From IMG/VR virus record IMGVR_UViG_3300037400_004242: DNA of 64,000 nucleotides, one strand, 5' to 3'. The stretch is from a virus (Duplodnaviria > Caudoviricetes). A program made the translations under genes and the position numbers. This document shows positions 1 through 64,000 of this stretch, piece by piece. Below the pieces are notes generated by a model. The model had not been told where the DNA came from and ran no database searches. It saw nothing but the letters and a program-made list of their open reading frames with translations. How positions within the stretch are numbered: position 1 is the stretch's first letter; each line of letters opens with the position of its first letter.

Positions 1-923
1 TCCCCTATTTTGAAGGTACAAAAGAGAAGTATACAAAATGTCAACAATATTTTGTACCATTAGACCATAAAAATTGGCATACTGTTTACACAAACGAAAA
101 AATATTTGATTGGTATATTCGATTTGATATATATACAAATTTGGCAAATAAGCCAACCGATAAAAAAGAAGGATTCTTTCGTTTAATTACGTATGATAAA
201 GATGAAACGAAAATTAAGGATATAACGATAAGTGTAGATTCAAGAGATAATTTAGTTTTATCAAGTGGAGAAGAAACTTTGTTAAAAACTCCATTACAAT
301 TAGAAAAATTACATTGTTTTGAACTTCATGTAAAGAGTAATGAAAAATCAGAAACGATAGAATTATGGCATGGAGAAGAAAGAATTTATACAAATGGTAT
401 GACAATTTATCAAAGATTGGATGGAAAGCAACCTGTTACAATTCAGATAAAGAATATTGTATATTTGCCAACAAAAGAAACGTATCGTTTTGGTATTGCA
501 TTATCAGATTTTATTATTGGCAATACTAGATTGGGGAATTGTTATTGTCAAATATTGGATACAGATGTAAAATCTACGTTCAATAAAAAAAGTGATGGTA
601 CATATGAAACAGAAATGTACAATAAATTTATTAATCAGACACTATCAAATTTAGACCAAATTAAAGATGTTAAGGACATGAAAAGTCTAGTTTTGGCTTT
701 ATCAATCTCTGCTGTAGATGCAATTACTCCATTTTATAAAAATAACTTCTTGAAATATTGGGTAGATGATACTGGAATTAATTTACAAGATTTGCCTGAA
801 ATAAAAGAAAAGGGCGTTCAATCAGAAGTTATGGAAACAGACCCTGTAGAGGGTGGATTTTGGATGTATGATACATTACAGAGAACTTATAAAATGATGA
901 GTGGAGAGTGGGAATGGTCATGA
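1..923 (+). CDS. hypothetical protein, 5'-truncated (probably virion-associated)
   Basis: The frame of ORF 141..923 stays open back to position 3 (PYFEGTKEKY...), so the gene starts before the window. Confidence 0.7.
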   Translation, partial: PYFEGTKEKYTKCQQYFVPLDHKNWHTVYTNEKIFDWYIRFDIYTNLANKPTDKKEGFFRLITYDKDETKIKDITISVDSRDNLVLSSGEETLLKTPLQLEKLHCFELHVKSNEKSETIELWHGEERIYTNGMTIYQRLDGKQPVTIQIKNIVYLPTKETYRFGIALSDFIIGNTRLGNCYCQILDTDVKSTFNKKSDGTYETEMYNKFINQTLSNLDQIKDVKDMKSLVLALSISAVDAITPFYKNNFLKYWVDDTGINLQDLPEIKEKGVQSEVMETDPVEGGFWMYDTLQRTYKMMSGEWEWS

Positions 924-2134
924 CGATGAAACAAACACTTGGTCGCCCAAAAGTTTTTATAGTCAAAATAGATTCAGATACTTCTGCATTTAAATATGTA
1001 TCTCAAAGAATAGATACTTGTCGTGTTCTTAGTCGAACGATTATGGAACGTTACGATACGAGACGTAATGTGTACATTACAAATCAAGTAGATTATGATA
1101 CAAAACGTGATGTTCATAATATGAATAATATTCAATTTGATACTTCACGCAAGATTAATACAGATGTGCAAACAGATTCTGATACAAAACGTTTTGTAAA
1201 ATCTGATGTTCCTGTAGATGGATATTCTTTTTGGGTAAATGCAGACGGTCATAGTCCTGTTGAATGTATTATTTTTACAAACATTTCATATTTCCCATAT
1301 CCTGATAAATTTGTGAAAGTACTGTTGGATGCTAATGGGAATTATGGGTTTTTACCATTAGCTCCTGTAGGTTCAGAATTTGATAGTGGATTTAGATTTA
1401 CAGAAGATGATGGTACTGTTTGGCAAATTTGTACGGATGTTATTTATGATTTAATTGACCAGTTATTTATCAATGATAATTATTTCATTAATATGTCAAG
1501 TTTAAATTATGTTCATCATGCATTAAGAAAAGTTTTTAATGATGACCATGTTACTAAAGATAGTACAAAAAATTGTATTTATTTTAAAACAATGATGACA
1601 AGTTGTGGGATACATAAAATGTTTGTGATTGGTTTGGATTGTAAAATTTCATGGAAGAATAATAATGACAAGGATGACTGGACAAATACAATTACATTGA
1701 CAACTTATAATAATGGTTTAAACGATACATCGTTTACTGGTGATGAAAAACATAAAGCAGATGCGATGTTAGTAGAATTTGAACAAAATAAATTGTATAA
1801 GATAGAATTTTCTAATAAACATAAAGGAATATCTTATGATGCAACAACAGAACCAATTAAAAATTGTATTATTTTTGGTAAGGATGTTGAGAAATTACTT
1901 GAAAAATCTTCTAATTATGAACGTTTATTGAAAACACAGCATTATTTTACATATGATGATATAGCTGATGATTTTGTTGATGCTGAACCAGCAACAAGTT
2001 CATATAATAAAGATATGAATGATATGAAAAAAATGTGGTTAGACCATACAGTTACAAAGCATCATTATAATTATTATAAATTGGAAGATTTAAGCCTTAG
2101 TAAATATGGTGTTCCTGAAGGTGTAACTCCATAA
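908..2134 (+). CDS. hypothetical protein with N-terminal D-T-x-R repeats (possibly virion structural)
   Basis: 408-aa ORF with repeated DTCR/DTRR/DTKR/DTSR/DTKR motifs; may continue in the -1 frame to 2226. Confidence 0.6.
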   Translation: MGMVMTMKQTLGRPKVFIVKIDSDTSAFKYVSQRIDTCRVLSRTIMERYDTRRNVYITNQVDYDTKRDVHNMNNIQFDTSRKINTDVQTDSDTKRFVKSDVPVDGYSFWVNADGHSPVECIIFTNISYFPYPDKFVKVLLDANGNYGFLPLAPVGSEFDSGFRFTEDDGTVWQICTDVIYDLIDQLFINDNYFINMSSLNYVHHALRKVFNDDHVTKDSTKNCIYFKTMMTSCGIHKMFVIGLDCKISWKNNNDKDDWTNTITLTTYNNGLNDTSFTGDEKHKADAMLVEFEQNKLYKIEFSNKHKGISYDATTEPIKNCIIFGKDVEKLLEKSSNYERLLKTQHYFTYDDIADDFVDAEPATSSYNKDMNDMKKMWLDHTVTKHHYNYYKLEDLSLSKYGVPEGVTP

Positions 2135-2243
2135 TAAAAAAGGATGACTATAATAAAGAAAATGCCCCATATGGTGATATGAAGAAGTTAATTGATAAGT
2201 ATTTTGATGTAGATTGGGAAAAATAATTTTTCAATGATACAAT

Positions 2244-2272
2244 AAAAAGCACGATTTGAATCGTGCTTTTTT
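2244..2272 (+). terminator. rho-independent terminator
   Basis: aaaaagcacgatt-tg-aatcgtgctttttt. Confidence 0.85.
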
Positions 2273-2334
2273 GCTATATATTCAATTATTGAAACTATAT
2301 TTTTAATGAAAGATATAATATAGGAGGTGCATTT

Positions 2335-2508
2335 ATGAGACTAAAATATCGTATTAAGAAATTTTTTACAAAAAGAAATATAATAAAAATATTAGATGCA
2401 ATTGTAAAAATTCTAACAGAAACATTGTTTTTTGTGATAGCAGTTGCATTTATTAATTTTATGATTTTTGTGGTTGTGAAACTTCTTGTTTTCTTGTTAG
2501 GGGCATAA
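2335..2508 (+). CDS. small membrane protein (57 aa, missing from ORF track)
   Basis: GGAGGTG RBS, then MRLKYRIKKFF...LFFVIAVAFINFMIFVVVKLLVFLLGA*. Confidence 0.7.
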   Translation: MRLKYRIKKFFTKRNIIKILDAIVKILTETLFFVIAVAFINFMIFVVVKLLVFLLGA

Positions 2509-2512
2509 TTAA

Positions 2513-2884
2513 ATGGGATTAAAATTTGATAAAATTAAAGAAGAAAACGAAAAAGATAATAAACGACTTGTTGATGAATTAGAAAAAGAATTAGAAACAG
2601 CAGAAGATATAGAAGTAAAAGGTAATAAAGTTGGTATAAAAACAAAAAATCGAACGGTAGAATTAAATGGGAAACCTACAGAAATAGAAATGAACGTGAA
2701 TCGTTGTATGTTTTGTGGTCATGTTGGAACAAGTCAGCATCCATTATTTTCAATGGATGGAAAAAGTTTTATTTGCAAACCATGTTTAATTATGGGGTTT
2801 AGAACAATGTTGTTAAATCATGTTTCTATGCCTACTGTGGAGGAAATGAGTACAGATGAAAAATTTGATGCCTATCAGTACTGA
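2513..2884 (+). CDS. ClpX-type C4 zinc-finger protein
   Basis: CMFCG-x(19)-FICKPC resembles the ClpX N-terminal zinc-binding domain. Confidence 0.6.
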   Translation: MGLKFDKIKEENEKDNKRLVDELEKELETAEDIEVKGNKVGIKTKNRTVELNGKPTEIEMNVNRCMFCGHVGTSQHPLFSMDGKSFICKPCLIMGFRTMLLNHVSMPTVEEMSTDEKFDAYQY

Positions 2885-3449
2885 TGTATATGATTTATTA
2901 ATAGATAAAGGTATTAAAGAAAATGAAGTAATAGATGTATTAAAAAATATTTTATCAGATATTACTTCTCATTATTCTGTGCAAATAAAATTAGAAGAAA
3001 ATTATTTTAATATGCTTCAAGATATTGTTTGGTATAATTTAGAGAAGCAAGATGAAAATGATTTATCAAATGTAGGTAGGATGTATCCTAGTTTTCAATC
3101 TTTGTTTGATGTAGAAAATAAATTAGAATATAAGGATATTGTTTCTGTATCAGATAACTTAAAAGACATTAAAGAAAAATTAAAAGATTGCTATATTGTT
3201 CAATTAACAGGACCAAATGCATTATTTGAAAATCCATTTACAAAAATACGTTATGTAGATAAAAGAAAAAATAAACAAATACAAAAATCAGTACGCAAAA
3301 CAAAAAATATGATAACATGTGTAATCAAAGAACAAGTTATCGTATATAAAATGGAAGAAATAAAGTTAAATAATGTAATTGATACATTATTAGATGCAAT
3401 TGAAAAAGCAGAGAAAAATCATAGTAATATTGAGGTGACGTTTTTATGA
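2856..3449 (+). CDS. hypothetical protein
   Basis: 197-aa ORF with GGAGG RBS, overlapping its neighbours. Confidence 0.65.
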   Translation: MKNLMPISTDVYDLLIDKGIKENEVIDVLKNILSDITSHYSVQIKLEENYFNMLQDIVWYNLEKQDENDLSNVGRMYPSFQSLFDVENKLEYKDIVSVSDNLKDIKEKLKDCYIVQLTGPNALFENPFTKIRYVDKRKNKQIQKSVRKTKNMITCVIKEQVIVYKMEEIKLNNVIDTLLDAIEKAEKNHSNIEVTFL

Positions 3450-3772
3450 GTATGGAGAAACAGGCAAGATATGGAGATAAAGTTAAAATTACTTGCCCTC
3501 ATGGAATACAAATAGGAATTATTAAATCAGGCAGTTCTTATAGTTTTAGTGATAGTAAAAAAATTGCTAGATTAACAGATGTTGTAATTTGTACAACATG
3601 TGGAGCAAAAGGACATATTATTACAGGAAGTCCTTATACATTTCAAGATAGTTTAGCAACAGCTAGAGTTACAGATAAGTGTGTTGGAACTTGTAAATGG
3701 GGATGTAAACATTGTCCTCATAGTCGTACAGGAGTTATTATTGAAGGTAGTAATTATAAACATGCTGGTTAA
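3446..3772 (+). CDS. PAAR-repeat tail spike tip protein
   Basis: Three PAAR-like repeats (QARYGD, IARLTD, TARVTD) with G-x-I-x-x-GS and Cys/His zinc ligands. Confidence 0.8.
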   Translation: MSMEKQARYGDKVKITCPHGIQIGIIKSGSSYSFSDSKKIARLTDVVICTTCGAKGHIITGSPYTFQDSLATARVTDKCVGTCKWGCKHCPHSRTGVIIEGSNYKHAG

Positions 3773-3808
3773 TGCAATTCCAATAATTAATTAATGAAAG
3801 GATAAAAC

Positions 3809-4609
3809 ATGAGTTCTTTTGATGATTTTGTAAATCAATTTGATGAATGGAAAGAATCTAAAAATTTAATGATAGACATTCACAATTCTTGTTTATATGG
3901 ATGGAAAATTGGGTTAAATGTACAAAAAGACTTTAAAAGTCATTTGACGAATGAGGATGAAGGATTCGATGCCGCAACTGTAAAACAATTTCAAAGCATG
4001 TTTGAAATTGGTGGAAATATGATGGGTGTAGAAATTATATCTTTATTAAAGTCACAGAATAATATAAATAAGATTTGTTTATATAAAATAAGTGAGGGGA
4101 AAGATACTACAACGTTAAAAGATGTTGTATTCCAAGCCAACAAACAATTGTTTAAAAAGAAACTAATGAAAGACCCATTAGGTGGGTACATGGATTGGAA
4201 ATATGCTGTGAAAATCGGCGGTTTAAATATTAGAGATAGTAAAAATACCTATGTAGATGCACAAGATGTTGGTGACTTCGGAACATTTCATGGGGATGAA
4301 AATGGAGTACATGTGTGGGGTACTGTTAATTATACTACCTCTGATGTTATAATAAATCGTATTACAGATAAAAATGCAAAAAAAGCATTTGATTTGGAGA
4401 AAGAGTATCAGCAAATATTAAAAATCAATCCAGTCATTTTTTCAACAAGTGGTGGCAGTTCTACAGATTCATCAACAACTACTACTTCAACAACAATTGG
4501 AAAAGAATTAAATAAGAAACCTATTTCTTTGGAAAAAGAAGATTTTAAGATTTCGTATACGAAATTTGTAGAACCTGTCACCATAGTTTGGGAATACACA
4601 CTTCCTTAA
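3809..4609 (+). CDS. hypothetical protein
   Basis: 266-aa ORF with RBS and a Ser/Thr-rich linker. Confidence 0.65.
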   Translation: MSSFDDFVNQFDEWKESKNLMIDIHNSCLYGWKIGLNVQKDFKSHLTNEDEGFDAATVKQFQSMFEIGGNMMGVEIISLLKSQNNINKICLYKISEGKDTTTLKDVVFQANKQLFKKKLMKDPLGGYMDWKYAVKIGGLNIRDSKNTYVDAQDVGDFGTFHGDENGVHVWGTVNYTTSDVIINRITDKNAKKAFDLEKEYQQILKINPVIFSTSGGSSTDSSTTTTSTTIGKELNKKPISLEKEDFKISYTKFVEPVTIVWEYTLP

Positions 4610-4628
4610 AATTTATAGGTGATAAAAT

Positions 4629-4832
4629 ATGAAATTCAGAACAAATTTATTCGAGTATAATGATACAGAACGTATTGCAGATGATAGTTCTAAAAACAAT
4701 GTAGAATGTTCCATTAATGGTAATAAAGTGGCTTTAATTGGTAAGGAAGCAAACATTCGTTCGGTGTTAAATAATTGCTTTGAGTTTTATAATATTCAAG
4801 AAGATAACGATATTTTGTTAGTTAATTGCTAA
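4629..4832 (+). CDS. hypothetical protein
   Basis: 67-aa ORF with AGGTG RBS. Confidence 0.55.
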   Translation: MKFRTNLFEYNDTERIADDSSKNNVECSINGNKVALIGKEANIRSVLNNCFEFYNIQEDNDILLVNC

Positions 4833-5263
4833 GAAAGAGGATTATCGTGAATAAATTTTTAGATGATTCTAAGATTATAAAAAAGGAAGAACAAGCAGAA
4901 GAATCTTTTGATTTGGGATTTGATGAAGAAGAACAAAAAGAGGAACATCCAATTCAAGCAAAAGAAGAAAAAAAGAAAATTATTCCAAAAAAGAAAAATG
5001 TAGAGAAAAAGGAAAAAGTAAATATACTTCAACCAAAAACAAAATTAGAAATTTTGGTAGAAATGGTTAATAAAACGAACGAGCAATTAATCAGTAAATA
5101 TATTGATTTAGATTTAAATCAATTTTTGTATAATGATTGTGGAAGTAATGCTGAAAGGAATCGTTATCAACAAACAATTAAAAATATTGCTCATGATATT
5201 AGAATCATTGAAAAGAAATTACAGTTTTTGCAAAAACGATATAATGATGAAAAAAAGGGATAA
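4826..5263 (+). CDS. hypothetical charged/coiled-coil protein
   Basis: 145-aa ORF (start may be the GTG near 4847) followed by a hairpin and T-tract. Confidence 0.6.
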   Translation: MLRKRIIVNKFLDDSKIIKKEEQAEESFDLGFDEEEQKEEHPIQAKEEKKKIIPKKKNVEKKEKVNILQPKTKLEILVEMVNKTNEQLISKYIDLDLNQFLYNDCGSNAERNRYQQTIKNIAHDIRIIEKKLQFLQKRYNDEKKG

Positions 5264-5292
5264 TAAATATCCTTTTTTTTATATATAGAGGT

Positions 5293-5802
5293 GTGAAAAT
5301 AATGGCAGAAAGTCAAATGCATAAAAAATTAAAAATTATTGCTTCAGCTTTTTTAAAAAAGCATTGTATTGATATTGTTTCTACTGAAACAAAATTTCGT
5401 AATATGCATAGTGTAGCGGATGCATGTGGCATTAATTTAAAGAAAAAAGAAATACGTGTAGTGGAAGTAAAAGCATCATTACAAGACTATAAGCGTGATA
5501 CAAAATTATTTAATTTAGAGAAATCATATTATCCACATTGTAATTATTTTTATATTATGTGTCCAACAGATGTAATACCAAAAGATTTGGTATTAAAAGA
5601 ATTCGGTTTATTGTATGTTGATGAAAATAATATAATAACAGTTGTACAAACTCCGACGAAAAATAAAAAGTTAAAAACTAGATTTGAAACTACATTAAAA
5701 AATTCATGTAGAAGTATGACAAATGATTTAGTGTTTAAATTAATGCGTGTTGCAGATTATGTAAAAGGATTTAAATATTCTAATAAATTAGATAAAGAAT
5801 GA
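5293..5802 (+). CDS. PD-(D/E)XK nuclease-fold protein, MmcB-like
   Basis: ADACG...VVEVKASLQDYKRD...CNYFYIMCP...FGLLYV pattern. Confidence 0.65.
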   Translation: MKIMAESQMHKKLKIIASAFLKKHCIDIVSTETKFRNMHSVADACGINLKKKEIRVVEVKASLQDYKRDTKLFNLEKSYYPHCNYFYIMCPTDVIPKDLVLKEFGLLYVDENNIITVVQTPTKNKKLKTRFETTLKNSCRSMTNDLVFKLMRVADYVKGFKYSNKLDKE

Positions 5803-5818
5803 TAAAGGAGATAAACAA

Positions 5819-6028
5819 ATGGAAGATAAGTTAATGTTCATTTTATTCGCGTTAATTGCATTAGGGTTGCAAATTACTATTTTTTGTTGTAAAATGGTAG
5901 TGGTATATTGTTGTGCATATTTAATTTCAACATTTTTTGGATTTACATTATTATCTTGGATGCAAGTATTTATATTAACGATTATTTTAGAAGTTATTAG
6001 AATTGTTTATTTAAGAACATTAAGTTAA
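5819..6028 (+). CDS. small membrane protein
   Basis: 69 aa, two hydrophobic segments, AAGGAG RBS. Confidence 0.65.
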   Translation: MEDKLMFILFALIALGLQITIFCCKMVVVYCCAYLISTFFGFTLLSWMQVFILTIILEVIRIVYLRTLS

Positions 6029-6063
6029 AAATAAAAAAATAAAAGTAGTGAGGTGATGATAAT

Positions 6064-6648
6064 ATGGCAAAGATATTTTGTTTGGTAGGAGCGAGTTGTA
6101 GCGGTAAAGATACAATATTTCGTAATTTAGTAGATAGTAATTTATCAGTTGTTCCAATTGTGACATATACAACTCGTCCAATTCGACCGAATGAAAAAAA
6201 TGGTAGAGAATATTATTTTGTTGATAAACATAATTTTATTAAATTACGTCATCAAGGTAAAATTATTGAATCACGTATATATCACACGGTACATGGAGAT
6301 TGGATATATTTTACAGCAAATGATGGGCAGTTTGATATGACCTCTAATAAAAAGTATTTGATGATAAATACTTTGGAAGGTGTTAGTAAGTTACAAAGAT
6401 TATATAAAGATGATGTGGTTACAATTCATTTATGCGTAGGAGATAGAGAACGGTTATTAAGAAATCTTTCTCGTGAAATGAATGGAAATGAAGATTATGT
6501 GGAAATGTGCAGAAGATTTATTTCTGATACGAAAGACTTTAGTGTAGAGAATCTTGCTAGATTGCACATTAAAGAAATCCGTGTTGTAAATGAAAACATT
6601 CCTGATTGCGTAAAAGAAGTTTCACAAATTATAACAAATAAGAACTAA
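6064..6648 (+). CDS. gmk: guanylate kinase
   Basis: P-loop GASCSGKDT; TYTTRPIRPNEKNGREYYFV GMP-binding signature. Confidence 0.9.
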   Translation: MAKIFCLVGASCSGKDTIFRNLVDSNLSVVPIVTYTTRPIRPNEKNGREYYFVDKHNFIKLRHQGKIIESRIYHTVHGDWIYFTANDGQFDMTSNKKYLMINTLEGVSKLQRLYKDDVVTIHLCVGDRERLLRNLSREMNGNEDYVEMCRRFISDTKDFSVENLARLHIKEIRVVNENIPDCVKEVSQIITNKN

Positions 6649-6650
6649 AT

Positions 6651-6689
6651 AAAAATAAGCCCGACGATGAGTATCAGGCTTATTTTTTT
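6651..6689 (+). terminator. rho-independent terminator
   Basis: aaaaataagcc...ggcttattttttt. Confidence 0.75.
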
Positions 6690-6767
6690 ATATTTATATA
6701 CTATTTTTTTAATAGAGATTTTTGAATGAACGTGAAACAATTCTAAAATAAGGGAGTAGTTGTTGGA

Positions 6768-8243
6768 ATGAAAAAAAGGCTAATTGCGAAAATCATAGTC
6801 AAACCTAGCGAATCAAAGAGTGAAGATTTTACATTAGCTTTGGTTGACTATTTTAATAAAGAATTTAAGAATAATAATTTAAATAGTAAAAGAAACAATG
6901 GATATGTAAAAGTTGCACTCAACGGAAAATATATGGATAAGTATGATTCTGTTGTTGTAGATTGTTGCAACGGGAAAGTTTATCTTCGTGGTGATAATGT
7001 AAAAGATAAATATTTTGGACGTTTAAGTAAATTTAATTTAAAACGTCGTAGCGATGCATATCATTGTGTAAATTATAATGCAAATCGTTTAATTCATCGA
7101 ATTAATAAAATCAATGAATCTTTTTTACAAAAAGATGTTCAGGCAAAACCTTTAGATTTGCGTCAAACTACTGCAAATATATTAGACTTAAGAACTGAAA
7201 CAGCCGCCATGTCTTTAGATGAAGCAATTAAGCATTGTGAAGAAGTTGCGAAAGAACAATTAACAAGTCCAAATGGATGTGCAGATTGTGCGAATGAACA
7301 TTTGCAATTAGCAAATTGGCTAGAGGAATTAAAAGAATATCGTCAACAATATTTATGTGATATGCGTGAAGATGAACCTGAAATGTATGTTGTAAAAGCT
7401 AAAAATGTTTACGATTTGCGTCGCACGGCAGAAAATGACGATTTAAATAAAGTGTTTAAAAATACTTTAAATTCTTTTTTAGACACAGAAGATACAAATG
7501 AGTTTCTTCAAAAAAAAGATATGAATGATGTGGCATTTTCTACACCTATCGACTTATATAAAGTATATAAAGATAAAATAGAGCAATCATTAAAGAATAA
7601 TTTAACAAAAGAATTTAATGAAGATATATCTGATGAAGATATGAATCAAATGTATCAACTTTTTAGAGAATATTTACAATCTGATGATGCTTATGATATT
7701 TATCGTTCTAAAGTAGAAAAAATATCTAATAATCGAGCGGAGGATTTTGTAAAAGAACTAGATAATAATAATGATGAAGTCGGTCGAAGGATTCCAACAA
7801 AAAATGTTCAATGGATAAATGCATTGAATCGTGATAAGCCATTCATTTATTTTAATGGGAAGATTTATTTTGGAAATCAAGAACAACGTACACATACAGA
7901 TTTAATTCATATGCTTGTGAAAAAGTTTAAATCTGATACAGGAAATCGAAATGATATACAAGATTTAACAAAAGATAATGTAATTGGTTTCGGTCATGTT
8001 GTTGGAGATATTGCATTTGTTGATGAAGAATGTTTTTCTTGTACACAAGAAGAAATAGCAAATGCAGTTGTCAAAGAGAATGGAATAAAAAAAGTGTATT
8101 CTAATCCGCATCCAACAGAAAATTATTTTGTTCGTTTAGCAAATTCTATTTATCAAGTTGCAGATAATCGTATTGTTAAAACTATTAAAAATAAAATCAT
8201 AGATTTTCGTAAAAAAATACAAAATGTCTTAGATATAAGATAA
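6768..8243 (+). CDS. multi-module hypothetical protein, putative internal head protein
   Basis: 491 aa; N-terminal MKKRLIA; three DLR-x(2-3)-TA motifs; C-terminal domain shared with the ORF at 62863. Confidence 0.65.
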   Translation: MKKRLIAKIIVKPSESKSEDFTLALVDYFNKEFKNNNLNSKRNNGYVKVALNGKYMDKYDSVVVDCCNGKVYLRGDNVKDKYFGRLSKFNLKRRSDAYHCVNYNANRLIHRINKINESFLQKDVQAKPLDLRQTTANILDLRTETAAMSLDEAIKHCEEVAKEQLTSPNGCADCANEHLQLANWLEELKEYRQQYLCDMREDEPEMYVVKAKNVYDLRRTAENDDLNKVFKNTLNSFLDTEDTNEFLQKKDMNDVAFSTPIDLYKVYKDKIEQSLKNNLTKEFNEDISDEDMNQMYQLFREYLQSDDAYDIYRSKVEKISNNRAEDFVKELDNNNDEVGRRIPTKNVQWINALNRDKPFIYFNGKIYFGNQEQRTHTDLIHMLVKKFKSDTGNRNDIQDLTKDNVIGFGHVVGDIAFVDEECFSCTQEEIANAVVKENGIKKVYSNPHPTENYFVRLANSIYQVADNRIVKTIKNKIIDFRKKIQNVLDIR

Positions 8244-8253
8244 AAGAATCGAG

Positions 8254-9294
8254 GTGAAAAACTTGATTTTAAATTCTAACAAATACTTCCGTTCAAAAAA
8301 GATTTTTGATATGTTTAAAGTTTCGCAATTGGATGTCCCTGATATGATGGTACATATTAATAGCGGAACGATTATATATAACAATCAAGTAATTAATTTT
8401 AGTGAACAAGATAGTGAGATATTAATTGCTCCAAAGATTGGTGCTTGGTTAGTTGTTCTTTCTATTAATACAAAGGGAGAACTTGTGTATACATATGGAG
8501 TACAATCTACAGAAGAAAAGTCAATTCCAAAACTTCCTGAAGATTGCTTCCATTTATGTATTGTAGAACTATCTGCAAGTACAACAATGATTACAAATGA
8601 TATGATTTATGATTTGCGTAATGTATTTAATTATAGTTCTACACAAGAGAAAACATGTACTTATAAATGTGGATTAGCTACAGATTATTCTTTTACATCA
8701 GAAGATAGACAACAATTAAAAGAATTTTATGATAAGTATGAGGAATTATCTGCTGAAATTGATAAACTAAAATTACGATTAAATCCACAGCAGGAATATA
8801 CTGTAATAACAGATGGCGGTTTAGAATATAACATTCGTTTTAATAACGATGGTACACCATATTTTAAACGTGCAGATAGTTATGATGATAATCCACCATA
8901 TTCTGATGGAAATGAACATTCTGATTATAAATTTGTATATAATACAAGTACTGTAAATCTTGTAACAGAATCTTGTGAAGACTTTGTTCAGATTGCAGTA
9001 AAAGTTAAATCTTTTGATAATTTAAACAATTTGATGAATTGTACATTATTTGTTCGTTGCAATAATGCTACGATTTATAATAGCAATTATCAACCACATT
9101 ATCAAGAAGAAGAATTTAAAATAGCAAATTTAGATTTAGATAGAGCAGGATTTTATGAAAAATTTTCTTTAAAATTTCATAATCATGGAAATCATGTATT
9201 AAGTCTATATTTATATGATAATGCAACTCATGCTTTAATTGATAAAGCAAATATATCATATATTGTAAACTTTCAAAATGAAAATGTAGAATAA
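8254..9294 (+). CDS. short fibre/appendage protein
   Basis: N-terminal ~120 aa aligns with the N-terminus of fibre 28366..30798; then a short coiled coil and a beta-rich C-terminal domain. Confidence 0.55.
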   Translation: MKNLILNSNKYFRSKKIFDMFKVSQLDVPDMMVHINSGTIIYNNQVINFSEQDSEILIAPKIGAWLVVLSINTKGELVYTYGVQSTEEKSIPKLPEDCFHLCIVELSASTTMITNDMIYDLRNVFNYSSTQEKTCTYKCGLATDYSFTSEDRQQLKEFYDKYEELSAEIDKLKLRLNPQQEYTVITDGGLEYNIRFNNDGTPYFKRADSYDDNPPYSDGNEHSDYKFVYNTSTVNLVTESCEDFVQIAVKVKSFDNLNNLMNCTLFVRCNNATIYNSNYQPHYQEEEFKIANLDLDRAGFYEKFSLKFHNHGNHVLSLYLYDNATHALIDKANISYIVNFQNENVE

Positions 9295-9309
9295 AGGTCG
9301 TGTGATAAT

Positions 9310-10044
9310 ATGAATATAGTATTAAATAAAATTAGGCGTAAGGCTGAACTTGATATAGATAAAATTGATACTTCAAAAATTAGTGAGGTAAAAGCTAGTT
9401 GTGAAGGACTATATAAAGATTATATTATAGATTCTGTATCATCGTTATTAAGAGAAAAATATTTAAGTGATGATTCTTATGCTTATAAATGGGCAGAAGA
9501 TATAGCTAGTAGCGATGAATTAAATGATACAAATAGTGAAACATTTGAAAACGAAGCGTTTTCACTCGTTTCTAAGGTATATAATGGAATTAATGATAGT
9601 GTAGGATTAACGCTTACAAACTTTTTTGATAGTGATGTTGATGAAATTCTCGAAAAAATTCCATCAAGCAAAAAAATGAGTGTTATTGATGATTACATGA
9701 GTGATGTTGTAGATGAATACGAAATGGATTCAGATGAAGTTATTCGCCCAGGTACATCAGAATATAAAGAACTTATGATTTATGCAACAGGCATGGAAGA
9801 TAAATTCTCAGACAATAATGTTTCGGAAGCAGATATTGCTGATGAATTTGGAAGAGAGTACATTAATCGTTATTTAAATTATGAATCTAGCGATTTAGAT
9901 GATAAAATTAAAAAGCTAGTAAATTCTACTGTAAAAGAATGTTGTAGAGATATTGCAGAGAATTTAAGACGTAATTATAAAGGTGAAGCATTTGATATTA
10001 TAGAAGATGCTTTAAAAGAAGCAGATGAAAATCTTTTAAGTTAA
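9310..10044 (+). CDS. acidic hypothetical protein, putative internal head protein
   Basis: 244 aa; short basic leader ending RRKA, then a D/E-rich body. Confidence 0.6.
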   Translation: MNIVLNKIRRKAELDIDKIDTSKISEVKASCEGLYKDYIIDSVSSLLREKYLSDDSYAYKWAEDIASSDELNDTNSETFENEAFSLVSKVYNGINDSVGLTLTNFFDSDVDEILEKIPSSKKMSVIDDYMSDVVDEYEMDSDEVIRPGTSEYKELMIYATGMEDKFSDNNVSEADIADEFGREYINRYLNYESSDLDDKIKKLVNSTVKECCRDIAENLRRNYKGEAFDIIEDALKEADENLLS

Positions 10045-10049
10045 ATAAT

Positions 10050-10074
10050 AAAGAGCACATTATGTGCTCTTTTT
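10050..10074 (+). terminator. rho-independent terminator
   Basis: aaagagcacat-t-atgtgctcttttt. Confidence 0.85.
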
Positions 10075-10131
10075 GTTATAATTAGATATTAAACTTATAT
10101 AATATACGTAATAGTAAAGTTAGAGAAAGGA

Positions 10132-13100
10132 ATGATAGAATTGCCTATTAAGCATAAAGAGGAAACTGAAACGCAAGCATTGGCAAAAGATATAAAAAAT
10201 AATTTAACCGTTATTAAAGATGATATTGTTGAATCATCAAAAGAAAATGTAATTAATGGTCAAGAATTGGATGATTTTATATATCATCATTTTTTAAATC
10301 GTTTAGACCCTGTAGAATATTGTGAAAATATTCTACGTCATCATCTTCCAAAATCTCGTCAAAAACTTCATGAAAATCAAACAGCACTTATTCGTGCAGT
10401 CTGTAATCCAAAGTTAAAACAGGTTGCAGGAATGATGTCTCGTCAATGTTTACTACGAGGTACGATTATTCATACTCGTGATGGGAAATTAATTCCAATT
10501 GAAGAATATGAAGATTCATGGAAAACAAATACAAGTGCTCCTATTTTTGAGATTCATGTAAAAGGTGGACATATTATAAAATGTACTGCAAATCATCCAA
10601 TTTGTACACAAAATGGTTGGAAACGAGCAGATGAACTAACAACGAACGACTATGTTTTATGCTTAGATTATTGGAATAAATTTAATGATAAATACACGTT
10701 ACAATATTTGAATGAAAATATAAAAGAAATTATAATAGATAATCATTATGCAAAAATTAAAAATATATTAAATAACCAAATTCAATATATACGAGAAATC
10801 TTAAATAAATTAGGAATTCATGGAAAAATTAGTCAAGACGAAATTGAAATAGATTTAACATATCGTAATAATTTATTAAATTTTAAAAAGATTTTTCCAA
10901 ATATAGAAATCATAAATAATTTTGTACAAACAGATTTAGATACGCCAACTGGATACGGAATAGATGAAGAGCATTTATACTATTCTCCATTTATATCAAG
11001 AAAAGAAATTGGTGTAGGAGAAGTTTGGGACGTAGAATTTCCAAATAAAGGTTGGTTTATTGCAGGAGGTATGGTAGTCCATAACTCAGGTAAATGTTTC
11101 CAAAAAGGAACAAAAATTTTAATGGCCGATGGTTCCAAAAAGAATGTAGAAGATATTCAAGTAAATGATAAAGTTATGTCTCCTACAAGTGAACCTAGAA
11201 TCGTAACATCATTAGGGCATGGAACAGAACAAATGTACGAAATTATTCCTGATGATAAAGGATATAATTCTTTTACAGTAAATGCTTCTCATATCTTATC
11301 TTTAATCGGATGGAATGGAAATATATTTAATATCGAAGTAAAAGATTATTTAAAATTGTCCCCCAAAGAGAAAGTTACATTATTAGGCTATCGAGCGGCA
11401 GTAGATTATCCATATCAGCCATTAGATTTTAATGTTTATAATTTAGGGAAAATTTTATCAAATCATGAAACAAATATCTTTGATGAAAATATTAAAGATT
11501 ATATTACAAAATATACAGATAAAGATATTTTACAATCTATTAAAATAAATTCTTTCGGAACCAGATTGCAATTTATAGCAGGATTTATTGATGGAAATAG
11601 CGCAAGTATTAGAAAAAATAAAGTCGTACTAAAAATTAATGATAAATCTTTTGCATATGAAATGCAAGATATGATTCGTTCTGTTGGTATGCAGTCCTGC
11701 ATTAAGCGTTTAAAAGAAAATTATTATATCTACTTCTCAGGAAAATTTTCATTATTAAAGTCTATTAAAACGAAAGATTTAAAAGATGATAATGAAGCGA
11801 TGATTTTTACTTTTAAAGTAAAAGAGAAAAAAGTAGATGAATATTTTGGATTTACAATAGATTCCCCTGACCATTTATTTCTATTAGGTGATTATACTGT
11901 AACTCATAATACAGAATCTATTAGTTCATTTTGTGGATTTTTAATAGATAATTATCCACAAATGCGAGTGGGTGTCTTTACCCCACGTTTACAACAGGCG
12001 GAGGTATCTATTGGACGTTTATCTACATTTTTCCAAATGAACGAAGATAGATTAAATAACAAAATAGTAAAATTAACAAAAGATAGAATTGAATTAAGTA
12101 ATAAATCTTATGTGACTGCGGTATCAGCAAGTGACCAGTCCAATATCGAAGGTTTAACATTTGATGTTATTGTATTGGACGAAGCACAGAAAGTATCAGA
12201 TTATACATTTTCAGAAAGAATAGTTCCAATGGGGGGCGGCTGTATTATTGGTAGTTCTAAAATACAATTATTAGATGGAACTACTAAAACAATTGAAGAA
12301 TTGGTAGAAGAACAAAACGTTGATAAAATTCCTTGTATTAATATAGAAACGTGTAAATTGACAGAAGGAAAAATAACGCAATTTTGTGATACAGGAATTC
12401 AAGATACAATTAAAATTACATTATCAAACGGACAAGAAATTTGTGGTACATATGACCATCCAGTATTAGGGTATAATTCAAAAGAACGAAAAATAAAATG
12501 GTATCGTTTAGATGAAATTACTACAAATATAAATGCTTGTGTTCCGAAAGAAATAAATATATTTGGTAATGTTGAAGAACAAAAAGCAAAGATATTGGGT
12601 TTATTAATAGGTGATGGAAATTATTCAACTAGAAATGTTTATTATGCTACAAAAGATAGTGAATTGGAACAATGTATAATTAACTATTTTGGAAAAAATA
12701 ACGTTTGTATTGAAAGGTCACATATTACAAAAAATAAAGAGATTTTTAAATTTATGCGAATCAGAGGAAATGAAATTCATACATTAATTGGTAAATATGA
12801 AATGAGAGGTGAAAAAGGAAGCCAAAAACAATTACCAAAAAATTACGAAAAATTTAATAAAAAATCGTTATCACAATTAATAAGCGGATTATATGATACT
12901 GATGGAACTTTTGTTATTGAACAAAATCGTCGTGGTGTTATAGGATATAGTACTATAAGCGAAACTCTAGCACATCAATTAATTCATTGTTTAATGAAAT
13001 TTGGTATACATGCTAAGTTATACAAAAAATATTCAAAAACACACATTTATAATAATAGAATGATTAAAGGTGGACAAATTTTTGACGTTTCTATAAAAGG

Positions 13101-14397
13101 CAAAGAAAATATATTAAAGTTTAATTTAGCTTTTTATGATTATTTATTGGTAAAATATAAAAAAGATACATTAAAAAAAATGTCTATTATTTTAAAAAAT
13201 AGACGTGAAAAAATAGCTAAAAAATATTTTAATACAGATTTACGTTTTGAAAAAGTAATTAATGTTGAATATGCAGGTAAACAACATGTTTATGATTTAA
13301 CTGTTGATAAATATCACAACTTTATTGCTAATAATATTTTTGTTCATAATACGAACGCTAAAATAGTCCAAATTGGTACTCCAAAAACAAGAAATCATTT
13401 TTTTGATGCAGTAGAAGGTAAAGCACATGAAAAATGGACAGTAGTAAAAAGAGATTGGACACAATGCGCCCAATTGTGGAGTTTGGATGCGATATATTTA
13501 CCTGACCCAAAGACAGGAATTACTCGTCCTTACTCACGATTCGTTCTTGAACAAGCTATGCCAAAAGTTTTAAAACAAGATATGTTTCCAAATAATCCTG
13601 AAATATGGACAGAAGGAAACCTTTCTGTAGAAGATTTTAGGACGCAGTATATGCTTGAATTTATTGATGGCGCAGGAAAATATATTGATAGTGAACAAGT
13701 TAAACGAATGACAGATGGCGAATTTGACTGGTTAGACCATGGTATTATTGGAGAAACTTATGTAGCTGGTATTGACTTCGCAGGGAGTAATCCTGATGGA
13801 GATAGTACACAAATTTCTGTATTAAGAATTTGTCGTGATGGTACAAAACATAAGGTATTTGCAAAAGAATTCCAAGATACGAGTTATCCGCAACAAATGT
13901 ATTACATTTCAAACTTATTTGGCGGTTATCATCCAAGATTCGAATGTAAAAAGATATTTGCGGATTATACAGGTTGTGGTGCGGCTGTTGTTCAAACATT
14001 AAAAGAAGAATTTGGTATTAAAAATCTAGAGGGTATTATCTTTAATGCGCGTGATAGGTTTACAGGTTCAGGAATGAACATGAAAAACATTATGTACGCA
14101 AAATGGAGACAAGAACTAGACAACAATAAATTTAAATATATGACAAAAGAAAGATTTGAAAAATCTACAGCAGAAGGTGCAGGAGTAGATAATCTTGCAT
14201 ATTATCACCGTATGATAAGCGAATGGGCAGATTTGGAACAAACAGTTACAGGTTATTCTGTAAATAAAAAAATAGAAGCTCCAGTAGGTTATCATGATGA
14301 TGTTTGTGATAGTGATGTTCTTGCAAATTTTGCGGCAGGGGATGGACAAAGAAATCATATGCCAAGACCAACCGCAGGAAGGTTTATGTGGCATTAA
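10132..14397 (+). CDS. terL: terminase large subunit with three inteins (about 566-aa extein)
   Basis: Spliced Walker A SRQ|SGK|T; Walker B VIVLDEAQ; motif III IGTP; nuclease motifs AGIDFA, ADYTGCG, YHDDVCDS. Confidence 0.93.
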   Translation: MIELPIKHKEETETQALAKDIKNNLTVIKDDIVESSKENVINGQELDDFIYHHFLNRLDPVEYCENILRHHLPKSRQKLHENQTALIRAVCNPKLKQVAGMMSRQCLLRGTIIHTRDGKLIPIEEYEDSWKTNTSAPIFEIHVKGGHIIKCTANHPICTQNGWKRADELTTNDYVLCLDYWNKFNDKYTLQYLNENIKEIIIDNHYAKIKNILNNQIQYIREILNKLGIHGKISQDEIEIDLTYRNNLLNFKKIFPNIEIINNFVQTDLDTPTGYGIDEEHLYYSPFISRKEIGVGEVWDVEFPNKGWFIAGGMVVHNSGKCFQKGTKILMADGSKKNVEDIQVNDKVMSPTSEPRIVTSLGHGTEQMYEIIPDDKGYNSFTVNASHILSLIGWNGNIFNIEVKDYLKLSPKEKVTLLGYRAAVDYPYQPLDFNVYNLGKILSNHETNIFDENIKDYITKYTDKDILQSIKINSFGTRLQFIAGFIDGNSASIRKNKVVLKINDKSFAYEMQDMIRSVGMQSCIKRLKENYYIYFSGKFSLLKSIKTKDLKDDNEAMIFTFKVKEKKVDEYFGFTIDSPDHLFLLGDYTVTHNTESISSFCGFLIDNYPQMRVGVFTPRLQQAEVSIGRLSTFFQMNEDRLNNKIVKLTKDRIELSNKSYVTAVSASDQSNIEGLTFDVIVLDEAQKVSDYTFSERIVPMGGGCIIGSSKIQLLDGTTKTIEELVEEQNVDKIPCINIETCKLTEGKITQFCDTGIQDTIKITLSNGQEICGTYDHPVLGYNSKERKIKWYRLDEITTNINACVPKEINIFGNVEEQKAKILGLLIGDGNYSTRNVYYATKDSELEQCIINYFGKNNVCIERSHITKNKEIFKFMRIRGNEIHTLIGKYEMRGEKGSQKQLPKNYEKFNKKSLSQLISGLYDTDGTFVIEQNRRGVIGYSTISETLAHQLIHCLMKFGIHAKLYKKYSKTHIYNNRMIKGGQIFDVSIKGKENILKFNLAFYDYLLVKYKKDTLKKMSIILKNRREKIAKKYFNTDLRFEKVINVEYAGKQHVYDLTVDKYHNFIANNIFVHNTNAKIVQIGTPKTRNHFFDAVEGKAHEKWTVVKRDWTQCAQLWSLDAIYLPDPKTGITRPYSRFVLEQAMPKVLKQDMFPNNPEIWTEGNLSVEDFRTQYMLEFIDGAGKYIDSEQVKRMTDGEFDWLDHGIIGETYVAGIDFAGSNPDGDSTQISVLRICRDGTKHKVFAKEFQDTSYPQQMYYISNLFGGYHPRFECKKIFADYTGCGAAVVQTLKEEFGIKNLEGIIFNARDRFTGSGMNMKNIMYAKWRQELDNNKFKYMTKERFEKSTAEGAGVDNLAYYHRMISEWADLEQTVTGYSVNKKIEAPVGYHDDVCDSDVLANFAAGDGQRNHMPRPTAGRFMWH
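10447..11085 (+). mobile_element. intein 1 in TerL (213 aa, degenerate endonuclease)
   Basis: Starts CLLRGT, block B CTANHP, ends VVHN followed by Ser; no intact LAGLIDADG motif. Confidence 0.9.
11095..11910 (+). mobile_element. intein 2 in TerL (272 aa, partly degenerate LAGLIDADG)
   Basis: Starts CFQKGT, block B VNASH, FIAGFIDG remnant, ends VTHN followed by Thr. Confidence 0.9.
12241..13350 (+). mobile_element. intein 3 in TerL (370 aa, LAGLIDADG homing endonuclease)
   Basis: Starts CIIGSS, block B GTYDHP, LGLLIGDG and ISGLYDTDG motifs, ends FVHN followed by Thr. Confidence 0.92.
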
Positions 14398-14400
14398 TAA

Positions 14401-14429
14401 AAAAGAGTATGCTATGTCATACTCTTTTT
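14401..14429 (+). terminator. rho-independent terminator after terL
   Basis: aaaagagtatg-ctatgt-catactcttttt. Confidence 0.8.
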
Positions 14430-14465
14430 ATTTTTATATTAGAGACAAAAAAGGAGTTGAAAAAT

Positions 14466-15821
14466 ATGATTCATATCTTAGATGCAAGAAATACTATTCA
14501 TAAAATTTTACAAGATACAAAAGACAATATATATCGAATTAATAAAGATTACAAAGGAAATATTACACGGTTTCATCTAGGAATTATTTTTATCGGAACA
14601 AATTCTATGTATCAAAAATTTTCTTACATACAAGGGAAAATTTGTGAATTTATGAATGTAAAGTTGACAGTTGTCCATTTACATTCTTATATCAGTAAAA
14701 AGGATATTTTAGAACAAATTGATAACTTAAATAAGGATGACACGATAACAGGTATCTTGATATATTCCCTCCCATCAAGTACTGCATATAAAACTGACTA
14801 TGTAGATGATACCTATAATATAGATACAGAGAAGAATAAAGATGTAGATTCTATTACTTCTAGGTTATCAGACATAAAGTACTCTTTATCTAATACTCTA
14901 TCAGAACCTGATATATATAGGACGCAAGTAAAAGATTCATATATAAGGAAGATATTAGATGGAGCATATCAACTCATGAAATATACAGAAGAGTATAATG
15001 AGAAGATAAAGATAAAGACTTTAATACAGCAATATGAAAATGAAGAACTATTTCAAAAGAGGTTAAATTTAGAGAAGTCATTCATTCATGATGAAATTAT
15101 AAAATGTATGGAAGAAAAATGGAATCAAATTACAGATGAAGAATTATTGCCGAGAGTAAAACATGGAAATTTCCCAAAAGCAAGGAAAGAATATATTGAT
15201 GAAAACTTAAATGAAATTTTGTTAAAGAGTATTTTTTCATGTATTGTTCCTCTTGAAATAATATTGCCAAAGAGATTACAAGAAGATAGGAATGAAATTG
15301 TAGAAGAAATTCAAGTGGAGAAAGATGTAAGTGGAAGTGTATCAAGCAGTTTAGGAAAAATAAGTATTCAAAAATATCAAATGTTACCCTGTATCGCGGA
15401 AGGAATTATTCGTGTATTAGAAGATAATGAAATTGAGTTAGATAAGAAAATTGTAACAATTGTAGGAAAAGAAAAAAGTTTTGGAAAGCAGTTGGCAAAT
15501 TTATTTATGGATAAAGGATGTACTGTCATAATATGTCATTCACATACAGAGAATTTAAGAGAGTATACAAAACAAGCAGATATATTAATTGTAGATGCAG
15601 GAATTTCAAATTTTATGACAAAAGAATATATCAAAGAAGGAAGTATTGTAATAGATAAAGGTTTATATGGATTAAATAATAAATTAATAGGAGATATAAA
15701 CTTTCAATCTATGTTAGAAATGGAGGAAGTTACATACTTATCGACAGCGAGTGGATTAAGAGCGATTGGAGAAGCAATTTTATTTGAGAATATATTAAAA
15801 GCCTATCTAATACAGAGTTAA
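14466..15821 (+). CDS. folD: FolD-like protein (methylene-THF dehydrogenase/cyclohydrolase fold), degenerate, with large insertion
   Basis: LNKDDTITGIL, KDVD, LPCIAEGI, CTVIICHSHT, ADILIV, IKEGSIVID, KLIGDI are collinear with FolD; AAGGAG RBS before ATG 14466. Confidence 0.8.
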   Translation: MIHILDARNTIHKILQDTKDNIYRINKDYKGNITRFHLGIIFIGTNSMYQKFSYIQGKICEFMNVKLTVVHLHSYISKKDILEQIDNLNKDDTITGILIYSLPSSTAYKTDYVDDTYNIDTEKNKDVDSITSRLSDIKYSLSNTLSEPDIYRTQVKDSYIRKILDGAYQLMKYTEEYNEKIKIKTLIQQYENEELFQKRLNLEKSFIHDEIIKCMEEKWNQITDEELLPRVKHGNFPKARKEYIDENLNEILLKSIFSCIVPLEIILPKRLQEDRNEIVEEIQVEKDVSGSVSSSLGKISIQKYQMLPCIAEGIIRVLEDNEIELDKKIVTIVGKEKSFGKQLANLFMDKGCTVIICHSHTENLREYTKQADILIVDAGISNFMTKEYIKEGSIVIDKGLYGLNNKLIGDINFQSMLEMEEVTYLSTASGLRAIGEAILFENILKAYLIQS

Positions 15822-15890
15822 AAAATAAATATTTAATTTTTAGAGTTTATAATATAATAATTTTAGAAAAATATGAGGGGCTTTTGGCAT

Positions 15891-17117
15891 ATGATAGAAA
15901 AAACAGTATTACAAAACGGGTTAACAATAATTACAGAGCCTATGGATGGAGATTTTGTAAATGTAGCATACTATGTAAATAAAGGTAGTATTGATGAACC
16001 TGAAGATTGTTTAGGGATTGCGCATTTAGCAGAACATGAAGTATTTAAAGGTACAGCGAATCGAAATAAAGATGAAGTATGGGAAGATGTACAAAAATAT
16101 GGTGGAGAAATGAACGCTTATACAGCGGAAAATAGCACGGCATTTTTTTGTACAATTCTAAAAGAATATTGGGACAAAGCATTAGATGTCATATCAGATA
16201 TAGTATTTAATAATACAATTCCTGAAGAAGAATTTGAATTAGAAAAAGGTGTAGTTATTGAAGAACTAAAAATGTATGATGATGATGCAAAGCATAAAGT
16301 ATTTGATGAAACATCAAGAGTATTGTTTAAAGATTATAAAAATCGTTGGAATAATGGTGGAACGCCTGAAACGGTTCAAGGGATAAAAAGAGAACAATTA
16401 GTAGACTTTATTAACAACAATTACATTCCACAGAATATTACATTATTTGTTACAGGAAATGTAAAACATGAAGATATAGAAAAATTTGTGGAAGATTATC
16501 TAGATGGATATGAGTTTATTAATGATAGTCAAGAACATCGTGTAACAGTAGATAAGCTAAATATTACAGACGATGTAATTTCTTTACATGGAACGCAATC
16601 TACTATGATGGCAGTATGGGAAACGAAAGCAAGTGGAACGAGAGAACTTTTATTAAATGAAATATTATGTAGTATTTTAGGTGGAGGATTTGGTTCTCGT
16701 TTCATGGAGATACGAGAAAAATATGGATATGCATATACAGTAAACTGTAATTATCAAGCATTTGCTGAAAATGATAAAGCATTTATGTTTTGTTATGCAG
16801 GGTTAAATAAATACAATATTCCAAAAACAAAAGAACTAATTATTCAAAATTTAAAAGATATAAAAGAAAATGGACTAAGGTTCAATGAATTTAATCAAGC
16901 AAAGATTTGTGTAAAAAGTGATTACAAGAAACAATTCTCTTTCTGTGAAGATGTTAATAACTTCCGATTGATGCAGTATCCAATTGGAGGGACGATATAT
17001 ACAGAAGAGTTATTAAAAGTTTTAGAAAAGATAACAATTCAAGACGTAGAAAATTTTGCAAAAGAAATATTACAGGATATGAAGATAGGGTTTATTGTAG
17101 TAGAACAGACAGAATAA
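15891..17117 (+). CDS. M16 (insulinase/pitrilysin/MPP-like) zinc peptidase
   Basis: LQNGLTI, GIAHLAEH (HxxEH), NAYT, EKGVVIEE, LGGGFGSRFMEIREKYGYAY. Confidence 0.92.
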   Translation: MIEKTVLQNGLTIITEPMDGDFVNVAYYVNKGSIDEPEDCLGIAHLAEHEVFKGTANRNKDEVWEDVQKYGGEMNAYTAENSTAFFCTILKEYWDKALDVISDIVFNNTIPEEEFELEKGVVIEELKMYDDDAKHKVFDETSRVLFKDYKNRWNNGGTPETVQGIKREQLVDFINNNYIPQNITLFVTGNVKHEDIEKFVEDYLDGYEFINDSQEHRVTVDKLNITDDVISLHGTQSTMMAVWETKASGTRELLLNEILCSILGGGFGSRFMEIREKYGYAYTVNCNYQAFAENDKAFMFCYAGLNKYNIPKTKELIIQNLKDIKENGLRFNEFNQAKICVKSDYKKQFSFCEDVNNFRLMQYPIGGTIYTEELLKVLEKITIQDVENFAKEILQDMKIGFIVVEQTE

Positions 17118-17133
17118 AAAGGAGCATGAAACT

Positions 17134-17787
17134 TTGTTAGAAACAAAAGAAAAGCAAGAAGACTTTGATGCAGTTCCTCCATTTGAACCATTATATGAGT
17201 ATGTAAAAACGGATAAAAATAAAGTATGGTTTTTATATCAAGAAAAAATATTGAGACTTGTAGGATGGCTAGGGTGGATGAAAAACTTTAGCAAAGATGA
17301 GTTACTTCAGCAGTCATATATATACTTTGTAAGTTTATGTGATGCATATGACCCGTATTATGATGGTAAGTTTTTTAAATTTGATAGATACTTATTTAAA
17401 AATTTGATTATAAAATTAAGAGCTTATATCCAACGATATTATTTTAAAGGAAATCGTGAAAAGCCATCAGATTGTGATTATTTATTACAGAATCAAGTAG
17501 TTGATAACATTGGAACAAGTGAAAGCGAAATGTATGTAGAATATATATTTAGCTTATTAGAAGGAAGAGAAAAAGATGTTATTCGATTAACATTAGAAGG
17601 ATATAAACAGCAAGAAATAGGAAAGAAATTAAAGATTAGCCAAAGTCGTGTATCAGTTATTAAGAAACAAGCGTTAAAAGAACTTTATATGATATTGGAT
17701 GAAAAACACACAGAAGATGAAAAGAGAGAACTTCATATTGAAGAAATTAAAGCATATCTTTATGATAAAGTTAACAACTCCAAGTAA
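17134..17787 (+). CDS. phage sigma-70-family RNA polymerase sigma factor (candidate late sigma)
   Basis: Region-2-like DELLQ...YDP...F and region-4 HTH LEGREKDVIRL...YKQQEIGKKLKISQSRVS. Confidence 0.75.
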   Translation: MLETKEKQEDFDAVPPFEPLYEYVKTDKNKVWFLYQEKILRLVGWLGWMKNFSKDELLQQSYIYFVSLCDAYDPYYDGKFFKFDRYLFKNLIIKLRAYIQRYYFKGNREKPSDCDYLLQNQVVDNIGTSESEMYVEYIFSLLEGREKDVIRLTLEGYKQQEIGKKLKISQSRVSVIKKQALKELYMILDEKHTEDEKRELHIEEIKAYLYDKVNNSK

Positions 17788-17793
17788 GAAAGT

Positions 17794-17824
17794 AAAAGGC
17801 ACTATATAATGGTTAGTGCCTTTT
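17794..17824 (+). terminator. rho-independent terminator
   Basis: aaaaggcacta...tagtgcctttt. Confidence 0.75.
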
Positions 17825-17953
17825 ATTATTAGGAATTTTGTAATAATAAGTTATTATTTGCTTATTTTTTTTGTAGGATTAGAGTCTATTCTGAACGGAA
17901 AATTTTTTTGTTTTTGGATTCAGAATTTTGATAAAATACGTGAGGTGACAAAT

Positions 17954-18568
17954 TTGATTAGGAGAGTTTCAGATGAAATTTTCGATGATAAAGCGTTTAC
18001 ACGAATTGCAGAGACGATGCATAAAAATAGCAGGAAGTTGTTCTCTGTGGTAAATTCTGAAACAGAAGCACAAAAAATTCAGAAAGATTTAAATGTGAAC
18101 GGTTATCAGTCAAATTATGAGAAAAAAGGAGAATATTATAATGTATATTATTCTCCGACAGTTCCGAAGTTTAAAGTTGATGAAAGTATTTTAAAGCAAT
18201 TTGAAAATATTGGGAATAATCAATATCGTGCTTTTGAAAAACCAAGTAAGATTGCAGGATTATATGATTATAATTTTGATGATGGTTCCATTTGGACTTT
18301 AAAAACATATGAAGATGGGCAACAGTATCTAGTGAAAGAAGTACAAGATGATGACGAAGATACTGTTATTCGTAAGAAAGCTACGAAAGCTGGATTACAA
18401 AAAGATGTTTTTACAAATAAGTTAAATGAAATTTTAAAGAAAAATCATATTGTTGTTACGTCTAAGTTATTGTCAGAGATAAAGAATCAAGTATTAGCAG
18501 ATATGTTAGATGATATATCTGTTCAAAAAAAGATTACAAGTTTTGCGACGAAGGAGATAAACAAATGA
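17954..18568 (+). CDS. hypothetical protein, putative head protein
   Basis: GAGGTG RBS before TTG 17954; the track start at 17816 overlaps the terminator. Confidence 0.6.
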   Translation: MIRRVSDEIFDDKAFTRIAETMHKNSRKLFSVVNSETEAQKIQKDLNVNGYQSNYEKKGEYYNVYYSPTVPKFKVDESILKQFENIGNNQYRAFEKPSKIAGLYDYNFDDGSIWTLKTYEDGQQYLVKEVQDDDEDTVIRKKATKAGLQKDVFTNKLNEILKKNHIVVTSKLLSEIKNQVLADMLDDISVQKKITSFATKEINK

Positions 18569-19452
18569 TTGATTTACGAATGAAACCTGAAGTCCATAAG
18601 CAATATGACTATAATTTAGATTTAAATGAACGTGATGATGGAGATGTATTAGGCGATGCTTCTATGAACGATTATTTAAAAGGGTATCAAATCGAGCCAT
18701 ATGCTTTTCAACAATGGGCAAAGAAAAAGAACATTAATTTGAAGAAGGTAGCAGGACAAGAAATGATTAACATGCATTTCTATCCTGAATTTTTAGCAGA
18801 TTATATTTTAACGTTATGGAATGGTACAGATGGAGAACTTCAAGATTTTTATGAAGCATTTACCTTGCGTTATGATAATAAGCTAAAAAAAGATGTAGCA
18901 AAAGAAATTGCAAAATTAGGTTATAAAGTTTATCCTGTATTAGTAGATGATAGAGCATTTTATGCAAGTAAGAAACGTTTTGAAAAAGTTATGAAGAAAG
19001 CAAGCAAAAAAGACATTCATACAAAGATGAATCTTGCGAAGAAACTTTTCCAAAATAGTGAAGCATTAAAACTTTGTATGGGAGAAGTAAATGACATAGA
19101 AGAAATGGGACAGCAAGTTTCTTCTCGTCGTGTATCTGATTTGTTAGGATATTATAATGAGATTTTCCCTGAAGATTATGCATTATCATTGACAAAGAAT
19201 TTAGTGGATGATAAACTTACAGATAATAGCTTTGAACATTATCAGGATTTTGGAATTTCTGATGAAAGTTTAAAAAATATAGAACGTATGATGGATGGCA
19301 ATCAAGACCCATATGACGGACAAATGTATAATGGTGGAAATACAAGTTCAACAGACATGGGATATGATTATATTGCAGATATGCGTGGATTTGATGGTGT
19401 AAAACCTGAATTGTATGAAACTCCTGTTGTTCATGCTAAAAAAAAAGACTAA
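18565..19452 (+). CDS. hypothetical protein; probably fused to 19494..19838 through an A9 frameshift
   Basis: AAGGAG RBS; ends just after an A9 run, and the -1 frame is open into the next ORF. Confidence 0.65.
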   Translation: MIDLRMKPEVHKQYDYNLDLNERDDGDVLGDASMNDYLKGYQIEPYAFQQWAKKKNINLKKVAGQEMINMHFYPEFLADYILTLWNGTDGELQDFYEAFTLRYDNKLKKDVAKEIAKLGYKVYPVLVDDRAFYASKKRFEKVMKKASKKDIHTKMNLAKKLFQNSEALKLCMGEVNDIEEMGQQVSSRRVSDLLGYYNEIFPEDYALSLTKNLVDDKLTDNSFEHYQDFGISDESLKNIERMMDGNQDPYDGQMYNGGNTSSTDMGYDYIADMRGFDGVKPELYETPVVHAKKKD

Positions 19453-19493
19453 AAATAACTGCTGATGAAATTGGGAATATTCCTTTAAGTAAA

Positions 19494-19838
19494 GTGATGG
19501 ATGCAATTAATGAAGCAAGTACTAATGTAAGTACATTATTAAAACAAAAATTTGCAAATCCACCAGTTCCAATTCGTAGTATCCGAAAACAGAAAAATAA
19601 AGCAAAAAGTAATATTGATGATTTTTATACAGTAGTAAATGTTCCTGATGTATTGGATGTTTATGAGGTTTGGAAATTTACATTAGATAATCAGGAGTAT
19701 GATGAGGTTTTTGTAGTTATATCTGCACTTTGTACATTAGCAGGATATAAGAAAGCAAAGTGGTCAGATGTACAGTATCGTGGATTTTATAGTACGGTAG
19801 ATGAAGCAATTGATGAAATCTACGGGAATTTAGCATAA
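19494..19838 (+). CDS. probable C-terminal part of the 18565 gene
   Basis: No RBS; frame open upstream to the A9 run at 19438-19446. Confidence 0.5.
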   Translation: MMDAINEASTNVSTLLKQKFANPPVPIRSIRKQKNKAKSNIDDFYTVVNVPDVLDVYEVWKFTLDNQEYDEVFVVISALCTLAGYKKAKWSDVQYRGFYSTVDEAIDEIYGNLA

Positions 19839-19859
19839 AAAGGAGTGTGGAGTAAGTAT

Positions 19860-22800
19860 ATGAATGAAGTAGATGGGAAGTTGCTTACGAATCCTAAAGT
19901 AGATGTTCCACAATGGATAAACGATATTCAGTTTAATACTCCTGTAGAACGTAAAATGGACATTCAATTTGATAAGAATGTCATTAATCGTAAGCATGTA
20001 ATTGCTGAAAGAAATGAAGGAATGGCAAATGTTCGTGAATTAAAATATTCCTTTAATGATAAGCAATTACAAGTATTCGCTATGAATGAATTAGCAAAAT
20101 TTTTAAAAGATTATCGTTATACTGCGGAAGCAGAAGTTAGTAATAATAAAGCAAAGATTGTTGCTAATTTAGTTAATAATCCATTACAGTATACTTTTAA
20201 TTATGAAAGTGTAGATGGAAAGATTATTCCAAATAAAGTGTTTACAACGAAAGTTGCAGATATTGTAAATGAATATCCATATAGTAAAGCAGGATTGGAA
20301 GATTCTATTGAAGATAGCACAACAATAGATTTAAAGAACCCAACAAAAGTTAAAAAAGCCGCATATCAGTATACGGTTATGACAAGATACGAAATTTTAC
20401 AACGTTGCAATAATCGTTTGGAAGTTGCAAGAGATTTAATTAATCAGCATATTAAAGATGGAAATATTGTTGCAGTTGGCAGTAATGAATATGCTTCAAC
20501 GTATGATATGAATTATTTATTTCCTGACAAGAGAGAAAAATATGCCGGTGAAGAAAATCATACACTTGAATTTGTAAATAATAAAGTTGCAAAAGCAAGT
20601 TATGAAAATAAATCTGCAAATCGTTTGGCATTAGAAGCAAGTAATATTTTAAATCGCGTATTTAATGTATACAAAATCGTGAATGCAAGTAGGGATAATG
20701 ATAACTTGTTTATCACTTCTTATATTTCACATAATAATATGCGAGATAAATATAGTTTTATTTTTAATGTTGAAAATGAAAAGGTAGCAAAGTTACAGTA
20801 TATTGAGGACGAAAAAATGAATCGTTATACTGTAGCTCAATTATTACAAAAATTCGGAGCAGATGATAAAGATATTGTTTCTTATTTAAATAATTCTGAT
20901 AAGCAAATTAATGGTGGATATGTTTATTCAATGAAATCTATAAAAGCTAGACTTCGTAAATATATTTCTATGAATAATATTCAAAAGATGATGCAGAATT
21001 GGGAAACAAATCATGATGTTACAAAACTTAATTCTACAACATACGCTTCAAAAAAATCTTTGAATGAATTAGTTCGTGGATGTAAGTTCTTAAATCAAGA
21101 ACAAATTCAAAATATTCGTAAGGCTTCTGCAACATTTGGCGAAAATGAACATTTCTATAGTTATGAAACAAAAGATAATGATACAAGAAACCAAGAAGCA
21201 TTAAAGAAAATTGCAAATCAAAAAGAAATGATTTATAACAAAATTCATAAATATTTTAAGAATTTTGATGTAAAAATGTTAAGCACAGATAAATTTGTAA
21301 TTTCTTTTAAAAATGATAATCAGAAGAAACGTATTGTTTCTGCAAGATTAGATAATGAAAATATTATTTGTAAAGTTGGTAGCAAAGAATTTACACTTGA
21401 TAAATTATCGAATGTATTTAAGCGTAGTGCTTTGCTAGCTAGTTATATTACAGATGAAGATGAAGATATTTCACAAGAACATAAACTTGTAATTAGCAAA
21501 AAACAATTCGCAAATAAATTGAAAGATTATTTAACGAATGAACAAATTGATGAATTAATTAATCATTTAGTAGATAGTGGGAAGCTGATTCGTTTAAATT
21601 CCAAGGATTATGCAAGTGAATATACATTTAATTCTTTGCTGAATGAATATGTTGGAACAATTGATTCTTCTATTAAAGAAGATAATCTAGTAAAAGCAAA
21701 TCGTAATACGTTGAAAGAACTTGTTCGTCATTATATGATGGATAATGATACACGTACAGAAGTTGCTTTGTCTAATAAAGAACAAAAATATCAGAAAGCA
21801 TATAATGCGATTGGAAAATATTTGAGTGATTTTGATTTAAAAATGATAGACGATAATCATATGGTTATTGCTTTTAAATCAAAAGATAATAAGCAAAGAA
21901 AACTTTTTGCTGAATTTAATGGGAATAAAATTACATGTTCCGTTGGGAATAATAAAATTCAGTTAGAAAATTTAGTTAATCGTTTTAAGAATAGTGCTTT
22001 GTTGAGCGCATATTTAAAAGAAAATCATTCAGATGAACATTCTAACGTTATTTTATCTTCTCGTGATTTTTATACAAAATTGGAAGATATGTTAACGAAA
22101 GAAGAAATTAAGGATATGATAGATGGATTAATTCAGAATCATATTATGACAAAAATTTCTTCTAATTTATATGCAAGTAAAAATAGTTTTGAAGATATTC
22201 TTAGGAATAGTAATCTAAATGTATCTAAAACTTTAAAAGAAGAAAATTTAGAGAAAAAGAATAAAGTTGCAGACAAAGTTTTAGAGAAGGATTATGTAAA
22301 TGATAATGATACACGTAAAGCTGAAAAGAAATTAAGTACATCAGAGTTTAAATCTCAATTTAATTATGCTTTACCGAAACATTTAATTTGTAAATCATTT
22401 GGTAATATTAGTATTGATGATACGAGTGCGCATTGTACGGCTGAAATTTTTAATAAGAAAAATGGTATTTCAATTACTGCTAGTTTTGATATGGCTGTAA
22501 AAGATGGTATTATTAATACTGAAAATGAACAAAATTTAGATGAACTATTTAAACTTGCAACAATTAACAAAACATATAATAAGTATAATGATGATAAAAA
22601 AGAAGCACATGAAATTGTATTTTCAAAACGTGAACTAACTGCAAAATTAAATAAAATTGCGGACGCTAAAGATATTGATAATGCAATTAATGAATGGGTA
22701 GAACATCATTATATTGAACAATTAGATACAGATAAATTCGCAAGTAAATATAGCATTGATAAACTGCTTTCTATGAGTAATGTAAAGGCTTATCAAGATG

Positions 22801-23087
22801 ATGTTGTAAAAGAAAATTATAAACATGCCAAAGTAAGTGCAGAGTTTGTTCCAAAAGAATATCATGTACAAGATACGGATAGTAAGGATTTGAAAAATAT
22901 TTCTGATGGAAAAACGGACGAATATTTAAAATCTGTTAAATCTGAATTGCATGAAAAATTAAATCATTTGGTTCAGGCTTCAAAAATTACAAAGAACCGT
23001 GCAGGAAAGTTAGAACAGCGGATTCAAAATGCAGATAATTATTTACAATTAAATGAAGTTGATAAACAATTGAATAGGTACTGTTGA
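19860..23087 (+). CDS. large internally repeated protein (about 5 repeats), putative virion protein
   Basis: Repeated YAS/FAS-x-Y/K-S-x-x-x-L and DNDTR motifs at roughly 180-200-aa spacing. Confidence 0.7.
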   Translation: MNEVDGKLLTNPKVDVPQWINDIQFNTPVERKMDIQFDKNVINRKHVIAERNEGMANVRELKYSFNDKQLQVFAMNELAKFLKDYRYTAEAEVSNNKAKIVANLVNNPLQYTFNYESVDGKIIPNKVFTTKVADIVNEYPYSKAGLEDSIEDSTTIDLKNPTKVKKAAYQYTVMTRYEILQRCNNRLEVARDLINQHIKDGNIVAVGSNEYASTYDMNYLFPDKREKYAGEENHTLEFVNNKVAKASYENKSANRLALEASNILNRVFNVYKIVNASRDNDNLFITSYISHNNMRDKYSFIFNVENEKVAKLQYIEDEKMNRYTVAQLLQKFGADDKDIVSYLNNSDKQINGGYVYSMKSIKARLRKYISMNNIQKMMQNWETNHDVTKLNSTTYASKKSLNELVRGCKFLNQEQIQNIRKASATFGENEHFYSYETKDNDTRNQEALKKIANQKEMIYNKIHKYFKNFDVKMLSTDKFVISFKNDNQKKRIVSARLDNENIICKVGSKEFTLDKLSNVFKRSALLASYITDEDEDISQEHKLVISKKQFANKLKDYLTNEQIDELINHLVDSGKLIRLNSKDYASEYTFNSLLNEYVGTIDSSIKEDNLVKANRNTLKELVRHYMMDNDTRTEVALSNKEQKYQKAYNAIGKYLSDFDLKMIDDNHMVIAFKSKDNKQRKLFAEFNGNKITCSVGNNKIQLENLVNRFKNSALLSAYLKENHSDEHSNVILSSRDFYTKLEDMLTKEEIKDMIDGLIQNHIMTKISSNLYASKNSFEDILRNSNLNVSKTLKEENLEKKNKVADKVLEKDYVNDNDTRKAEKKLSTSEFKSQFNYALPKHLICKSFGNISIDDTSAHCTAEIFNKKNGISITASFDMAVKDGIINTENEQNLDELFKLATINKTYNKYNDDKKEAHEIVFSKRELTAKLNKIADAKDIDNAINEWVEHHYIEQLDTDKFASKYSIDKLLSMSNVKAYQDDVVKENYKHAKVSAEFVPKEYHVQDTDSKDLKNISDGKTDEYLKSVKSELHEKLNHLVQASKITKNRAGKLEQRIQNADNYLQLNEVDKQLNRYC

Positions 23088-23109
23088 ATCGAAGGATAAG
23101 GAGATTTAC

Positions 23110-23373
23110 ATGAAGCGATTAGTAAAATTATCCGAGATTGACGTTCAAAATTTGGAAAAAGAATATCGTAGAATGATAGAAGATAATGAAAAAGATTTTT
23201 ACGATAAAGGTAAGAAAAATTATGAACTTCAAACTCATGAGAATAATGATGCAAAAACGTTTCTTATTAATCCTCAAAACCTTATAGATTATGATAATGA
23301 CCAGATAGATACAAGCCCTCGCCCAGGTATTCCTGGTCCGTGGGCTTCATCTTTAAGGTGGATAGGAAGATAA
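23110..23373 (+). CDS. small hypothetical protein with MKRLV leader
   Basis: 87 aa, AGGGAG RBS. Confidence 0.65.
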   Translation: MKRLVKLSEIDVQNLEKEYRRMIEDNEKDFYDKGKKNYELQTHENNDAKTFLINPQNLIDYDNDQIDTSPRPGIPGPWASSLRWIGR

Positions 23374-23400
23374 AAACGTTATAAAAAAGGTGTTAATATT

Positions 23401-23766
23401 ATGAAACGTTTAGTTGCTAAGAATATGTATTCTAAACCAACAATGGAATTAAATGGCTTTATGACGGATGGTGGTATATATTATCAATATTCTGTTCGTC
23501 TGTTAAATAATAAGCCAATGTATTCTATTTTTGCATTAGATACATATGATACATCATCGTTATATGATGGTGAATCTTTTGAGGAATCTTTTGAATTTTT
23601 TTGCGAATTAGCTATGGCATTAAAAGGAATTAGATATGCAGAAGATTTTACAAGAGAAAAACAACTCATTCAAGATAAAATATCTACATTAAAAGAAAAA
23701 TCACAAGATATGACATTAAAGATGAAACCTTTGTCGTTAGGTGATTCTGAATTTATAAATGGATAA
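23401..23766 (+). CDS. hypothetical protein with MKRLVA leader
   Basis: 121 aa, AAGGTG RBS. Confidence 0.65.
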   Translation: MKRLVAKNMYSKPTMELNGFMTDGGIYYQYSVRLLNNKPMYSIFALDTYDTSSLYDGESFEESFEFFCELAMALKGIRYAEDFTREKQLIQDKISTLKEKSQDMTLKMKPLSLGDSEFING

Positions 23767-24868
23767 AGGGAGAAACTTTATGACAAAAAAAGAATTAGAA
23801 AAAAAATATTCTATTGAAAATATGATTCGTTCAAAAAATGATTTTTCTTTAGAAGTATACTTTGGAAATGTTTGTAACTATAATTGTTCATATTGTTTTG
23901 ATGCTTATACTAGAAAGCAACATTGGTCTAATTGGAACAAAGAACAAGCAGATAAATGTTTAAAATTTATAGATAGTGTTAAAACTTTATATGATGTTAA
24001 CATTTATGGTGGGGAACCTAGCTTATGGAAATATTGTTTATATTTTATAGATAATATTCGTTCAGATGTTCATGTGTCTATTATTACAAATGGTTCAAAT
24101 AAGAAATTTACAAAAGAAATTTGTGAATTGGCAAAGAAAAATAATCGACAATTGTTATATTGTATGTCTGTACATTATGAAAAATATTTAGAAGATAAAG
24201 AAGCATATATGGATAATTTGAAATATGTATATCATACAATTGAGCAATATAAAGATAATGTGGCATTAGAGTTTGTTTTGTTATTAGACCAAAAAAATAC
24301 ATATAAATATATGGATTTATTAAACCTTTTATTAAGAGAGGGGAATGAAAACACTTTTTCAGCCACACTTTCTTATATAAGAAGAACACAAGATGTAGAA
24401 GAATGTATAAAAAATTATTGTATGATACCAAAATTAGACAAAGATGTTCAAGAAAAAGCAAAGAAACTGTTTTCGTTAGATAGATTTAGAATTGCAGAAA
24501 AGAATTTGTTTTATCATCGAAAATGTCCACAATTTTATCATCATGCAGAAGTACAGTTTGATGGAAGATTATTATCAACAGATTGTAAACAAGGAAAATT
24601 ATCTAAAAAATCTATTTTTGATGATGATTTCGATTTAAAAGATGAACAATTTGTTTGTGAATGTTGTCAAAAACATGAAAAAAATAATTATTCATGTGAA
24701 AAAGTTCATGGAATGCTAAATAATTTTGATAATGTATTTGAATGGTTAAATAGTGATATTTTTGATGATACGATTGATGCTATGAATCAAGAAAGATTGC
24801 GTGTTTCCGAATGGGATGATGAAGATGAAGAAAAAAAGGTTAGTGAGCAATCCAATAACGCATCGTGA
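23759..24868 (+). CDS. radical SAM protein with C-terminal twitch/SPASM-like Cys region
   Basis: CNYNCSYC, YGGEP, ITNG; C-terminal CPQ...FDGRL...C...CECC...C. Confidence 0.85.
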   Translation: MDKGRNFMTKKELEKKYSIENMIRSKNDFSLEVYFGNVCNYNCSYCFDAYTRKQHWSNWNKEQADKCLKFIDSVKTLYDVNIYGGEPSLWKYCLYFIDNIRSDVHVSIITNGSNKKFTKEICELAKKNNRQLLYCMSVHYEKYLEDKEAYMDNLKYVYHTIEQYKDNVALEFVLLLDQKNTYKYMDLLNLLLREGNENTFSATLSYIRRTQDVEECIKNYCMIPKLDKDVQEKAKKLFSLDRFRIAEKNLFYHRKCPQFYHHAEVQFDGRLLSTDCKQGKLSKKSIFDDDFDLKDEQFVCECCQKHEKNNYSCEKVHGMLNNFDNVFEWLNSDIFDDTIDAMNQERLRVSEWDDEDEEKKVSEQSNNAS

Positions 24869-25016
24869 AATTCCTATGCAAATAGGATTAGAGAATAATA
24901 CATATGAAGATATGTTAATTCAAAATGGAGAAATTGAAGATAGTAAAAATACTCCTGAATATAAATTTGAGGAACCAATAGATAATAATGAATGGAGATT
25001 TTTAAGTAAAAAATAA
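24825..25016 (+). CDS. small hypothetical protein with MKKKRLVS leader
   Basis: In frame with track ORF 24801; overlaps the 3' end of the radical SAM gene. Confidence 0.5.
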   Translation: MKKKRLVSNPITHREIPMQIGLENNTYEDMLIQNGEIEDSKNTPEYKFEEPIDNNEWRFLSKK

Positions 25017-25104
25017 TATATTATCTTTGTATTTATTTATTTCTTTAGTAGATTTGATAGTAATAATAACGAAAATTTTTATATAAAAAAGGTTGTGAAG
25101 GTTA

Positions 25105-27273
25105 ATGAAAATTGAAAAGAATAGTGGCTCTCTACCTACATGGTTGGATAATTTTGTTTGTAAATTTCAAACAAAAACAAAGATTGCTACAAAGAATGTT
25201 CAGAATCTTCCTCAGGTAAAATGGAAGAATGAAACATATTATGTTAATTTAACAGATGATGGCGCAGTACTTTACAATGACCAAGCAAATGAGGTTATGT
25301 CTTTAGATGGTGTAAAATCTATTGACCAAGTAAATGATGCTTTAAATAAAGATTCTATTGTAGCTTCAACAGATGGTAATGATTCTACAGATAGTCAATT
25401 TTCTAATGAGGATGAAGAAAAAACTGTAACATCTGATTTTACTATTGATACGGCAGGAACTGGTATTGCAGGTGAATCTGATATGCCAACTAGTGATGAA
25501 CCAAGTGGGAAGGACAAAGAACCAGAACCGATTTCAAATTCATCATTTGGTGTTGACGATAATGAAAAACAAGATTTAGCAAAAGATTCTGAATTTGAAA
25601 ATGAGCTTGAAAAAGTAGCAGGTTTAGAAGATGGTATGCCACAGCAAGAAGACGAATCTTCTGATGCTGGTCAAATGGCTCCTGAACAGACAGAGACAAC
25701 AGCTTCAGTAGATGGTATTAATGAAGGTGTTGAAGATGTTTCTGGTCAGCAACATGAATCTATTGATGACATTTCAGGAACACAGCATGAATCTATTGAA
25801 GAAGCAGGAACAGATAAATATCAGAATAATGCTAATAGTGTTCCCGATACAGATGTCAATCCTGATGAACTTGTAACAAAAGCAAGTTATAATCGACTTT
25901 TGGCAAAAGTAAAACAGCTTGAAAAGAAACTTTCTGCTATAGATAAAAAAGCCGAAGGATATGGTGGTGGAATTGGATTTGATGATATAATAGATGGGGC
26001 GGCTAATGCTATTAGTAGTGGTGCTAGTTCTCTTTGGAATGCCGCAACTGGAGCATCGCAAGGCGATGATATTGATTATGGTGGCCAGCAAGATTTAGGT
26101 GGTAGTTCTCCAGTTGGTGAAGAAGGTGCATTAAAATCTAAAAAAGATGTAAAATGCAAACAGCGTTTAATATCATCTGTAGATAAAAAAGCTGGAGATT
26201 ATGATGGCAATGGAATTGGATTTGGAGATATAGCAAATGGGATTAGTAATGCATGGGATACTGCTTCTGGTGCTGTTGAAGATGCTTTTGATTGGGCACA
26301 ACAACAATCACAAGGTGAAAATGGCACATTTGATGCAAGAGATTCAAAAAAAGATGTAAAATGCAAACATCGTTTAATTGCTATTGCAGATGATTCCGCA
26401 TTAAAGAGCTTTGAACAATTAAATAAAGAAAGTATTCCAGATACAGATGATTATTCAATTGATGACAAAGTTAATAATTCTCGCGGTATAGATGTTGGCA
26501 GTGTTAATAATAAAAAAAAACATTTAATTGCTGATATACCAGAAGGTGGAATGAATTTAACAGATTTACCTGGGTATAGTGATGCAGTACAAGATGTTGA
26601 TATGAATGGTAGAGAAGAACCGCCATCATCAACAATGTCAGATGACCCAGATAGTAACGACTTACATAATGTAGAGCAGTTTGGTGGAATATTTGGCAAG
26701 AAAAATAATAAGACTGCTTTTACAGAAGCACAACATGCATATACAGCTCCAGAAAATGATGCATATGATTTAAATAGTCAGGATGAAGAAGTAAAGCATT
26801 TTAATGATTCTGCAAATCAGACGCAAAAAGTATTAGATAAAGAACATGCACTTGATTTATCAAATATGAATGATAGAGCAAAATTAAATGAATATTTTTT
26901 GTTAGATTTAGATAACGATATTGATGATATGGTGTTGGATGATGAAGAAATTGTTCCTGATGAAACAGTTAAAGAATTAACGACAGAAGAACTTCCACAA
27001 GAAGAAATAGTTGAAGAAGATAGTCCTGCTGTTGAAGAAATTGAAATTCCAGTTGCAGAAGATATTCCTGTAATCGAAGATGAAAATCCAACAATTTTAG
27101 TGTTAGATAATCCTGAATCTATTGAGGAATTTGAAAATCAGACTTGTCCAATTTGTCATCAGCAAAAATCTTTAGCTGGTGTACAAAATGCAGGTGACTA
27201 TATTGGTGTTGTTTGCAATCATTGTGGTCAGGAATATGCAGTTGGAAATGATAAAATTTTTGTAAGAAAATAA
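25105..27273 (+). CDS. very acidic modular protein with repeats and C-terminal zinc ribbon, putative internal head/core protein
   Basis: 722 aa, D/E-rich; duplicated DKKA-G..GIGF-x-DI and SKKDVKCK-x-RLI units; CPIC...CNHC. Confidence 0.7.
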   Translation: MKIEKNSGSLPTWLDNFVCKFQTKTKIATKNVQNLPQVKWKNETYYVNLTDDGAVLYNDQANEVMSLDGVKSIDQVNDALNKDSIVASTDGNDSTDSQFSNEDEEKTVTSDFTIDTAGTGIAGESDMPTSDEPSGKDKEPEPISNSSFGVDDNEKQDLAKDSEFENELEKVAGLEDGMPQQEDESSDAGQMAPEQTETTASVDGINEGVEDVSGQQHESIDDISGTQHESIEEAGTDKYQNNANSVPDTDVNPDELVTKASYNRLLAKVKQLEKKLSAIDKKAEGYGGGIGFDDIIDGAANAISSGASSLWNAATGASQGDDIDYGGQQDLGGSSPVGEEGALKSKKDVKCKQRLISSVDKKAGDYDGNGIGFGDIANGISNAWDTASGAVEDAFDWAQQQSQGENGTFDARDSKKDVKCKHRLIAIADDSALKSFEQLNKESIPDTDDYSIDDKVNNSRGIDVGSVNNKKKHLIADIPEGGMNLTDLPGYSDAVQDVDMNGREEPPSSTMSDDPDSNDLHNVEQFGGIFGKKNNKTAFTEAQHAYTAPENDAYDLNSQDEEVKHFNDSANQTQKVLDKEHALDLSNMNDRAKLNEYFLLDLDNDIDDMVLDDEEIVPDETVKELTTEELPQEEIVEEDSPAVEEIEIPVAEDIPVIEDENPTILVLDNPESIEEFENQTCPICHQQKSLAGVQNAGDYIGVVCNHCGQEYAVGNDKIFVRK

Positions 27274-27277
27274 GGGG

Positions 27278-27586
27278 TTGAAGAACCATATGAATAATGA
27301 TATTAATTTAATTCATGGTCGTAGTATTTGTGCTATGATAAATGATAATACGTCTGTAAAAGAAATGTTACAGATGATGGGTGTAGACCCAACAGATGAA
27401 ATGGTAAATGATGCTATGAATTATTTTGCATTAAACGGAAACGCTGTTACAATGGAAACTCTTTCTGATTTCTTAAAAGAAAAAGGTGTTTTTGGTGGAG
27501 AAGTAAAGGCTGAAGCTGATATTCCTGAAACAGAAGCAGTTGATAAAGAAGCACCAACGATTGCAACAGTCGTAGATGTTCGATAA
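27278..27586 (+). CDS. hypothetical protein
   Basis: 102-aa ORF; start probably ATG 27290. Confidence 0.6.
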   Translation: MKNHMNNDINLIHGRSICAMINDNTSVKEMLQMMGVDPTDEMVNDAMNYFALNGNAVTMETLSDFLKEKGVFGGEVKAEADIPETEAVDKEAPTIATVVDVR

Positions 27587-27593
27587 TTTATAC

Positions 27594-27622
27594 TTGACAT
27601 TTTTTAATAGATAATGTATAAT
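27594..27622 (+). promoter_or_regulatory. consensus sigma-A promoter
   Basis: TTGACA (27594-27599), 17 nt, TATAAT (27617-27622). Confidence 0.85.
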
Positions 27623-27627
27623 TATAA

Positions 27628-27740
27628 CCGAAGTAGAGAAATAACCTGTTGTATATGGTTACTTCACGAATAGCAAATGTAGACATGATTTGCTCTTCAA
27701 ATAAAAAGCATGGTGAAATAATCCATGCTTTTTATTTTTT
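27628..27740 (+). ncRNA. candidate small RNA (~110 nt)
   Basis: Perfect promoter, two hairpins and an intrinsic terminator (aaaaagcatgg/ccatgcttttt); no RBS or ORF. Confidence 0.6.
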
Positions 27741-27800
27741 TGCGTATAAATAAATAAAATAAACATATTGAATAAGTGATGTAAAAATTTTTAAATTATC

Positions 27801-28211
27801 ATGGAGGAATACATTGTGATTTTACATAGTGGCAATAATAATTTTGTAAGTTATGGTTATGATGAAAATGATTTTAAAGAAGCACCTGTAAGTTCTTATC
27901 AAATGAATGAAGAAGAATTAGAAGAATTTAATGAATCAAATGGTTTATCTATTGATGATAATACATTAATGGATAATTTAGAAAAAAATGTAAAACCATC
28001 TTCTAAGCAAACGAAACATCGTGCAACAACAATGAAAAAGAAAAAAGTCGCAGAAAAAGTATTTAACATTGGTGATTCTGTTATTTATCGAAAACATAAT
28101 GCAACAGTAATGTTTGGCCCTTATGAAAGGAATTATAAACAACTTTATGAATTGCAGATGGAAGATGGAACAGTTATGAGTGCTGTATCAACTTCAATTA
28201 AAAAAGTATAA
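27801..28211 (+). CDS. hypothetical protein with C-terminal SH3/KOW-like domain
   Basis: FNIGDSVIY...YELQMEDG; GGAGG RBS suggests a GTG start at 27816. Confidence 0.6.
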   Translation: MEEYIVILHSGNNNFVSYGYDENDFKEAPVSSYQMNEEELEEFNESNGLSIDDNTLMDNLEKNVKPSSKQTKHRATTMKKKKVAEKVFNIGDSVIYRKHNATVMFGPYERNYKQLYELQMEDGTVMSAVSTSIKKV

Positions 28212-28248
28212 AAATAAGGTGCTATAACAAGGATAGCACCTTATTTTT
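28211..28248 (+). terminator. rho-independent terminator
   Basis: aaaataaggtgctat-aacaagg-atagcaccttattttt. Confidence 0.85.
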
Positions 28249-28365
28249 ATGTGTGATAAAGAAAAAGATTATATAAAATAAAAAATCTATTTCTTTAGTG
28301 ATAATTATAGAATTTATTAAAATATAAAAATATATAATTGATAATAAATAATGAGGTGAAATTTT

Positions 28366-30798
28366 ATGAATAAACCAGTCTCAGGAAGTAATTATCGTGC
28401 GATGGGTGCTTTCTCAGAGGAATTGAGGGTTTTTGCACAAAAAGACCCAAATATGACAGTTGCAGTTAATGAAGGTTCATTTTATACAGATTCGATGAAG
28501 ATTGTTGAATTTGAAGGTGGGAATACACCAGCAATTAAGGCTCCTGCAACAGGTAATGAATGGGTTGTTATTTGTTTAAATAAGAAGGGAACTTTGGTTG
28601 TTTTGGAAGGTGTTCCAATGGCACAGCCAGACCTCCCAGAAATTCCAAAGAGTTATCTACCACTTGCGGCAATTTATTTAACGGCTATGACGAATAAAAT
28701 TACATCAGATATGGTGTTTGATATTCGTCCATTCTTAGCTTCAGGTGCATATCCAGGCGACCATGCTATGTTAACGAATACGAATATGCCAAATTGTCAT
28801 CCAATTTCAGCAATTACAAATTTACAAGCAGCTTTAGATGATAAGGTAACATATGCAGACCTTGATAAAGTTGCATTAAAGATGGATAATGTAAAAGGAA
28901 CGAATACAGCAACATTTGTTTTAAATCAAGCGCAAACAGGTGAACCAAGTTCAAATGTTGGTATTGCTGTTAACCGTGGTGATGAAGTTAATGTAGGTAT
29001 TCGTTATAATGAAGGATTAGGCGCATGGGAATTTACGAATGACGGTTCTGTGTGGAATCAGTTCATTTCTTCTGTAAATTTGGATGGTTCTTTAAAAGAT
29101 GCTACAGCTTCTATCAAAGGTGTTGCAAAGCTTTCTGTTGAACCAAAGGATGCATTTAATCCAATCGCTGTTGGAGATAATGACCCACGTATTACATCTA
29201 TTGCATTGAAAGCAAATAAAGATGCTGTATATTCTAAATCAGATGTAGATACAATGCTTGCTGATAAAGCAGATGTATCCAATACTTATACTCGTAAATC
29301 TATAGATGACATGCTTGATGGTAAGATGGACATCAATAAGATTTATACTGAAGCACAGATTGATGCTAAATTGTTAGGCAAAGCAAATGTAGGTGATAGC
29401 TATACAAAACCAGAAACGGATTTAGCTATGCTTAAGAAAGCAGATGCAGATGCAGTATATACAAAGACAGATGTAGATAAAATGCTTGCTGATAAAGCAA
29501 ATGTTGCAGATGTTTATACGTCTGCTCAAGTAGATACTTTATTAAATGATAAAGCAAATTCTGCGGATGTATATACACGCGCACAAGTTGATGGTCAGTT
29601 ACTTACAAAAGCTGATACATCTGATGTTTATACGCAGAGTGAAGTTGATAATGCTTTAGCATTAAAGGCAAATGCCGCTGATGTTAACACTAAGAAAGAA
29701 GTATCGGATGCTTTACTTTTGAAAGCGGATAAGACGAATGTTTATAGTATTGCAGATGCTGATGCTAAATTTGCTACAATCTCTGACTATTATAATAAGA
29801 CGGATACAGATTCTGCTCTTAGTTTAAAAGCAAACGTTTCAGATGTTTATCAGAAAACAGATGTTGATACTTTGTTAACGGGTAAGGCAAATGTTTCTGA
29901 TGTTTATACACAAACAGATGTTGATACAAAACTCAATGATAAAGCTGATAAAAGTAAAGTATATACAAAGACAGAAATTGATACAACATTAGGAGATTAT
30001 GAAAAATCTGATGCTGTAGTTGCTCGTCTTGGGAAATATGCAAAGGTTGCAGATGTTTATACAAAGGCTTCCGTTAATACGTTATTGAATGATAAAGCAA
30101 ATTCAACAGATGTTGCAAATGCTTTAAATACAAAGGCTGATAAAGCGCAGTATTATTCTGCGTCTGTTATTGATTCTAAATTAGATGGTTATGTCAAGCA
30201 AAATGACTTTGATGTTTTAAAATCTAAAGTTGTTCAAATTTCGGATGTTTATACAAAAGCTGACATTGATGCTAAATTGTTAGATAAAGGTGATAAAGCT
30301 CAGATTATCAATTTGCTTTCTACAAAAGTTGATGATTCTGATATGGCGGCTTATGTTGAAAAATCTGATTTAACAGCACAACTTTCTAAGTATGCTCCAT
30401 TAACAGTTGTAGATTCAAAGATTGATGCTTCAAAGGTTTATGACAAGACTTATATTGATTCTAATGTTGCATTAAATTCTTCTGTTGATGCTAAATTAGT
30501 TAACTATGCTAAGGTAACGGATGTTGTTACAAAGTCGAATTTGTCTAGTACACTTTCTACTTATGCAAAGGCATCAGATGTAGCATTAAAAGCTAATCAG
30601 ACAGATTTAACTTCTGCTCAGAATGATATTAATGATTTGAAGACTGCACAAGGCAGTATGGCAAAAGCATCTGATTTGGCTAATTATGTAAAGAAAACAG
30701 ATAGTGTTAATAGTGTTGTTCTTACATCTTCTAACGGTAGTAAATTCCGTTTAGTTGTAAGTGATACTGGTGAACTTTCAACGATTAAGATTTCTTAA
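28366..30798 (+). CDS. long virion fibre with 19-aa repeats
   Basis: More than 15 tandem KA(N/D)xxDVYTKx(D/E)VDxxL repeats; fibre-like C-terminus SVVLTSSNGSKFRLVVSDTGEL. Confidence 0.8.
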   Translation: MNKPVSGSNYRAMGAFSEELRVFAQKDPNMTVAVNEGSFYTDSMKIVEFEGGNTPAIKAPATGNEWVVICLNKKGTLVVLEGVPMAQPDLPEIPKSYLPLAAIYLTAMTNKITSDMVFDIRPFLASGAYPGDHAMLTNTNMPNCHPISAITNLQAALDDKVTYADLDKVALKMDNVKGTNTATFVLNQAQTGEPSSNVGIAVNRGDEVNVGIRYNEGLGAWEFTNDGSVWNQFISSVNLDGSLKDATASIKGVAKLSVEPKDAFNPIAVGDNDPRITSIALKANKDAVYSKSDVDTMLADKADVSNTYTRKSIDDMLDGKMDINKIYTEAQIDAKLLGKANVGDSYTKPETDLAMLKKADADAVYTKTDVDKMLADKANVADVYTSAQVDTLLNDKANSADVYTRAQVDGQLLTKADTSDVYTQSEVDNALALKANAADVNTKKEVSDALLLKADKTNVYSIADADAKFATISDYYNKTDTDSALSLKANVSDVYQKTDVDTLLTGKANVSDVYTQTDVDTKLNDKADKSKVYTKTEIDTTLGDYEKSDAVVARLGKYAKVADVYTKASVNTLLNDKANSTDVANALNTKADKAQYYSASVIDSKLDGYVKQNDFDVLKSKVVQISDVYTKADIDAKLLDKGDKAQIINLLSTKVDDSDMAAYVEKSDLTAQLSKYAPLTVVDSKIDASKVYDKTYIDSNVALNSSVDAKLVNYAKVTDVVTKSNLSSTLSTYAKASDVALKANQTDLTSAQNDINDLKTAQGSMAKASDLANYVKKTDSVNSVVLTSSNGSKFRLVVSDTGELSTIKIS

Positions 30799-30816
30799 TA
30801 AATGATATAAATATAG

Positions 30817-30852
30817 AAATAAGCTATTCACAAAAGAATAGCTTATTTTTTT
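30817..30852 (+). terminator. rho-independent terminator
   Basis: aaataagctattc-acaaaa-gaatagcttattttttt. Confidence 0.85.
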
Positions 30853-30923
30853 AATATAATAATCAAAAACGCAACTATATCTTAATTAGAAGATTAATTT
30901 TTATAAAGAGCGGTGAAATAACT

Positions 30924-32672
30924 TTGAGAAAGAATCATAAAACAGTTCAGGCAGGATATAACGGAAACCTTGCTATGAATAGTATTGTGAATAAAAGTGA
31001 TTTGCCAAAAAATGTTCAACGTAGGATGAAAAAAGGCTCAAGGACAGTACGTGCCGCAAGTGGTGCGGTACGTATGGGGAATCCTACATTTTATCAGCCA
31101 TTATTTCAAACAACGAATATGTTGTTGCCAAGAGATAGGCGAGAACGTAATGAATGGTGCAGACATTTTTATCGTACAGAACCAATTATAGCAACGGCAT
31201 TAGATTTACATACAGAATTTCCAATTTCTGATTTAAGTAATGTTTGTAGTGACCCATATATTAAAAGATTTTTTGATTATATGGCTTTTGATAAATTAGA
31301 TTTAATTAATTTGTTATTAGAAATTGGATTAGAATATTGGAAAATAGGAGACGTATTTCCGTTTGGTCAGTTTAATGAATCGGAAGGAATTTGGGAGAAT
31401 TTTACATTATTAAATCCTGATTATGTAAATGTAACATCTTCTATTTTTGCAGATGAACAACAAATTGAATTAATTCCTGATGACCAAATTACAAATATTA
31501 TCGCAGGTGGACCATCAGGTGAATTCGGAGATTTATATCGTCAATTTCCTGATGATATTATTACTCAAGTAAAAATGGGTAAAAATATTCAATTGGATAA
31601 TCGTTTAATTTCTCATATTGCTCATAAAGCTAGTCCTTATGAGACATGGGGAACGCCATTAATGATGCGTTGTTTTAAAACGTTAATTTATAAAGATAAA
31701 TTACGTCAAGCGCAAGATGCTATTGCAAATCGTCATATTATGCCATTACGTGTAGCTAAAATAGGTACACCTGGTGAACCAATGCCAACGCAGGATGATA
31801 TTGATGCATTTCGTGATATTTTAATGGAAGGAGAAGATGACCCTAATTTCTTCTTAGTATATCATTATGGATTATCTTTTGAATATGTAGGTTCTACAGG
31901 AAAAATTCTTCCATTAAATACAGAGTTTGATTTTATTCAGAATGAATTAATGACAGGTTTAGGTATTACGCAAGCCATGTTAAATGGTGATGGTTCTGCA
32001 TATTCAGCGGCAAATGTTGGCGCAGAAGCATTAGCAAGAAGGTATATGGCATATCGTTTGCGGTTGGAATCTTGGATTCGTAATAAAGTATATAAACCAA
32101 TTGCAGAAACGCAAGGATTTTATAAACCTATTAATGGTACAATTGCTCGTCGTTATATGTCTCCAAAAGAATTAAAACGTTCTGCGGCAAATAAAGAAAT
32201 GGAATTAGTGGTTCCGAAAATTCTTTGGCAACATCAAGATTTGACATCAAATCAGACTATTATGTCTTTTATTCAGAGTTTAAGAGATAAAGGATTAGTA
32301 TCTATGACTACGGTTCTTCCGTTGTTAGGATTGGATGCAGAGACTGAAAAACGCAATCTAGAAAGAGAACGTGGTAGCGTATTCGATGAAAATGCTCCTA
32401 AGACAGGTCCACTTCCAAATGAAGGTAAACCTATTATGAATGAATATGAGACAGGCGAAACAATTCGCGAGAATAAACCTTCTAAAGATGAAGAAGAAAG
32501 TGGATATTCAAGCCGTCCTGTTTCTCCAATGTCAAATGAAGCTCCTAGTGTAGGGAATAATCCTGAAGACTTCGGATTGGAAACACATCGTAATGTTCAA
32601 ACATCATTAGATTTAAATAAATATTTTAATCGTCGCGGTTCAAATATTGAAACAAAAAGGATTAAAAAGTGA
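30924..32672 (+). CDS. portal protein
   Basis: 582 aa upstream of the protease and capsid genes; FYRTEPIIATALDLH, YWKIGDVF, WGTPLM, GITQAMLNG typical of large-phage portals. Confidence 0.85.
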   Translation: MRKNHKTVQAGYNGNLAMNSIVNKSDLPKNVQRRMKKGSRTVRAASGAVRMGNPTFYQPLFQTTNMLLPRDRRERNEWCRHFYRTEPIIATALDLHTEFPISDLSNVCSDPYIKRFFDYMAFDKLDLINLLLEIGLEYWKIGDVFPFGQFNESEGIWENFTLLNPDYVNVTSSIFADEQQIELIPDDQITNIIAGGPSGEFGDLYRQFPDDIITQVKMGKNIQLDNRLISHIAHKASPYETWGTPLMMRCFKTLIYKDKLRQAQDAIANRHIMPLRVAKIGTPGEPMPTQDDIDAFRDILMEGEDDPNFFLVYHYGLSFEYVGSTGKILPLNTEFDFIQNELMTGLGITQAMLNGDGSAYSAANVGAEALARRYMAYRLRLESWIRNKVYKPIAETQGFYKPINGTIARRYMSPKELKRSAANKEMELVVPKILWQHQDLTSNQTIMSFIQSLRDKGLVSMTTVLPLLGLDAETEKRNLERERGSVFDENAPKTGPLPNEGKPIMNEYETGETIRENKPSKDEEESGYSSRPVSPMSNEAPSVGNNPEDFGLETHRNVQTSLDLNKYFNRRGSNIETKRIKK

Positions 32673-33337
32673 AGCAAAGACTTTATAATATTTACAAAGG
32701 AATGAAGCGACGCTGTTATAATAAAAACTATGAAGAATACCATAATTATGGCGGTCGTGGAATAAAAATTTGTAAAGAATGGTTAGATAATTTTCAAAAT
32801 TTTTATCGATGGTCTATTCAAAATGGTTACCAGGATAATTTAACGATAGATAGAATAAATGTTGATGGAAATTATGAACCTAAAAATTGCAGATGGGTTG
32901 TAATGAAAGTTCAGCAGAATAATCGTAGAAATAATCATTATGTAATAGACCCATATACAAATGAGAAAATGTCTTTGGCTGAAATATGTGATAAATATCA
33001 TATGCCATATAATTTAGTAAATAATCGTCTTTGGAAAATGCATTGGGATTTAAAACGTGCATTAGAAGAACCTGCTCACAAAAAACACGAATATGTAAAT
33101 GAAAAATTATATAGGATGTATAAAAGAAAAGTTAAAAAGAATTGTTGTGAAGAATGGAAAGATTATTTTATTTTTAAAAAATGGTGTATAGGGCATCATT
33201 ATTGCGAAGAAACTAAAAATCTTTGGAAGAATAATAATGATGTGTACAATCCGAAGAACTGTGAATTCATTTCAGATAAAGAAATGCATATTCGAGCAGG
33301 GAAATTAAGTGCAATTAAAAGGAAGGTAACTACTTAA
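32669..33337 (+). CDS. HNH-type homing endonuclease
   Basis: MKRRCYN...YGGRGIKICKEW...TIDRINVDGNYEPKNCRW. Confidence 0.8.
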   Translation: MKQRLYNIYKGMKRRCYNKNYEEYHNYGGRGIKICKEWLDNFQNFYRWSIQNGYQDNLTIDRINVDGNYEPKNCRWVVMKVQQNNRRNNHYVIDPYTNEKMSLAEICDKYHMPYNLVNNRLWKMHWDLKRALEEPAHKKHEYVNEKLYRMYKRKVKKNCCEEWKDYFIFKKWCIGHHYCEETKNLWKNNNDVYNPKNCEFISDKEMHIRAGKLSAIKRKVTT

Positions 33338-34356
33338 TGGAACATTCTGTAAGAAGTATTTCAAAAGAATTGCAAATACAAATTGAAAATATTTTGAATA
33401 ATAGTTACATTGATGCTCCGTTGTTTGAAAAAGCAGAATCCATTAAAAATGCTTTGTTAAATTGTGTTTCTAGTATAAGTAATTCTGCAAAACAATCTAT
33501 GGATGAAACATATCAAGAATCGAAAGAATATCGTCAATTTATTGATACATATTGTGATTCTCTTGTAGATTGGAAAATGCAGGTATATGTTGTATTAGAA
33601 AAGATAAATAATGAATATCATTCATTTAATAGGAATTTTATTCAAGAATTTATGCAGATTTGTAATCAAGAAATTCAATTTGTGTTTAAAAATTTACAAT
33701 ATATTATTATTCAAGAAAAACAAATACCTGCTAAATTTATATCGCATCATTCAGCTTGTGAAGTCTGTAAGTTTGCAGAACAAAATGAATTTGTAAATAA
33801 AGATTTTTTGTCTTATGATACATGTGATTCTTATTTTGTAAAACAAACGGATATGTTAGAAACAGATAATCTTATATCTAATGATATTCGTATGTATAAT
33901 GTTCCAAAGAAGTTTAAGAAACAAATTGCATCTTTTTATAAGATAGTACATTTAAAATACAAAGATTATATTAAAAATAATGTAAAAATAAAATTTGTAC
34001 AAGAATTTGATTTTGGAGAAAAATATAAAAATATTATAGATTGTATGCAATTCTGTTATGATAGTGAAACGGAAACGAATTACATAAAATTTGAGCCTAA
34101 TAGTTTTCAATATTACATCTTAAAATCTATTTTAAAAACAGGAAATAATTACGACGAAGTAAAAGAAATCTATTATTCTAAAACAAGCAAAGACGTGATT
34201 TTATCAGATGTGAAATTTATTAATTTTTTAGCAGGACAAAGTGCAGAAGATTATTACTATGAAACATTAATCTCATATATTTTGAATCCTGAAAAATTGG
34301 AATCTATAGATAAAGAGATTTATAATTTTTGGTATACAGAAATTGAGAGGGTATAA
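33337..34356 (+). CDS. hypothetical protein (possibly head morphogenesis, gpF-like)
   Basis: 339 aa downstream of portal; HHSACEVC motif. Confidence 0.5.
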   Translation: MEHSVRSISKELQIQIENILNNSYIDAPLFEKAESIKNALLNCVSSISNSAKQSMDETYQESKEYRQFIDTYCDSLVDWKMQVYVVLEKINNEYHSFNRNFIQEFMQICNQEIQFVFKNLQYIIIQEKQIPAKFISHHSACEVCKFAEQNEFVNKDFLSYDTCDSYFVKQTDMLETDNLISNDIRMYNVPKKFKKQIASFYKIVHLKYKDYIKNNVKIKFVQEFDFGEKYKNIIDCMQFCYDSETETNYIKFEPNSFQYYILKSILKTGNNYDEVKEIYYSKTSKDVILSDVKFINFLAGQSAEDYYYETLISYILNPEKLESIDKEIYNFWYTEIERV

Positions 34357-34358
34357 TC

Positions 34359-34673
34359 TTGTATAGCTTTATGATAAAAAAAGATGAAACTGTTTTAGCA
34401 AAAGTTGCTGTTGATGAAAAAACAGATAATATTGGATTCATTGGTAAAACAGATAATAGTTTAAATAAAATATTGAATATGTTAGTAGACATGCCATATT
34501 TGATAGTTACGACCGGAGATAAGATTCATTCATCATATGTACAAATGCATGAAAAAATATCGGTCAAAGATAAAAGATTTTATCAGGTTTTAAAATCACA
34601 ATTAGTACAATATGATTTTACAGAGCCAAAAACATATGATGAACAATATACATTACAAGATATTTTGAATTAA
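34359..34673 (+). CDS. hypothetical protein
   Basis: 104-aa ORF. Confidence 0.55.
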   Translation: MYSFMIKKDETVLAKVAVDEKTDNIGFIGKTDNSLNKILNMLVDMPYLIVTTGDKIHSSYVQMHEKISVKDKRFYQVLKSQLVQYDFTEPKTYDEQYTLQDILN

Positions 34674-34704
34674 AATCTCCGTTTATATAAAGGAGAGAAA
34701 ATTT

Positions 34705-35004
34705 ATGTTTAAACGATTGAGTAATCATGTATCTCCATATACGCATAATGTTGTTACTTCTTTGGTAGATAAACAAGCAACAAGAAAAATGCAAGCAAAT
34801 GATGCGTTATTGCTTGCGAAACAAATTCTTGCAGATTTGCCATTAGTTCCAACAGGTGGATTGACATATAATTTAGCACAGTCTATTCAGTTTGGATTAT
34901 TAGATGAAGTATGCCCAATTGAAGATGCTCATAAACATTGGCAAGATTGCTTAGATGTTGCAGAGAGATATTTAAAAGAAATGAAAATTTGGGAGACATT
35001 TTAA
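34705..35004 (+). CDS. hypothetical protein (MFKRL leader)
   Basis: 99 aa, AAGGAG RBS. Confidence 0.65.
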   Translation: MFKRLSNHVSPYTHNVVTSLVDKQATRKMQANDALLLAKQILADLPLVPTGGLTYNLAQSIQFGLLDEVCPIEDAHKHWQDCLDVAERYLKEMKIWETF

Positions 35005-35027
35005 GTGTATATGGAGTTGACATATAA

Positions 35028-35936
35028 ATGTTAGTAATAAATAATACAAAAGGAAGAATTGAAGATTTTACAGAATTAAAGAATGGATTGATAACATTTT
35101 ATGGCAATTCAAAAGTAGATACTTCCTTATTGAAAGATAGTAAAACATTAGAATCTATTAATCCAAGAACAAAAACAGCAAAAGTTGTCAAGATTGTTCC
35201 TCGTGAAAAAGATTTTATATATATTCGTAATCGTGCAGTATCAGCAGGAAACGTTATAGAACATAAAAGCGGGGAAGTAGAGCTTGTTCCTATTGATGAA
35301 TATTATAATAACTTCCCAAAGTATTCTCAGGTTTGTAGAAATGCAAATTTAAATGGCGATTTTTTTGCTCATGAAGAACTTTTAAAAACATATAAAACAT
35401 TTATTGGTAAGTCTGTTTTTGTTGACCATGTAGATGAAAATGTAGAAGATGCTCGTGGAATTATTTTAGATGCTATTTATAATACAAATGGATATTTCGT
35501 TGAATTATTAGAAGCTATTGATAAAAAGGCTTTTCCACAGCTTGCTTCAGGAATTGAAAAACGTTATATTACAGATACATCTATGGGTTGTCATTGTGAA
35601 TATGCAATTTGTTCCATTTGTGGACATAAAGCATATAGTGACGTAGATATTTGTGAACATGTTTTAAACTACAAAGGTTTAACTTATAATGGTTTGCCAG
35701 TTTTTGAAGATAATCGAGGGGTAGAATTCTTTGAAGATAGTTTGGTTAGTGAAGGTGCAGATGCAGATGCAAAAATTCTTGAACGAGTTGCAGGTAAACA
35801 AAATCGTTCTAATGTGTTTGTTCCTAAATATTATCATAAGCATGAAAATAAATATGTAAATGAAAAAAATCAAAGAACTTTTGATGGAAGAGTTCAATCA
35901 TTAAGCGACCAATTAAAAAATTTACCGTGGTCATAA
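35028..35936 (+). CDS. prohead (capsid maturation) protease with zinc-finger insert
   Basis: NLNGDFF, VFVDH (His), TSMGC (Ser), CSICG...CEH, FFEDSLV..GAD; lies between portal and capsid. Confidence 0.8.
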   Translation: MLVINNTKGRIEDFTELKNGLITFYGNSKVDTSLLKDSKTLESINPRTKTAKVVKIVPREKDFIYIRNRAVSAGNVIEHKSGEVELVPIDEYYNNFPKYSQVCRNANLNGDFFAHEELLKTYKTFIGKSVFVDHVDENVEDARGIILDAIYNTNGYFVELLEAIDKKAFPQLASGIEKRYITDTSMGCHCEYAICSICGHKAYSDVDICEHVLNYKGLTYNGLPVFEDNRGVEFFEDSLVSEGADADAKILERVAGKQNRSNVFVPKYYHKHENKYVNEKNQRTFDGRVQSLSDQLKNLPWS

Positions 35937-35942
35937 TATAAT

Positions 35943-35974
35943 AAAAGAGTATCAATTATTGATACTCTTTTTTT
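35943..35974 (+). terminator. rho-independent terminator
   Basis: aaaagagtatcaat-t-attgatactcttttttt. Confidence 0.85.
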
Positions 35975-35990
35975 GTATGGGAGATATTAT

Positions 35991-37433
35991 ATGGTAAAAA
36001 TATATCAAATTATAGATGTAAACACAAATGAAGTAATTTATGTTGGACAAACAGTACAGACGTTGCAACATAGATTTTCTAGTCACATGAAATACAATAA
36101 AGAACTAATTGAGTATGTTCAAAGAACAAAACATGAAATAAAAATAGAATTAATAAAAGAAGTAAATGATGAAGAGAAATTTATTGAAGAAACACGCTAT
36201 ACAATAGAAGCATATAAAAAGAATAAAAATTTGTTAAATTTAAGATTTGGTCAATTTAGTAAAGAAAAAATACAAAATTATTTAAATTTATCTACAGATG
36301 AAATTTTAAATAGTTTATATCAAATAAAAATGAAATCTTCAAGAAAAGTTAATAAGGAAAAACAATCATTTATATATGTAATATTTGATTGTCCGATTAA
36401 AAAGTATTTGGTTGATAATATTGATAATTTAAATAACCATCAATTGCAAAATATATTTTTATCTTTAATAAAAAAGATTCCAAAAAATATAAATGTCTAT
36501 ATTGGATTTTGTACATGCGATGGAAAGATTTTTGATTCATCTAGTAGTAAAAAGACATATCAAGATAAATTATTACATTCTGATATGATATTAAAAATAT
36601 ATTATAATACATGGAATAACGTTAGAGATATGGCGTTTATTTATGGATTAATTTTATATCAACAAGGCTTTAATTATATTAATACGATGATGGGAAAATA
36701 TCACATAAAATATATTCAGCAAATGATAGATATATTAAAATATCCATCATTGAAAAATTTAATTAAAGATGTTTGTTTTGAAAAAAATAAGAAGTATAGA
36801 ATTGCTATTGCTGAGAATGTTTTAACTAAAGAAAAATATATTTTTAAAACGAAAAACTCCATTGTAAAATCTACAATTCGGTCTTTAGATAATACAGATA
36901 ATATGGATATTCGTAAAAGATATGAGTTATTTAAAACATATGAAATATGTATTTGTAATAATAAAAAAGATGCTATTGAGAAACATTGTTCTATTGTTAA
37001 AGAATATTTAGATAAAGGAGAAAAATTGTATAATAAAAGAATTGGTAACAAATTAACAAAAGAACAAAATGAAAAATTAAATCAATATAGACATGCATCA
37101 TATGAAGCATGGAACAAAGGAAAAAGTTGGTCTGAAGAACATAAAAGAAAATTATCTATATCACATAAAGACCAGAAACCAACAAGAAAATGTATTCAAC
37201 GTTCTATAGAGTGTCATAAAGGAAAAAAGCAAAGTCAAGATACAATTCAAAAAAGAATACAAAGTTTACATAAAAAAGTAAAGTGCATCCCATTAAATAT
37301 GATTTTTGATAGTGCAAGAGAAGCTGGACAAAAATTTGGATTAAAAACGAAAACAATTCAACAAGCAATAAAGCGTGGAACATATTGTGGAGAATATAAT
37401 AATATTAAGTTGAAATGGGAATATGTGAAATGA
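35991..37433 (+). CDS. GIY-YIG homing endonuclease with NUMOD3/NUMOD1-like DNA-binding motifs
   Basis: KIYQI...YVGQT...RF..H; WNKGKSWSEEHKRKLS; IFDSAREA. Confidence 0.75.
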   Translation: MVKIYQIIDVNTNEVIYVGQTVQTLQHRFSSHMKYNKELIEYVQRTKHEIKIELIKEVNDEEKFIEETRYTIEAYKKNKNLLNLRFGQFSKEKIQNYLNLSTDEILNSLYQIKMKSSRKVNKEKQSFIYVIFDCPIKKYLVDNIDNLNNHQLQNIFLSLIKKIPKNINVYIGFCTCDGKIFDSSSSKKTYQDKLLHSDMILKIYYNTWNNVRDMAFIYGLILYQQGFNYINTMMGKYHIKYIQQMIDILKYPSLKNLIKDVCFEKNKKYRIAIAENVLTKEKYIFKTKNSIVKSTIRSLDNTDNMDIRKRYELFKTYEICICNNKKDAIEKHCSIVKEYLDKGEKLYNKRIGNKLTKEQNEKLNQYRHASYEAWNKGKSWSEEHKRKLSISHKDQKPTRKCIQRSIECHKGKKQSQDTIQKRIQSLHKKVKCIPLNMIFDSAREAGQKFGLKTKTIQQAIKRGTYCGEYNNIKLKWEYVK

Positions 37434-37488
37434 TTGTTGCTATATTTATTTTAGATGATAAAATTTTGATATAAAAGAGTTGATATAT

Positions 37489-37983
37489 ATGAAAAAACGC
37501 TTAATTCGTGCAGACGCAACACAATCTATTGAAACAATTATTAAAGATGTTGCTTCTGATGGTAGAGACATTTTGAAGCAATTGGAAAATTTTAAATTTA
37601 AAATGGCTCAATGTGCAAAAATTTCTGTAAATGAAGAAATTAATGATAAAATTAATCAGCAATATGACATGATTGACAAAATTATGGATGGATTATTTGC
37701 TGTGTGTTATGATTTAGAAAATGTTAATTTGGTCCCACAATATAATAATGACCAAATTGATATGAGTAATCAAGATGCTCCTGACTCTGATAATAATTAT
37801 TATGATTTGAATGATGAAATGCCTGCTGATACAACTCCTGATGAAGAAGAGCAACCAGCGGAAGAAGAATCTTCTGAAGAAGAAAACGGAGAAGAAATGG
37901 GTATGAATGAAGAATCAGAAAATAATGAGGAAGAAAATTCTTCAGAGGAAGAAAATACTGAAGAAAGTAATAATAACGAGTAA
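37489..37983 (+). CDS. acidic protein with MKKRLIRA leader, putative head/scaffold-associated
   Basis: Coiled-coil N-terminal half and an E-rich tail. Confidence 0.65.
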   Translation: MKKRLIRADATQSIETIIKDVASDGRDILKQLENFKFKMAQCAKISVNEEINDKINQQYDMIDKIMDGLFAVCYDLENVNLVPQYNNDQIDMSNQDAPDSDNNYYDLNDEMPADTTPDEEEQPAEEESSEEENGEEMGMNEESENNEEENSSEEENTEESNNNE

Positions 37984-38003
37984 ACAGGAAAGGGAAATTC
38001 AAA

Positions 38004-38696
38004 TTGAAACTTAAAATTGTAAAACCAAAACCAAAGTTTTATAGAATTTCTTATGCTATGTTGAAAAATGTTACGCAGAAAAAAGTTCAACCAGCAGAAG
38101 TTCAAAAAAATAATGTAACTGTAAAACAAACGGCAAAATTTGCAGATAAATATGATAAAATTGTTGATGAAGCAGTTCGTAAACATTTAATTGATGAATC
38201 AGATAGAGAAACTAAATTGTTAGAATTAAAATCTTTATCTGATGAAGAATTTAAACAGTATGAACAACAAGTAAATCAAGAAGAAAATATAAATGTTGAT
38301 AATATTGCTGAAAAAGAGCAAGAACAAGATAATATGACAGAAGCAGAAAAAGCTCTTGCTCGTATTCGTAAATCAGGTCCTATTATTGGAGATTTTTCTG
38401 ATGAATCAAATGTCACAGTTGCTAGTACAGGATTTAGTTCATCAGAGAATCGTTCTTTAGCAGATATAAAAGCAAAAAGACAATTAGATGTAAATTCATT
38501 TAATGAAGAAAATTTAATGGATGATGCATTAATGCATTTGGGACAAAAATTACAAAAAAAAGAACAAACCGCGAATGTTAAACCTATGGGGAATTTAAAA
38601 GGTTTGACAAAACCAATTGTTCATGAAAATCAACAATTTAAAAATAATATTTCTGATATATTTAGTAATTTAAATTGGACAATGGGAAGCAGGTAA
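38004..38696 (+). CDS. scaffold-like protein
   Basis: 230 aa, helical and charged, located between protease and capsid genes. Confidence 0.5.
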   Translation: MKLKIVKPKPKFYRISYAMLKNVTQKKVQPAEVQKNNVTVKQTAKFADKYDKIVDEAVRKHLIDESDRETKLLELKSLSDEEFKQYEQQVNQEENINVDNIAEKEQEQDNMTEAEKALARIRKSGPIIGDFSDESNVTVASTGFSSSENRSLADIKAKRQLDVNSFNEENLMDDALMHLGQKLQKKEQTANVKPMGNLKGLTKPIVHENQQFKNNISDIFSNLNWTMGSR

Positions 38697-38699
38697 CAT

Positions 38700-40379
38700 A
38701 TGTTAAAATATCTAGATAATTATCAAGGTATAGATTCTTTAAAAAATATGTCATTTGATGATTTGAATGGGTTAATTAAAGATATAGAAATATTAATATT
38801 AAAAAGATGCGAAACAATTGGAGGGCATTTAGCAACTAATATTAGTAATGTAGAAAGTGTTGTAATGTTATATCGCCATTTTAATCCTAAGAATGGATAT
38901 ATTGTGTATGATACTGCCCATGAAGGTTATACACATAAGATTTTAACCGATAGAAAAGATGTTTTTTTAAACAAATTAAAAGTTGGAACGTTAACAACAC
39001 CAAGAGAATCAAAATATGATTGTGTTGGATGTTCACATGGTGGAGTTGGTGCTTCATATTTATGTGGATTTGCTAAAGCAACAGATAAGCCATGCGTACT
39101 ATATGTTGGTGATGGCACGTTAACAAATGGCACAGAATTGGAAGGGCTAAATCAAATTGCTATGTTAAAAAGAAATGTTGTTATTGTGGTTAATGATAAC
39201 AGAATAACAATTATGTCTAGTTCTGGTGGAGTTTATAAACATTTAAATCAAGATTTTTTTAATTCTTTTGGTTTAGATTATATTGAAGTAAAAAATGGAT
39301 ATAACTTAAAAGAATTAGATAAAGCATATGATAAAGCATTTTCTGTTAATCATCCAATTGTTGTGCATGTACATACTGTAAAAGGTAAAGGTTATATTTA
39401 TTCAGAAAAGAATCCTACAAAATGGCATTTTTGTGATGAAGGTTTTAATGTATTAAAGGGAGACAATCATTATGCCGAAGGCGAATTACTAGATTTGTTA
39501 GATGATGTTATATCTGATATAATGAAAAAGAAACAAAATGTATATGCAGTTTCAACTTCGATGCCAGATTTGGGATTTGGGGAAAAAGTACAATCTTTTA
39601 AAAATAGATATTATGATGTTGGTATGGCAGAAGAACACGCATTTGTAGAATCTTGTGGTATTTCTCTTGCTGGTGGATATGCAATATTAGGAACATATTC
39701 AACATTTTCTCAAAGAATGTATGATATGATAATGACTTGTGGTACATTTGATAATATTAATATGACAATTCTTTTGCATGAAAGTGGTGTGAAGGAGAAT
39801 AATATATTTCAAAATGGGATGTATGATATATCAATGTTTAATCAGTCTCCGTATATTACAGAATTGTGCCCAGTAACAATGAATGATATTATATCAATGT
39901 TATATTATACAACATCTCAAAAAGGTATTTATGTTATTCGTATTCCAAATGGAATAGATGAAATAAATAATGAAAAATTGTATTTTGATAAAAATAGTTC
40001 TATGCAAATTCTTTCGTCAAATAACACAGATTTGATTTTTATAGGAATAGGAAAATCTATTTATGAAGCTAAGAAATATTCAGAGAAATATCCGTCAACA
40101 TTAATTTGCAGTATATCTAATCAATTAAATACTGAAATTTTAGATAATTTTAAAAAATCAAAATTAATTGTTGTGTTTGAAGATGGAATAGTTAGTGGTG
40201 GATTTGGAGATAAAATTAATAGATATTTTGCTTTAGATGATGTTAAAGTTTTGCCTGTAGGAATATCAAATTATAATTATTTTGGCAATCCAAATGATAA
40301 GAATATAGAAGATATTTATAAAGAAAATGATATTGATTTTGACTCTATTTGTAAAAAAATTGATAGTGTGATAAAATGA
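38700..40379 (+). CDS. DXS/transketolase-like ThDP-dependent enzyme (divergent acceptor site)
   Basis: GGHL, HKILT, GDG...NDN, HTVKGKG, DVGMAEEH, YSTFSQR; DRAG and YPRG replaced by HESG and IPNG. Confidence 0.85.
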   Translation: MLKYLDNYQGIDSLKNMSFDDLNGLIKDIEILILKRCETIGGHLATNISNVESVVMLYRHFNPKNGYIVYDTAHEGYTHKILTDRKDVFLNKLKVGTLTTPRESKYDCVGCSHGGVGASYLCGFAKATDKPCVLYVGDGTLTNGTELEGLNQIAMLKRNVVIVVNDNRITIMSSSGGVYKHLNQDFFNSFGLDYIEVKNGYNLKELDKAYDKAFSVNHPIVVHVHTVKGKGYIYSEKNPTKWHFCDEGFNVLKGDNHYAEGELLDLLDDVISDIMKKKQNVYAVSTSMPDLGFGEKVQSFKNRYYDVGMAEEHAFVESCGISLAGGYAILGTYSTFSQRMYDMIMTCGTFDNINMTILLHESGVKENNIFQNGMYDISMFNQSPYITELCPVTMNDIISMLYYTTSQKGIYVIRIPNGIDEINNEKLYFDKNSSMQILSSNNTDLIFIGIGKSIYEAKKYSEKYPSTLICSISNQLNTEILDNFKKSKLIVVFEDGIVSGGFGDKINRYFALDDVKVLPVGISNYNYFGNPNDKNIEDIYKENDIDFDSICKKIDSVIK

Positions 40380-41158
40380 AAATTCCTAAAATGACTTTTT
40401 ATATAAATTCTAATTGTAATTTAAATTGCAAAGGTTGTGCTCACTTTGCTCCATTAGCTAAACCTTGGAAAATAAAATTAGAAGATTTTGAAAATGAAGC
40501 TAATTTAATACATGATTTATGTGAACCAAAACAGATTTCAATACTAGGTGGGGAACCGTTATTACATGATGAATTGGACGAAATATTGAAATATGCAAGA
40601 AAAATATTTATAAAACAAAAAATTTCATTTGTAACGAATGGTGTATTGTTAAATAAACATTTTGATAAAGATTTGTTTAAATGTATTAAAGAAAATAATA
40701 TTAATATCCGATTTTCTGTATATCCTATTGATGTAAATTATAATTTGATTTTTAAAAAATTAGATTTATTAAAAATTTCGTATGATATGGAAAATGATTT
40801 TGTGAATAATAAAAACGAGCCGTGGTTTCATTATCATTATCATAATAAGAAAAATAAAACAGCTAGATATTGTTATATACGTGACGCTTTAGATAGTCCA
40901 CAAGTTTATAATTATAAAATTTTTGGATGTGCAACAACGGCATATATTTGTCATTTTAATCAATATTTTAATGAAAATTTTGAGTTAAAAGAAGATGATT
41001 ATTTAGACTTAAAAACATGTTCTATTGATGAATTTAATAAATTTATTCACAATTTGCATAAAAATGGAACATCATTTTGTCACAATTATTGTAGTTATGA
41101 CATTGATGATAAATGGAAATGGGGATTAACAGAAAGGAATAAAAAAGAATGGACATAA
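40376..41158 (+). CDS. radical SAM protein
   Basis: CNLNCKGC, LGGEPLLH, VTNG, extra C-terminal cysteines. Confidence 0.85.
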   Translation: MKIPKMTFYINSNCNLNCKGCAHFAPLAKPWKIKLEDFENEANLIHDLCEPKQISILGGEPLLHDELDEILKYARKIFIKQKISFVTNGVLLNKHFDKDLFKCIKENNINIRFSVYPIDVNYNLIFKKLDLLKISYDMENDFVNNKNEPWFHYHYHNKKNKTARYCYIRDALDSPQVYNYKIFGCATTAYICHFNQYFNENFELKEDDYLDLKTCSIDEFNKFIHNLHKNGTSFCHNYCSYDIDDKWKWGLTERNKKEWT

Positions 41159-42132
41159 AGTTCTCAATTATTATACCTACTCATAATCGACCAAAATTAT
41201 TAAAAGAGAATTTATTATCAATATTAAGGCAATCATATAAAAATTTTGAAGCCATTGTTGTTGATGATAATTCATCAAATGATAATAAAAATAAAAATAA
41301 ACAAGTTATAAATAATTTAAATGATGATAGAATTAAATATTTTTATTTAAAGCAAAATGTGTTGGCTAGAAAAGCTAGAAATTATGGAATAAAAAAATCT
41401 AGTGGTAATTGGCTTCTTTATTTAGATGATGATAATCTTTTATTAGATAACGCTTTAGAAATTTTTGTTAAAAACATAAATACATTTAATAATATTAAAG
41501 TTTTTACAACAAGATATAAATTTTATGAAAATAACAAATGGTATGAAGAAGGAAATGATTTATCCTTATTAAAAAACCCATTTAATTTGTGGAATATTGA
41601 TACATGTTGTATTTTACATCATCGTGATTGTATCAAAAAATGCGATGTATGGAATGAAAATTATATTGTGTTAGACGATTTTGAATTTGTAATTAGATAT
41701 TATTTGGCATATCAAAATAATTATAAATTTATTAATTATGTTTGTATACAAAAAGAACCTGATACATATGCTAGTTCTAGAATATTTATAAATGATAAAT
41801 TAGAATGTTTTAAACGGTTTTATTATGATTATAATAGAAAATATGGATATGAACTGATGAAAATGTTAATTATAAGTGATGATGCCAATTGTTTAAATGA
41901 TATATTACCACATTTATTTTCTTTTTTTTATATTAATATTCAAAATAAATTAAAAAAGGATGATTTAAAAAAGTATGATGTTGTTTATCAATATAAAAAT
42001 GGTAGTTTATTAAATAATATTAATAATTTTTGCGAAGGACATAATAATGTGCCTTTAAATTTTTCATACAAAAATAATAATGAATGGATTTATATCAAGA
42101 AAAATAAATTTGTTGACAATTATGATATATAG
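41149..42132 (+). CDS. glycosyltransferase family 2 (GT-A)
   Basis: FSIIIPTHNR, VVDDNS, ARNYG, YLDDD (DxD), LDDFEF. Confidence 0.9.
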   Translation: MDIKFSIIIPTHNRPKLLKENLLSILRQSYKNFEAIVVDDNSSNDNKNKNKQVINNLNDDRIKYFYLKQNVLARKARNYGIKKSSGNWLLYLDDDNLLLDNALEIFVKNINTFNNIKVFTTRYKFYENNKWYEEGNDLSLLKNPFNLWNIDTCCILHHRDCIKKCDVWNENYIVLDDFEFVIRYYLAYQNNYKFINYVCIQKEPDTYASSRIFINDKLECFKRFYYDYNRKYGYELMKMLIISDDANCLNDILPHLFSFFYINIQNKLKKDDLKKYDVVYQYKNGSLLNNINNFCEGHNNVPLNFSYKNNNEWIYIKKNKFVDNYDI

Positions 42133-42146
42133 AGGAAGGGAAAATT

Positions 42147-43265
42147 GTGATACCTAATTTTACTAATGCAATAGAATGGTTTTTGTTAAAAAATGATTTT
42201 GATAAATGTATTAATAAAGCCTTTCGTGATGAAATGATTATGGATATTGACAGGGAAACAGAAGAACCTGTTGAAATTATACAAAGAGATTTGTTAAATA
42301 TATTTAAAAATTTTATAAATGTTAAATATATGTATTTTTCAAAAACAGGTACGCAATCACTTTCTGTTGCATTAAAAAGCGTTGGTGTAAAAAAAGATGA
42401 TGAAGTAATTACAACTGTTTGGACTGGAATACCAACAATTAGTGCTATATATCAAATAAAAGCAAAACCTGTATTTGTAGACATAAAATCAGATACATGG
42501 AATATAGATGAAAATAAAATAGAGAAAAAGATTACTGATAAGACAAAAGCTATTGTAACGGTAGATTTGTTTGGAAATCCATGCAATTATGATAAAATAT
42601 TAGAAATTGCTAGAAAATATAATTTAAAAGTTATTGATGATATGTGTCAAGCTATGACCGCAGAATATCATGGTAAGAAACTAGGTAGTTTTTGTGATAT
42701 TGCTTGTGTTTCTTTTGGTAGTAGTAAATCTTTTGGTGGATTAGGACAAGGTGGAGCGATTTTAACAAACGATTTAAATTATTGTCAATTGTGTGATAGT
42801 ATTTTAAATCATGGTTCTAAATTGAATGAAAATAATTGTGTTCGTGTTGGAACGAATGGTTATTTAGATTATATGGAAATTATTTATTTGTATGTAAAAA
42901 CGAGAAAATTTTTAGATTCTAATTTGAATTTTAGAAATGAAATTGCTGATGTTTATAAACAAATGAAAGGGTTTACTTTTCAAAAACAAGAAAAAAATTG
43001 TAAGAGCGCATGGTATAAAATACAAGCATATACAACAAATCAAGATTGTTATAATTTAGCAAAAACCCTGTTTAATATAGATGATTTCTTTTCACAAGAT
43101 ATGTGTGATATGGATTTTGGAAAAGAATATAGAAATGAAAACAAGGTGTCAGAACAAATTTCTCATAATAGTATTAGTTTGCCAATGTACCCATTTATTA
43201 ATAAACAAGAGGTTGAAAAGTTGGTTGATAAATATAATAATTTAGCAAAGGAATATGTTCGATGA
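42147..43265 (+). CDS. DegT/DnrJ/EryC1/StrS sugar aminotransferase 1
   Basis: TGTQSL, PVFVDI, DDMCQA, SFGSSK (PLP lysine). Confidence 0.88.
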   Translation: MIPNFTNAIEWFLLKNDFDKCINKAFRDEMIMDIDRETEEPVEIIQRDLLNIFKNFINVKYMYFSKTGTQSLSVALKSVGVKKDDEVITTVWTGIPTISAIYQIKAKPVFVDIKSDTWNIDENKIEKKITDKTKAIVTVDLFGNPCNYDKILEIARKYNLKVIDDMCQAMTAEYHGKKLGSFCDIACVSFGSSKSFGGLGQGGAILTNDLNYCQLCDSILNHGSKLNENNCVRVGTNGYLDYMEIIYLYVKTRKFLDSNLNFRNEIADVYKQMKGFTFQKQEKNCKSAWYKIQAYTTNQDCYNLAKTLFNIDDFFSQDMCDMDFGKEYRNENKVSEQISHNSISLPMYPFINKQEVEKLVDKYNNLAKEYVR

Positions 43266-44350
43266 TTAAAAATTTTGTTAGTACAATTGAATGGTTGAAA
43301 CATAAAAATTCATTCTATAAAAACATGGAAAGGTTTTATCGTGATGAATTAATTTCTAAAAATGATGTAGAACCAATATACGAGTGTGAAAAACAAATTG
43401 AAGAAGAATTTGCTAAACATGCAAATTCAAAATATTGTGTATTAATTTCTTGTGGTACAAAAGCTATAGAATTGGCATTAAAAAGTTTTGATATAAAAGA
43501 TGGAGACGAAGTAATTACAACTCCTTTGACATTTATTGCTACAGTCAATGCTATTCGATTAGTTGGTGCAAAGCCTGTATTTGTCGATGTAAAAAAAGAT
43601 ACATGGAATATAGACGAAAATAAAATAGCAGAAAAAATTACAGATAAAACAAAAGCGATTATACCTGTTGATATTTTTGGAAATCCATGCAACTACGATA
43701 AAATATTAGAAATTGCTAAAAAATATAATTTAAGAGTTATTAATGATTGTTGTCAATCGTTCCTTTCTAAATATAATAATAAGAATATTGGTGGTTTTGG
43801 TGATATTTCTTGCTTTTCTACAGGAGGTACAAAACCTTTTTGCGGAATTGGAGAAGGAGGATTTATAACCACTAATAATAAAGAAGTATATGAAAAAATA
43901 AAATCATATATTAATTATAATTATATTTATAATAATAAGTATGGTACAAATGGAACAAATGGTGAAATGGAATATTTGGAAATTGTGTATTTATATTCCA
44001 AATTAAATGAATTAGATAACATTTTATCTTGGAAAAATGAAATTGCAGATATTTATAAACAAATGAAAGGAATTATTTGGCAAAAACAAGAACCTAATGC
44101 TATTAGTGTTTGGTGTTATATGCAGGGTGTTTTTGAAAGCAACAATAATAGAAATTGTGCAAAAAAAATTTTTCAATTAGGAGATATATATAATAAAACA
44201 ATTTGTGATAATGATTTATATATAAAATATCAGAAGGAAGTTCCAATAGCAAGAAAAATAGCTTGTAATTCCATGAGCTTTCCAATATATCCTTATATGA
44301 ATAAAGATGTGTTAATAAAAGCGATTCAAGAATACAATTCTTTGTTATAA
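43262..44350 (+). CDS. DegT/DnrJ/EryC1/StrS sugar aminotransferase 2
   Basis: CGTKAI, TFIAT, NDCCQS, STGGTK, GEGG. Confidence 0.88.
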   Translation: MIKNFVSTIEWLKHKNSFYKNMERFYRDELISKNDVEPIYECEKQIEEEFAKHANSKYCVLISCGTKAIELALKSFDIKDGDEVITTPLTFIATVNAIRLVGAKPVFVDVKKDTWNIDENKIAEKITDKTKAIIPVDIFGNPCNYDKILEIAKKYNLRVINDCCQSFLSKYNNKNIGGFGDISCFSTGGTKPFCGIGEGGFITTNNKEVYEKIKSYINYNYIYNNKYGTNGTNGEMEYLEIVYLYSKLNELDNILSWKNEIADIYKQMKGIIWQKQEPNAISVWCYMQGVFESNNNRNCAKKIFQLGDIYNKTICDNDLYIKYQKEVPIARKIACNSMSFPIYPYMNKDVLIKAIQEYNSLL

Positions 44351-44369
44351 AAGTTAGGATGGAGTATAA

Positions 44370-45440
44370 ATGATAAAATATTTTTCAAATGAATTTGATT
44401 GGCTCATGACAAAACGTGAAGCATCTAAAATTATTGATGAACAAAGCAAAACTAGAGACTTTATTTGGGGAAAATCATTAGATAGTTTTAAAAATAAATT
44501 ACAAGATTTTTTAAATGTTAAATATGTTGTTTTATCTAAATCAGGAACACAAGCATTGGCAGTTGCATTGAAATGTTATGGAATTGGTGAAGGTGATAAA
44601 GTAATTACAACTCCTTTAACATTTATTGCTACGGTTAATGCAATTCGTTTAGTAGGAGCAGAACCAGTTTTTGTAGATGTAAAAAACGATACATGGAATA
44701 TAGATGAAAATAAAATAGAAGAAAAAATAGACGATACTGTAAAAGCTATTATACCTGTTGATATTTTTGGTAATCCATGTAACTATGAAAAGATTAATGA
44801 AATAGCAAAAAAATACAATATCCCTGTAATTGATGATATGTGTCAAGCGATGACATCAATGTATCATAATAAAAAACTTGGTAATATTTGTGATGTATCG
44901 TGTACTTCTTTTTATCCAACGAAGCCTTTTGGTGGTTTTGGTGAAGGTGGAGCTTTATTTACAAATGATGAAAATGTATATGAACTAGCAAAATCTATTT
45001 TAGACCATGGTTCCGATGATAATGATAATTGTATTAGAGTTGGAACTAATGGTGGATTTGATATGCTTCATGGTGTGTTTTTGGATGTAAAAGCAAAATA
45101 TTTGCCAACTATTTTAGAAAAACGAAACATAATTGCAAATATCTATAAACAAATGAAAAATGTTACTTGGCAACAACAAGAAACAAATGCTATAAGTGCA
45201 TGGGCAAGAATGCAAGGTATTGTAACAGATGAAAAATCAAAAGAAATTATTCATCAATTATTTGAAATAGATGATTTGTATTCTAAAGATGTATGTGATA
45301 ATACATTGTATCAGCAATATCGTAAAGATACTCCGAATTCTGAGTTTATTACACATAATTCTTTAAGTTTTCCAATGTATACATATATGAATATAAAAGA
45401 ATTACAAAATACAGTAAATGAGTATAATTCGTTAGCGTAA
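44370..45440 (+). CDS. DegT/DnrJ/EryC1/StrS sugar aminotransferase 3 (WbpE-like active-site loop)
   Basis: SGTQAL, DDMCQA, CTSFYPTKPFGGFGEGGALFT. Confidence 0.9.
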   Translation: MIKYFSNEFDWLMTKREASKIIDEQSKTRDFIWGKSLDSFKNKLQDFLNVKYVVLSKSGTQALAVALKCYGIGEGDKVITTPLTFIATVNAIRLVGAEPVFVDVKNDTWNIDENKIEEKIDDTVKAIIPVDIFGNPCNYEKINEIAKKYNIPVIDDMCQAMTSMYHNKKLGNICDVSCTSFYPTKPFGGFGEGGALFTNDENVYELAKSILDHGSDDNDNCIRVGTNGGFDMLHGVFLDVKAKYLPTILEKRNIIANIYKQMKNVTWQQQETNAISAWARMQGIVTDEKSKEIIHQLFEIDDLYSKDVCDNTLYQQYRKDTPNSEFITHNSLSFPMYTYMNIKELQNTVNEYNSLA

Positions 45441-45726
45441 ATTTATATAATTTTTAGATAAATTAAAAAAAGGAAATAATATTATTGTTGCTAAAATGAA
45501 AAAAATGCAGAAGACGAAAAAGAAAAGTTTTCCTGATGCAGATGAACGTGATTTGTCATTAAAATATGTTGGAACTAAATAAATTTAACAAATAATAATA
45601 ATGTAAATATATATTTAACAGGTAGTAAAACAAAAATACTATCTGTTATTTTTTATACAAATTTTTTAAATTATGGTTATAAAAAGAAATCAATGGTATA
45701 TTTTTAGTATGAATAAGTCGAAAAAA

Positions 45727-45830
45727 GAAGTGTGTCTGTGTCAGATAAAACAAACTTTTATATTTTTTCTCATTTTATGAGATATTTGATTACAGCAATT
45801 ATCACGTTTTATTGACAAAACACACTCTTA
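45727..45830 (+). promoter_or_regulatory. structured 5' leader of the capsid operon
   Basis: Long-range pairings agtgtgt/acacact, tgtca/tgaca and ataaaac/gttttat enclose the hairpin tctcat/atgaga. Confidence 0.55.
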
Positions 45831-45873
45831 TAATATTATAATATAATGACACATTATTGGAGGTGTTTCTTCA

Positions 45874-46392
45874 ATGGCAATGAATAATGCAGGTGGACAT
45901 TTTGTGTTTGGACCTACTTTTAACTCCACACAGTACGTCCGTGCGGCTATTGAGGGTGTTATCAACGGTTTCTATGACGTTGATGCAGAAAAGGCTAAGG
46001 CTGTTGACGGTAAGTTGGCAGGTCACTTTGCGGCTATTTCTACAGATGGTAAGGTTACTCTTGCAGGTGCAAAGGGTGAAGGTGCTGTAGGTCTTATCCG
46101 TGAAGATTTGAAGGATATGATTAATGCAAGCGGTAAGGCTTCATTCTATATGCTTGGCATGGGTGGCGAATATCACGTTGCTGAGGAACGTCTTGGCAAG
46201 CCAATTACAGATTTTGCAGTTGGTAAGGATATTACTACAGATGCTAATGGTGCTATCGTTCCTGCCGCCGCTGGTGATAAGGTTCTTGGCACAGTCGTTT
46301 CCGTTGGTGAGTTCCGTCAGGGCAACATGTATGAGTGGGCTGGTACAGCAGCTAACGGTGGTTTGTTCCTCGGTTTCATCATGCATAGCTAA
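45874..46392 (+). CDS. abundant capsid-associated protein (decoration/cement-like)
   Basis: Directly upstream of MCP, GGAGGTG RBS, same high-expression codon bias, G/A-rich. Confidence 0.7.
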   Translation: MAMNNAGGHFVFGPTFNSTQYVRAAIEGVINGFYDVDAEKAKAVDGKLAGHFAAISTDGKVTLAGAKGEGAVGLIREDLKDMINASGKASFYMLGMGGEYHVAEERLGKPITDFAVGKDITTDANGAIVPAAAGDKVLGTVVSVGEFRQGNMYEWAGTAANGGLFLGFIMHS

Positions 46393-46411
46393 TTTGGAGG
46401 TTTGAATAATT

Positions 46412-47251
46412 ATGACACAAGAAGAAAAAGAATATTTAATCTCCAATGCTCTTGAAACAAGTGAGGGACGTGCCGCACTTGCTAGTGCTATGGCAAACCC
46501 AATTCGTACATCCCTTGATTATCAGGGTATTGGACGTAAGTTACTCGTTGTTGACCCACTTCCACAGGGCGCACTTCCTGTCTACGACCGCGATGTTGAC
46601 GCTAAGGCGTTTGTCGTTTCTAAGCGTGGTCAGGCTCCAGACCAGCTCGTTGAGGGTGAACGTATCCAGGTTCCAACCTTCGAGGTTGTTGCATATCCAC
46701 AGGTTCGTTTCTCCCAGATTAAGGAACGTCGTTTCAACATCATCGACCGTGCTCAACAGCGTGCTAAGTCAGACATTATGGCTGTAGAAGATGAGACATG
46801 CTTCTCACTTCTTGATGCCGCCGCCGCTTCTGTCAACCCAGTAACGGTTTCTGCTGGCGGTCTTACTCGTGATGCTCTCGCAACGGCTTTCCGTGAGATT
46901 GAAAAGCATGACCTTGCTGTTACGAAGATTGTTATGAATGCACAGGCTTTCGCTGATATTCGTAAGTGGGGACAGAATGAGTTCGACCCAGTAACACAGC
47001 ACGAAGTTCTCCAGACGGGTACATTTGGTCATTTGTGGACTGCTGAGATTCTTATCTCCAAGAAGGTTCCACTCAATACAGTTTATGTACTTGCTGACCC
47101 AGAATTTGTTGGTGTTATGCCAATTCGTCAGGATATCCAAGTCATTCCAGCCGATATTCCTGAAAGACTTCGTATTGGTTGGGTTGTTTATGAAGAAATC
47201 GGTATGTCTGTTGTTAACGGTATGTCCGTTGCAAAGATTACGATTAACTAA
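46412..47251 (+). CDS. major capsid protein (HK97 fold, short, no delta domain)
   Basis: GRAALASAMANPIRTSLDYQGIGRKLLVVDPLPQGALPVYDRD...RLRIGWVVYEEIG; strong codon bias; terminator follows. Confidence 0.9.
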   Translation: MTQEEKEYLISNALETSEGRAALASAMANPIRTSLDYQGIGRKLLVVDPLPQGALPVYDRDVDAKAFVVSKRGQAPDQLVEGERIQVPTFEVVAYPQVRFSQIKERRFNIIDRAQQRAKSDIMAVEDETCFSLLDAAAASVNPVTVSAGGLTRDALATAFREIEKHDLAVTKIVMNAQAFADIRKWGQNEFDPVTQHEVLQTGTFGHLWTAEILISKKVPLNTVYVLADPEFVGVMPIRQDIQVIPADIPERLRIGWVVYEEIGMSVVNGMSVAKITIN

Positions 47252-47281
47252 TTTTAACAACTACTTAAATTTCGATATATT

Positions 47282-47314
47282 AAAAAAGAGACACTTGATT
47301 GTGTCTCTTTTTTT
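47282..47314 (+). terminator. rho-independent terminator after MCP
   Basis: aaaaaagagacac-ttgatt-gtgtctcttttttt. Confidence 0.85.
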
Positions 47315-47338
47315 GTTTTATGGTATAATATATATTGG

Positions 47339-48205
47339 GTGATGAATATGTTTCTATCCAATACTGTACCTGTAAAATGGAATGGAAAAAATAAACAATA
47401 TTATATTTCTAAAGGTTATGTTTTTACAAAAATTGCAGATACTTTTCAATGTAAAATACAAGATTTATCAAAAGGAAGTCGCGCAATCGTTATATTAAAA
47501 TGCGATAACTGTGGGAAAGAATTTCAAAAACCTTATGGAAATTTAAGAGATAAAACAAAACATTATTGTAAAGAATGTAGGATTACAATGATGAAACGCA
47601 CTATTAAAGAAAAATATAATGTTTCGTGTGTATCAAAATTAAAAAGAGTTCAAGATAAAATAAAGAAAACAAATTTAGAAAGGTATGGCTGTGAACATCC
47701 TATGCAAAACAAAGATGTATTAAAGAAACAACAAATGACAAACAAAAAACGTTATGGGCATATCACTCCATTGTTAAACACACAAGTTAATCCACATATT
47801 TATCAAAAATTTTCATATATGCAAAAACATATTTGTGAATTAGTCTACGGAACGCTAAATTATTATGAACATGGATTTTATATTGATGTAGCTTTAGTAA
47901 AAGAACATATTGCTATTGAATATGATGGTGGTGGGCATGATTTATCTATAAAACTTCATGCTTGTACACCTGAGCAATTTCAAAAAAAAGAAATTCAAAG
48001 AACAGAAATATTGCAAAGAAGCGGGTGGAAACTTATTCGTATTATTAATAAAAAAGATTTGCAAATTGAAAACGCATTATTGCGTTTGTTTATTAATTAT
48101 TCTAAAATGTATTTAAATAAAGGCCATCATTGGATTCATGTAGATTTTGATAAGCATGAAGTTCGTACATCGCAATTTACAAAAAGTTTTGGGGAGTTGG
48201 AATGA
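47339..48205 (+). CDS. putative homing endonuclease (Vsr/DUF559-like PD-(D/E)XK) with zinc ribbon
   Basis: CDNC...CKEC; TNLERYG repeats; IDVAL...IAIEYDGGGH...GWKLIRI; extended -10 TGGTATAAT upstream. Confidence 0.7.
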   Translation: MMNMFLSNTVPVKWNGKNKQYYISKGYVFTKIADTFQCKIQDLSKGSRAIVILKCDNCGKEFQKPYGNLRDKTKHYCKECRITMMKRTIKEKYNVSCVSKLKRVQDKIKKTNLERYGCEHPMQNKDVLKKQQMTNKKRYGHITPLLNTQVNPHIYQKFSYMQKHICELVYGTLNYYEHGFYIDVALVKEHIAIEYDGGGHDLSIKLHACTPEQFQKKEIQRTEILQRSGWKLIRIINKKDLQIENALLRLFINYSKMYLNKGHHWIHVDFDKHEVRTSQFTKSFGELE

Positions 48206-49570
48206 TACTTACAAAATTTGTGAAATTGAAATGGAATAGGAATAATAAAAAATTTTATACTTTAAAAGGATATAAATTTACAAACTATGGAGATGAATTT
48301 TTAGTTCATATAAAAGATTTATCAAAAGGAAGTTCTGCAATTGTTCAAGTACAATGTGAATATTGTAAAAAGATATATGATGTAAAATATTGTAATTATC
48401 AAAAAGTAGAAAAATACTGTTGTCATCAATGTTCTAAGAAAAAAGAACAAGAGACAAATTTAAAAAAAATATCATTGTAAAAATCCAATGCAAAATGATA
48501 CAGTTAAACAGAAAATGTATCAAACAAATCTAAAAAAATATGGAAACAAATGTTCTTTACGAAATGAAAATGTTCAATTGAAAGTAAAACATTTAAAAGA
48601 ATGTCCATTATGTCATAAAACATATAAACTTTTATCTTTGCATATTAAAAATTCTCATAACGAATTTTATAAAGAACAAGTAGGACTAATTCAAAAACAA
48701 ATAAATAATTTAGACATAAATAAAAATACAGACTTAACAAAATATAACATTTATTTAAGTTATTGTGTTTGTTGTAGAATATGGAAAGAATTTGATAAAA
48801 CATTATATGATAAAAGAGTAAAGAACTTAACATCAAAAAACATTTCAAAAGCAAAAAAAGGAATGAAAATGTCAGATGAATGGAAACAACATCTATCTGA
48901 AGCACATAAAGGACAAAAAGCATGGAATTGCGGATTAGATATGTCTGATAAACGTGTATATGATAATATTATGAAACGAAATCATACAATTGCAGAACAA
49001 AATAAATTAAAATATAAAACTGGAGAAATGGTTGCTTGGAAAACAGGATTAACAAATGAAAATTCTGAAAAAGTAAGAAAAATATCAGAAAAAACATCGA
49101 AAACAATGGCACAAAAAGAACAATATAATAGTAGAGGAATTGCAGGAATACGACCCGATTTAGGTTTCTTTTGTGCATCAACATATGAAGCAAACATTTA
49201 TCGTATATATCAATATTACAATAAAAAAGATGGAATTGATTATAAAAGAGAATATAACAATATTTTTCCTGTTCATATTCAAGGACAAATACATTATTAT
49301 AGAATAGATATTCAAGATGCATGTGGGCTATTTGGAAACAAAAACCAATACATTGAAGTTAAAGGATATATGAACGAAGAATCAATTGAAAAAATTAATG
49401 CATTTCGTAAAGAATATCCAAATTATAAATTAATCGTTATTGGTGGTAAGGATACAAATCCTGATATTGATTATTTTCAGTTGCAAGAAAAATACCAACC
49501 TTTAATTCCATTGTGGGAAACAAAAAAGAAAAATATACGTGTAACTCCGTGGTTATACAACAAAATTTAA
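48202..49570 (+). pseudogene. PD-(D/E)XK homing endonuclease split by a +1 frameshift in an A8 run
   Basis: Removing one A at 48462-48469 joins both ORFs and restores TNLKKYHCKNPMQ, matching TNLERYGCEHPMQ; C-terminal YRID...IEVKG. Confidence 0.65.
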
Positions 49571-49610
49571 TATATGTATTATATAATTAACCCTAGGGGG
49601 AGGAGTTTGT

Positions 49611-51296
49611 ATGTTAAAAAGACATGAAGTTAGCGGACAAAAACAATTAAATATGGATGTTTACCAAGCGTTTCAAAAACGTATGGATTTTGTCGTGAAA
49701 GAATTTGATGTCATTAGTATTTCATTTTCAGGTGGTAAAGATAGTGGTGTTCTTTTGAATTTGGTTATGGACTATTTAAAAGAGCATAATATTAATGATA
49801 AAAAAGTATGTATTTTCCATCAAGACATGGAATGTCAATATCAAGCGACTTCTGACTACGTAGAAGAAACGTTTAAAGAATTTGCAGATAAAGCAGAATG
49901 TTATTGGTTTTGTCAGCCGATTGAATCAAGAAATGCATTGAGTATGTTTCAACATTATTGGTATCCGTGGGATGACGAATGTCCTGAAAAATGGACTAGA
50001 CCAATGCCCAATTATCCATATGTATACACATTGAAAAATAATCCATTTTCTTTATATGAATATAAAATGGAATATCATGAACATGCAGAAAAATTTGAAA
50101 TTTGGTTAAAACAAAAATATGGTGGAAGAGTAATTTCTCTTACAGGTATGCGTGCAAGTGAATCCTTAAATCGTTATCGTGCAGTTATAAATAAAGTGTG
50201 TTGTTATAAAGGTAAAAAATGGACGAAAGAAATTGATAAGGACGTTTATGTAGCATATCCAATTTATGATTGGACAGTCAATGATATATGGATAGCAAAT
50301 GCTAAATTTGGATATAAATATAATCATTTATATGATTTGTTTTATAAAGCAGGAGTTCCATTAACACAGATGCGTGTTGCTTCTCCTTTTCATGATGATG
50401 CCAAAAATGATTTAAATATGTATCGTGTAATTGACCCACAAATTTGGTCAAAACTTCTTTGTCGTGTAGAAGGTGTTAACTTCGCGGCAATTTATGGAAG
50501 AACAAAAGCGATGGGATGGAATAAAGTTACCATGCCAAAAGGTAAAACGTGGAAAGAATATAATAAATTTATTATTTTAACATTACCTGCGGAAACACGT
50601 CAAAATTATGTAGATAAATTTAATTTTTCTATTCAATTTTGGTTAACAAAAGGCTCAGGATTAAGTCAAGATATTATTCAAAAATTATATGATACTACTT
50701 GTTTGATAACAAATACATCATTTATGAATAAAGACGAAATTAATAATATAGACTATAGCATCACGAAAAATGAAAATGGAGAATATACTTTAAATTTCCC
50801 AAGTAATTTTAAAGATAATATTTTTCATTATACGTTCTTTGATAACGTAAAAGTAAGGGCAAAAGGAATTTTAAAAGATTTAAAAGGGGAACCGATTCAT
50901 CGTATTAATGCATTAGGAGAAGAAATAGAGGACGAATATCTTCCAGATATTTATGGAGAATACGAATATGTGTTAGATAAAAATAGCAGAATTTATACTG
51001 TGGAACAAGGAATTAAAGATTCAAAAACAGAAGAAGAAAAAGCGTTATATGATGAAAAAAACAAAGATGATGTTTGCCCAAAAATTTCACATTTTGGAAA
51101 ACATATGAACTTCCAGGTTATTTGTTCTATGATTGCTGATGAAACAGATGTATTGCAGGAGACACAAGCAGTAGCTTCATGGAAACGAATGACAATTTGT
51201 TTGCTAAAAAACGATTATCTTTGCAAATACATGGGTTTTGGATTAACAAAAGAACAACAGAAAAAAGTTAATTATATTAAAAATATGAGTAAATAA
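49611..51296 (+). CDS. ibrA: IbrA-like PAPS-reductase/PP-loop family protein (DUF3440)
   Basis: ISFSGGKDS, GMRASESLNR, YPIYDW, MRVASPF, SWKRM...KND...MGFG. Confidence 0.85.
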   Translation: MLKRHEVSGQKQLNMDVYQAFQKRMDFVVKEFDVISISFSGGKDSGVLLNLVMDYLKEHNINDKKVCIFHQDMECQYQATSDYVEETFKEFADKAECYWFCQPIESRNALSMFQHYWYPWDDECPEKWTRPMPNYPYVYTLKNNPFSLYEYKMEYHEHAEKFEIWLKQKYGGRVISLTGMRASESLNRYRAVINKVCCYKGKKWTKEIDKDVYVAYPIYDWTVNDIWIANAKFGYKYNHLYDLFYKAGVPLTQMRVASPFHDDAKNDLNMYRVIDPQIWSKLLCRVEGVNFAAIYGRTKAMGWNKVTMPKGKTWKEYNKFIILTLPAETRQNYVDKFNFSIQFWLTKGSGLSQDIIQKLYDTTCLITNTSFMNKDEINNIDYSITKNENGEYTLNFPSNFKDNIFHYTFFDNVKVRAKGILKDLKGEPIHRINALGEEIEDEYLPDIYGEYEYVLDKNSRIYTVEQGIKDSKTEEEKALYDEKNKDDVCPKISHFGKHMNFQVICSMIADETDVLQETQAVASWKRMTICLLKNDYLCKYMGFGLTKEQQKKVNYIKNMSK

Positions 51297-51333
51297 AAAA
51301 AGATACGTACACAAAAATGTACGTATCTTTTTT
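51295..51333 (+). terminator. bidirectional intrinsic terminator
   Basis: aaaaaaagatacgtaca-caaaaa-tgtacgtatctttttt. Confidence 0.85.
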
Positions 51334-51341
51334 ATGCAAGC

Positions 51342-51537
51342 AAAAAGAGCAACATCAAACGGAAGAAAAATGTTGCTCTTGCAGAGAAAAGGAGAAATAA
51401 GCGAGTATGCCAAGAATCACTACTGGAAGAACGCTTTTTTATGAGAGATATGAACAGGAGGAATTATGATGAGAAAGCAAATATTTTTAGGAATATTTGT
51501 GTTTGAAAACTGTTTAAATCTCTCTATCTCGCTTACA
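51342..51537 (-). ncRNA. candidate small RNA (~195 nt) with anti-Shine-Dalgarno tracts
   Basis: Perfect minus-strand promoter, nested stems and its own terminator (aagagcaacat/atgttgctctt plus U-tract). Confidence 0.65.
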
Positions 51538-51542
51538 TGTTT

Positions 51543-51571
51543 ATTATACTATGTAGTGGTAATTTTGTCAA
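51543..51571 (-). promoter_or_regulatory. consensus sigma-A promoter, minus strand
   Basis: TTGACA (complement of 51566-51571), 17 nt, TATAAT (complement of 51543-51548). Confidence 0.85.
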
Positions 51572-51607
51572 TCACTTTTTATTGAAAAATTTGATATATG
51601 ATATAAT

Positions 51608-52123
51608 ATGTGTGGTGAGAGAAAAATGTTAAAACAGATTCCAAATACAAAACATATATATTATGCAGATAAAAATGGAAATATTTACAATAATAAAAAA
51701 GAAAAGAAAAAATGTCATTTAGATAAAGATGGATATTTAATTACTTCTATTGATGGAAAAAGTAAAAAAGTACATCGTTTAATTTTGGGAACTTTTGTTA
51801 TAAATAAAAATAATTATCCAATGGTAAATCATATTAATGGAGTTAAAAATGATAATCGACTTTGTAATTTAGAATGGGTATCATCTTCTCAAAATGTATA
51901 TAAGGCACATCATGAAACAAAAACTAGAATTGCAGGTATTAATACAGGAATGAAAGCTGTTCCTGTGATTTGTATTGAAATTTTAACAAATGCCATGTAT
52001 AATTATAATAGTATTTCAGAAGCAAGTAGAGCCTTGAAAATACCTGAATATATGATAAGTCGTTGTGTAAATGGAAAACGTAAATCAGCGAAAGGTTTTA
52101 TGTTTAAAAAAAAGGAGAATTAA
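51608..52123 (+). CDS. HNH homing endonuclease with NUMOD1-like domain
   Basis: VHRLI...VNHINGVKNDNRLCNLEWV; YNSISEASRAL; extended -10 TGATATAAT upstream. Confidence 0.85.
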   Translation: MCGERKMLKQIPNTKHIYYADKNGNIYNNKKEKKKCHLDKDGYLITSIDGKSKKVHRLILGTFVINKNNYPMVNHINGVKNDNRLCNLEWVSSSQNVYKAHHETKTRIAGINTGMKAVPVICIEILTNAMYNYNSISEASRALKIPEYMISRCVNGKRKSAKGFMFKKKEN

Positions 52124-52125
52124 TT

Positions 52126-52701
52126 ATGGAAAAGAAAAATGAAACTGAAGAGCAAGAATTTGTTTCACCTGTCTATCATGTTCGCTGTGTACCTGTTGAA
52201 AAATTAGTTGCAAATGAATATAATCCTAACCACGTAGCTCCCGAAGAATTTAAGCTTCTGTACGATTCAATTAAATGTGATGGTTATACTATGCCAATTG
52301 TTACATATTATCGTAAAGAAGACGATATGTACGAAATTGTTGATGGTTTTCATAGATATTCTATTATGAAAAGATATGATGATATTCGAGAACGTGAACA
52401 TGGATGTTTGCCTGTTGTTGTAATTGATAAGCCTTTGGAAGAACGCATGGCATCAACTGTAAGGCATAATCGAGCTAGGGGCACGCATGATGTAGACCTT
52501 ATGAGTAATATTGTTGGAGAACTTCATAAACTTGGTCGTGAAGATGCTTGGATTGAAAAGCATTTAGGCATGTCAGAAGATGAAGTACTTCGTTTAAAAC
52601 AGATTACAGGACTTGCAGAATTGTTTAGAGATAAAGAATTTTCTCAGGCGTGGACAACAGAAGATAATATCTCTGTAAATGGGGAGGAAGTTGAAGAATG
52701 A
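52126..52701 (+). CDS. ibrB: IbrB-like ParB/Srx-family protein
   Basis: SPVYHV, ANEYNPNHVAP, DGYTMPIV, IVDGFHR, STVRHNRARG. Confidence 0.88.
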   Translation: MEKKNETEEQEFVSPVYHVRCVPVEKLVANEYNPNHVAPEEFKLLYDSIKCDGYTMPIVTYYRKEDDMYEIVDGFHRYSIMKRYDDIREREHGCLPVVVIDKPLEERMASTVRHNRARGTHDVDLMSNIVGELHKLGREDAWIEKHLGMSEDEVLRLKQITGLAELFRDKEFSQAWTTEDNISVNGEEVEE

Positions 52702-53873
52702 AAATCTTTACAGATGATATGAAAATAGATGATGAAGAATGGAAAGATATTGATGAAACATATAAAATTAGTAATTTTGGAAGAGTAATATTTTTTAGAA
52801 ATAAAAAATGGTATTTATCGAATGTAAAGAATGATAGAGTATCTATTCATGCAAAAAAAATGCAGGTGAGCACTTTAGTATTAAAAACATTTAAAAATAT
52901 TGAATTAACAAGTAAAGAATATATTAAACACTTAGATGGGAATGAAGAAAATAATTGTATAGAAAATTTAATTGTTGATACAAAATCAAATAGGTATAAA
53001 CAGCTTGCAAAAGAAGGTAAGTTTGATAATTTTATTCATTCTACAACAAAGAACAATGTATTGATAGAACCATATGAATATACAGATGAAAACAATGTTA
53101 AATGGAAGTCGATTCATGGATATGAAGGATTGTATGAAATAGGAACAAATGGACATATTAAATATTTAACAAAAGATGGTTCAAAACATAATATGTCTAT
53201 CAATAACAATGGTAAAAAAGGATATTTAATTGTTCAATTAAGAAAAAATGGGCAACGTTCAAGTGAACTTGTACATCGCTTAGTTATGGAAAATTTTCAT
53301 CCACTTGAAAATATGAATGATTTGCAAGTAAATCATATTGATGGAAATAATAAAAATAATGATATTTCTAATTTAGAGTGGGTAACTGCAAAAGAAAATA
53401 TGAAACATGCAAATGATAACGGATTAGTTAATAACCAATCTGTATTTTTTAAATATAAGGGGAAAGAATATTTTCATATTCATGAGATAATGAAAGAATA
53501 TGATTTATCCGTTCAGGAAGCACAAAATGTTGTAGAACGAGTTCCAATTCGTGAAGCTGTATATGTAAAACGATGGAAAATTGAGAATGATTTACCAAAT
53601 GAAAAATGGGAAATTGTAGAAGGGTATAATTGCGAAATATCTAATTATGGAAGATGTTTGACTTATGTTGATAACCATCGCTTTAAATGTACATTAAAAC
53701 AGATTAGAAAAGATAAATATTATAATTTAACAGATATGTATGGACATCGTAAAGATTATATGATTGCAAAATTAGTACTTCATGCGTTTACAGATTATCA
53801 AGATGAAAAGATTCAATATAAAGATGGTAACGAATTAAATTTTAAATTAGAGAATTTAATATGGAAAAAATAA
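52698..53873 (+). CDS. NUMOD4-HNH homing endonuclease (three tandem units, central one intact)
   Basis: WKSIHGYEGLYEI...VHRLV...VNHIDGNNKNNDISNLEWV with two degenerate flanking copies. Confidence 0.8.
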   Translation: MKIFTDDMKIDDEEWKDIDETYKISNFGRVIFFRNKKWYLSNVKNDRVSIHAKKMQVSTLVLKTFKNIELTSKEYIKHLDGNEENNCIENLIVDTKSNRYKQLAKEGKFDNFIHSTTKNNVLIEPYEYTDENNVKWKSIHGYEGLYEIGTNGHIKYLTKDGSKHNMSINNNGKKGYLIVQLRKNGQRSSELVHRLVMENFHPLENMNDLQVNHIDGNNKNNDISNLEWVTAKENMKHANDNGLVNNQSVFFKYKGKEYFHIHEIMKEYDLSVQEAQNVVERVPIREAVYVKRWKIENDLPNEKWEIVEGYNCEISNYGRCLTYVDNHRFKCTLKQIRKDKYYNLTDMYGHRKDYMIAKLVLHAFTDYQDEKIQYKDGNELNFKLENLIWKK

Positions 53874-54628
53874 TATGCGAAGAATTTGATTTGAATTTTA
53901 TAGAAGCAAAAAATAAATATAATTGTTGTTTTACGGAAAAAGATTTTCAAACGGGGAAATATGATTTTTACTATATTTTGCAAAAAGATGACAAGAATCA
54001 TAAGATGTACAACGAATTATTAGTAAAATATAATTCTGTACAAGTTTTAACAAAAGGTTTTTTAGTATCGAATCAATATTCTTTAATCAATTTTAAAAAA
54101 ATAAAAATATATCCTACAAGTCAAGGGATGAATAATCGAAAAAAAGTATTAACAAATACATATGCTATTCGATTTATGAAAAAATATCAAAGAGATTTCA
54201 TATTTCAAAATATGGAATATTTAAAATCTCACAAATTAGAAAAATATCTCCCAAAAATCTTGTATTTTGGGAGATACATTTTAATTGAGGAAAGAATTAA
54301 AACAAATTGGATAAATAAAATAAATTTGTTAAAGTTCTTATTTGTAATGTATTTAATCATATTTAAGCAAATAAGATTGATGGATTTAACACAAACGAAT
54401 ATCTTGTTTTATCATGGTTTTAAAATTATAGATATAGATTTTAATGTAAAAATTCCATCAAAATATTTAATTATTTATTATATTAACGAGTATTTTTTTA
54501 AGTGCTGTGGATTCTTATATGATAATATTGGATGTAGAATAGACAATTGGTTAATCAAAATTGTAAATGATAAAATTTTAAAAAATAACAAAACGTATAA
54601 GTTGTGGGGTAAATATTTTGATAGTTGA
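53861..54628 (+). CDS. protein-kinase-like fold protein, paralog 1 (sugar/small-molecule kinase-like)
   Basis: YAIRF, LPKI...LIEERI, MDLTQTNIL (catalytic loop), FKIIDID. Confidence 0.6.
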   Translation: MEKIICEEFDLNFIEAKNKYNCCFTEKDFQTGKYDFYYILQKDDKNHKMYNELLVKYNSVQVLTKGFLVSNQYSLINFKKIKIYPTSQGMNNRKKVLTNTYAIRFMKKYQRDFIFQNMEYLKSHKLEKYLPKILYFGRYILIEERIKTNWINKINLLKFLFVMYLIIFKQIRLMDLTQTNILFYHGFKIIDIDFNVKIPSKYLIIYYINEYFFKCCGFLYDNIGCRIDNWLIKIVNDKILKNNKTYKLWGKYFDS

Positions 54629-55355
54629 ATATTTTAAAATAGATTTCTTAGAAGCAAGAAATAAATATAATTGTTGCTTTACAGAAAAAGATTTCAAAAC
54701 AGGAAAATATGATTTTTGGTATTCTTTGATAGATTCAAAAAGGAATCTAAATAGATATGAAGAATTATTAAAAAAGTATAATTGTATTCAAATTTTATTG
54801 AATGGTTTTTTAATTTCAAACAAATACATGATGATAGACTATAAAAAAGTACCTATTACTCCTGTAAATCGTACTTATGGAAGGAGTAAGGTGCTAACTG
54901 ATATATATGCTATTCGATTTATGAAAAGATTTCAAAAAAAGTTTATACATAATAATTTAAAATATTATAATGATAAACATATAGATAAATATTTGCCAAC
55001 AATTCGATATATTAGTAACAATATTTTAATAGAAGATAGAATTTTTCATGATAAACAATTTCAATATCATTATAGAAAACTGTTTTTTGTTTTTTATCTC
55101 ATATTCGTAAAACATATTAATTTGATGGATTTGGTTGAATCTAATATCTTATATACAAAAGATGGAAAATTTAAAATTATAGATATAGATTGTTCTGTTA
55201 AAATACCAAAAAAATTACTAGTTCCATATTATTTAAATGAATATATTTTTCGTAACATTAGTTTTAAATATAGTAAAAAATTTAATGATTTTTTAATTAA
55301 ACAAATTAATAAAATATTTACTGTAGAAGATAAGAGCTTATGGTGGGATTTTTGA
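54618..55355 (+). CDS. protein-kinase-like fold protein, paralog 2
   Basis: YAIRF, LPTI...LIEDRI, MDLVESNIL, FKIIDID; clearly similar to paralog 1. Confidence 0.6.
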   Translation: MIVEYFKIDFLEARNKYNCCFTEKDFKTGKYDFWYSLIDSKRNLNRYEELLKKYNCIQILLNGFLISNKYMMIDYKKVPITPVNRTYGRSKVLTDIYAIRFMKRFQKKFIHNNLKYYNDKHIDKYLPTIRYISNNILIEDRIFHDKQFQYHYRKLFFVFYLIFVKHINLMDLVESNILYTKDGKFKIIDIDCSVKIPKKLLVPYYLNEYIFRNISFKYSKKFNDFLIKQINKIFTVEDKSLWWDF

Positions 55356-56059
55356 TGAATAAAATAATAATAGAGAATTTTAAAATTCCATTTAAAAAAA
55401 TAGTTGAAAGTGGTTATACAATTTGTTTCACGGAAGAACAATTTCAAAAAACGGATATGATTTTTTATATTTGAAAAAATATAAAATTACACATTTATAT
55501 AATGATTTAAAAAAATATAATGTGATTCAAAAAGTAAATGATGGTGTTCTAATTTCAAATAAATATATCATTATAAATAATAAAATATATAAAATTACTT
55601 TATTAAATCAAATAAATCATTCAAAAATACAAGCAAATGATTATATGATTCGATTTTTTACAAAAGGAATAAAATCGAAAATATTATACAATATTAATTT
55701 AATTAAAAATAAATTGGGCATTAAATATCTTCCAAAAAATTTTTTATTTCGGAGATTCCATTTTAGTAGAAGAAAAAATAGTTCCTCATAAAATATTTAA
55801 TCATTTTTATATTATGAAATTTATTTTTATGATGTATTTAACATTATTTAAAAATATAAAAATATTTGATTTAGATGAATATAATATTATTATTGATAAA
55901 AATCTATGTTTTAAAATAATAGATTTAGATAAAACATGTGATTTCTCAAAAATAAAAATTATTATATATTACATATATGATTATTTTATATATAAATATT
56001 TTACGTGGAATATGCAACAAAAAATAGATAATTATTTCTTTCCAGAAGAAAGGGGATAA
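55355..56059 (+). pseudogene. protein-kinase-like paralog 3, broken by two homopolymer frameshifts
   Basis: Pieces MNKIII..CFTEEQF / GYDF..YMIRF..YLPK / IFYFG..LVEEKI..FDLDEYNII..FKIIDLD join if the A6 runs near 55446 and 55734 are corrected. Confidence 0.6.
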
Positions 56060-56065
56060 AGTTAC

Positions 56066-57385
56066 ATGGAACCAAAAATTTGCATTGTTGGTTTAGGATA
56101 TGTAGGAATACAATTAGCATGTGAATTTGTTCAGCATGGAATTGTATATGGATATGATATAAATGAACAAAAAATATATGAATATAAACATCATATAGAT
56201 AAAACAAATTCTGTAGATATTGATTACTTAGATGACATTCATTATATTACAGATATTTATGAGTTGTTTAAATTTGATGAAAATATGCGTCCAAATACAT
56301 ATATTGTATGTGTACCAACACCTGTAGATGACAAACATCAACCAGACTTAACTCCTTTAAAAAGCGCGATAGAAGATATTTCAAAAGTTATGGTACAAGA
56401 TTCTACTGTTATTTTTGAATCAACAGTTGCACCAAAAACAACAAGAGAAATATGTATTCCTTTATTAGAGAAATTGACAAAATTAAAATGTGATAAAGAT
56501 TTTTATGTAGGTTTTTCCCCAGAACGTTTACAACCAGGTAGAAATGGAAAACAAATTAAAGAAATTATAAAATTGATTTCTGGTAGTAGTGATGAAGCAT
56601 TAAATAGAGTATATGATATTTATCATTTAATTTTATCTGATGAAAAAATTCATAAATGTTCTTCATTGGAAGTTGCGGAAACATCAAAAATTATGGAGAA
56701 TGTGAAACGTGATGTAAATATTGCATTAATGAACGAATTTCAAATGATTTGTTCTATGAGTAATATTGATTTTGATGATGTATTAGCTTCTGCTAGAACA
56801 AAATTTAATTTTGATAAAGCATCTTACAACCCAGGTATGGTAGGAGGACATTGTATTGGTGTTGACCCGTATTATTTCATTGAATTTGAAAAAAATTATG
56901 TAAAAGATTTATGCGGCGTTGTAAAATCTGCTAGGACATTAAATGAAAATATTCCATTCTTTTTAGCAAATATGATTTTAGATGGTATTCCAAAAGAAGA
57001 AAAAGAAAAAAACGTTTTGATTTTAGGATACACATTTAAAGAAAATTGCAATGATATAAGAAATACGAAAGTAAAAGATTTACGTAATATATTAGCAAAT
57101 GCTGAAGTAAATGTATTTGTTTGCGATAATAAATTACCGTATAATTATATAGATGGATTTGATATGTATAGTAACATATCAAATTTTAAAGATAAAACAT
57201 TTGATTGCATTTTTATTGCTTTGAATGAGCCATCATTAATTGATGGTGATATATTTTCAAAATTAAAAGATACAGGTTTTGTCTTTGATTATAAGGGCGT
57301 ATTTAAGAATTATGTAGATGATATATATAAATGTGGATTTTTGGATAAAAATAATATCCCATTCGATAAAATTGTAACACTATAA
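56066..57385 (+). CDS. UDP-N-acetylhexosamine 6-dehydrogenase (WbpA/WbpO/WecC/TviB family)
   Basis: GLGYVG, CVPTP, FESTV, SPER, KIMEN..RD, VGGHCIGVDPYY, TFKENCNDIRN. Confidence 0.9.
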   Translation: MEPKICIVGLGYVGIQLACEFVQHGIVYGYDINEQKIYEYKHHIDKTNSVDIDYLDDIHYITDIYELFKFDENMRPNTYIVCVPTPVDDKHQPDLTPLKSAIEDISKVMVQDSTVIFESTVAPKTTREICIPLLEKLTKLKCDKDFYVGFSPERLQPGRNGKQIKEIIKLISGSSDEALNRVYDIYHLILSDEKIHKCSSLEVAETSKIMENVKRDVNIALMNEFQMICSMSNIDFDDVLASARTKFNFDKASYNPGMVGGHCIGVDPYYFIEFEKNYVKDLCGVVKSARTLNENIPFFLANMILDGIPKEEKEKNVLILGYTFKENCNDIRNTKVKDLRNILANAEVNVFVCDNKLPYNYIDGFDMYSNISNFKDKTFDCIFIALNEPSLIDGDIFSKLKDTGFVFDYKGVFKNYVDDIYKCGFLDKNNIPFDKIVTL

Positions 57386-57453
57386 AATTATTATAGGCAT
57401 ATATTTTTAATCTATTTTATTTAGAGAAGATTCTAATAAGGTGGTGAAAATAT

Positions 57454-57993
57454 ATGCCAATTATTTTACAATCATCTGATGATAATTCAATTTCTCCATT
57501 AACAGACAGAGAAAGAGATTTAGTACATAAATTACGTGCGATGTTGAAAGATATACCAGATGAGCAATTTCGTAGTTTAAATACATTGGTGGAAAAACAA
57601 AGAGGACAAAGATGGTCAGATGAACTTTTGTTGACATATTTACAAATAGCGATGTCTGATATTAATTCAGAACCTCCACTTACACTTTTTACATTATATG
57701 ATGTCCCTATTAGTTGGGATGGATGCATACTTATAGGTGCATTTATCCTGGCTCTCCTTGGGGAAGCAATTGTACAGAATGGTGAAGCATTTAGTTATTC
57801 AGATAATGGTATTTCTTTAAATATTAATCAGGCGGCAGGGTATCAATCTGTTGCACAAGCGATGCAAGGTGCATATCAACAGCAGAAACAGAATTTGAAA
57901 AAGTCTTTAAGACCTTCTGCAAGAGCGATTAAGAGCAACCCAGCTCCCGTCAGGATTCGCTCATATGCTCAAAGGATGTGGACGTATCGTTGA
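57454..57993 (+). CDS. putative head-tail connector/neck protein
   Basis: 179 aa, helical, with an FSYSDNGISL hairpin; downstream of MCP and followed by a terminator. Confidence 0.55.
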   Translation: MPIILQSSDDNSISPLTDRERDLVHKLRAMLKDIPDEQFRSLNTLVEKQRGQRWSDELLLTYLQIAMSDINSEPPLTLFTLYDVPISWDGCILIGAFILALLGEAIVQNGEAFSYSDNGISLNINQAAGYQSVAQAMQGAYQQQKQNLKKSLRPSARAIKSNPAPVRIRSYAQRMWTYR

Positions 57994-57999
57994 CAATAA

Positions 58000-59922
58000 T
58001 TGTTTAGAGATTTAGTACAAGCTAAATCTCTTTTTTATATAATAAAACAATATAAAGAATGGAGGTATATATTGTTGAAAGATTCATTTTACAAAATGGC
58101 AATCAAAAGGAATCAATCAAAAGAAGCAAATGAATTACGAAAATATGCAAAACGAGAAATTCCGAAAATATTGATTGAAAAAGATGGAGTATATGCAAGG
58201 GATGAATCTTATTTTAATAATCCATTATATCATCAAACAAAATGCATTGAATGTCATAAAACGTTTTTATATAAGTATAAAAATGGAAAAGAACCTCCAA
58301 AATTTTGTTCAACAAATTGTAGACATAAACATAATCGAAAAAAAGTAATAAAAAAATGTATAGTTTGCGGAAATGAATATATAACAGATAGTTGTGACGA
58401 AAAATATGCTCAATTTTGTTCTGAAAAATGTTATCAAGAAGGATTAAAGAAAGCAAAAATTAATAGAACACCAATTTTAACATGCGTTAATTGTGGTAAA
58501 GAATATCCTTTATATACGAATACGAGTGGATTTTATGATTCATATCAATGTGAATGTGAAATGGAAATAAAACGCAATCAAAAAATCCATACTTGTTATT
58601 ATTGTGGGAAAGAATATTATACTAGTTCTAAGAAATCTAAATTTTGTTCTTTTCGTTGTTCATCGAAGCAAATGCGAAAAGATGTTATGTGGAAAAATTT
58701 AAATGAACATAAAAAAGAATATGAAAAATTTGCGAAAAGAAAATTACCATTAAATAACGAAGATGATTTTGAATGGATAGAAAAAAATGGTATATATGGA
58801 AAATCAGAAGAAGACTTTGATTATTTAAGTTACAATCCAAATGCTTTAAAAACTTGTAAACAATGTGGAAGAAAATATATATCGTCGAATAATGAAGATG
58901 GATATTGCAGTAGAAAATGTTTTTATGAATCAAAAAAATCTTATACTATTAAAAAATGTTTAAATTGCGATAAAGAATATTCTATAAACATTACAGATGA
59001 ACCATATTCACAATTTTGTTCTGATGAATGCGAGCAAGATTATTATGAACATATAAAAGAAAAATGTAAAGTCTATGATAGATTGCATAAATGTACATGT
59101 ATAAATTGTGGAAAAGTGTTTTATGATATAACAAATACAAGTGTAGAGTTTTGTTCTTATCAATGTTCTATTGATTTTAATCATAAACAAAAATTAATAA
59201 CTAAAAAATGTAAACAATGTGGTAAAGAATTTCAAACATATAATAATAGCGATTTTTGTTCTACTAGTTGTTCTTCAAAATATCATATAAAACATGGAAA
59301 ACGACCGCCAAAACAACATCATGCTTGGAATAAAGGATTAACTTCCGAAAATTGCAAAATTATTAAACATAATACAAAAAAGCAATCTATTTCTATGAAA
59401 AAAGGGATTGCTTCAGGAAAAATTAAAATGTATTTTAAAGGGAAACATTTGACAGAAGAACATAAAAAACATTGTTCAATTGGAGTCGCAAAAGCAATTC
59501 GAGAAGGTAGAAAACCCGCATTACCAAGATATATTAGTGGATTTTTTAAAGATATAGGACATTATGTTCGCAGTGGATGGGAATATAACTTTGCAAAAAT
59601 ATTAATTTATTTAAATCGTAATTATGAATATGAACCAAGAACGTTTTTAATAGATGGTGGAGAACAAACATATACTCCTGATTTTTATGATAAAGACAGA
59701 AATTTGTATTATGAGGTAAAAGGTTGGTTTCCAAAAGATGAACAAGAAAAATTTAAAAAATTTCGTGAACAATATCCAGATATAAAAATTCATCTATTAA
59801 AAGCTAACAAATTTAAAAAAATCTATTTTTCTTTTAAAGATAAAATCAAGATGTTGCCACTTTTTAATGTCAAAACAACAAAAATCGGAATCTTAAAAAG
59901 AAAAGATTTACAAAGAATTTAA
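58000..59922 (+). CDS. zinc-ribbon-repeat PD-(D/E)XK homing endonuclease
   Basis: Many CxxCG...FCSxxC units in two duplicated blocks; VRSGWE, YTPDF, YEVKG; true start likely near 58072-58094. Confidence 0.7.
   Translation: MFRDLVQAKSLFYIIKQYKEWRYILLKDSFYKMAIKRNQSKEANELRKYAKREIPKILIEKDGVYARDESYFNNPLYHQTKCIECHKTFLYKYKNGKEPPKFCSTNCRHKHNRKKVIKKCIVCGNEYITDSCDEKYAQFCSEKCYQEGLKKAKINRTPILTCVNCGKEYPLYTNTSGFYDSYQCECEMEIKRNQKIHTCYYCGKEYYTSSKKSKFCSFRCSSKQMRKDVMWKNLNEHKKEYEKFAKRKLPLNNEDDFEWIEKNGIYGKSEEDFDYLSYNPNALKTCKQCGRKYISSNNEDGYCSRKCFYESKKSYTIKKCLNCDKEYSINITDEPYSQFCSDECEQDYYEHIKEKCKVYDRLHKCTCINCGKVFYDITNTSVEFCSYQCSIDFNHKQKLITKKCKQCGKEFQTYNNSDFCSTSCSSKYHIKHGKRPPKQHHAWNKGLTSENCKIIKHNTKKQSISMKKGIASGKIKMYFKGKHLTEEHKKHCSIGVAKAIREGRKPALPRYISGFFKDIGHYVRSGWEYNFAKILIYLNRNYEYEPRTFLIDGGEQTYTPDFYDKDRNLYYEVKGWFPKDEQEKFKKFREQYPDIKIHLLKANKFKKIYFSFKDKIKMLPLFNVKTTKIGILKRKDLQRI
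58006..58036 (+). terminator. rho-independent terminator
   Basis: agagatttag-tacaag-ctaaatctctttttt. Confidence 0.8.
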
Positions 59923-59978
59923 ATAAAAAGCAAAGGCATCTATTACCTTTGCTTTTGTTTTTAGAATGGAGCTTCTAT

Positions 59979-61328
59979 ATGATAGACATTTTAATATATT
60001 ATCCATATTTGGATGGGACAACAATTTCTTTAATAGATACCTATTATAATTTACGAAATCATCTATCATCTTGTAAGTTCATAAATCCCCTCCAAAACAA
60101 CTTTAAAGATAATCTACATAATAAATCTAATGAAAAAACTGATTACTTGATAAATCCCCATGATAACAATGTATCTAATCGAGATAACAATGTATGTTGT
60201 AACATTGTAGTAGATAGCAAAGACATCAAAACGAATGTAGAATATTTTCTTGCATTAAAAAGAAGTCTACCAAAGGATTTTCAATATACAGTTATTCCAC
60301 TAGAAAAACTATATGAGAAGAAATTTGATAAACTCATTATGTCATTTGGATTTTTTCGTTTTTTAGATACCTATCCACATAAAATAAAACAATTATATTT
60401 ATTAGATGCAGGAAGAATCATTCATGATTATTACGTAGAGCATGGAGAACACATAAAGTATGTGATACATGAATATTCAGAAGTTTACAATTTTCTATAT
60501 ATATTATCCTATGTACATTTTCATCAAACGAGCAATAAAAGATTATTACCGATTTCAAGAATAGAAAAAGAAAGAAATTTATATTTAAAAATTTTGCATC
60601 AAAAAATAAAGAAAGAAGACATTTTTGATATATTTTATCAATATAATTTTCATGAAATTTACGAAACCGTTTTTAAGGGGTCTAGTTTTCGTTCTAAGCA
60701 TGGTCTAGATGAAACAGGTATAGTTAGTCTTAAAGACATTGAAACGCTCTCAGAATCAATCCTAGGAGGGCAGGAAGGCATATCTGAATTAGAAAGTATG
60801 TATCAATATCTTTACAAGTTTATTTATATTCAACATAGAGGGGTAAAGAAAGAGAAATATTGTATATACGGAAATGAAGCGAACGAGAAACTAATACGTA
60901 AAGTAGAACGATATACAGAGTATAAAAGATACTATCATACATTTAGTAAAGAAAGATTTCAGAAACTAAAAGAACTAAATACAACATCAGAGGTAGTACA
61001 AGTAAAAGATAGGGAAAAGACGGGGAATATTAAATTTCAACATTTATTAGCAAAAGAATTAAAATATCATAGATGGAGGAAAGTAATAGAAGGAGTATAT
61101 GCAGAAAATATAGGAAAAATGATATTTGAATTTTCGGCATTAGGGAAAAGAGTATATTATAGCAGAGAAAATAAAACACAAGATGATGGGTTAACAGAAT
61201 ATTTAAAGTTATTTGGAATTGATGATAATATAGACCAAGAAATAAAAATAAGTGAAGAGGAATTATTTGACAAGTTAGGAATGAAAGATGATGATATATT
61301 ATTAATAGATTTATTAAAAGAAAGGTGA
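59979..61328 (+). CDS. putative GT-B-fold glycosyltransferase
   Basis: C-terminal ENIGKMIFEFSALGKRV matches the GT4-type E-x-x-G-x4-E-x4-G-x-x-V motif; N-terminal ILIYY..DG. Confidence 0.5.
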   Translation: MIDILIYYPYLDGTTISLIDTYYNLRNHLSSCKFINPLQNNFKDNLHNKSNEKTDYLINPHDNNVSNRDNNVCCNIVVDSKDIKTNVEYFLALKRSLPKDFQYTVIPLEKLYEKKFDKLIMSFGFFRFLDTYPHKIKQLYLLDAGRIIHDYYVEHGEHIKYVIHEYSEVYNFLYILSYVHFHQTSNKRLLPISRIEKERNLYLKILHQKIKKEDIFDIFYQYNFHEIYETVFKGSSFRSKHGLDETGIVSLKDIETLSESILGGQEGISELESMYQYLYKFIYIQHRGVKKEKYCIYGNEANEKLIRKVERYTEYKRYYHTFSKERFQKLKELNTTSEVVQVKDREKTGNIKFQHLLAKELKYHRWRKVIEGVYAENIGKMIFEFSALGKRVYYSRENKTQDDGLTEYLKLFGIDDNIDQEIKISEEELFDKLGMKDDDILLIDLLKER

Positions 61329-61339
61329 TTAACGAATGA

Positions 61340-61440
61340 GTCAGTCACCCGACCTCGGCAAAAAGGAAAATTCCCGTCTTTGACGGAGTTGGCAGAGATG
61401 CCCGTGGAATACCGCCCTCTTTTGGGGGCGGGGTGTTCCA
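61340..61440 (+). mobile_element. IS200/IS605-family end or omega-RNA-like remnant
   Basis: GC-rich island: gtcagtcaccc..., ccgtc/gacgg hairpin, tggaataccgccctc-tttt-gggggcggggtgttcca. Confidence 0.45.
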
Positions 61441-61486
61441 TGTACTTGTTAGTTGAAACGTGCTTTAGATGCACTTTTAAGTATAT

Positions 61487-62050
61487 TTGTCTATGTTTTT
61501 AGAAGGAGATTTTTCTGTGGAAATAAATGACAAAAATTTTATTAAAAGGAATATGAAAAAAAACGAAACTGATGAATGGCTAACACCAGAATCAGCAGTT
61601 AGCCCTTTAGTTGAACAACTAAGAAATAAATGCTTTAAAACGATTTGGTGTCCGTTTGATTTAGATGATTCTAACTATGTAAAAGTGCTAAAAGAAAATG
61701 GATTCACAGTTATAAATAGTCATTTAGAAAATGGTCAGGACTTTTTTAGTTATGAACCATCTATTCATTATGATGCAATTGTCAGCAATCCACCTTATAC
61801 ATTAAGAAACGAAGTATTAAAAAGAATTTTTGAATTAAATAAACCGTTTGCTTTGCTACTAAATTATAATGGACTTTTTGATAATCAAAAGCGTTTCAAC
61901 CTCTTTAAAGAAAATGGAATAGAGCTTTTTGTATTAAAAGGAAGAACAGGATTTATTAGACGGTCTAATGGTTTTTGTGCAAAACCTTTGTTTCAGTCAA
62001 TCTATCTTTGTCATAATATTTTTGATGAAAAGATTGTATATCAAGATTAA
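61487..62050 (+). CDS. N6-adenine DNA methyltransferase (short phage type)
   Basis: DEWLTP, IWCPFD, DFF, IVSNPPY; AAGGAG RBS suggests a GTG start at 61517. Confidence 0.75.
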   Translation: MSMFLEGDFSVEINDKNFIKRNMKKNETDEWLTPESAVSPLVEQLRNKCFKTIWCPFDLDDSNYVKVLKENGFTVINSHLENGQDFFSYEPSIHYDAIVSNPPYTLRNEVLKRIFELNKPFALLLNYNGLFDNQKRFNLFKENGIELFVLKGRTGFIRRSNGFCAKPLFQSIYLCHNIFDEKIVYQD

Positions 62051-62077
62051 TTTTGTCAAACGGTTAAAGTTTTGTTT

Positions 62078-62123
62078 AGCCCCACGGCTAAAGGCATGGG
62101 CTTTCGTGCCGCAGAGATAGTGA
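62078..62123 (+). mobile_element. IS200/IS605-family subterminal palindrome
   Basis: agccccacggctaaaggcatgggctttcgtgccgc resembles CCCACGGCTAAAGCCGTGGG-type ends. Confidence 0.5.
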
Positions 62124-62243
62124 AAATTCCATTGTAAAACGTTTAGCAAAAAATTTTATAAAATAAGAAAAAAAGACAAGTTATTTTTAAACTTGTCTTA
62201 TTTCTTTTATGTAAGTATATTTTAATAAAGAGGAAGTGGAAAT

Positions 62244-62699
62244 ATGGTAGATAACGTAAAAGTCATGAATCAAACGAAATTAGTTATGGATGCACTATTT
62301 CGATATATAGATGTTAATGATATAACATTTTTTGTATATCGAGTAAAAGATTTTCCTTTAATGAAAACAATAACGGAAAAAATCGTAGGAGATTTCAATA
62401 CATATTCAAATAGGAAAACATATTATGTAGGGTATCTAAAAGGATATAAACGAAACACAAAACTAATTATGTTTACATTATTATTAAATGACAGGAATGT
62501 TTGCGATATAACATATCAGTATGATAGAATCAATAATTTTGTAAAAAATAATTTAAAAGATACAGATATTTTTATGATTAAATTGAACACACAATATACA
62601 GATTATCATGAATTTGTTCGAGACTTTCAAAATAGTGTTCAAGCATATTTATCAGATAGATTTAAAAACAAATTAGAAAGGGAAGATTCTAATGAGTGA
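62244..62699 (+). CDS. hypothetical protein
   Basis: 151-aa ORF with GAGG RBS. Confidence 0.6.
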   Translation: MVDNVKVMNQTKLVMDALFRYIDVNDITFFVYRVKDFPLMKTITEKIVGDFNTYSNRKTYYVGYLKGYKRNTKLIMFTLLLNDRNVCDITYQYDRINNFVKNNLKDTDIFMIKLNTQYTDYHEFVRDFQNSVQAYLSDRFKNKLEREDSNE

Positions 62700-62856
62700 A
62701 GTATTAGTATTGCTTGTGATAGCATATTTAATGAATATCATTGTAAATTTTATGACAGATGCAATATGGTTTGTTATATTAACATGTATGTTTTTATGGT
62801 CAATTAATGGGGAATTTACGTTAAGATATTTTTTTGAATATTTAAGAAGTAGGTGA
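62692..62856 (+). CDS. small membrane protein (54 aa, missing from ORF track)
   Basis: MSEVLVLLVIAYLMNIIVNF...WFVILTCMFLW; overlaps the upstream stop. Confidence 0.55.
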   Translation: MSEVLVLLVIAYLMNIIVNFMTDAIWFVILTCMFLWSINGEFTLRYFFEYLRSR

Positions 62857-62862
62857 ATAGAC

Positions 62863-64000
62863 GTGGAATTTAATTCCGTAGAGCAAGTAAAGAAATATTT
62901 AAAAGAAAAAGATTTAGATTTTAATGATTTTAAATATGCAACAGATTTTTATTTTGATGAAGATGGAGCAGAATATAATCGTTTTTTTGAAGCTGTTTAT
63001 CCAATGGAATTTATTGATTTCGATAAGAATGAACAAATTTTAAAAGATATTGAAAAAAGCACAATAGATGATTTAGTAGATTATGAAATAAAGAGAAATA
63101 AAGATAAATTTCAAAATGAATATTCTGCATGGATACAAAATGAAGCGAATGTAAATGAAAAATTTACTTTTTCAGATGACTGTCTAAAAGAAATTGTAAA
63201 AGGTTATATTCATGATAGTGCATTTACCAATGGATTTAAGCAAGAAAAGAAAAAATATTATGATTATTTTGAAGCTGAAATTGGAAATGATGACTATAAA
63301 TATGTAGATGAAGAAAAAACAGATAAAACATATCAAAGTGCATCTGCATTGGATGAAGCAGATGATTCTATTGGAGATACCCATAAAATAGATTTTGGAT
63401 TTGATGTACAAGATAGAGATTATGCTTTCATTTATTTAGATGGAGATATAATTAAAGGAAAATTAAATCAAACACATGCGCAGATTTTAAAAGATTATTT
63501 AAAAAACAATGATAAAGAAGATTTAATTCCTGAAGACTTAAAAGATGGTGGAGATGTAGGAGATAGTAGACCGAGCATGAAACGTATGCAACGATTAACA
63601 GGGGAAGAAAATGTTGCATTTGGTAATGTTATTGGGAAAGTTGCTTTTATTGAAGTCGTAAATGGAATAGATGAAAATGAAGTAGCAAAAGAATGTATGA
63701 ATCAGTTGAATATTGATAAAGTATATTTTGCAAGTCATGCGAACAAAATGGTAAAACGTTTGGCAAAATGGGCAGTTGCAAGTAATATAAAATTTTCAAA
63801 TATAAATGATTTAAAAGATTACTTGGGTGCTGATTATAAAACATTCTTGAACGCACCTGCATGTATTCATAAAGACGGAATTATACAAGTTTTTGATATG
63901 TTATTCCCGACATCGAAGCGTAATAAAGATAGAAGTTTGAATGATAATGCATATCAAGGTGTAAATGAATTTGAACAAGGGCAATATATTCAAGGCATTT
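62863..64000 (+). CDS. 3'-truncated hypothetical protein, paralogous to 6768..8243
   Basis: AGGTG RBS and GTG start; frame open to the window end; RDYAFIYLDG...THAQIL...VAFGNV...VAF...KVY...VKRLA. Confidence 0.75.
   Translation, partial: MEFNSVEQVKKYLKEKDLDFNDFKYATDFYFDEDGAEYNRFFEAVYPMEFIDFDKNEQILKDIEKSTIDDLVDYEIKRNKDKFQNEYSAWIQNEANVNEKFTFSDDCLKEIVKGYIHDSAFTNGFKQEKKKYYDYFEAEIGNDDYKYVDEEKTDKTYQSASALDEADDSIGDTHKIDFGFDVQDRDYAFIYLDGDIIKGKLNQTHAQILKDYLKNNDKEDLIPEDLKDGGDVGDSRPSMKRMQRLTGEENVAFGNVIGKVAFIEVVNGIDENEVAKECMNQLNIDKVYFASHANKMVKRLAKWAVASNIKFSNINDLKDYLGADYKTFLNAPACIHKDGIIQVFDMLFPTSKRNKDRSLNDNAYQGVNEFEQGQYIQGI

Follow-up and report, generated by a model that had tools for sequence, protein, structure and literature searches.

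In the DNA analysed here, which comes from a giant rumen phage, the interval between ibrA and a homing-endonuclease gene holds a block of sequence whose best reading, judged from its signals, is a self-contained small-RNA gene on the minus strand. When all readings are summed in which either the RNA or its transcription matters, it is likely that this small-RNA gene is functional. What is new here is that the block is specific to one lineage of the phage and that low variation is confined to exactly the unit that runs from promoter to terminator.

The window, i.e., the whole 64-kb stretch of DNA that was analysed, has a G+C content of 27.9%, and its long open reading frames (ORFs) all lie on the plus strand. 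The major head protein (46412-47251) is 80% identical to its counterpart in Bacillus phage G, a 497-kb phage, and the closest relative in IMG/VR is a 174.5-kb contig with a CheckV completeness of 35%. On the grounds of this identity and of the completeness estimate, the source seems to be an uncultivated phage of about 500 kb and a relative of phage G. Sequencing runs of bovine and pig gut from 12 studies contain DNA that is nearly identical to the window. A host among the Firmicutes fits the Shine-Dalgarno (SD) sites and the sigma-A-type promoters of the phage genes, and the phage is probably virulent. No replication origin is apparent in the window, where the cumulative GC skew climbs monotonically, and the region of the major head gene (46001-48000) has a G+C content of 39% compared with 27-28% in the rest of the window. 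The features on which the argument draws are the following:

49611-51296, plus strand: ibrA, with domain matches to PAPS_reduct and DUF3440
51296-51333, both strands: bidirectional terminator hairpin of 17 pairs, at the end of ibrA
51340-51380, minus strand: predicted intrinsic terminator of the RNA, with a 12-bp stem, a 12-14-nt loop and a U-run
51342-51536, minus strand: predicted non-coding RNA of about 195 nt, recognized by promoter, fold and terminator
51434-51439: T-run (A-run in the RNA) that is 5, 6 or 7 long depending on the strain, within a predicted unpaired linker of the RNA
51456-51585, plus strand: AGGAGG (51456-51461) and ORF for a hydrophobic peptide of 39 aa, with ATGs at 51466 and 51469 and the stop at 51583-51585
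51543-51571, minus strand: promoter of the sigma-A/sigma-70 type, with -35 box TTGACA (51571-51566), 17-nt spacer and -10 box TATAAT (51548-51543), a 12/12 match
51592-51607, plus strand: extended -10 promoter TGaTATAAT of the HNH gene, with motif ATATATGATATAAT, at the right edge of the block
51626-52123, plus strand: gene for an I-HmuI-like HNH homing endonuclease of 165 aa, with Pfam, PHROG and PADLOC matches
52126-52701, plus strand: ibrB, with a domain match to ParB_N; a second HNH gene comes next
27594-27738, plus strand: second unit with a 12/12 promoter and an RNA of about 105 nt, with two hairpins, a strong terminator and a z of -6.0

The genes are therefore ordered as ibrA, sRNA block, HNH gene, ibrB, and second HNH gene; in Streptococcus phages, ibrA and ibrB are directly adjacent, and in Bacillus phage G ibrA was not found. 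A start of the HNH gene at 51608 had been given earlier, and the ATG at 51626 is judged likeliest instead. IbrA of this phage has 561 aa and thus about 120 residues in addition to those of its relatives, hundreds of which have about 440 aa and align over just 60-70% of it. The first 200-400 nt of ibrA are a mosaic hot spot between strains. Three genes of the homing-endonuclease type (NUMOD3; I-HmuI-like HNH; HNH_3 plus NUMOD4) crowd ibrA and ibrB at 48488-53873, immediately downstream of the major head gene, and this cluster is wholly missing from the matching place in Bacillus phage G. A run of A8GG where the HNH gene ends, within the ribosome-binding site of ibrB (52100-52128), varies between strains (A7, A8 or A9, with GG or GGG; contigs L016 and L021-L030). 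Its +1 variants merge HNH and IbrB into a single ORF of 358 aa, called in many contigs, which could reflect a true fusion, programmed slippage or a homopolymer assembly error. A 7-nt duplication at 51592-51598, where the block ends on the right, is polymorphic. The word ATATATGATATAAT (51575-51609 in the window) is common to many gene-proximal sites in Bacillus phage G, and at loci of that phage (L035, L037, L041, and L042) four of the six sites read have TTTACA 13-15 nt upstream of it, i.e., 17 nt from TATAAT. These sites probably represent a conserved early-promoter type of G-like phages.

An earlier sequence-only reading had proposed a perfect TTGACA-17-TATAAT promoter on the minus strand, and a 12/12 match is indeed present, with the G at 51536 as the predicted transcription start. 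Promoters with a 12/12 match occur just twice in the window on both strands together, 0.2 being expected from first-order Markov simulations. The proposal that the RNA ends in a terminator of its own agrees with the sequence signals as well, an intrinsic terminator being located 195 nt downstream of the promoter in the correct order and polarity. The terminator hairpin (51380-51347, about -16.5 kcal/mol) has a T-run at its 3' side on the minus strand only, so that its polarity fits that strand alone, and it was unlisted by the consensus scan because its loop is longer than 8 nt. The neighbouring hairpin at 51296-51333 appears to terminate transcription of ibrA and to offer a second stop for the minus-strand RNA. 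In contigs L014 and L015, the loop of this ibrA terminator (51299-51333) is inverted (ACAAAAAT versus ATTTTTGT), which reads as a small inversion between the hairpin arms.

In the predicted RNA, four nested helices enclose about 140 nt as a core, and between this core and the terminator hairpin lies a single-stranded, CU-rich tract. For a 153-nt core, the minimum-energy fold reaches -25.6 kcal/mol with a z of -3.1, and longer forms reach z values of -3.8 (195 nt) and -4.2 (202 nt), whereas the opposite (plus) strand folds less well (z -2.3). The pairings uaagcgag/cucgcuua, gagagau/aucucuc, and caaauauu/aauauuug, which had been predicted earlier, are all three found in the minimum-energy fold of the core, and AACAG/CUGUU forms a fourth helix. 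Two tracts complementary to SD sequences had been described as unpaired. Both are present in the RNA, although CAUAAUUCCUCCUG is single-stranded only in part because its CUGUU end pairs with AACAG. The CU-rich single-stranded tracts of the RNA are UUCCUCCUG and UUUCUCCUUUUCUCUG. No SD-led ORF occurs on the minus strand of the RNA unit, and no Rfam family matched at its gathering score in the window, searches at E values up to 10 yielding chance-level matches only (miRNA models; the ylbH leader with 21 of 50 bits). The base composition of the block is not distinct, its G+C content being 30.4% versus 27.9% for the window.

The pattern of variation argues that this RNA unit is maintained. Sites with any substitution were counted over about 24 contigs of the lineage that carries the block (lineage 1). 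Across the 230 nt of promoter and RNA on the minus strand (51342-51571), a single site is substituted, 51360 in the terminator loop, and the promoter itself shows zero variants in the about 24 related contigs. In comparison, the 3' part of ibrA has 5.4 substituted sites per 100 nt, the HNH gene 3.6, and ibrB 3.3 (promoter and RNA versus coding flanks, Fisher p = 0.002). The left non-coding flank of 45 nt contains nine substituted sites, six of which stem from one loop inversion, and the right non-coding flank of 54 nt contains four. Both variants inside the RNA fall into segments predicted to be unpaired or looped, i.e., the terminator loop and the unpaired A-run, and variants reappear at 51336/51337, just beyond the terminator tail, and at 51574/51575, 3 nt outside the -35 box. 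The invariant block thus coincides with the minus-strand transcription unit, not with the 39-aa ORF. As the -35 box and the terminator tail are exactly where the invariant stretch begins and ends, the RNA unit seems to be under selection, and the data point to purifying selection acting on the putative RNA gene. If the cassette has spread recently along with the homing endonuclease, this could account for part of the low variation.

Some 30 contigs from many samples, gathered by exact matches to the HNH and IbrA proteins, can be sorted into three groups, of which the first, lineage 1, has the block of about 260 nt. Lineage 2 (contigs L012 and L013), whose ibrA is 9% diverged, has at the same site an unrelated block B of about 290 nt, which is devoid of a comparable promoter, terminator or SD-led ORF and is unstructured (z -0.7). 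Contig L001 (IMGVR_UViG_3300028048_001497) contains neither block. In L001, a TnpB insertion element (OrfB_IS605 / Cas12f-like TNB) with G+C-rich ends is located on the minus strand (L001:1440-2990) and fits exactly into the space from the HNH promoter to the HNH start codon; the sample from which L001 originates also contains a variant with the sRNA block (L003). A fourth arrangement, in a contig of an RNA library, consists of the block and then a sequence that agrees over its first 12 nt with the beginning of block B. These alternative arrangements suggest that short cassettes are swapped in the interval between the ibrA terminator and the -10 box of the HNH gene, and the block itself can be called a cassette because it is missing from close relatives. 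The lineages differ in that everything between the ibrA stop codon and the HNH -10 box is replaced, and no clean insertion scar is seen. Within lineage 1, block and HNH gene are near-identical where ibrA differs by 2.7-4.9%, mostly in its 5' part, and from this it looks as if the block and the homing endonuclease had spread together.

Homologs of the block were found neither in 50,697 phage records nor, with 44-mer and 21-mer patterns, in IMG/VR. The JGI metagenome collection, which evidently lacks the known block-carrying JGI contigs, gave no match to codon-degenerate or exact patterns, and the one pattern match among GTDB genomes turned out to lie in a MAG of Clostridia, at a ribosome-binding site without relation to the block. 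Paralogs of the block are absent from the window, from the 174.5-kb relative, and from Bacillus phage G, and no homolog, diverged or otherwise, turned up outside this phage lineage.

The only other 12/12 promoter of the window, at 27594, also drives a terminated non-coding RNA, and no SD-led ORF lies behind it. This unit, which is missing from the 174.5-kb relative / L001 record, is probably a second phage sRNA gene. Short-RNA units therefore look habitual in this phage, and perfect promoters seem to be kept for genes of short RNAs, so that transcription of the unit at 51342-51571 becomes a priori more likely. Pairing between the minus-strand RNA and the RNA of the 27594 unit was no better than with shuffles. 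In the RNA library X15, one assembled contig, which is unstranded and might derive from DNA carry-over or from another strain, covers 51386-51598 at a depth of 26 versus about 5 for pieces of ibrA and ibrB. This contig opens with an Illumina adapter at 51386, overruns the predicted RNA start, and continues beyond 51598 with 299 nt unlike the window; it was weighed neither for nor against the RNA. Antisense RNAs with defined starts are documented for virulent phages (PMC10914365).

On the plus strand opposite the RNA, the AGGAGG-led ORF for 39 aa (51466-51585) is present as had been described. Its second ATG (51469) has a 7-nt spacing to the SD, which is typical of the genes of this phage. The RNA is complementary to the SD, the start region, and the first 23 codons of the ORF, and the last codons overlie the promoter of the RNA. 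The peptide has a GRAVY of 1.42 and a hydrophobic window of 19 residues (residues 19-37) that scores 2.17, in which a membrane segment is predicted; its C-terminus is hydrophobic and a positively charged tail is absent. When the block is shuffled with its dinucleotide content kept, 0.2% of the shuffled sequences contain an ATG ORF of 35 codons or more behind an SD, and with SD and ATG held fixed 38 open codons are obtained in 2.9% of the shuffles; the ORF is unlikely to be due to chance. AGGAGG occurs at seven sites on the plus strand, two of which are in stretches without a listed ORF of at least 90 aa, and both of these stand before an ATG and an ORF.

The earlier remark that no clear plus-strand promoter is visible for the peptide holds, no sigma-70-type promoter with at least 9/12 matches being found upstream of the ORF (51250-51440). 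The phage motif TATTTW-N5-TAGA, a candidate late motif, does not occur upstream of the ORF either. Read-through from ibrA is a possible source of the peptide mRNA. No relative of the peptide was detected in 1.84 billion representative proteins, Pfam, NCBIfam, PHROGs or PADLOC, a search of the ESM Atlas gave noise only (0.80), and the ORF was never called as a gene. At codon 37, two different non-synonymous variants, T37A and T37I, are encountered. Because this codon varies and the conserved block ends inside the ORF, selection seems to act on the RNA unit and not on the peptide. An upstream ORF of 20 codons (51407-51469), which would overlap the start of the 39-aa ORF in a mok/hok-like manner, is frameshifted in many strains by the variation of the T-run and for this reason was not considered a gene.

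As to the mechanism, we tentatively favour a cis-antisense control of the opposite mini-ORF that resembles type I toxin-antitoxin modules. A host-type sigma-A promoter would drive the structured minus-strand RNA of about 195 nt, which would be ended by its own terminator. A plus-strand transcript that reads through the ibrA terminator would meet a perfectly complementary antisense RNA, covering the SD, the start codon, and the first 23 codons of the ORF for the membrane-type peptide, and the duplex would block ribosome binding and invite double-strand cleavage. In this way, the peptide would be kept off as long as host RNA polymerase keeps firing the consensus promoter. Transcription, its strand, pairing in vivo, translation of the ORF, and any toxicity of the peptide are what we infer from the sequence.

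Type I toxin-antitoxin modules with a 5' overlap are known from enterobacteria, for example hok/sok and ibs/sib. Such modules share with the block a hydrophobic ORF of less than 60 aa (39 aa here), an antisense RNA gene with a strong constitutive promoter and complementarity to the ribosome-binding site and start of the ORF (sequence signals in the present case), and carriage on a mobile element. In prophages of Clostridioides difficile, type I modules include CD0977.1/RCd11, and type I toxins of firmicutes combine a hydrophobic N-terminus with a positively charged, Lys-rich tail (PMC7699646). In contrast, the peptide described here has neither a promoter of its own nor a positively charged tail, and it is unrelated to Fst, Ibs, Hok, TxpA/BsrG or CD0977.1-like toxins. 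Also, its carrier is a probably virulent giant phage, not a plasmid or prophage, and its toxicity is putative. RNA and peptide should not be filed under any known toxin or RNA family.

The cis-antisense mechanism can be extended to an antisense RNA that serves as an infection-stage timer of a virulent giant phage, an idea to which, taken as one joint claim, we attach little probability. As long as transcription by host sigma-A lasts, the RNA would silence a membrane-active 39-aa peptide; once the phage takes over transcription, the RNA would decay and the peptide would be made; and the switch would hitch-hike among phage strains with the homing endonuclease. A module of the type I toxin-antitoxin kind would then have been turned to lytic timing instead of mobile-element maintenance.

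A less likely alternative is that the RNA acts in trans, its CU-rich tracts UUCCUCCUG and UUUCUCCUUUUCUCUG blocking the SD regions of host or phage mRNAs, and that the ORF is a mirror-image by-product. Such an action would be consistent with an invariant block that matches the transcription unit and not the ORF, and with the position of two anti-SD-like tracts in or beside unpaired regions. The two longest exact matches to start regions also concern the two neighbouring genes, one of 11 nt over the HNH start codon and one of 10 nt at the site of ibrB, although these matches were noted post hoc and their count is not significant. Over the 63 start regions, exact matches stay within the range of dinucleotide shuffles (P = 0.85 for at least 9 nt and P = 0.19 for at least 10 nt). 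Duplex energies with the translation-start regions of the window (61-63) equal those of shuffled RNAs, with the HNH gene ranking 6th and ibrB 30th among 63, so that the scan of phage ribosome-binding sites that had been suggested reveals no enrichment beyond shuffled RNAs in these 61-63 regions. The 10-nt complement of the ibrB ribosome-binding site to which the sequence-only reading had drawn attention does exist, but it is a generic SD word with three occurrences on the plus strand. In many strains the ibrB site gains a G or an A while the RNA is unchanged. With pairing not above shuffles, a rank of 30th among 63 and a site that varies independently of the RNA, the proposed blocker of ibrB translation is not supported. 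Finally, an open frame of 38 codons after SD and ATG would have to be a 3% coincidence.

C-rich sRNAs of Firmicutes that pair with SD sequences are of the RsaE/RoxS type. Like them, the RNA predicted here is a terminated sRNA in the size range of 100-200 nt whose pyrimidine tracts could pair with SD sites; in contrast to them, its tracts are CU-rich instead of C-runs in hairpin loops, and it has neither an Rfam match nor an enrichment of predicted targets.

It is improbable that the block has no present function at all and is a recombination relic, in which signals and ORF would be left over or due to chance and uniformity would result from recent spread with the homing endonuclease. In favour of such a relic, one might argue that the block is an orphan sequence of one lineage only, replaceable by an unrelated block or by nothing, that neither homologs nor covariation were found, and that in many strains the HNH gene inherited with it shows little variation, too. 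However, this would require that a perfect promoter, a stable fold, and a terminator in the correct orientation coincide, and the density of substitutions is about 8-fold below that of HNH and ibrB on the same haplotypes, whereas the adjacent non-coding flanks vary.

Phage morons are autonomous cassettes of promoter, gene, and terminator between conserved genes. The block resembles them in having its own promoter and terminator, in its presence or absence among close relatives, and in its position between two conserved genes. It differs in that its cargo would be a non-coding RNA and not a protein gene, in that its base composition equals that of the phage (30% versus 28% G+C), and in the lack of a clean insertion scar.

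About as improbable as a relic is the view that transcription as such, or an insulating effect of the block, matters and not the RNA product. A strong convergent promoter and two terminators would then shield the HNH gene and its promoter from ibrA read-through, by polymerase collision or by destruction of read-through RNA, a homing endonuclease being potentially harmful. The block indeed has the ibrA terminator directly on one side and the HNH promoter, to which it stands back to back, on the other, it is co-inherited with the HNH gene in lineage 1, and a similar role has been proposed for an antisense promoter of phage LUZ19 (PMC10914365). However, interference needs a promoter alone, which leaves the invariance over 195 nt and the stable fold unexplained, and the HNH gene is kept without the block in lineage 2 and in L001. 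Antisense and small RNAs of the virulent phages PAK_P3, phiKZ, and LUZ19 have been mapped by cappable-seq/dRNA-seq (PMC10914365, PMC8244752). The present case is similar to them in showing a lone opposite-strand promoter in a genome transcribed in one direction and a short RNA whose start is defined. The RNAs of those phages come from experiments and mostly overlap long genes, whereas the RNA described here is known from prediction and would be a compact promoter-to-terminator gene in an intergenic block that faces a mini-ORF.

A group I intron, 6S RNA or omega/HEARO RNA lacks Rfam support, no intron half is located behind the HNH gene, the block has no similarity to the omega-RNA region of the TnpB element in L001 as a HEARO/omega RNA of IscB/TnpB might, and an HNH-associated guide RNA was rejected with the neighbouring HNH protein being an I-HmuI-type homing endonuclease and not IscB.

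To our knowledge, regulatory RNAs of giant phages are almost unexplored, and we know of none in the phage G group. The candidate presented here is compact and testable, with a consensus promoter, a defined terminator, constraint at the population level, and an obvious target in cis. If RNA and peptide behave as proposed, the logic of type I toxin-antitoxin systems would operate in a lytic jumbo phage and would move with a homing endonuclease. If they do not, this phage would still have at least two RNA genes with a consensus promoter, the block being one of them, and these RNAs may be early products of host polymerase that are aimed at host or phage translation.
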